Of a DNA stretch of 30,500 bases, positions 1 through 30,500 are shown piece after piece. The DNA is from Paludibacteraceae bacterium. Its GTDB lineage: Bacteria; Bacteroidota; Bacteroidia; Bacteroidales; Paludibacteraceae. The first letter of the stretch is position 1; each line of letters begins with the position of its first letter. The stretch is from assembly GCA_017550055.1 (NCBI GenBank), contig JAFYMM010000160.1:1-30500 (forward strand), in the 5' to 3' direction. Position numbers and translations under genes: made by a program. Below the pieces are notes generated by a model. It did not search any database and was not told the origin of the DNA. It worked only from the letters and a program-made list of their open reading frames with translations.

Positions 1-968
1 CCGATGGTTTCGGCAATTTTTAGTCCGTCGGTGCCTTCGGTGATGCCCCAAACGCGTTCGCCATATTGGAGAATTTTGTTGCGTTTTTGTTCGCTAAGGA
101 CAGTCATAGTGGCAGGGAGCACTACGGCAAGAGATTCGCCATGTGTAACGCCATGAAGCGCTGTGAGCTCGTGACCGATGTTGTGAGTTGCCCAGTCTTG
201 AGGCACGCCCATAGAGATGAAGCGGTTGAGCGCCATAGTGGCACAGAACATATATTGCGACATGAGGTCGTAGTCGCGAGGGTTTTCTTGGATTTGCGGT
301 GCGATTTCGATGAGAGTTTGGAGAATGCCTTCAGCCCAACGGTCGATGAGTGGGTTGATGTTGGTGTCGGTGAGGTATTGCTCCATAACATGCACGAAAG
401 AGTCGGCAATGCCACAAGCGACTTGATATGGTGGAATAGAGTAGGTTACCTCTGGGTCGAGGATAGAGAATTGTGGGTGATAAGAGTAGAAAGCAAACTT
501 CTCTTTAGTAGCGAGATTGGAGATTACGGCACCATTGTTCATCTCGGAACCAGTGGCAGGCATAGTCATTACAGAGGCAAAAGGGATTGCACCGTTGACT
601 TTTTTAGGGTCGCGCACGAGTTCCCAAGCGTCGCCATCGTAGCAGATAGCGCAGGCGATTAGTTTAGTGCCATCGAGAGTAGAGCCACCACCTACGGCAA
701 TGATGAATTCGACGTTTTCGGCCTTGCCGAGTTCGATAGCACGGCGAAGAGTTTCGACTTTAGGGTTAGGTTCGATGCCCCAAAATTCGACGATTTCATG
801 GCCTTTGAGGGCATTGATGACTTGGTCGTAAACGCCATTTTGTTTGACACTACCACCACCGAATGTGAGCATTATTTTGGTAGGACGAGAGAATTGGTTT
901 TCGATTTTGGCGATTGAGCCTTTTCCGAAGATTAGTTTTGTTGGGTTTTGAAATTCGAAATTAAGCAT
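1..968 (-). CDS. yqhD: Iron-containing NAD(P)H-dependent alcohol/butanol dehydrogenase (YqhD/BdhA family), 3' end runs off the window
   Basis: Manual translation from ATG at 968: MLNFEFQNPTKLIFGKGSI...TFGGGSVKQNG...GIEPNPKVET...AVGGGSTLDGTK...TMPATGSEMN...DWATHNIGHELTALHGVTHGESLA. GGGS nucleotide-binding motifs and metal-binding His residues are present. Absent from the ORF track because there is no stop in the window. Confidence 0.9.
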   Translation of the reverse strand, partial: MLNFEFQNPTKLIFGKGSIAKIENQFSRPTKIMLTFGGGSVKQNGVYDQVINALKGHEIVEFWGIEPNPKVETLRRAIELGKAENVEFIIAVGGGSTLDGTKLIACAICYDGDAWELVRDPKKVNGAIPFASVMTMPATGSEMNNGAVISNLATKEKFAFYSYHPQFSILDPEVTYSIPPYQVACGIADSFVHVMEQYLTDTNINPLIDRWAEGILQTLIEIAPQIQENPRDYDLMSQYMFCATMALNRFISMGVPQDWATHNIGHELTALHGVTHGESLAVVLPATMTVLSEQKRNKILQYGERVWGITEGTDGLKIAETI

Positions 969-1019
969 AGTATTAGATTTTTATTAGTGATTTTTGTTTG
1001 AGAGGGTTTACTGAAATAA

Positions 1020-1027
1020 CAAAGTTA
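1020..1027 (-). promoter_or_regulatory. Bacteroidota sigma-A -7 element upstream of the alcohol dehydrogenase
   Basis: TAACTTTG on the minus strand (consensus TAnnTTTG), about 50 nt before the ATG at 968. Confidence 0.6.
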
Positions 1028-1175
1028 CTTCTTTGTAGGGATTTTTAGACAGAATGACATAAGGACATAATTACTTCATTTTATATATACCTTGCTGAAA
1101 AACAAGTTTTTCATCTTGGCAAAAGAATGACATATTTGCCATTCGGATATATTTTTACTTTGCATATATTTTTAT

Positions 1176-3005
1176 TTAAATGTTTTGCATGTCGTAGAGT
1201 TTTTTGTATTGGCCGTTGAGGGCGATGAGTTGGTCGTGGGTGCCTTGTTCGATGATTTCGCCATCGTGGAGTACGCAGATGAGGTCGGCTGATTTAATGG
1301 TAGATAGGCGGTGGGCAATGACGATGGCTGTGCGATTTTGCATGAGATGTTCGATGGCATCTTGTACGAGGCGTTCGGACTCGGTGTCGAGAGCAGAAGT
1401 GGCTTCGTCGAGGATTAGGATAGGCGGATTTTTGAGTATTGCACGAGCAATAGATATGCGTTGGCGTTGACCGCCAGAGAGGCGAGAGCCACGGTCGCCT
1501 ATGTTGGTCTGATAGCCATCGGGTGTAGCCATGATGAAATCGTGGGCATTGGCAATGCGAGCTGCTTGTTCGACCTCGGATTGTGTAGCATGTTCGACAC
1601 CGAAAGTTATGTTGTTATATATTGTGTCGTTGAAGAGGATAGCCTCTTGGTTGACATTGCCCATGAGATAACGTAGGTCGCGGATTTTTAGTTGTTTTAT
1701 GTCTGTGCCATCGATAGAGATAGAGCCTTCGGCGGTGTCGTAGAAACGAGGGATGAGGTCGGCAAGAGTAGATTTTCCCGAGCCTGACTGACCAACGAGA
1801 GCAATGGTTTGACCCTTGCGGATTGTGAGGTTGACATTGCGTAGCACCCAATCGTTAGCATAGCGGAATGATACGTTGTGGAACTGTATTTCGTTGTTGA
1901 AAGAGCTGATAGATTGAGGGTTTTGCGTTTCGACGATTGGGTTCTGAGCGTCGAGGATTGCGTCGATGCGTTGGAGCGAAGCCATGCCCTTTTGGATGCT
2001 ATAGCCAGCGCGAGAAAGCTCCTTGAAAGGATTGATGATAGAGTAGAAGATGACAAGATAGTAGATAAATTCGGGCGCAGTGATGCCACCATTGCCCGAT
2101 AGGATGAGATAGCCACCATACCAGAGGAGAATGGCAATGACGGCAGTGCCGAGAAATTCGCTGACAGGGTGGGCAAGGAAATAGCGAGTGTGTATGCGAT
2201 TGAACGTGTGGCGGATAGACTCGTTGAGAGAGTGGAAGCGGTGGTTTAGTTTTGCTTCGGCATTGAAAGCCTTGATGATGCGTAGTCCGCCGAGAGTCTC
2301 TTCGATTTGAGCAATAAGTTCGCCCGAGAGTTGCTGTCCGAGAAGCGATTTGCGTTTGAGCGATTTGCCTATGCGCCCGATGAGCAATCCGCTGATTGGC
2401 AATAGAATTAGCACGAATATAGTAAGTCGCCAACTCATAGTGAATAGCACGATGAGGTAGAGGAGAATCATTATAGGATTTTTGAAAATAGTCTCGAGCG
2501 AGGCAATGATTGAGGCCTCGATTTCCACCACGTCGTTGGTCATACGGCTGATGATGTCGCCCTTTTTCTCGTGGGAGAAGTAGCCGAGATGGAGCGATGT
2601 GATTTTGTGGTAGATGGTGTTGCGAATGTCGCGCAAGATGCCAGTGCGGATAGGCACGAGCGAAGCCGAGGCAAGAAAAGCCGAGAGCGTTTTGAGCAGA
2701 GTCATCACGATGAGATATATGCCTAACAGCATGAGGGCGGTGGATGCACCGTGTTGATTTATAAGCGATTCGATGTAGGCGTATATGTTGTTTTTCGCTA
2801 TGTCGAGGAATGATTCGAGAGAAGTGATTTGCGAGAAAGGGATGTGGCTATGGGCGTTGGAATCCATGCCGAAGAGGATTTGCAAAATCGGTATGATTGA
2901 AGCAAACGAGAATAGATTGAATATGGCAGTGATGAGGTTGAGCAATATGTTGGCAACCACATACCACCTATATGGAGAGAGAAAACGTCGGAATAGCGAA
3001 AACAT
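1176..3005 (-). CDS. MsbA-like ABC exporter, fused permease and ATP-binding domains
   Basis: 609 aa; N-terminal transmembrane domain, Walker A GQSGSGKS, signature LSGGQRQR, Walker B ILILDEATSALD, H-loop IAHRLST. Confidence 0.93.
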   Translation of the reverse strand: MFSLFRRFLSPYRWYVVANILLNLITAIFNLFSFASIIPILQILFGMDSNAHSHIPFSQITSLESFLDIAKNNIYAYIESLINQHGASTALMLLGIYLIVMTLLKTLSAFLASASLVPIRTGILRDIRNTIYHKITSLHLGYFSHEKKGDIISRMTNDVVEIEASIIASLETIFKNPIMILLYLIVLFTMSWRLTIFVLILLPISGLLIGRIGKSLKRKSLLGQQLSGELIAQIEETLGGLRIIKAFNAEAKLNHRFHSLNESIRHTFNRIHTRYFLAHPVSEFLGTAVIAILLWYGGYLILSGNGGITAPEFIYYLVIFYSIINPFKELSRAGYSIQKGMASLQRIDAILDAQNPIVETQNPQSISSFNNEIQFHNVSFRYANDWVLRNVNLTIRKGQTIALVGQSGSGKSTLADLIPRFYDTAEGSISIDGTDIKQLKIRDLRYLMGNVNQEAILFNDTIYNNITFGVEHATQSEVEQAARIANAHDFIMATPDGYQTNIGDRGSRLSGGQRQRISIARAILKNPPILILDEATSALDTESERLVQDAIEHLMQNRTAIVIAHRLSTIKSADLICVLHDGEIIEQGTHDQLIALNGQYKKLYDMQNI

Positions 3006-3010
3006 AATTT

Positions 3011-3045
3011 AATGAGGAATGAGGAGTTAGGAATGAGGATTGAAT
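3011..3045. repeat. Heptamer tandem array (AATGAGG family) in the 5' leader of the ABC transporter
   Basis: aatgagg aatgagg agttagg aatgagg attgaat. Confidence 0.8.
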
Positions 3046-3071
3046 AAATAGCAACATAGTGAATAGTTGTG

Positions 3072-3102
3072 CAAAGGTAATAAAAAATGCACAATGCACA
3101 AA
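3072..3102 (-). promoter_or_regulatory. Sigma-A promoter for the ABC transporter (-33/-7)
   Basis: Minus strand TTTG (3102-3099) - N19 - TACCTTTG (3079-3072), matching TTTG-N19-21-TAnnTTTG. Confidence 0.75.
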
Positions 3103-3113
3103 GCACAAAGCAC
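3086..3113. repeat. Heptamer tandem array (AA[T/A]GCAC family)
   Basis: aatgcac aatgcac aaagcac aaagcac. Confidence 0.85.
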
Positions 3114-3156
3114 AATTTTTTTCGATTTTAAGTTGGATTGTTTCGATTTTTTTTCT

Positions 3157-3164
3157 TATCTTTG
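3157..3164 (+). promoter_or_regulatory. Sigma-A -7 element for dnaX
   Basis: TATCTTTG followed by CA, 37 nt upstream of the dnaX ATG; -33 element imperfect. Confidence 0.7.
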
Positions 3165-3201
3165 CATGTTTTTAGTAGATAGGCATAATACTATTATAAT
3201 T

Positions 3202-4989
3202 ATGGAACAATATATTGTATCGGCGCGTAAGTATCGTCCGCAGACGTTTATGTCGGTGGTAGGTCAGGCTGCGTTGACTGCAACGTTAAAGAATGCGATA
3301 GCCAACAAGCATTTGGCTCATGCGTATTTGTTTTGCGGTCCGCGTGGAGTGGGCAAGACCACATGTGCGCGTATATTTGCAAAGACAATCAACTGCTTGA
3401 ATCCTACGGCACAAGGCGAGGCATGCAACGAGTGTGAATCGTGTCGAGCATTCAACGAGCAGCGTTCGTTCAACATTCATGAACTGGATGCTGCGTCGAA
3501 TAACTCGGTAGATGACATCCGTAATCTAGTTGACCAAGTGCGTATTCCGCCTCAAATCGGCAAATATAGCGTTTATATAGTCGATGAGGTGCATATGTTG
3601 TCGGCGGCGGCGTTCAATGCCTTTTTGAAGACATTGGAGGAGCCACCTACGCATGCTATATTTATACTTGCAACGACCGAGAAACACAAGATTATACCAA
3701 CCATTTTGTCGCGTTGTCAGATATATGATTTCAATCGTATAACAATCAACGACACAGTGGCGCACTTGCAGTATGTGGCGAAGAATGAGGGCGTTGATGC
3801 CGAAGAGATGGCACTGAACGTGATAGCACAAAAAGCCGACGGAGCGATGCGCGATGCATTGTCGATATTCGACCAAGTGGTGAGTTTTTGTGGCAATAAG
3901 ATTACGTATCAAGGCGTTATCTCCAATTTGAACGTATTGGACTACGACTACTATTTCCGTTTGGTAGATGCCCTGTTGGGCAACCGAGTGCCAGAGGCAT
4001 TGATGATATTCGATGAGGTGTTGAGCAAAGGATTCGAAGGTCAGCATTTCGTTGGAGGCTTGTCGTCGCATTTGCGTGATTTGATGGTTAGTCGCGACGA
4101 GATGACATTGCCATTATTGGAAGTAGGCGAATTGGTAGCCGAAAAATATAAAGAACAAGCCAAACGATGCGAAAATTGGTGGTTGTATAAGGCGTTGGAG
4201 TATGCCAACGATTGCGATTTAGCGTATCGTGCGAGTCGTAACAAGAGGTTGTTGGTCGAGGTGATGTTGATTCGAGTGTCAGGATTGATAGCAGGAGGCA
4301 TACAACCAAAAAAAGCTGAACCGGAGTTGCCATTAATGACTGTTGAGTCAACTTCGGGAGAACAAAAAAACAGTCAACAGTCAGTAGTTAATAGTCAACA
4401 GGTGGCGGTTGGTAGTCAACAGGTGGCAGTTGGTAGTCAACAAGTGGCGGTTGGGGCGCAATCGGTAGCGAGTGGACATACGCCAATTGTGGTGCAAAAG
4501 CCTAAGGTAGTAACAGTTTCGTTGAAACCTACGCCTGCGCCAGTTGTGCCACAAGAGTCCGTGCCAGCGTCGGTTGTCGATGAAGGCGAGGCAATGTCTG
4601 ATGTCGTTGTAAATCAAGAAGTAAAGCAACGCAGTTTTACGAATGATGAACTATTGCAAGCATGGCGCATGTATGCCAAGAAGATAGAAGGCGAGTTGCA
4701 CACATTCAACACGATGATGAACTTCTTGCCAGAGCGCAATGGCGAAACATCAATCATCGTCAAGTTGATAAACACCATGCAACTCGATGCCTTGAGCCGA
4801 CACAAACGCACGTTAGAGATGTTTTTGGCAAACGAGTTGGGTAATAGTGGCATTGTCGTGAATTTCTTAGTAGAGGAGCAAGTTGCGCGTCCGATGTTTT
4901 TCACTGCCGATGAAAAATTCAAGCACATGCAAGAGATAAATCCCGATTTCAAGCTTCTGAAGAGTGAATTAGGGTTGGAGATTGTGTGA
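3202..4989 (+). CDS. dnaX: DNA polymerase III subunit gamma/tau
   Basis: True start MEQYIVSARKYRPQ at 3202 (the track ORF extends back through the promoter); Walker A GPRGVGKT, Zn-module cysteines, DEVHMLS, SRC motif, low-complexity linker and C-terminal domain. Confidence 0.96.
   Translation: MEQYIVSARKYRPQTFMSVVGQAALTATLKNAIANKHLAHAYLFCGPRGVGKTTCARIFAKTINCLNPTAQGEACNECESCRAFNEQRSFNIHELDAASNNSVDDIRNLVDQVRIPPQIGKYSVYIVDEVHMLSAAAFNAFLKTLEEPPTHAIFILATTEKHKIIPTILSRCQIYDFNRITINDTVAHLQYVAKNEGVDAEEMALNVIAQKADGAMRDALSIFDQVVSFCGNKITYQGVISNLNVLDYDYYFRLVDALLGNRVPEALMIFDEVLSKGFEGQHFVGGLSSHLRDLMVSRDEMTLPLLEVGELVAEKYKEQAKRCENWWLYKALEYANDCDLAYRASRNKRLLVEVMLIRVSGLIAGGIQPKKAEPELPLMTVESTSGEQKNSQQSVVNSQQVAVGSQQVAVGSQQVAVGAQSVASGHTPIVVQKPKVVTVSLKPTPAPVVPQESVPASVVDEGEAMSDVVVNQEVKQRSFTNDELLQAWRMYAKKIEGELHTFNTMMNFLPERNGETSIIVKLINTMQLDALSRHKRTLEMFLANELGNSGIVVNFLVEEQVARPMFFTADEKFKHMQEINPDFKLLKSELGLEIV
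4293..4357 (+). promoter_or_regulatory. Candidate -1 programmed ribosomal frameshift cassette in dnaX
   Basis: AGGAGG (4293-4298), 9 nt, in-frame A_AAA_AAA (4308-4314), -1 frame AGC TGA (stop 4317-4319), 9-bp stem 4321-4329/4349-4357. Confidence 0.6.
4372..4455 (+). repeat. In-frame heptamer array (12 x 7 bp) in the dnaX linker, encoding SQQSVVN(SQQVAVG)x3
   Basis: agtcaac agtcagt agttaat agtcaac aggtggc ggttggt agtcaac aggtggc agttggt agtcaac aagtggc ggttggg. Confidence 0.85.
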
Positions 4990-5011
4990 TGCGTCCGCTA
5001 AATATAAAGAT

Positions 5012-5047
5012 AAAAGACAAGAGATTTTTTTCTCTTGTCTTTTTTTT
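5012..5047 (+). terminator. Intrinsic terminator of dnaX, probably bidirectional
   Basis: AAAAGACAAGAGA-TTTTTT-TCTCTTGTCTTTT followed by a T-run; the A-run on the 5' side gives a U-tract on the minus strand. Confidence 0.85.
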
Positions 5048-5126
5048 GTTGATGCTTCGCTCGATTACTCGATGCGAATATAGTGCTTTGGGGGATTGTT
5101 GACATGAGAATAGAGGAGTTTTTTTG

Positions 5127-5134
5127 CAAAGTTA
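5127..5134 (-). promoter_or_regulatory. Orphan -7 element with no convincing downstream gene
   Basis: TAACTTTGCA on the minus strand, pointing toward the dnaX terminator. Confidence 0.45.
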
Positions 5135-5202
5135 CGACATTTGGGATGTATGCTGTAGGTTTGGGTAGGTTTAAGTTGGAAATGTAGGTTTATTCTTAAA
5201 AA

Positions 5203-5260
5203 AATGAGGAATGAGGCGATTGGGCTAATTAGTCGAATTAGTCCGATTGGTCGATTTGGA
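5203..5260. repeat. Short tandem repeats: two AATGAGG heptamers and four degenerate 9-mers
   Basis: aatgagg aatgagg (5203-5216); ctaattagt cgaattagt ccgattggt cgatttgga (5225-5260). Confidence 0.65.
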
Positions 5261-5273
5261 TTTTTTGTGGGTG

Positions 5274-5448
5274 AATACACACTCTCATTGTGTATTCTTT
5301 AAGTCGGTTTACTCCTTTTTAGATCGTGAATAGACTAATATCCAACAAAATAAATAATATTTCTTTTGTTTTCGTTAAAATGGCGGTTTTCTTCGGTGCA
5401 GGTTGCTTGAGGGTATTTAGAGGGTAGTACACAATGAGAGTGTGTATT
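5274..5448. repeat. Perfect 21-bp inverted repeat pair flanking a 133-bp segment
   Basis: AATACACACTCTCATTGTGTA (5274-5294) and its exact reverse complement TACACAATGAGAGTGTGTATT (5428-5448). Confidence 0.85.
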
Positions 5449-5567
5449 TTTTTCGGCATATTTTGACTTTTGAAATGAACTAATCAGTTGGAAATTTCTT
5501 AAAATTTGTTTAATATGTCGTAGAGTTTGCGCTTCGGAAATTGATTTTTATAGTTTTGATGGTCAAT

Positions 5568-5664
5568 GTAGGTACGTAACCTGCTACGTTCGATGAACAG
5601 AAAGGGCAAAATTTATTGATTTTCGGTCTTGCGACCGAGGGGACACAGCACGTCGTGTCCCTAC
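5568..5664. mobile_element. REPIN/BIME-like pair of convergent GTAG-type REP palindromes
   Basis: Plus strand GTAG-GT-ACGTA-ACCTGC-TACGT (5568-5589); minus strand GTAG-GGACAC-GACGTGCT-GTGTCC (5664-5641); extra hairpin TCGGTC-TTGC-GACCGA between them. Confidence 0.55.
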
Positions 5665-5754
5665 AATAATTGTATATTACACCCTCTGGCTGTGCGATAT
5701 CTCTGCGACCACTATTGCATCGACTTGCCAGATGAGAAGAAATAAGTACCCATG

Positions 5755-5783
5755 AAAAAAGGCTACCTTGTGGGGTAGCCTTT
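5755..5783 (-). terminator. Intrinsic terminator of the MFS-glk-DUF695 transcript
   Basis: GGCTACC / GGTAGCC stem with a 6-nt U-tract on the minus strand, just after the stop at 5789. Confidence 0.85.
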
Positions 5784-5788
5784 ATAAT

Positions 5789-6229
5789 TTACTCTTCGTC
5801 GATGAATTGTTTGATTTCGGACATTTCTTGGTATTCGTTCCAATCTGGGTCGTTTTCGACGTAGAGGGTGATTGGGAGTTGCGGGAATGGAGCAAGGGCT
5901 TCGTTGAGGCGTTCGCCAAAGACACGCGATGTGCGAGCGTAGAAGACAAGGGTGCGCTCGCCTGTGCCTGTGTACATGCCTGTGAGGATGGCGAGTTTGT
6001 CTTTTTCGACCGCAAGGCGTAGGGCTTCGACCACTTGTTCCATCAGTTCGCCATCGGCATCGGATGGCATACCGTTGTGGTGGGAGTCGTATTTCCAATA
6101 GATTTCGACACGTTCTTTGAATTTGCCAGAAAGGCGAAATTCGTCCATGTCGTCGCGTCCTGTTATGAAGATAGGCATGCCATTGTCGGCCTCTGCCATG
6201 GTGCTAAACCAATTGTCTGTTAGTTTCAT
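5789..6229 (-). CDS. DUF695 domain-containing protein
   Basis: 146 aa; W-Y-x-x-x-x-NGMP, ILTGxYTG-G-R-xx-FY and C-terminal DPDWNEY motifs recognised from memory of the family. Confidence 0.75.
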   Translation of the reverse strand: MKLTDNWFSTMAEADNGMPIFITGRDDMDEFRLSGKFKERVEIYWKYDSHHNGMPSDADGELMEQVVEALRLAVEKDKLAILTGMYTGTGERTLVFYARTSRVFGERLNEALAPFPQLPITLYVENDPDWNEYQEMSEIKQFIDEE

Positions 6230-6233
6230 AATA

Positions 6234-6311
6234 AATTTGAAATTTGAAAGTTAAAATTTGAAAGTTGATTGTAAAATATAATTTTCAAATTTCACATTTC
6301 AACTTTCAAAT
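6234..6311. repeat. Two heptamer arrays in inverted orientation filling the glk-DUF695 spacer
   Basis: aatttga aatttga aagttaa aatttga aagttga - 15 nt - ttcaaat ttcacat ttcaact ttcaaat. Confidence 0.8.
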
Positions 6312-6316
6312 CTTAT

Positions 6317-7279
6317 TTAGAGTTCCCAAGCGAGAGCACTTGCGCCGAGGATGGCGGCGTCGCTTTCGTTGAGGGTAGAGAAGAGGACTTTGATTTTGTT
6401 GCGCCAAATAGGTACGAGGTTGAGATTCATGCTTTCGACGATAGGCTTGTAGATGAGGTCGCCAGCCTTGGTGAGACCGCCGAAGAGGATAATAGCTTCA
6501 GGAGCAGAGAAGGCTACGAAATCGGCAAATTTTTCGCCAAGCATGCGTCCTGTGAAAGCAAAGATGTCTTTTGCCACTTCGTCGCCTTGGATGGCTGCGT
6601 CGAAAACATCTTTTGATGTGATGTTTTCGGCTGGGATATTGCGAAGGAGAGTTTTGCGGTCGGTGAGTTCGATGATTTCGCGAGCAGTGCGTGCCACGCC
6701 CATAGCCGAAGCATAGGTTTCGAGACAGCCAGTCTTGCCACAACCACAGATGCGACCATTGTTGCGCACGGCACAAGTGTGGCCAAGTTCGCCAGCAAAG
6801 CCGTCGTGACCATAGACAACATCGCCATTGATGACAATGCCAGAGCCTACGCCTGTGCCGAGAGTAATCATGATGAAGTTTTTCATGCCTCGCGCAGCAC
6901 CGTATGTCATTTCGCCTACGGCAGCAGCATTGGCATCGTTGGTGAGAGCCACAGGGATGCCAACTCGTTCTTTGAGCATATCGGCAAAGTGAACGACTTG
7001 ATTTTTAGCCCATGTGAGATTGGCTGCACTCTCGATGCAACCAGTGTAGTAGTTGCCATTAGGTGCGCCTACGCCGATGCCACGGAAATCTTCGATAGAA
7101 TATTCGTTTTCGATGAGTTTTTTGATGCCTTCGGCAAGGTCGTTGATAAACTCTTCTGGATTATTTTGTGTGTTGCTGCGAATAGCAGTTTGTTTAAGTA
7201 CATTGCCACGTGCATCGACAACGCCAAATTTGGCTGTTTGTCCTCCAAGGTCGATGCCAATTACATAGGGTTTGCTCAT
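6317..7279 (-). CDS. glk: ROK family sugar kinase (glucokinase-like)
   Basis: 320 aa; GIDLGG, NDANAAAVGE, TLGTGVGSG, GELGH, CGCGKTGCLE; no N-terminal HTH, so not a ROK repressor. Confidence 0.88.
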   Translation of the reverse strand: MSKPYVIGIDLGGQTAKFGVVDARGNVLKQTAIRSNTQNNPEEFINDLAEGIKKLIENEYSIEDFRGIGVGAPNGNYYTGCIESAANLTWAKNQVVHFADMLKERVGIPVALTNDANAAAVGEMTYGAARGMKNFIMITLGTGVGSGIVINGDVVYGHDGFAGELGHTCAVRNNGRICGCGKTGCLETYASAMGVARTAREIIELTDRKTLLRNIPAENITSKDVFDAAIQGDEVAKDIFAFTGRMLGEKFADFVAFSAPEAIILFGGLTKAGDLIYKPIVESMNLNLVPIWRNKIKVLFSTLNESDAAILGASALAWEL

Positions 7280-7351
7280 AGTTATTAGTGTGTAGTTATT
7301 AGTGAATAGTTATTAGTGTAATTTTCAACTCTCAATTCTCAACTTTCAATT
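7280..7351. repeat. Two abutting heptamer arrays; the second overlaps the MFS stop codon
   Basis: agttatt agtgtgt agttatt agtgaat agttatt agtgtaa; then ttcaact ctcaatt ctcaact ttcaatt (7324-7351). Confidence 0.8.
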
Positions 7352-8582
7352 TGCTACCATAGATGGCGTAGAATAGCATGTAGATGATGCCTAAGAAGAC
7401 AACGAAATAGCTATTGACGAAGCCGAAATTGTCGGCAACGAGGCCTTGAATGAGAGGTAATACGCCTCCACCGCATACCATAGTCATGAAGATGCCAGAT
7501 GCGGTTGTGGTGTGATTGCCAAGACCTTCGACCGCAAGATTGAATATCGCACCCCACATGACAGATGTGCATAGACCACAGAGGATGAGGAGCAAGATGT
7601 TGACAGGTACTTCGGCAAAACCGAACGATATGTCAGACTTGAAAACAGGCATATTGACCATGAATTGAGGCATGAATATAGCCAAAAGTACCAATATGGC
7701 AGCAACGGAAGTGGTGGTTGTGAGCATAGCACGGCTCGATACATGACCACCGATGGCAGCTCCAACGAATCGGCCAATGAGCATAAGGAACCAATATGTG
7801 CCAACGATAGTGCCAGCTACGGCTGTGTCCATTCCGAGGTCGGTTGTCATATAGAGATTGGCTATGTTAGGAATGCCAACTTCGACACCGACATAGATGA
7901 ATATTGCGATGATGCCGAGATTGAAGTGGCGGAACGAAAAGACCGATTGTTCTTTTTTCTCTTGTTTTTTGTCGGTTTGGTTGAGGTGCGGTTCAGGAAT
8001 ATCCATGAAGAACAACACGCAGAACGCCAACGAGAATATTGTGATTGCGAGCCATAGGGCAGGGCTGGCGTCTTGGATGGTGCGATTGGCAGCATTGCCC
8101 ATGAGCATACCAACAAGAACGGGAGCCAAAGTTGCGCCTGTAGAGCCAAATACGCCACCGATTTGGATGAGCTGATTGCCCTTTTTGCCACCACCAGCGA
8201 GAGTGTTGAGCATAGGGTTGCACACGGTGTTGAGGATACACATAGAGAAGCCAGAGATGAACGCACCGCAGAGGTATGTGCCATAGATGGCAGAATCCAT
8301 AAACCCAGCGAGGAACATGATGGCAACGCCAATGAGTCCGACCATGACAGCAATGAGTGAGGTGATTTTGTAGCCACGGCGTTTGAGTATCAATCCTGCA
8401 GGGACACCCATGCAAGCGTAGGCAATGAAATTGGCAAAATTGCCCAACTGCGACATGAGATTCGATGCGTTGAATTGCGACTTAACAATCACACCAAATG
8501 GATTTTGTAGTCCAGTGACGAATGCAATCATGAAGAAGAGTGCAATCATCATGATGATAGGCAATGTGTTTTTGTTTTTCAT
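7332..8582 (-). CDS. MFS sugar transporter, FucP/GluP (glucose/galactose/GlcNAc permease) type
   Basis: 416 aa with about 12 hydrophobic segments; NPxxxxL after TM4, IFIYVGVEVG, GRFxG, MWGAIFNLA, GGGxLP; directly upstream of the ROK kinase. Confidence 0.85.
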   Translation of the reverse strand: MKNKNTLPIIMMIALFFMIAFVTGLQNPFGVIVKSQFNASNLMSQLGNFANFIAYACMGVPAGLILKRRGYKITSLIAVMVGLIGVAIMFLAGFMDSAIYGTYLCGAFISGFSMCILNTVCNPMLNTLAGGGKKGNQLIQIGGVFGSTGATLAPVLVGMLMGNAANRTIQDASPALWLAITIFSLAFCVLFFMDIPEPHLNQTDKKQEKKEQSVFSFRHFNLGIIAIFIYVGVEVGIPNIANLYMTTDLGMDTAVAGTIVGTYWFLMLIGRFVGAAIGGHVSSRAMLTTTTSVAAILVLLAIFMPQFMVNMPVFKSDISFGFAEVPVNILLLILCGLCTSVMWGAIFNLAVEGLGNHTTTASGIFMTMVCGGGVLPLIQGLVADNFGFVNSYFVVFLGIIYMLFYAIYGSKLKVEN

Positions 8583-8659
8583 TTTTTTAGTAACTGGTAG
8601 TGAGGCAGCGAGTAGCGGTGAGGCTACTCGTTTCGCCCGTTTGTTTTTACTTTATTGGA

Positions 8660-10825
8660 TTATAAATTGTTTTTCAAGAAAGTGTTGAAGCGAGTGTAGA
8701 GGTGGTAGCGTGTTTTAGCACCGAGGATACTATGGTTTTTGTTAGGATAGATTTGCATTTCGAATTGGATGCCAGCTTCGACAAGAGCATCGCAATAGAG
8801 CATAGCGTGTTGGAAATGTACGTTGTCGTCGGCAGTGCCATGACAAAGGAGTAGTTTGCCTTTGAGGAGGTGAGCATTTTCGATTAGGTCAGATTTCTCA
8901 TAGCCATGGTCGTTCTCTTGTGGAGTTGACATGAAGCGTTCGGTGTAGGCAGTGTTGTATAGACGCCAATCAGTTACAGGCGCAATAGAGATACCTGCTT
9001 TGAAGGTTTCGTTGCCATAAGTGAGGCAGTTGAGAGCCATGAATCCACCGAAAGACCATCCCCAGATGGCAATTCTGTCTTCGTCGATATAAGATTGTTT
9101 GCCGAAATATTGGGCAGCAGCAACTTGGTCTTCAGTTTCATATTTGCCAAGATTCCAATAAGTGCAAGTGCGGAATTCGCGACCACGAGCACCTGTGCCA
9201 CGGCTATCAACGCAAGCAACGATGTAGCCCTCTTGAACGAGATAGTATTCCCAATCAGGTTTGAAGCGGTCGAGAGCCTCTTGACTGTCGGGACCAGAAT
9301 ATTGAACCATAACGAGAGGATACTCTTTGTTGGCATCGAAATTGGCAGGTTTGATAATCCAGCCATAGAGATTTGTGCCATTGACAGCATCGAAATTGAT
9401 AAACTCTTTAGTAGGTAGTTGGTAGGCATCGAATTTAGCTTGCAACTCTTTGTTGTCGATGATAGTGCGTAGAGCCTTGCCCTTAGTGTCGCGGAGGGTG
9501 AATGTGTTAGCCGTAGTTGTATTGTGGAATTGCGCTACGATATATTTCATTCCCTTAGAGAACGATGCAGAATGTGTGCCAGGACGAGGGTCGAGGTTAG
9601 TTATATTGCCTTTTTTGTCAGCTTTGTAGATGTGGCGTTGCGATGGGTGTTCTTTAGCAGCTTGGAAATAGGCTGTTTTGCTATTTTCGTCGTAGCCATA
9701 GTAAGCAGTAACATCCCATTCGCCTTTGGTGATTTGGCGGATAAGATTGCCATTAGCACCATAGTGGTAGATATGACGCCAGCCATCACGTTCGCTCATA
9801 GCAATGAACGAATTGTCGCTATTGAATTTGAGGTGAGTGTAGTTGGTGTAGTCGATATAGACCTTGTCGGACTCAGAGAGCAATGTGCGAGCAACGCCAG
9901 AGCGAGGGTTTACGCTCAAGAGGTCGAGAGTTGTTTGATTGCGATTGAGGCGCACAACGGCAAGCGATTCGTTGTCGTTAGTCCATTGGATGATAGGGAA
10001 ATAGATGTTGTTGCCTGTGCCACAATCCATCTGTTTAGTAGTGCGATTTGCGATGTCGTAAACATGAATAGATACGGTAGAGTTGGTTTCGCCAGCCTTT
10101 GGATATTTATATGTGTAGGCTTTGTCGTAAGGGTGGTCGTAAACATCGAATGAGAACTGTTTGATTTCGCTTTCGTCGAAACGTACCCAGGCAAGAAGTT
10201 TGCTGTCAGGACTCCATTCGAAATAGCGAGTGCGACCGAACTCTTCTTCATAGACCCAGTCGGCAGTACCATTGATGACTTTGTTGAACTCGCCATCTTT
10301 AGTGATTTGTATTTCAGTGTTGAAATCGAGTTTTTTGATGAAGAGATTATTGCCACGAGCAAAAGCAATCATGCGACCATCAGGCGAGAATTGAGCCAAA
10401 TTTTGTAGGCCAGGGTTTTGGCTGAGAGGCTCTAACTCGTTGCGCGCAATGTTATAGACATAGTATGTAGTAGAGAACGAGTGGCGGTAGATAGGAGTTT
10501 TGTCGGTGAGAATAAGGATGCGTTTCTCTTGAGAGTCGAATACGTAGTCAGAAATATTCTTTAAGTTGCAGTTTTGAGCAGTAGCAACATCGAAAATTGT
10601 TTCGATAGCTTTTCCTGATAGATAGTCGTATTTGATGATTTTAGTGCCATCTTCGGATAGCATAGTGTAGCTAGTGCCATCATTCATAGAGTAGAGAGCC
10701 GCCATAGTTTGAGGGCGGAAAGCACCAGAAGTGAAATCACGGAGATATTGTTCCGAAACAGAATTAGCAAATGCACACTGCATAACACACAATGCGCAGA
10801 TAAGAGAGATAAAGATTTTTTTCAT
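8660..10825 (-). CDS. dpp4: Dipeptidyl peptidase IV-like S9B serine peptidase with signal peptide
   Basis: True start MKKIFISL at 10825; DWVYEEE, YKYPKAG, nucleophile GWSFGG, DDNV and NHS catalytic triad. Confidence 0.9.
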   Translation of the reverse strand: MKKIFISLICALCVMQCAFANSVSEQYLRDFTSGAFRPQTMAALYSMNDGTSYTMLSEDGTKIIKYDYLSGKAIETIFDVATAQNCNLKNISDYVFDSQEKRILILTDKTPIYRHSFSTTYYVYNIARNELEPLSQNPGLQNLAQFSPDGRMIAFARGNNLFIKKLDFNTEIQITKDGEFNKVINGTADWVYEEEFGRTRYFEWSPDSKLLAWVRFDESEIKQFSFDVYDHPYDKAYTYKYPKAGETNSTVSIHVYDIANRTTKQMDCGTGNNIYFPIIQWTNDNESLAVVRLNRNQTTLDLLSVNPRSGVARTLLSESDKVYIDYTNYTHLKFNSDNSFIAMSERDGWRHIYHYGANGNLIRQITKGEWDVTAYYGYDENSKTAYFQAAKEHPSQRHIYKADKKGNITNLDPRPGTHSASFSKGMKYIVAQFHNTTTANTFTLRDTKGKALRTIIDNKELQAKFDAYQLPTKEFINFDAVNGTNLYGWIIKPANFDANKEYPLVMVQYSGPDSQEALDRFKPDWEYYLVQEGYIVACVDSRGTGARGREFRTCTYWNLGKYETEDQVAAAQYFGKQSYIDEDRIAIWGWSFGGFMALNCLTYGNETFKAGISIAPVTDWRLYNTAYTERFMSTPQENDHGYEKSDLIENAHLLKGKLLLCHGTADDNVHFQHAMLYCDALVEAGIQFEMQIYPNKNHSILGAKTRYHLYTRFNTFLKNNL

Positions 10826-10864
10826 ATTGTTTTTAATGTATTTGTTTGCTTTATTTATGAAATG

Positions 10865-10872
10865 CAAAGGTA
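10865..10872 (-). promoter_or_regulatory. Sigma-A -7 element for dpp4-MFS-glk-DUF695
   Basis: TACCTTTGCA on the minus strand between the porZ stop and the dpp4 ATG. Confidence 0.65.
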
Positions 10873-10878
10873 CAAAAA

Positions 10879-13233
10879 TTATTTTATAATAAGTATTTTT
10901 GCTATATGTTTTTGTTTTCCATCGGCAGAGGTGCAATGAGCAAAGTACACGCCACTTGCGACCTTGTTGCCCGAAAAGTTGCATCTATCCCATGTGGCAA
11001 CACCACCATTAGAGAGTGTTTCGTATATGAGATTTCCATTTATATCGGTTATTCTGATTTGAGTATCAGCAATTAATCCAGTTATAGTTACCAGTCCAGT
11101 ATATTCAGGGCGAACAGGATTAGGGTAGGCACGTACATTTTCGAAAATATTGCCACCTTCGATAGCGTCGGATTGATATGATATAAGACCATTTCCTGTT
11201 CCGATGAAAACCTCTCCTGTTTTTTCATTAATAGCAATAGATTGGATAGCATTAGACAATAAAGGACTATTTTCGGTTGTGAAATGGTGGATAGTTTCGA
11301 GACCATTTTCAGATACAAGATATATTCCTGAAGAGGCTGTACCTATCCACTTGCGATTGGCACCATCTACGGCAATGGCTTTTATCTCTTCAGTGTCAAG
11401 AAGATAGTCGGCAAGACCAGTTCCGTCGTTGCGTGGAATTTTGATGCGATAAACACGGAAGTTGCTGTCGAACATTTTTGAAGGGTCATTGATTAGGAAT
11501 ACACCTTTTGTTGTTCCAACCCAGATAACTCCATTTTTGTCTTGTGCGATAGAGCGGAGCAGTGGGTTAGCATCGAATCGTAATTCTTTATTATCTTGGT
11601 CGAATACTTTTGTGAAAGCCGCAGTTTTGTCATCTCCTGTATAATCCAAAGTGCCATTATCATCGAGAGTGTAAAAAATTGAATTGTTGGTGTCTCTGTA
11701 GCGAGGCATTAAGAATATTTTTTGATTAGGATTTTTGTTAGATATTATAATGTCTTGAGGCGTTAAATCGTTGTGTGATACAATAATGTTATTAGGTATT
11801 TCATGATATACGCCGTTTGGGTCGATATATTTTATCAGATTACCAGCATTATTTAGCATCCATAAATTGCCTTTTTCATCGTATGTTATACCATCTACAC
11901 GGGTATAATTGTATTTTTCTTTTTCTGTTCGGTCTTCGAATATAGAAACTAATCCGCTATTGTTGCTATGGTGGAATTTGTAGAATTCATCATTTCTGAA
12001 TTCATATAGGCCAAGTCCATAACTAGCAATCCAAAAGTTAGTATTATCGTTAGGGTTAATAGCTATATCGACAAGGTCGTAGCTAGTGTTAAGGTCGTAT
12101 GTTGAGCTTTCGATTTTTGTTCGAGATACAAAATAGTAGGTATCGTATTTTTTCCAAGAGTTATTTTCATATATAGAAAGAGATGCAGGGGTATAGTAGT
12201 TAGTAGCCCATCTGCCACCCGGAACACTGAATATGCGACCGTCAGAATATTTTAAACGCCAAGAAGTGTTTGATTCTGGACCATTAGGTACAAAATAATT
12301 ATACTCCTCAGTTTTTAGATTTTTTGATATTAAAACATAATTTGAGAAGAACCATATAATATTTTTGTTGTTATCAAGTAATGCATCAATAGCATCTTGT
12401 GCGATAAAGATTTCTTCTTTATCATTTATCATTGAAATTTGATTAGCAGTATCTGTAAGTATAATAGCACCATTGCTAATTGATATATTTTTAATTGCAG
12501 ATTTATATTTTGTCCATGAATTATTGGCGTATCTATACAAAATGTTGTTTTCTTTAAGTAGATATATGGTATCTTGGACAAGATGCATATCTATGTTTTT
12601 TTTGATAGAATCAGGAGTAGATAATCTGTTCCAATTTTGGTAGTTGATTAGATTTTTAGAAGTATTGCCAATAAGAATGTTATTTTCTGTAAGGGCATAT
12701 AAGTCGTTATTGTATATGTGGGTTTTTATTGTTTTTTCAGAGTTGCCTTCATTGCCAATAATATAAGTTTCAGTAAATTCATTTTTACTTAGATTTAAAA
12801 TAGTGATACCAAAATCGCATGCAATATAAGCTAAATTATTGTGAAAGCAAACATTGTTAATTTGTTTACTTCCATTTATATTTTTTCTGTAAATATCTGA
12901 TATATTTACAATAGTACCATCTTCGCTCAATAGGTCGATATTAGAATTTTTGTATGCAATGAATAATATATTTTTGAAATCGGAATATTCGATTAGACAT
13001 ATATTATTGTCATTAAGCCCCGAAATTTTAGAATAAGTATCTACTATATTGTCATTTTTATCGACAGAGAATAGGGCACCTGTGCTGATGCCATAAATTT
13101 TATCTTGAGATTGTGTTATTTGGCTTATATTAGTGTAAGATATATGAGTTCGCCAAGAGCCAATAGCAGACTGCGAAAATAGACAATTTACAGTATATAA
13201 AGTAAAAATAAAAAAGAAAAATAATTTTTTCAT
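10879..13233 (-). CDS. porZ: Type IX secretion system attachment-complex protein PorZ
   Basis: 784 aa; signal peptide, IGSWRTH start, propeller repeats (IAVDGANRKWIGT, LIHHFTTENSPLLSN-like, GEVFIGTGNGLISY) and C-terminal T9SS CTD (AYPNPVRPEY...SGVYF...K). Confidence 0.88.
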   Translation of the reverse strand: MKKLFFFFIFTLYTVNCLFSQSAIGSWRTHISYTNISQITQSQDKIYGISTGALFSVDKNDNIVDTYSKISGLNDNNICLIEYSDFKNILFIAYKNSNIDLLSEDGTIVNISDIYRKNINGSKQINNVCFHNNLAYIACDFGITILNLSKNEFTETYIIGNEGNSEKTIKTHIYNNDLYALTENNILIGNTSKNLINYQNWNRLSTPDSIKKNIDMHLVQDTIYLLKENNILYRYANNSWTKYKSAIKNISISNGAIILTDTANQISMINDKEEIFIAQDAIDALLDNNKNIIWFFSNYVLISKNLKTEEYNYFVPNGPESNTSWRLKYSDGRIFSVPGGRWATNYYTPASLSIYENNSWKKYDTYYFVSRTKIESSTYDLNTSYDLVDIAINPNDNTNFWIASYGLGLYEFRNDEFYKFHHSNNSGLVSIFEDRTEKEKYNYTRVDGITYDEKGNLWMLNNAGNLIKYIDPNGVYHEIPNNIIVSHNDLTPQDIIISNKNPNQKIFLMPRYRDTNNSIFYTLDDNGTLDYTGDDKTAAFTKVFDQDNKELRFDANPLLRSIAQDKNGVIWVGTTKGVFLINDPSKMFDSNFRVYRIKIPRNDGTGLADYLLDTEEIKAIAVDGANRKWIGTASSGIYLVSENGLETIHHFTTENSPLLSNAIQSIAINEKTGEVFIGTGNGLISYQSDAIEGGNIFENVRAYPNPVRPEYTGLVTITGLIADTQIRITDINGNLIYETLSNGGVATWDRCNFSGNKVASGVYFAHCTSADGKQKHIAKILIIK

Positions 13234-13258
13234 ATTATGGTTATTATATGATAATTAG

Positions 13259-13837
13259 TTATTTTGAATTGAGAAAATCTTTGAATTTTTGCATTGCTAT
13301 AGCACGATGTGAAATTTTGTTTTTAACTTCAGAAGGTAATTCGGCAAAAGTTTTGTCGTATCCATCAGGAATAAATACAGGGTCGTAGCCAAATCCACCA
13401 TCGCCTTGAGGAGCCTCAGTGATAGTGCCTTGTATTGAGCCTTCGAAGAAATGGACTTGTTCATCTAATATAACGGCGATGACAGTTATAAATTGTGCTT
13501 TGCGATTTGTTTCGTTTTTTAGTGCGTTTAGAAGTTTTTCGGTGTTGCGTTGAGAATTTGATGGTTCGCCAGCATATCTAGCAGATAGTACGCCCGGCTC
13601 TCCGTTTAATGCATCAACAGATAAGCCAGAGTCATCGGCAAAACAATTACATTTTATTTTGTCGTGTAGATATTTTGCTTTTTGTAGTGCATTGTCTTTG
13701 AAAGTATTGCCCGTTTCTGGAATTTCTTCGAAAAAATTTATTTCCGAAAGGTTTTTTATTTTGAAAGTGTTGTTTATTATAGCTTTTACTTCATCAGCTT
13801 TGTGAGCATTGTGGGTAACAAAAATTAGTTCTTTCAT
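13259..13837 (-). CDS. rdgB: Non-canonical purine NTP pyrophosphatase (RdgB/HAM1)
   Basis: THNAHK, ETGNTFKDNALQKA, DDSGL, GFGYDPVF, KNKISHR. Confidence 0.95.
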   Translation of the reverse strand: MKELIFVTHNAHKADEVKAIINNTFKIKNLSEINFFEEIPETGNTFKDNALQKAKYLHDKIKCNCFADDSGLSVDALNGEPGVLSARYAGEPSNSQRNTEKLLNALKNETNRKAQFITVIAVILDEQVHFFEGSIQGTITEAPQGDGGFGYDPVFIPDGYDKTFAELPSEVKNKISHRAIAMQKFKDFLNSK

Positions 13838-13840
13838 AAT

Positions 13841-16800
13841 TTACAATTTATTTATTTTAGCATTACAGTCTGTAAAAGAGTTTTTTTCGATGTTTTTAAT
13901 ATTTTTATGTGTTATAATTTCGGTTATTTGATTGCATCCATAGAAAGCATAGTCTGCGATATTTTGTACTGATTTCGGTATTTTTACTTTGCCTTTTTTG
14001 GCTCTCGGACAAAAAATGAGAGTAGTCATATCGGCAGAGTATATTATACCATCTTCAGATTTATATTGAGTGTTATCACTCCTTATGCTAATTGCTTCGA
14101 GATTTAGGCAACCGTTGAAGGCTTTATGAGTTAGGGATTGTAAGTTTTTGCCTAAAGATACTCTTTTCAGATTTGTGCAACCATTGAATGCGTAGTCTTT
14201 GATTTCTTCGATATGGTATAATATTACATGTTGGATTTTTGTGCATTTGTTGAATGCATAGGAGTCAACAATTTTAGCTTTATTGTGTGCGACATAAGTA
14301 TCGTTGTAGCCTTGTGGGCAATGTAGTAATATATTCATGTCGCTAGAATATAAGACACCATTATATGTGCTAAAAATTTTATTTGAAGAGTCGAGATAGC
14401 GTGTGAAATTGGTATTTTTATCGAAAGCGGACATATCAATATGTCGTAGATTAGATGATAATTCTACAGAATTTATAGAACTACAACCTTCGAAAGCCAT
14501 TTCTTTGATTGACTCCACTTTTTTAGGGATTGTGATTTTTCCTTTCAATTGTGTGCAATTATGGAAAGTAGCAGTGTTTATAATCTTTATTTCAGGAGGC
14601 AGTATAATGTTTTTGTCAGAGTTTATGTATTGAAGAGATGAACAATAGGCAAATGCCATATCGCCAATTTGGGTTATATTATTGCCAAGTTTGGCTTTTT
14701 TCATATTGCTACAATTGCGAAATGCGGCAGAGCCAATAGAGCAATAAGCATTATTTAGATTGATAGAATCGATTTGTGTGCAATTTTCGAATGCAGAGTT
14801 GTCTATCAATGAGATTGATGTTGGTATGTTTATATATTTTAGAGAAGAACAATTGGCAAAAGCAGATTCGTATATGCTATTTAGAGAGTTAGGGAATACT
14901 ATTGTTTTTAGATTAGAGCATCCATCAAAAGCATTTGGACCAATGGCAGATAGAGATTGAGGAAGTACGATTTGTTCTAAGTCTGTATTATTTGCCATAA
15001 AATTAGAAGCAATTGCGATAGTTCCTTCTTTGATGATTATGCTTTTAGGTTTATTATTCCCAATATATTTGAACGCTACATTGTCAATATAGATAATATT
15101 GTTGTTTTGTGAGTTAAACCAAGCTGTGTTGTTAAATGCAGAATTGTCGATTTTAATATCGGAATTTGATTGTATGTTGATGTTTTTGAGAGGCGTAGAA
15201 TTAGCAAATGCAAATTTTTCTATTGAATTTACACTTGTGGGAATGGTAATACTTTCGATATTCATACCATAGAAGGCATAGTCATCTATGTTTTGTACAG
15301 TATTTCCAATTGTTAGAGAAGCAGTTTTTGTTGTATAATCAAATATTGGTTTTTTGGTTTTGCAATTTTCGGCATTATAAATGATATTAGTGAGATTATA
15401 GCATTTGCCGAAAGCTTTAGGTTGTATTTCTTCTACGGTGTTAGGTATTTCTATAGAAGTTAGGCTATTACATTCGTAGAAAGCTTGTTCTTTTATGATA
15501 GTTGTAGTGTTTGGTATAGATATAGAGCTGAGATTTTTGCAACCAGCGAATGCTTTTTCTCCGATAGATTCGATACCTTGTGGTAGAGTAATTGATTTCA
15601 AGCTTTCGCAATTAGCAAAGCATTTGTCCTCTATTTTTTCAAGAGGGTGTTTTAGGTCTATTTCAATAAGGCTTTGGCAATTGAAAAAAGCAGAGGTTCC
15701 TATGTCTGTGATATTCTCTCCAAGGTCGATGTATGTTAATAACTGGCAATTAGAAAACGCATAAGCTCCAATGTTGGTTGTTGCATTGTCTATTTTTACC
15801 TTTGATAGATAAGAACATCCAGAAAAAGCACGTTTGCCTATTTGAGTTACTGTTTGGGGTAATTCTATTGAATATAGAGATTTGCAATATTCGAAAGCAT
15901 AATCTTCAATAATTATTAAATCTTCTCCAATTGTGAGATAGCTTAGGTTTGTGCAGTATGCAAAAGCTTTATTACCTATATATTTTACATTTTTTAGGTC
16001 TATGTAGTATATACTTTCACATTTGTAGAAAGCAAATGGTTCTATATGTAGGAATTGAGACTTTATGTCAATTTGAGAGAGATTGGAGCAATGCGAAAAA
16101 GCTCTATTGCCTATACGGGTGCATTTGGCTGGGATTATAATAGAGTCGAGGAGAGAACATCCTGCAAATGCATATTCTTGTATTGAAGTTATGTTGTTGT
16201 GTAGGGTTACTCGTTCGAGATTTGGGCATTTAGAGAAAGTGCCAGCTGGAATGTTTTTAATGGAATTGGGGATATTGGCATTGAGAATGCTTTGACAATT
16301 GTAGAATACACCCTCTTTCATTGATTTTAGGGAAGTAGGGAGCGAAGCATTTTGCAAAGAATAGCAATTGCAAAAACAGTATTTACCAATATGTTTGAGT
16401 AAGTTGTTGAATTTTACATTAGTTAGGTTCTTACAATTCTTGAACGCATAATCATCTAATATTTCGAGGTCGTATGGGAGATTGATGGTTTTTAGGTTAG
16501 TGCAGTTTTCGAAAGCAGAGTTGTATATGTAGAGAATGTTAGAAGGGAAGTTTATGTATTCAAGTTGTGAGTTGTTCTTAAAGCAGTTAGTTGCGATTGT
16601 TGTTGTGTTTTCTTTGAAGTCAGTTGCGAAGATAGAGTCGTTATTTCCTTTGTATGAATAGAGTATGTTGTTCACATAAAGCATGTCGGATTTGATACTA
16701 TTGTACCATTTCGTGTTGTGAAGGGCAAAGCGGTCGATAGTTTTTATCGATTTTGGGAAATCTATTGTGTCTATGCTATGGCAGTTGTAGAGTAGATATT

Positions 16801-17560
16801 CGGGAAGGTGTTCGACTTGTTCGCCGAAGACGATTTCAGAGAAATTGCTGTTGTGTTCAAAAGCACCTATTGTTCGCTCTATGCGATTGTCGTAGTATGC
16901 TCCCGACGTTTTGCAGTTGATGGCATTGTAGTATATAGTGTCGAGATTGTTGCTCGATTGCAATATTTCATAGCCGAGGTGTTGTGTTTTTTCGGGAATA
17001 GTAAAAGATATTAGTTTTGGACATAAAGCGAAAGCATAATTGTCTATGATTTCGACATTCTCACCCATTATAACAGATTTTAGTTCTGGGCAATTGGTGA
17101 AAGCTCGTTCGCCAATATGGGTTATTTGGTCGTGTATTTCAATTGTTGTTATTCCACTATGGGCGAAAGTGTATGGTTTTATTTCGGTGATGGTGGCAGG
17201 TAATTTAATATCGGTCAGAGAAGAACATCCAGCAAAAGCACCATCTCCGATGATTTGTATGTTGCAATTAGGTTCGAATATTATTTCTTTGATATACGTG
17301 TTGCCACTGAACGCATTTTCGGCAATTTTTGATACGAAATATATTGTGTCGTTATATGAAATTTCGGCAGGAATATAGACGGTTTTTTCTTTGAGAGTTG
17401 TATTTTGTTTGGTTATTTCTACGTTGATTTCGTCTATTTTTTGGTATAAAAGAGTGCACCCTTGGGATTTGTAGGATATTGGTTGCGCCCAAGAGAATAA
17501 AAATGATGTTAATATAGTGATACTTAACGATAGACGTAATAAGTATGTAGTTTTTTCCAT
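13841..17560 (-). CDS. Large TpLRR/BspA-type (LRR_5) leucine-rich repeat protein with signal peptide
   Basis: 1239 aa; dozens of ~22-23 aa LxxIxIPxxVxxIGxxAFxxCxx repeats; N-terminal hydrophobic signal ending WA|Q; no recognisable T9SS CTD. Confidence 0.9.
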   Translation of the reverse strand: MEKTTYLLRLSLSITILTSFLFSWAQPISYKSQGCTLLYQKIDEINVEITKQNTTLKEKTVYIPAEISYNDTIYFVSKIAENAFSGNTYIKEIIFEPNCNIQIIGDGAFAGCSSLTDIKLPATITEIKPYTFAHSGITTIEIHDQITHIGERAFTNCPELKSVIMGENVEIIDNYAFALCPKLISFTIPEKTQHLGYEILQSSNNLDTIYYNAINCKTSGAYYDNRIERTIGAFEHNSNFSEIVFGEQVEHLPEYLLYNCHSIDTIDFPKSIKTIDRFALHNTKWYNSIKSDMLYVNNILYSYKGNNDSIFATDFKENTTTIATNCFKNNSQLEYINFPSNILYIYNSAFENCTNLKTINLPYDLEILDDYAFKNCKNLTNVKFNNLLKHIGKYCFCNCYSLQNASLPTSLKSMKEGVFYNCQSILNANIPNSIKNIPAGTFSKCPNLERVTLHNNITSIQEYAFAGCSLLDSIIIPAKCTRIGNRAFSHCSNLSQIDIKSQFLHIEPFAFYKCESIYYIDLKNVKYIGNKAFAYCTNLSYLTIGEDLIIIEDYAFEYCKSLYSIELPQTVTQIGKRAFSGCSYLSKVKIDNATTNIGAYAFSNCQLLTYIDLGENITDIGTSAFFNCQSLIEIDLKHPLEKIEDKCFANCESLKSITLPQGIESIGEKAFAGCKNLSSISIPNTTTIIKEQAFYECNSLTSIEIPNTVEEIQPKAFGKCYNLTNIIYNAENCKTKKPIFDYTTKTASLTIGNTVQNIDDYAFYGMNIESITIPTSVNSIEKFAFANSTPLKNINIQSNSDIKIDNSAFNNTAWFNSQNNNIIYIDNVAFKYIGNNKPKSIIIKEGTIAIASNFMANNTDLEQIVLPQSLSAIGPNAFDGCSNLKTIVFPNSLNSIYESAFANCSSLKYINIPTSISLIDNSAFENCTQIDSINLNNAYCSIGSAAFRNCSNMKKAKLGNNITQIGDMAFAYCSSLQYINSDKNIILPPEIKIINTATFHNCTQLKGKITIPKKVESIKEMAFEGCSSINSVELSSNLRHIDMSAFDKNTNFTRYLDSSNKIFSTYNGVLYSSDMNILLHCPQGYNDTYVAHNKAKIVDSYAFNKCTKIQHVILYHIEEIKDYAFNGCTNLKRVSLGKNLQSLTHKAFNGCLNLEAISIRSDNTQYKSEDGIIYSADMTTLIFCPRAKKGKVKIPKSVQNIADYAFYGCNQITEIITHKNIKNIEKNSFTDCNAKINKL

Positions 17561-17565
17561 AGTTG

Positions 17566-17596
17566 CAAAGGTACAAAAAAATGTATAAAGTACAAA
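17566..17596 (-). promoter_or_regulatory. Sigma-A promoter for LRR-rdgB-porZ
   Basis: Minus strand TTTG (17596-17593) - N19 - TACCTTTG (17573-17566), ending only 5 nt before the ATG. Confidence 0.75.
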
Positions 17597-17611
17597 GTAT
17601 AAATTGTAATT

Positions 17612-17642
17612 TTTGTTGTGTGGATTTTTTTTTGTACCTTTG
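17612..17642 (+). promoter_or_regulatory. Sigma-A promoter for the SDR gene
   Basis: TTTG (17612-17615) - N19 - TACCTTTG (17635-17642). Confidence 0.8.
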
Positions 17643-17666
17643 CACGTTTTTATATTACAAAATATA

Positions 17667-19178
17667 ATGAAGAAAAGAGTATTTATTACTGGGGCTACAG
17701 GTCATATGGGATGGGCTACTGTTCAGGAGTTTATGTCTCGTTTGGACCGATTTGATGTTACGGTTTTGGCTCGCGATAGCAAGAAAAATCGTAAACTTTT
17801 AGCTCCTATTCAAGACAAAATTCGTATAGTTTGGGGTAATCTTGCTAAATATGAGGATGTTTTACGTGCGACAGAAGGAGCTGATTATGTTCTTCATATA
17901 GGAGGATTGGTATCACCTAAAACCGACTATTTCCCTAATCGTACTCGTAATGTTAATATCACAGCAGCAAAGAATGTTGTGAAGGCAGTGTTGGCACAAC
18001 CTAATGCCGATGATATTCGTGTTTGTTATGTAGGTACGGTTGCGCAAACCTCTGACCGAAACGAGCCTATTCACTGGGGACGTACGGGCGACCCTATTTG
18101 TATTTCGGTTTATGACCATTATGCAATTTCTAAAACGATTGCAGAACGTATATTTGTTGAAAGTGGCATAAAACATTGGGTGTCACTTCGTCAGTCAGGA
18201 ATTCTTTATGCAGATATTCTTAAGAATTATGACCCGATTATGTTCCACGTTCCATTGCGTGGAGTGCTTGAATGGGCAACTGTAGAGGATTCGGGTCGTG
18301 CGATGGCTAATCTTTGTGAGGATTGGGTTTCACCTGATTTTTGGAATCGTTTTTATAATATTGGTTCAGGGCCAGAATATAGACTTTCGAACTATGAGTT
18401 CGAGTGTAAGCTGTTGAAAGCTATATCATGTCCTCGTCCAGAGAAAATATTCAATCCAGAGTGGTTTGTAACACGTAACTTCCATGGACAATGGTATGCT
18501 GATTCACAAGTGCTTGAGGATTATCTTCATTTCCGTGCCAATGTGCCAGTTGATGAGTATTTCAATCAAATGAAACGTCAGCTTCCTTGGTTCTTCTCGT
18601 TGGCATGTCTTGCACCAGCTCCGATACTTAAACTTGCTATGCGTCCAATGGCATACAAGAAAAAATGGGGTACGCAGTGGTGGATTAAGAATAATGACAC
18701 TCAGCGTATTGCGGCTTATTATGGGTCGATGGAAAAATATAAGGCTATTAAGCCGTGGGCAGAGCAAGACCTTTCGCATCCGAGTGAAGAGGCAATTATT
18801 CTCAATCATGGATATGATGAGACAAAATCGCGTGATGAGTGGACTATTGAGGATATGCGTCAGGCTGCAGAATTCCGTGGTGGTAAGTGCTTGAGCGAGT
18901 CGATGACAAAAGGCGATTGGCGTACACCATTAGAGTGGGAATGCCAGTTTGGTCATAGATTCAAGGCATCGCCTGCGCTTGTTCTTCTCGGTGGACATTG
19001 GTGCCCTGAGTGTTTGCCTGCTCCTTGGAATTATGATGAAATAGCCAAAGGCAATCCATTCTTTGCTCAAGTGTGGGAACCATTCCACAAGGACGACCCT
19101 CAACCTAATTTTTATCCCGAATCGATACTTCAAGGTTGGGATGGAGATGATAGGGAGTTAACAGCTAATCGCTGTTGA
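17667..19178 (+). CDS. NAD-dependent epimerase/dehydratase (extended SDR) with a C-terminal zinc-ribbon-like module
   Basis: Start MKKRVFITGATGHMG (GxxGxxG), YAISK (YxxxK); C-terminal KCL...WECQFGH...HWCPEC. Confidence 0.8.
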   Translation: MKKRVFITGATGHMGWATVQEFMSRLDRFDVTVLARDSKKNRKLLAPIQDKIRIVWGNLAKYEDVLRATEGADYVLHIGGLVSPKTDYFPNRTRNVNITAAKNVVKAVLAQPNADDIRVCYVGTVAQTSDRNEPIHWGRTGDPICISVYDHYAISKTIAERIFVESGIKHWVSLRQSGILYADILKNYDPIMFHVPLRGVLEWATVEDSGRAMANLCEDWVSPDFWNRFYNIGSGPEYRLSNYEFECKLLKAISCPRPEKIFNPEWFVTRNFHGQWYADSQVLEDYLHFRANVPVDEYFNQMKRQLPWFFSLACLAPAPILKLAMRPMAYKKKWGTQWWIKNNDTQRIAAYYGSMEKYKAIKPWAEQDLSHPSEEAIILNHGYDETKSRDEWTIEDMRQAAEFRGGKCLSESMTKGDWRTPLEWECQFGHRFKASPALVLLGGHWCPECLPAPWNYDEIAKGNPFFAQVWEPFHKDDPQPNFYPESILQGWDGDDRELTANRC

Positions 19179-19235
19179 TTTTTGCTTCGCTCGGCAATTA
19201 GAATAAATTCTATTGCTTTCGCTTATCGCAAAAAT
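19178..19235. repeat. Hairpin-forming intergenic element (CTTCGCTCGGCAA...TTGC type)
   Basis: ATTTTTGC/GCAAAAAT outer stem, GCAA/TTGC and TAGAA/TTCTA inner stems; core TGCTTCGCTCG recurs at 5053-5063. Confidence 0.5.
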
Positions 19236-19347
19236 TGAGAATAAAAACTGCTAACTACTAACTATTTATAGATTTTGTTATTATCGAATTATTACCTAAA
19301 ACCTTAAGCTATTACAAAATTTAAAATCTAAAAACAATTGATTCGAT

Positions 19348-20304
19348 ATGACAATGAAAAGATTATTTTTGCTATTAAGTTGTGCTTTGTGTATGGCACA
19401 TTGTGCGTTTTCGCAAGAACGTATTGAACTAATTCCTTATGGAGATATGGAGCAGTGGGCAGTGCGTTATGTCAAAGAGAGTGCATTGCTTGGTGGTAAG
19501 ACAAAAACTCTTTATGTAGTAGCACCTACGGATACAATCAAGGGTAATAAGGCTTATACGTTTGAAAATACGCCATGGGGTATTTCGAATGCTTGGGCGG
19601 CACCTGCTGGTATTGATAAGGCGGCATGTACTACTCAGCCAGAACGACGTGGAGATGGTTGGTGTGCGCGTTGCGATACTCGTATTGAAACTGTGCGAGC
19701 ACTTGGCATTGTTGATATTAGAGTTGCCATTGCCGGTACGTTGTTTTTGGGTAAAGTAATTGAGCCTGTGCGTGATGCGAGTGATCCATATGGTGCGATT
19801 GAAATGGGCATTCCATTCACAAAAAAACCGAAGGCATTGATGCTCGACTATAAAACTAAAGTAAATCCAGAGCATAAACTTATAAAGGCTAAGATTTTCT
19901 CTGTTCAAGAAATTGATGGGCATGATGAACCTGAGGTTTATGTCTATCTTCAAAAACGTTGGGAAAAAGATGGCAAGATATATGCTAAACGTGTGGGTAC
20001 TATGCGTTATCGTTTTTCTAAAACCACTCCTAATTGGCAAAATGATGCTCGTTTTGAAATTCATTATGGTGATATTACGAAGGAGTCGTGGTTTAAGCCA
20101 TATATGGATTTAAATCCTAATGATGGTGCTTTTAAGGCTGCGAATTCAAAAGGTAAAATGGTGAAGATTGAAGAGATTGGTTGGGCTGACGAAGATGAAG
20201 CACCTACGCATGTGGTTTTGATGCTCACAGCAGGTTGCTATCCTGCATGGTATGGATGTCCGGGCAATGCGTTTTGGATTGATAATGTTCGTTGGGTGTA
20301 TTAA
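19348..20304 (+). CDS. PCMD (putative carbohydrate metabolism domain) exported protein
   Basis: 318 aa; signal peptide ending FS|Q; GTLFLG, GIPFTKKPKALMLDYK and GNAFWIDNV motifs typical of the family. Confidence 0.8.
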   Translation: MTMKRLFLLLSCALCMAHCAFSQERIELIPYGDMEQWAVRYVKESALLGGKTKTLYVVAPTDTIKGNKAYTFENTPWGISNAWAAPAGIDKAACTTQPERRGDGWCARCDTRIETVRALGIVDIRVAIAGTLFLGKVIEPVRDASDPYGAIEMGIPFTKKPKALMLDYKTKVNPEHKLIKAKIFSVQEIDGHDEPEVYVYLQKRWEKDGKIYAKRVGTMRYRFSKTTPNWQNDARFEIHYGDITKESWFKPYMDLNPNDGAFKAANSKGKMVKIEEIGWADEDEAPTHVVLMLTAGCYPAWYGCPGNAFWIDNVRWVY

Positions 20305-20331
20305 ATTTGATTTTCGATATAGGTTTATATG

Positions 20332-20374
20332 AATAATCCCGTAAGTTTGTGCGACTTACGGGATTATTTTTTTT
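20332..20374 (+). terminator. Intrinsic terminator after the PCMD gene
   Basis: AATAATCCCGTAAGT - 7 nt - ACTTACGGGATTATT followed by a T-run. Confidence 0.9.
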
Positions 20375-20442
20375 GGGTGGTTTGAAGTTGTGAGTGTGCA
20401 GTCGTAGTTGTAAAGGTGTTTGTTGGTATAAGTAGAGATTGC

Positions 20443-20508
20443 TTTATCCTATATTTATGGTATATTTATGGTATATTTATCCTATATTTATAGTATATTT
20501 ATCCTATG
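20443..20508. repeat. Six tandem 11-bp AT-rich repeats
   Basis: tttatcctata tttatggtata tttatggtata tttatcctata tttatagtata tttatcctatg. Confidence 0.9.
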
Positions 20509-20647
20509 TTTAGGGTAAGGAGAGGTATGGGTGGGAATTTAATAGTTGCGAGATTGTTTTTTGTTGTATATTTATGAGCAATAAAATGGGGTATTTTTGC
20601 GTTATATTTTCGTTGAAGAGTGGGCAAAAATATTTATTGTTTTTCGT

Positions 20648-20678
20648 TTTGAGAAGTGGATTTTTTTTTCTAAATTTG
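20648..20678 (+). promoter_or_regulatory. Sigma-A promoter for ruvA-sprA
   Basis: TTTG (20648-20651) - N19 - TAAATTTG (20671-20678). Confidence 0.75.
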
Positions 20679-20779
20679 TAAATTGTGTAAATTGTATTTT
20701 ATAACAAATTCAAATGGCTGGTAATTAGTGGTTTACTGATTGCTTGGTTTGTTGTATTATATTCTAAATTGTAAGTTTT

Positions 20780-21370
20780 ATGATTGAATATATCAAAGGT
20801 GAGATAACTGATTTGACTCCGACGTATTGTGTGTTGGAAACAAATGGCATTGGTTATATGTTGAATATATCGCTTGTGACGTATCAGGAGTTGCAAGGGC
20901 AGTCGGCTACGAGATTGTATGTTTATGAAAATATACGTGAGGATGCGCATGTGTTGTATGGATTCTTGACTAAGGAGGAGCGAGAGTTGTTCTTATTGCT
21001 CATTTCGGTGAGTGGTGTGGGGGCGGCTACCGCGCGTATGATTTTGTCGAGCTTCACGGCTATGGAATTGCAAGAGGTGATTGCTACGGGCAATGTGAAT
21101 GCAATCAAGTCGGTGAAGGGTATTGGTTTGAAGTCGGCGCAAAGAATTATTGTGGATTTGAAAGATAAAGTGCAAACAATAGGTGGTTCGGATGCTCCTA
21201 CGCTTAATTTGGCTACTGGGTCAAATGAAAATATGGAAGAGGCTGTGGCGGCATTGGTGGCATTGGGATTCCAACGTGCAGCATCGGTAAAAGTGGTTGA
21301 AAAATTGTTGAAAGAGGATGCAGTGATGCCTGTGGCCAAGATTATTAAACGCGCATTGGCGATGATTTAA
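20780..21370 (+). CDS. ruvA: Holliday junction branch migration protein RuvA
   Basis: MIEYIKG, LYGF...[43 protein letters not shown]. Confidence 0.97.
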
Positions 21371-21438
21371 GATACGGAGTAGGGAATAGGGAGTAAAGAT
21401 TTTTTTATTATTAATTTTTAATTGTTCATTAGTATATC

Positions 21439-24400
21439 GTGAATTTTTTTCAAAAGATAGTTGTTTTGGCGTTTTGCTCTGGGTTGGTACTTGGGGTAGT
21501 TGAGCCGTTGTGGGCTATAGGACAGGATGTTGTGACGGATGATGAGGTGCCATATTATAACGTTGAGGCTCATCAGGATTATATGTATGATCCCGTTCCT
21601 GCTCCTGAGTCAGCAACGAGGGTAAAACAGTTAGGCGGACAACAGTCAACAGTCAACAGTCAACAGTCTGTTGTTGATGTGTTGCAAGAAGATGCTCCAA
21701 TGGATTTGAAAGACCCATCGAATGTTGAAACTAAGATAGAATATGACCCAGAGACAGGGAATTATATTGTAAGGACAATGATGGGGGACGAGGAGTTGGT
21801 TTCGGCGTTTACATTGACGCCAGATGAGTATAAGCAGATGTCGTTGAAAAAACAGATGGGGGCGTATTGGGCAGAGAAGAATAAGAAAGCCGCAGAGAAT
21901 TATGAGGATAAATTTAATATCACGGACATGAAATTCTCGTTGGGTCCAGCCGAGAAATTGTTTGGTCCTGGCGGTGTACAAGTTAAGACTCAAGGGTCGG
22001 CTGAGTTGACCTTTGGTATTAAGCATAATAACGTGCAAAACTATTCGTTGGCAGAGCGTTTGCGTAAGACTACGACCTTTGATTTTGATGAAAATATTCA
22101 ATTGAGTGTGAATGCTACGGTGGGTGATAAGATTGGATTCACGATGAACTATAATACCGAGGCTACGTTTGATTTTGACCAGCAGTTATTGAAACTTAAC
22201 TATCAAGGCAAAGAGGATGAGATAATTAAGAGTATAGATTTGGGTAATGTTAGTTTGCCGTTGAATTCATCGTTGATAAAAGGTAACTCTGCACTTTTTG
22301 GTTTGAAGACAGAGTTGCAATTTGGTAAATTGAGTGTTACGGCTGTGGCATCGCAACAACAATCGGAGACAAAACATGTGAACTCGAAAGGAGGTTCGCA
22401 ATTGATGGATTTTGAGGTGGCGATAGATAATTATGACGAAAATAAACACTTCTTTTTAGCGCATTATTTCCGTGATACATACGACCAAAATATGTCGAAA
22501 TTGCCTCATATTATGTCGGGTGTTACGATTACGAGATGCGAAGTTTGGGTGACAAATAAGCGAGGAAACTTTGAGCAAGCACGTAATATTGTGGCATTTA
22601 TGGATTTGGCAGAAGGTGTTAGAGTAGATAATAATCATTGGAATACATACGGTGCAATGCAACCAGACAATGCGGCAAACTCGTTGTATGATGAGGTGAA
22701 AGCATTGGAAGGTGTGCGTGACATTCAGTCATGTAATTCTGTATTAGATGTGGCGTATAATTCTTATGACATATTTGGTGGTCAAGATTATGAGAAGATA
22801 GAGAGTGCGCGTAGATTGGAGTCGTCGGAATATACACTCAATAGTCAGTTAGGTTTCATTTCGTTGCGTCAAGCATTGAATAATGATGAGGTGTTGGCTG
22901 TTGCATTTGAATATACTTATAATGGTAAGACATATCAAGTCGGTGAATTTTCGACTGATGGTATAGATGCACCAAAGGCATTGATTGTTAAATTGTTGAA
23001 AGGTACGGCTACATCGCCACAGACGGCGTTGTGGGACTTGATGATGAAGAATATTTATTACCTTGGAGGCAACCAAGTGCAACAAGAGAAGTTTAAATTG
23101 AACATTCAGTATAAGAACGATTCGAGTGGCGTTTATGTGAACTATATACCAGACGGAGCAATAAAAAATCAGTTGCTTGTCAAAGTGATGAATTTGGACC
23201 GTTTGGATTCTCGTAATGAGCCTATGCCTGATGGTCAGTTTGACTTTGTGGAAGGATATACCGTTTATTCTTCTACGGGTAGAGTAATATTCCCTGTGGT
23301 TGAGCCGTTTGGCGAGCATTTGCGCAAGATGATAGGCAACGATGCTATTGCGGATAAATATTGCTTCCAAGAATTGTATGATTCAACAAAGATTGTGGCT
23401 CAGGAGTTGACAGAGAAAAACAAATTTAGATTGTCGGGTAAATATCAAGCAAGTTCGGGAAGTGTAATTCGACTAAATGCGATGAATGTGCCTCGTGGGT
23501 CGGTTGTGGTAACTGCTGGAGGTCAAACTTTGACTGAAAATGTGGATTATACTGTTGACTATACAATGGGTACCGTGACGATATTGAATCAGGCAATTTT
23601 GTCGTCGGGCAATAATATTGATGTGCAGTTGGAGAGCCAGAGTATGTTCAACATGCAGAGAAAGACATTGGTGGGTGCTCATGCCGAGTATGCGTTTACG
23701 AAGGATTTTTCTGTAGGTGGTACTATTATGCACTTGAGCGAGATGCCGTTAGTAGTTAAGACAGAGATGGGGTCGGAGCCAATAGCAAATACTTTGTGGG
23801 GATTGAATGCTGCTTATCGAGGGGATGTTGCATGGTTGACCAAAGGAATAGATGCTGTACCCGGAATCAATGCGACTGCGCCATCGAATGTAGTGTTTAA
23901 TGCCGAGTTTGCGCACATGATACCCGGACATAAAAAAGTGGATAACAATCCTGGTTATGCATATTTAGATGACTTTGAAAGCACTGAGACAACAATAGAC
24001 TTGCGCTATCCATATTATTGGCATTTGGCCTCAACACCATCAGACCCTACATCAGGAGCGTTATTCCCAGAGGCAATTAAGACAAGTAACACAGAGTATG
24101 GAATGAATCGTGCGTTGTTCAATTGGTTTACGATTGACAATACGGCGTTTAATCGTTCAAATTCACAAACACCAGAGCATATTCGTAGAAATAAAGACTT
24201 ACAAAGCAATCATTTAACCCGCGAAGTTAAAGAACAAGAGTTATTCCCTAATCGCGATGCGATATTGGGACAATCGTCGTATTTGCCTGTTTTGAACGTA
24301 AGTTTCTATCCATCAGAGCGTGGACCATATAATTTGGATTTAAATGTAAATCCATTGACTGGAGAATTATTGAATCCAGAGAAAAGATGGGGTGGTATGA

Positions 24401-27400
24401 TGCGTAAGATAGAGACTTCGGATTTTGAAACAGCTAATATCGAATATCTTGAATTTTGGATGATGGACCCATTTGTGAATGATACAGTAGGTTCGCATGA
24501 GGGTGGTGATTTGTATTTCAACTTGGGTGATATTAGTGAAGATATATTGAAAGATGGTAAGAAGTTTTTTGAAAATGGATTGCCAGGAAATGGAGACACA
24601 ACAGCTACTGATAGAACTGTTTGGGGTCGTGTGCCTCGTATTCAATCTACAGTATTGGCATTTGATGGAGATTTGAATGCTCGTGGATATCAGGATGTTG
24701 GTTATAATGGTTTGCGTACAGAAGATGAGTTTGAATTTGATACATACAAAAAATTTGTGTCGGATTTGAAAGGTGTGTTGTCGCAATCGGCTATTGATGA
24801 GTTGATGAAAGACAAATTCTCCGCATTGAACGACCCTGCAAGTGATAATTATCATCATTATAGAGGCTCGGATTATGACGATGAGGAGTTGACAATATTG
24901 GAGCGTTATAAGAGATATAATGCGCCAGAGGGCAATTCGCCTGCTTCGGATTTAAGCGATGAGAGATATTCTACGTCTGCCACAACAGTGCCTAATGCAG
25001 AGGATATTAACCAAGACAATACACTCAACGAGTATGAAAAATATTACCAATATCGCGTGTCATTGCGTAAGAATGATATGGAAGTTGGTAAGAATAACAT
25101 TGTCAATAAGATAGAAACAGAGGTTACATTGGCAAATGGTAAGTTGAGCAAAGTGACTTGGTATCAGTTTAAGATTCCAGTGCGTGACTATGAAAAACGA
25201 ATTGGTTCGATTCGCGACTTTAAGAGCATACGATTTATGCGTATGTTTATGACCAATTTCAAGGATGATATGCACTTGAGATTTGGTACATTGGAGTTGG
25301 TGCGTGGAGAATGGCGTGGATATAACAAAGATTTATTTACAATAGACAATCCTCCTACATCGGTAGCTTCGATAGATGTAACATCGGTGAATATTGAGGA
25401 AAATGATAATAAAGAGCCTGTTAACTATGTATTGCCTCCAGGCGTGAGTCGTCAAACTGACCCAAGTCAACCTCAATTAACTCAGCAAAACGAACAAGCG
25501 ATGTTGATGAAAGTGTTGGACTTGGCTCCAGGCGATGCCCGTGCAGTATATAAAAATATTATGTACGATATGCGTATGTATCGTCGTATTCAGATGTTTG
25601 TGCATGCTGAGCAGATAATTGGCGATGCTTCAAATCTTCAAGATTATGAAACGACTGTGTTCATACGTTTGGGTAGCGACCATACGCAAAACTATTATGA
25701 GTATGAAGTGCCATTAAAGTTGACACCAGCAGGGCATTATAATATTACTGAACGTGAAAAAGTATGGCCAGAAGAGAATATGATTGATTTCCCATTGGAT
25801 TTGCTTACTACAGTGAAAACCAATAGAAATAAACGTATCAAAAATACTAATGGTACAATGTCAACACCATTCTCGGAATATGACCCCGAAAAACCACAAA
25901 ACAAAGTGACTGTTGTGGGTAATCCAAATTTAGGTGATGTACAAACCATGTTGATAGGTGTTCGTAACCAATCGCGTACATCGAAAAATGTGGAGGTATG
26001 GGTCAATGAGTTGCGTTTGACAGATTATGACGAAGATGGTGGTTGGGCGGCATTGGCTAATTTGGCTGTAAATCTATCGGATGTCGGTTCTGTAAGTGTA
26101 GCCGGACGTTATGAAACTGCAGGTTTTGGTGGAATAGAAGAGACATTGCAAGAGCGTCGTCTTGATGATTACTATTTGGTTAACTTTGCTGCTCAGTTCG
26201 ATTTTGGTCGTTTCTTCCCTGATAAAGCAAATGTAAGAGTCCCTGTGTATTATAGTTATGGTGTGGAGAATAGTAAGCCTAAATATAATCCACTCGATGA
26301 AGATATTTTGCTTGAGGATGCATTGGACGCATTAGGTTCAAAAGAGGAGAGAGATTCGTTGTTGGTACTTTCGGCTACGAAGAATATTACCGAAAGCTTT
26401 AATATCACAAATATGAAAGTTGATATAAAGAGTAAGACTCCGAAGATTTATGACCCAGCAAACTTCTCTGTATCGGCTGCATATACGCAAACACAAGATC
26501 TTGACCCTGAAGTAGAACGTAATAGCAACAGATCATATACAGGTCAGTTTAATTATAATTTCTCAACATCGCCTCGTGCTTGGGAGCCATTCAAGAATAA
26601 TGACAAGTTGAAGAAATGGAAGATAATTAAAGACTTTAATATCAACTACGAACCATCTCTCATTGCGTTGAATATCAATATGAGTCGTCGTTATTCTGAA
26701 ACTCAATTACGCGATTTGACTGGGGCTATGTATGTTGATTATTATGACTCTAAAAACTCATTATTGTCGTTCTCGAAAGATTTTACTTGGAGTCGTAATT
26801 TTGACTTTAAATATGATTTGACTAAAACGTTGAAATTCTCGTTGAAAACAGCGACAAATTTGCGTTTTGACGAAACACAATATTCTCCAGTGAATAAGAA
26901 TTTCTTCCCTGATGAGTATGAAAATTGGAGAGATACTGTGGCTCAAAGTTTGGCTCATGGCGGTCGTCCTTTGGACTATCAACAAGTGTTTACTGCTTCG
27001 TGGGATGTGCCGATTAATAAATTCCCAGGTTTGGATTTTATCACTGCTAAAGGACAGTATAGCGCAACATATAATTGGAATACTGGTGTTGAGTATGCCG
27101 ATGGTGTTACTTTGGGTAATACTATTTCGAATCTTGCTATGTGGCAAGCTGATGGACAGATGAACTTCGAAACTTTGTATAATAAATCGAAATACTTAAA
27201 GCAAATAAATCAGAAGTTCTCATCGCGTAAGTCTAATAAGCGTCAATCGAAATTCACTCCTAAGAAATTCTCTCAAATTGTGAATTTAACTGATTCTGTA
27301 AGTCTTAAAGTTGCTCACCGCTTGAATAGCGACAACTTTGATATTATCTTTACCGATGCATCAGGCAGACCAGTGAAGGTGAAATATAAAGTTCTTGATA

Positions 27401-28917
27401 AGAACAATATTGAACTTAGCAGTAAAGTAAGCATCAAAAATCTGAAAATTGCAATGGAGACTCGCAATCCAAATATCGAGAAACCTGCGAAGAAAGTGGC
27501 AGATTTTACTGTGAGATTTTTGATGTTAGTGCGTCGCTTGCAAGTGTCGTATAAGGAGTCAAGTTCGTTGGTATTGCCTGGTTTCAATTATGGAGGTATG
27601 TTGTTTGGTCAGACTATGACTAATGATGTGATGACTCCTGGTCTCGATTTCTCATTTGGCGTTCCTCGTGAAGGTTATCTCGAAAAAGCAATGGAAAATG
27701 GTTGGCTTGTGATGAATGATTCGGTAATCAACCCATCGGCATATAATTTCTCTACCGACTTTGATGGCAAACTCTCGCTTGAGCCAATAGGAGGTTTGAA
27801 GATAGAGTTGAATTCAAAACGTGTTACGACCGACCAATCTACTATTCAGTATATGTTTGCTGGCATGCCAACCACGTTCAATGGTACCTTCCGCATGACC
27901 TACTGCATGTTAGGTTCTGCATTTTGGGGCAAAGGTAATGCCGAAAACAACTATCACAGCCGTGCCTTCGACCAATTCTTGGACAACCGTGAGGTCGTAG
28001 CTAATATTTTGCAACAACGCTACAATGGAACAATGTATCCAACCTATGGATTTATGGAAGAAACATCGTTGGCAGGCAAACGTTACGATGCCGAAAATGG
28101 TGTTTATAATATCAACTCGGCAGACGTGTTGATTCCTGCATTCATGGCGGCATATTCTAATCGTGATGTCAATAAACAGACGTTAGATATCTTCCCAAGT
28201 TTGTTGAGTATGTTGCCTAACTGGAGTGTTTCGTATGATGGATTGGGCAAAATAAAGGGCGTTGACAAATACTTCAAGTCTATCACCTTGAAGCATGCAT
28301 ATCAATGTACATACAATGTTGGTTCATATTCATCATATTCAAATTATGTTGAGAACGAAGATGGTCTTGGCTTTGTGCGCGATGTAGCGTCGGGCAATCC
28401 GGTGCCATCATCGGCGTATGACATTGCAAGTGTGAGCATCACCGAAAACCTCAATCCGCTCATTTCTGTCGATATGGCAATGAAAAATTCGATGACAGCC
28501 AAGTTAGAGTATAAGCAACAACGCAATCTTACGCTCAATATTGCTTCCAATCAATTGCTCGAAGCCTCTAACAATGAGTGGGTTGTTGGTGTTGGTTATA
28601 TTTTGAAGGACTTCGATATGATGCTCAAACTCAAAGAGACAACTAAGAAAGTGAAGAACGACCTTACTCTTCGCCTCGACTTCTCGTTCAAAGACATCTC
28701 TACTTTATTGCGTAAACTCGATTCTATCGAAGATACACAAGCCACATCGGGCAATAAAACACTGACTGTTAAATTTATGGCTGAGTATGTGTTCAGTTCT
28801 AAGTTGAATTTCCGTTTCTTCTGCGACCACCAAACCAACCGACCATACATTTCAACATCATACCCAATGTCGAATACCAACGTAGGTGTGAGCATCAAGT
28901 TTATGTTGACAAGATAG
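21439..28917 (+). CDS. sprA: Type IX secretion system translocon SprA (Sov)
   Basis: 2492 aa from GTG; LFGPGGV, FDFDENIQLSV, WGGMMRK, IEYLEFWMMDPF, QFKIPV, SIRFMRMFMT and WVNELRL motifs; position after ruvA is as in other Bacteroidota. Confidence 0.95.
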   Translation: MNFFQKIVVLAFCSGLVLGVVEPLWAIGQDVVTDDEVPYYNVEAHQDYMYDPVPAPESATRVKQLGGQQSTVNSQQSVVDVLQEDAPMDLKDPSNVETKIEYDPETGNYIVRTMMGDEELVSAFTLTPDEYKQMSLKKQMGAYWAEKNKKAAENYEDKFNITDMKFSLGPAEKLFGPGGVQVKTQGSAELTFGIKHNNVQNYSLAERLRKTTTFDFDENIQLSVNATVGDKIGFTMNYNTEATFDFDQQLLKLNYQGKEDEIIKSIDLGNVSLPLNSSLIKGNSALFGLKTELQFGKLSVTAVASQQQSETKHVNSKGGSQLMDFEVAIDNYDENKHFFLAHYFRDTYDQNMSKLPHIMSGVTITRCEVWVTNKRGNFEQARNIVAFMDLAEGVRVDNNHWNTYGAMQPDNAANSLYDEVKALEGVRDIQSCNSVLDVAYNSYDIFGGQDYEKIESARRLESSEYTLNSQLGFISLRQALNNDEVLAVAFEYTYNGKTYQVGEFSTDGIDAPKALIVKLLKGTATSPQTALWDLMMKNIYYLGGNQVQQEKFKLNIQYKNDSSGVYVNYIPDGAIKNQLLVKVMNLDRLDSRNEPMPDGQFDFVEGYTVYSSTGRVIFPVVEPFGEHLRKMIGNDAIADKYCFQELYDSTKIVAQELTEKNKFRLSGKYQASSGSVIRLNAMNVPRGSVVVTAGGQTLTENVDYTVDYTMGTVTILNQAILSSGNNIDVQLESQSMFNMQRKTLVGAHAEYAFTKDFSVGGTIMHLSEMPLVVKTEMGSEPIANTLWGLNAAYRGDVAWLTKGIDAVPGINATAPSNVVFNAEFAHMIPGHKKVDNNPGYAYLDDFESTETTIDLRYPYYWHLASTPSDPTSGALFPEAIKTSNTEYGMNRALFNWFTIDNTAFNRSNSQTPEHIRRNKDLQSNHLTREVKEQELFPNRDAILGQSSYLPVLNVSFYPSERGPYNLDLNVNPLTGELLNPEKRWGGMMRKIETSDFETANIEYLEFWMMDPFVNDTVGSHEGGDLYFNLGDISEDILKDGKKFFENGLPGNGDTTATDRTVWGRVPRIQSTVLAFDGDLNARGYQDVGYNGLRTEDEFEFDTYKKFVSDLKGVLSQSAIDELMKDKFSALNDPASDNYHHYRGSDYDDEELTILERYKRYNAPEGNSPASDLSDERYSTSATTVPNAEDINQDNTLNEYEKYYQYRVSLRKNDMEVGKNNIVNKIETEVTLANGKLSKVTWYQFKIPVRDYEKRIGSIRDFKSIRFMRMFMTNFKDDMHLRFGTLELVRGEWRGYNKDLFTIDNPPTSVASIDVTSVNIEENDNKEPVNYVLPPGVSRQTDPSQPQLTQQNEQAMLMKVLDLAPGDARAVYKNIMYDMRMYRRIQMFVHAEQIIGDASNLQDYETTVFIRLGSDHTQNYYEYEVPLKLTPAGHYNITEREKVWPEENMIDFPLDLLTTVKTNRNKRIKNTNGTMSTPFSEYDPEKPQNKVTVVGNPNLGDVQTMLIGVRNQSRTSKNVEVWVNELRLTDYDEDGGWAALANLAVNLSDVGSVSVAGRYETAGFGGIEETLQERRLDDYYLVNFAAQFDFGRFFPDKANVRVPVYYSYGVENSKPKYNPLDEDILLEDALDALGSKEERDSLLVLSATKNITESFNITNMKVDIKSKTPKIYDPANFSVSAAYTQTQDLDPEVERNSNRSYTGQFNYNFSTSPRAWEPFKNNDKLKKWKIIKDFNINYEPSLIALNINMSRRYSETQLRDLTGAMYVDYYDSKNSLLSFSKDFTWSRNFDFKYDLTKTLKFSLKTATNLRFDETQYSPVNKNFFPDEYENWRDTVAQSLAHGGRPLDYQQVFTASWDVPINKFPGLDFITAKGQYSATYNWNTGVEYADGVTLGNTISNLAMWQADGQMNFETLYNKSKYLKQINQKFSSRKSNKRQSKFTPKKFSQIVNLTDSVSLKVAHRLNSDNFDIIFTDASGRPVKVKYKVLDKNNIELSSKVSIKNLKIAMETRNPNIEKPAKKVADFTVRFLMLVRRLQVSYKESSSLVLPGFNYGGMLFGQTMTNDVMTPGLDFSFGVPREGYLEKAMENGWLVMNDSVINPSAYNFSTDFDGKLSLEPIGGLKIELNSKRVTTDQSTIQYMFAGMPTTFNGTFRMTYCMLGSAFWGKGNAENNYHSRAFDQFLDNREVVANILQQRYNGTMYPTYGFMEETSLAGKRYDAENGVYNINSADVLIPAFMAAYSNRDVNKQTLDIFPSLLSMLPNWSVSYDGLGKIKGVDKYFKSITLKHAYQCTYNVGSYSSYSNYVENEDGLGFVRDVASGNPVPSSAYDIASVSITENLNPLISVDMAMKNSMTAKLEYKQQRNLTLNIASNQLLEASNNEWVVGVGYILKDFDMMLKLKETTKKVKNDLTLRLDFSFKDISTLLRKLDSIEDTQATSGNKTLTVKFMAEYVFSSKLNFRFFCDHQTNRPYISTSYPMSNTNVGVSIKFMLTR

Positions 28918-28923
28918 TCACAG

Positions 28924-28963
28924 ATACCTTCAAGCAACCTTCAAGCAAGAAAACCGTCATTTT
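28924..28963 (+). repeat. Dispersed ~40-bp element; second copy at 5377-5416 (minus strand)
   Basis: ATACCTTCAAGCAACC-N7-AAGAAAACCGTCATTTT versus ATACCCTCAAGCAACC-N7-AAGAAAACCGCCATTTT (34/40 identical). Confidence 0.75.
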
Positions 28964-29054
28964 TTGGGGTTAACGACTAATGAGTCAGATTAAGGCGAAG
29001 CCAACTACATCAAAACAAAAATAAGAGTAATAAACAATTTAAAAGAATATAATT

Positions 29055-29726
29055 ATGCAAAAATCAGAATTTCAAAAGTATGCTACCAAACATCTTGGTA
29101 TGAACAGTTTGGCGTTGGAGCAATATATGGCTTCTAATAGTTATATCTCACCTTCAATTCTCGAAGAGCGTCAACTTAATGTAACTCAAATGGATGTATT
29201 CTCTCGTTTGATGATGGACCGTATAATCTTCCTTGGTACACCTATCGATGATTATGTGGCTAATGTAATTCAAGCGCAACTTCTCTTCCTCGATACATCA
29301 GATCCAGGCAAAGATATCTCTATTTATTTGAACTCTCCTGGTGGCTCTGTTCATGCAGGTTTGGGTATTTACGACACAATGCAATATATTAGCTCTGATG
29401 TTTCAACTATCTGTACAGGTATGGCTGCATCAATGGCTGCAGTATTGCTCGTAGCTGGCGAAAAAGGCAAACGCTCAGCATTGCCTCATTCACGTGTTAT
29501 GATTCATCAACCAATGGGCGGTATGCAAGGTCAAGCTTCTGACATGGAGATTAATTACAAACAAATTATGCTTCTTCGCGATGAGTTATATCAAATTATT
29601 TCTGACCATTCAGGACAATCTTTCGAAAAAATTATGAAAGACTCTGATCGTGACTATTGGATGACTTCTGCTGAAGCTCTCGAATATGGTATGATTGACC
29701 AAGTTCTCCGTCGCGAAAAAAAATAA
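29055..29726 (+). CDS. clpP: ATP-dependent Clp protease proteolytic subunit
   Basis: DVFSRLMMDRIIFLG, YLNSPGGSV, GMAASMA (catalytic Ser), MIHQP, DRDYWM. Confidence 0.97.
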   Translation: MQKSEFQKYATKHLGMNSLALEQYMASNSYISPSILEERQLNVTQMDVFSRLMMDRIIFLGTPIDDYVANVIQAQLLFLDTSDPGKDISIYLNSPGGSVHAGLGIYDTMQYISSDVSTICTGMAASMAAVLLVAGEKGKRSALPHSRVMIHQPMGGMQGQASDMEINYKQIMLLRDELYQIISDHSGQSFEKIMKDSDRDYWMTSAEALEYGMIDQVLRREKK

Positions 29727-29750
29727 ATTTTTAATAGATGATGGTCGATG

Positions 29751-29775
29751 GTAGGGACGCACGGCTCGTGCGTCC
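29751..29775 (+). repeat. GTAG-type REP palindrome between clpP and clpX
   Basis: GTAG-GGACGCACG-GCT-CGTGCGTCC, with flanking GGTCGA/TCGACC able to extend the stem. Confidence 0.65.
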
Positions 29776-29826
29776 GTTCGACCTAAATGGTCGCCCTCCC
29801 TCCATTGACTATAGACATTTTATATA

Positions 29827-30500
29827 ATGGCAAAAAAGAATCAAAATGAACCACACTGTGGCTTTTGTGGGCGTTCGCAGAGCGAAGTGCCTCTATTGCT
29901 CACAGGCATTGGGTGTAATATATGTAGCGAGTGTGTCGAATTGGCGCATGGCGTTGTGGCTGATAATGTAAAGCACAATAAAAAACATAAAGGCGGTTTC
30001 AATCTTGACATTGAAGACCTTCCTCGTCCTCGCGAGATTAAAGAGTTTCTCGATCAATATGTTATTGGACAAGATGAGGCAAAAAAATATCTTTCAGTGG
30101 CGGTTTATAACCACTATAAACGAATATTGCAACCAAAAGATAATAACGATGTAGAAATCGAAAAATCTAATATCATATTGGTTGGTCGCACTGGTACAGG
30201 TAAAACTCTCTTGGCTAAATCAATAGCAAAAAAATTGCATGTTCCTTTTACTATTGTCGATGCGACTGTGTTGACCGAAGCTGGTTATGTAGGCGAAGAC
30301 ATCGAGTCTATCCTCACACGCCTCTTGCAAGCATGCGATTATGATGTCGAGGCTGCCGAGCGTGGTATTGTATTTATCGATGAAATCGACAAAATTGCCC
30401 GTAAAGGCGACAATCCGTCAATCACTCGCGATGTAAGTGGCGAAGGTGTGCAACAAGGACTTTTGAAGCTTCTCGAAGGCTCGGTTGTCAATGTTCCACC
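29827..30500 (+). CDS. clpX: ATP-dependent Clp protease ATP-binding subunit ClpX, partial (runs off the window)
   Basis: Manual translation: [17 protein letters not shown]...ICSECV (C4 zinc domain), [67 protein letters not shown]. Confidence 0.97.

What the first reader, a model, noticed from the sequence alone, without database searches (positions are those of the whole stretch)
4293..4357. Complete E. coli-style -1 frameshift cassette in a Bacteroidales dnaX
Seen: AGGAGG (4293-4298), a 9-nt spacer, the in-frame slippery heptamer A_AAA_AAA (4308-4314, codons P369-K370-K371), then AGC-TGA in the -1 frame (stop 4317-4319). Six nt after the slip site is a 9-bp stem CCGGAGTTG/CAACTTCGG with one G-U pair. 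Established: E. coli dnaX makes gamma from an internal SD about 10 nt upstream, A_AAA_AAG, one -1 codon then UGA, and a 3' stem-loop; Thermus uses transcriptional slippage. Inference: a ~372-aa gamma ending just after the clamp-loader core would be made alongside the 595-aa tau. This is notable because Bacteroidota mostly do not use SD pairing for initiation, so a working internal SD would indicate anti-SD use during elongation. I cannot tell whether this has been described for this lineage.
Basis: partly seen in the sequence, partly recalled or inferred. Interest (0 to 1): 0.8.

Follow-up and report, generated by a model that had tools for sequence, protein, structure and literature searches.

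The report
Ribosomal frameshift site in Bacteroidales dnaX
The DNA-replication gene dnaX of this uncultured gut Bacteroidales bacterium carries a signal that very probably makes some ribosomes slip back one base and stop, giving a short (gamma) and a long (tau) clamp-loader protein. The signal is built like the textbook E. coli one but arose independently, in a phylum that otherwise uses long poly-A runs at this spot.

Summary
It is the only one of 286 in-phase A_AAA_AAR heptamers in this genome that combines an upstream SD-like sequence with a downstream hairpin.

All 25 species of the genus with an assembled dnaX, plus one sister genus, keep three things:
- an invariant A7 in the same phase;
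- a -1 stop after exactly one codon, which switches between TGA and TAA while the zero-frame residues vary;
- a 9-bp stem 6 nt downstream, with compensatory changes.

Synonymous variation in dnaX is lowest exactly here. This supports a programmed -1 ribosomal frameshift giving a 372-aa gamma beside a 595-aa tau.

Other genera of the family (Paludibacteraceae) and other Bacteroidota mostly carry A9-A13 runs at this spot. That poly-A type was already described in 2013 and noted before by this scan. The heptamer type was not found in the papers searched or in earlier scan notes.

Rfam's DnaX model does not match, so the cassette is convergent, not homologous.

Two additions: the hairpin loop probably pairs with a downstream segment to form a pseudoknot, and the GGAGG-like element is kept in 24 of 26 species. 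Its function is unproven, because Bacteroidia ribosomes sequester the anti-SD. No expression data could be obtained.

The parts
3202..4989 (+). dnaX zero-frame ORF: tau, 595 aa, 66.3 kDa
   Evidence: ORF and translation. Pfam DNA_pol3_delta2 at residues 22-180 and the DnaX ATPase lid at 187-231. Found in all relatives searched that have the gene assembled.
3202..4319 (+). Predicted gamma coding path: zero frame to K371 (4314), then a -1 shift, AGC (Ser) and TGA. 372 aa, 41.7 kDa, ending ...QPKKS.
   Evidence: Reading; molecular weight. The shift point lies just after the conserved clamp-loader core, because matches to other families end at about residue 362.
4293..4298 (+). SD-like AGGAGG, 9 nt upstream of the heptamer
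   Evidence: Predicted duplex with CACCUCCUUU is -10.3 kcal/mol, the strongest of all positions in this dnaX. A comparable element 7-10 nt upstream occurs in 24 of 26 species, at a median within-gene percentile of 0.022. It is kept through amino-acid changes by rare codons: ACG/ATG/GTG/GCG + GAG + G. It is not part of any consensus RNA fold.
4308..4314 (+). Slippery heptamer A_AAA_AAA (P369 wobble base, K370, K371)
   Evidence: Exactly seven A's in the same phase, followed by G, in 26 of 26 species of the clade, while codon 369 varies (CCA/TCA/CTA/TTA). tRNA-Lys UUU and CUU are both present.
4314..4319 (+). -1 frame AGC (Ser) followed by the TGA stop
   Evidence: 26 of 26 species have a -1 stop after exactly one codon: TGA in 19 and TAA in 7, with at least 4 independent switches on the tree. 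Zero-frame residues vary (A/V/D, then E/K). The +1 frame stop varies from 4 to 57 codons away.
4321..4329 (+). Stem 1, 5' arm (CCGGAGTTG), 6 nt after the heptamer
   Evidence: RNAalifold finds the stem unaided. 98.6% of cells are paired against 22-52% when slid. C-G to U-A in 7 species and G-C to A-U in 2 non-sister species.
4349..4357 (+). Stem 1, 3' arm (CAACTTCGG)
   Evidence: As for the 5' arm.
4337..4346 (+). Candidate stem 2, 5' arm (TGACTGTTGA), inside the loop of stem 1
   Evidence: Perfect 10-bp complement to 4374-4383. A helix this long was found in 0 of 78 control windows elsewhere in the gene. See the 3' arm entry.
4374..4383 (+). Candidate stem 2, 3' arm (TCAACAGTCA). With stem 1 it would form an H-type pseudoknot. 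The A-rich connecting loop at 4358-4373 contains the second A7.
   Evidence: An 8-14 bp helix between the loop and a site 13-30 nt downstream occurs in 18 of 26 species. Positions flanking the invariant core TGTTG/CAACA covary, and pairing stops sharply outside a 10-bp span. The partner lies in different reading frames in different species: Ala-Thr-Ala versus Ser-Gln-Gln-Ser. Two species with no TGTTG core (L013, L015) have longer, stronger stem 1 hairpins (-25 and -20 kcal/mol).

Best explanation
This is a programmed -1 ribosomal frameshift site in dnaX.

Proposed mechanism (inferred): with tRNA-Lys(UUU) on AAA 4309-4311 (P site) and AAA 4312-4314 (A site), a fraction of ribosomes slips back one base on A_AAA_AAA. 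They then read AGC (Ser) and stop at TGA 4317-4319. This releases a 372-aa gamma that holds the clamp-loader core but lacks tau's C-terminal part. Ribosomes that do not slip make the 595-aa tau.

Slipping would be promoted by an RNA structure that starts 6 nt downstream: a 9-bp stem, probably extended to an H-type pseudoknot by loop pairing with 4374-4383. A GGAGG-like sequence 9 nt upstream may add to this.

Shown by comparison: selection on the heptamer, its phase, the -1 stop, stem 1, the upstream G-rich element and the loop-downstream complementarity.

Inferred only: that ribosomes and not RNA polymerase slip, the efficiency, the existence of gamma protein, and any pairing of the GGAGG-like element with 16S rRNA.
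For: - All elements are at the stated coordinates.
- The site is the only one of 286 in-phase heptamers in the genome with both stimulators.
- The pattern AAAAAAAGNTRARYCRGRGTTGC is present in 24 of 26 genomes of the genus. One of the other two has a one-base variant and the other has no dnaX assembled. It is absent from 375 genomes of 32 other genera of the family.
- A7 length and phase are invariant in 26 of 26 species, while dnaX protein identity to the window falls to about 54%.
- The -1 stop lies after exactly one codon in 26 of 26 species, with TGA/TAA switching, and codon 372 always ends in T although it encodes A, V or D. GCT and GTT make up only 22-28% of Ala and Val codons.
- The +1 stop is not conserved.
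- Stem 1 is predicted independently and covaries.
- Codon identity at synonymous sites has a gene mean of 0.49 (sd 0.095). The 15 highest 9-codon windows of the whole gene all fall at residues 368-389, peaking at 0.91.
- The layout matches E. coli dnaX side by side: SD spacer 9 versus 10 nt, one -1 codon then UGA, about 6 nt to the stem.
- Both tRNA-Lys isoacceptors are present. This fits AAA and not AAG as the last codon of the heptamer (background in PMC5009743).
Against: - There are no expression data. The public runs that hold this DNA are kept only as assembled contigs, which cannot show A-run heterogeneity or a second protein.
- A_AAA_AAA is less shift-prone than A_AAA_AAG in E. coli (PMC5009743).
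- Stem 1 is weaker than the E. coli stem (-12.9 versus -19.1 kcal/mol).
- Relatives are not independent samples, and most of the genus is a single radiation.
- Sister genera use long A-runs that are thought to act at transcription, so a transcriptional contribution at A7 is not excluded.
Confidence: 0.8

Rival explanations
1. Transcriptional slippage: RNA polymerase adds or drops an A in the A7 run, and ordinary translation of the out-of-frame transcripts yields gamma, as at the A9 run of Thermus dnaX.
For: Most other genera of the family and most other Bacteroidota sampled carry A9-A13 runs at the same codon, with nearby stops in both alternative frames. This type was predicted for Bacteroidetes in 2013 (PMC3711429, Supplementary Fig. 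S3).
Against: - The run is exactly 7 in 26 of 26 species and always in the X_XXY_YYZ phase. Poly-A genera vary in length (10-13) and in phase.
- Selection against slippage-prone runs is discussed for runs of about 9 (PMC1088944).
- Only the -1 stop is conserved; the +1 stop ranges from 4 to 57 codons away.
- A covarying structure 6 nt downstream has a known role in ribosomal shifting but none for polymerase slippage on an upstream run.
Confidence: 0.08
2. No recoding: the conserved nucleotides serve another purpose, such as an mRNA stability or pausing structure or a protein motif KK-x-E-P-E-L-P, and the -1 stop is incidental.
For: The peptide KK[AVD][EK][PS]ELP is conserved. No product has been observed.
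Against: - Conservation is strongest at synonymous sites.
- Wobble bases of codons 369 and 372 are fixed while the residues change.
- The -1 stop survives through TGA/TAA exchange.
- The site sits exactly where other lineages place their gamma/tau recoding signal.
Confidence: 0.05
3. The frameshift works, but the GGAGG-like element does not act through the anti-SD. It is a by-product of Gly-Gly or x-Glu codons, or serves another role, because Bacteroidia ribosomes keep the 16S 3' tail sequestered.
For: - In F. johnsoniae the prfB frameshift SD gives no stimulation unless bS21 is mutated (PMC10798248).
- bS21 is present in 20 of 26 genus genomes.
- The element is missing in 2 of 26 species that keep the rest of the cassette, including the sister genus.
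- GGA is the commonest Gly codon, so Gly-Gly often gives GGAGG by default.
Against: - The element is kept in 24 of 26 species at 7-10 nt spacing and ranks in the top 2% of positions within each gene.
- In one subclade it persists through T/M/V/A substitutions by use of G-ending codons that make up only 9-25% of their families, and Glu is GAG in 7 of 7.
- It is not explained by a consensus RNA fold.
- A family member's 16S ends in ...CACCUCCUUUCU, so the anti-SD exists.
Confidence: 0.5

Closest known systems
E. coli dnaX tau/gamma -1 programmed ribosomal frameshift (Rfam RF00382; annotated in NC_000913.3 as two CDS, one of them joined)
   Same: Same gene and same outcome. The parts come in the same order: an SD-like sequence (AGGGAG, 10-nt spacer, versus AGGAGG, 9 nt), an in-phase A-rich heptamer, one -1 codon then UGA, and about 6 nt to a stem that starts CCGG.
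   Different: - The heptamer is A_AAA_AAA, not A_AAA_AAG.
- The host has tRNA-Lys CUU as well as UUU.
- The stem is shorter and weaker and probably forms part of a pseudoknot.
- The shift is at residue 371 against about 430 in E. coli, directly after the core.
- The RF00382 model scores 96.8 bits on E. coli and finds nothing here at E up to 10.
- Neighbouring genera lack the cassette, so it arose independently.
- The host phylum does not use SD for initiation (PMC10798248).
Thermus thermophilus dnaX transcriptional slippage at A9, and the A10 two-ORF dnaX genes of Bacteroidetes and Chlorobi (Larsen 2000 as cited in PMC1088944; Antonov 2013, PMC3711429)
   Same: Same gene, same position at the gamma/tau boundary and the same purpose. 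This is the state in most sister genera and in most other Bacteroidota sampled.
   Different: Here the run is only 7, fixed in length and phase. It is accompanied by a covarying 3' structure and an upstream SD-like element, and only the -1 frame closes at once.
prfB +1 frameshift site with SD in Bacteroidia (Naeem et al. 2024, PMC10798248)
   Same: An SD-like element is conserved next to a recoding site in a lineage whose ribosomes are blind to SD at initiation.
   Different: Different gene, direction and spacing. In this genome prfB is a single open frame with no frameshift, and the rpsU leader has no SD. dnaX is therefore the only candidate SD client seen here.

Membership tests
dnaX-type -1 PRF cassette (E. 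coli paradigm) | In-phase X_XXY_YYZ heptamer in dnaX at the gamma/tau boundary | tested here: met
   A_AAA_AAA at 4308-4314, in phase, in 26 of 26 species.
dnaX-type -1 PRF cassette (E. coli paradigm) | -1 frame stop almost immediately, giving a truncated product | tested here: met
   One codon, then TGA or TAA, in 26 of 26 species.
dnaX-type -1 PRF cassette (E. coli paradigm) | Stimulatory RNA structure 5-8 nt downstream | tested here: met
   A 9-bp stem 6 nt downstream; 98.6% of cells paired; two pairs with compensatory changes.
dnaX-type -1 PRF cassette (E. coli paradigm) | Upstream SD-like sequence that pairs with the anti-SD of 16S rRNA | tested here: inconclusive
   The sequence is present in 24 of 26 species at 7-10 nt. 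The anti-SD was seen in a family member but the 16S 3' end is not assembled in this genus. Pairing itself is not testable here.
dnaX-type -1 PRF cassette (E. coli paradigm) | Two proteins actually made by ribosomal shifting | not testable with these tools
   Only assembled contigs of public runs were available.
Rfam RF00382 DnaX frameshifting element (homology family) | Match to the covariance model at or above 35 bits | tested here: not met
   No match in the window at E up to 10. The E. coli control scored 96.8 bits.
Thermus-type transcriptional slippage site | Homopolymer of about 9 or more | tested here: not met
   A7 is invariant.
Thermus-type transcriptional slippage site | Near stops in both alternative frames | tested here: not met
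   The -1 stop is always 1 codon away; the +1 stop is 4-57 codons away.
Thermus-type transcriptional slippage site | Transcripts heterogeneous in A-run length | not testable with these tools
   Contigs drop minor variants; no indel was listed.
H-type frameshift-stimulating pseudoknot | Second helix between the stem 1 loop and downstream sequence, with covariation and workable loop lengths | tested here: inconclusive
   An 8-14 bp helix in 18 of 26 species. Four flanking positions covary. Loop lengths are 7-16, 2-3 and 13-30 nt. The helix is weak or absent in 8 species. MAFFT could not register the 3' arms, so the pair-counting tool could not be applied.

The most novel reading that the evidence does not exclude
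The conserved GGAGG-like element does pair with the 16S anti-SD during elongation in a Bacteroidia ribosome. The anti-SD would then be accessible either in elongating 70S ribosomes or in a bS21-free subpopulation, and the gamma:tau ratio would respond to ribosome composition. In this genus rpsU has no SD and prfB has no frameshift, so dnaX would be the one natural anti-SD client.
Probability: 0.3. Interest if true: 0.8.

Novelty: new member of a known kind. Interest (0 to 1): 0.62.

Why it matters
dnaX frameshifting is the textbook bacterial -1 frameshift, but the documented cases found here are all proteobacterial (Escherichia, Salmonella, Neisseria, Vibrio and others; PMC3711429). Here the same three-part design has been rebuilt from scratch inside one family of Bacteroidales whose other genera solve the same problem with poly-A runs.

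This matters for three reasons:
- It is a clean natural case of a switch between two recoding modes.
- It is evidence that making a gamma subunit is under selection in this phylum.
- It gives a natural substrate for asking whether the sequestered anti-SD of Bacteroidia ribosomes is ever used during elongation.

For annotation, these genes should carry a second, joined gamma CDS.

Tried and rejected
- **Reads.** I laid four public runs on 3600-4900. All were contigs, so they cannot test slippage. They show only that another strain keeps the cassette (its one difference there is at 4300) and that a metatranscriptome holds one contig of the gene's 3' part.
- **16S anti-SD in the genus.** A pattern search and an RF00177 search found only 5' fragments at contig ends. 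I used a family member instead.
- **Genome-contig scan for named close relatives**. The family name rests on two titles whose first 362 residues are identical to family members.
- **Pair counts for stem 2.** MAFFT did not register the 3' arms, so I counted pairs in scripts.
- **Fold of a 90-nt window** gave z = -0.67. The case for stem 1 rests on covariation and on the 37-nt hairpin.
- **Upstream GGAGG as part of an RNA fold.** RNAalifold on 137 columns returns only stem 1.
- **Transfer from Proteobacteria.** I considered this because UGAACCGG is shared with E. coli. I rejected it because there is no Rfam match, the protein groups with its family, and the shared bases are the stop codon and the start of the stem.
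- **Second A7 at 4364-4370** (A_AAA_AAC). It is not conserved.
- **Literature.** Five full-text searches found no report of a heptamer-type dnaX site in Bacteroidota. This covers only the library searched.
Full report
**1. Observation**

dnaX is the ORF 3202-4989 on the + strand, 595 aa. Pfam places the clamp-loader ATPase domain at residues 22-180 and the lid at 187-231.

- AGGAGG at 4293-4298, then a 9-nt spacer.
- A7 at 4308-4314. Here 4308 is the wobble base of P369, and K370 and K371 are AAA AAA, so the run is an in-phase A_AAA_AAA.
- In the -1 frame, AGC then TGA (4317-4319).
- A 6-nt spacer, then a 9-bp stem 4321-4329 / 4349-4357 with one G-U pair.

The shifted product would be 372 aa, 41.7 kDa, ending ...QPKKS. 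Tau is 66.3 kDa.

The hairpin alone folds at -12.9 kcal/mol (z = -3.29, 0 of 200 shuffles as stable). A 90-nt window is unremarkable.

A bare heptamer means little in this A-rich genome. There are 286 in-phase A_AAA_AAR sites in ORFs of 200 codons or more, and 54 of them have a -1 stop within two codons. The dnaX site is the only one that also has a strong SD-like duplex and a downstream hairpin.

**2. Conservation in the genus**

The window lies in a 1.9-Mb, 85%-complete metagenome-assembled genome. The public runs that hold the sequence are animal gut metagenomes, several of them bovine.

dnaX was recovered from 24 other species of the genus and aligned by codon. Full-length protein identity to the window falls to about 54%. 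In every species:
- The run is exactly A7, in the same phase, followed by G.
- Codon 369 varies (CCA, TCA, CTA, TTA) but always ends in A.
- Codon 372 is GCT, GTT or GAT (Ala, Val, Asp) and always ends in T, although GCT and GTT make up only 22-28% of their codon families.
- Codon 373 is GAR or AAR. The -1 frame therefore always reads one codon and then TGA (19 species) or TAA (7 species, including the sister genus).

On the DnaX tree the TAA species fall in at least four separate places. The +1 frame closes anywhere from 4 to 57 codons later.

A 23-nt degenerate pattern covering the heptamer, the stop and the 5' arm is present once in 24 of 26 genus genomes. It is absent from 375 genomes of 32 other genera of the family. 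Of the two genus genomes without it, one has a single-base variant that keeps the heptamer, stop and stem (L033). The other has no dnaX assembled.

**3. Stem 1**

RNAalifold, given only the sequences, returns the same 9-bp stem from a 63-column and from a 137-column alignment.
- 98.6% of sequence-by-pair cells are standard pairs, against 22-52% when the 3' arm is slid by 1-3 columns.
- The closing C-G pair is U-A in a seven-species clade, where a further G-C pair is added.
- The third pair is A-U in place of G-C in two species that are not sisters.

**4. Synonymous sites**

Across 24 genus sequences, codon identity among pairs that share the same residue averages 0.49 (sd 0.095) in 9-codon windows. 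The 15 highest windows of the entire gene all lie at residues 368-389, peaking at 0.91. Amino-acid identity there is only 0.3-0.7. Selection therefore acts on the RNA, not just on the peptide.

**5. The upstream GGAGG-like element**

A duplex of -6 kcal/mol or stronger with CACCUCCUUU is predicted 7-10 nt upstream in 24 of 26 species. It ranks at a median percentile of 0.022 among all positions of each species' own dnaX.
- In most species it arises from Gly-Gly codons, which often give GGAGG by default because GGA is the commonest Gly codon.
- In a seven-species subclade the residues are Thr, Met, Val or Ala followed by Glu. The element persists there as xxG GAG G, using G-ending codons that are 9-25% of their families, and GAG in 7 of 7.
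- It takes part in no consensus fold.
- It is absent from one genus member and from the sister genus, both of which keep the rest of the cassette.

Context for the anti-SD question:
- The 16S 3' end is not assembled in any genome of the genus. A complete genome of the family ends ...CACCTCCTTTCT.
- bS21 is present in 20 of 26 genus genomes, and its gene has an A-rich leader without an SD.
- prfB here is one open frame without the usual +1 frameshift.
- Published work shows that Bacteroidia ribosomes sequester the anti-SD, and that the prfB SD does not stimulate shifting in F. johnsoniae unless bS21 is altered (PMC10798248; PMC13000453).

The element is thus conserved, but whether it acts as an SD is open.

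**6. A probable pseudoknot (new)**

The 3' part of the stem 1 loop (4337-4346) is a perfect 10-bp complement of 4374-4383.
- An 8-14 bp helix of this kind, 13-30 nt downstream of stem 1, is found in 18 of 26 species. In most of them it is rare or absent in control windows elsewhere in the gene.
- I anchored only on the invariant core TGTTG/CAACA and took the first downstream partner. The flanking positions are then paired in 10-16 of 21 sequences over a 10-bp span, and in only 2-5 of 21 just outside it.
- Four flanking positions change pair type between lineages: T-A/C-G, G-C/T-A, A-T/G-C and A-T/C-G.
- The partner encodes Ala-Thr-Ala in frame 0 in most species but Ser-Gln-Gln-Ser in another frame in the window.
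- Two species that have no TGTTG core in the loop carry longer stem 1 hairpins (-25 and -20 kcal/mol).

The loop lengths (7-16, 2-3 and 13-30 nt) allow an H-type pseudoknot. This rests on my own scripts, because MAFFT would not register the 3' arms for the pair-counting tool. I rate it about even.

**7. Wider picture**

Two record titles whose first 362 residues are identical to family members name the family as Paludibacteraceae.

One genome per genus of the family shows:
- about 21 genera with an A10-A13 run at codon 364-371, in varying phase, with nearby stops in both alternative frames;
- in five of these, plus probably two more not fetched as loci, the zero frame closes right after the run, so tau itself needs recoding;
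- nine genera with no run;
- one genus with A8 and no near -1 stop;
- one genus (g34) with the A7/stop/stem cassette but no SD-like element.

On the DnaX tree the window's genus is monophyletic (98/87). It sits in an unresolved group with the A7, A8, A10 and no-run genera, so a single origin of the cassette is not excluded.

Of 80 further Bacteroidota loci, most carry A9-A11 at the same place. That poly-A type was reported for Flavobacterium, Cytophaga and Capnocytophaga in 2013 (PMC3711429, Supplementary Fig. S3). This scan has noted it several times on other DNA. Neither the papers searched nor the scan's notes hold a heptamer-plus-structure dnaX site in this phylum.

**8. Comparison with E. 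coli**

The K-12 record annotates tau and a joined gamma CDS. Its sequence reads AGGGAG, 10 nt, A_AAA_AAG, then GAG UGA in the -1 frame, and a stem beginning about 6 nt downstream at -19.1 kcal/mol. The layout is the same.

Rfam's DnaX model scores 96.8 bits on E. coli and nothing on the window. The element works like the E. coli one but is not a member of that homology family.

The AAA in place of AAG as the last codon fits the presence of tRNA-Lys(CUU) beside tRNA-Lys(UUU). E. coli, with a single tRNA-Lys, favours AAG (PMC5009743). This link is an inference.

**9. Verdict**

The most likely explanation (0.8) is a functional -1 ribosomal frameshift that makes gamma, evolved independently of the proteobacterial one.
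- Transcriptional slippage at A7 (0.08) is disfavoured by the fixed length and phase, the -1-only stop and the 3' structure.
- Conservation without recoding (0.05) is disfavoured by the conservation at synonymous sites and by the stop switching.
- Whether the GGAGG-like element acts through the anti-SD is about even.
- No expression evidence was obtainable.

Noticed in passing
L045, L047, L057, L059, L060 (family members); also G047 and G060: In several Paludibacteraceae genera dnaX is split at an A10-A12 run. The zero frame stops 0-2 codons after the run, and the tau C-terminal part continues in the +1 or the -1 frame, depending on the genus.
   Followed up: partly
L159 (own genome, contig C256), about 1280-1400 on the - strand: prfB (RF2) is a single open frame of 376 aa without the programmed +1 frameshift and its SD that most bacteria carry.
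   Followed up: partly
L150-L155 (rpsU of six genus members): The bS21 gene has an A-rich leader with no SD. The SD-based rpsU autoregulation described for Flavobacterium johnsoniae is therefore not evident in this genus.
   Followed up: partly
window 4364-4370: A second A7 run (in-phase A_AAA_AAC) lies inside the A-rich stretch between stem 1 and the candidate stem 2 partner. It is not conserved in relatives.
   Followed up: yes
window about 4390-4460: The tau linker holds three tandem copies of a 21-nt unit encoding SQQVAVG. Linker length and repeats differ between species of the genus.
   Followed up: no
window 5010-5048: A hairpin followed by a T-run lies just after the dnaX stop. It looks like an intrinsic terminator and probably explains the weak GibS match.
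   Followed up: no
L032 (genus g29): dnaX has an A8 run that contains an in-phase A_AAA_AAA_G, but the -1 frame stays open for 32 codons and only the +1 frame closes at once. This may be an intermediate or a different solution.
   Followed up: no
genome-wide: 286 in-phase A_AAA_AAR heptamers occur in long ORFs of a 1.9-Mb genome, so bare heptamers do not seem to be strongly avoided.
   Followed up: no
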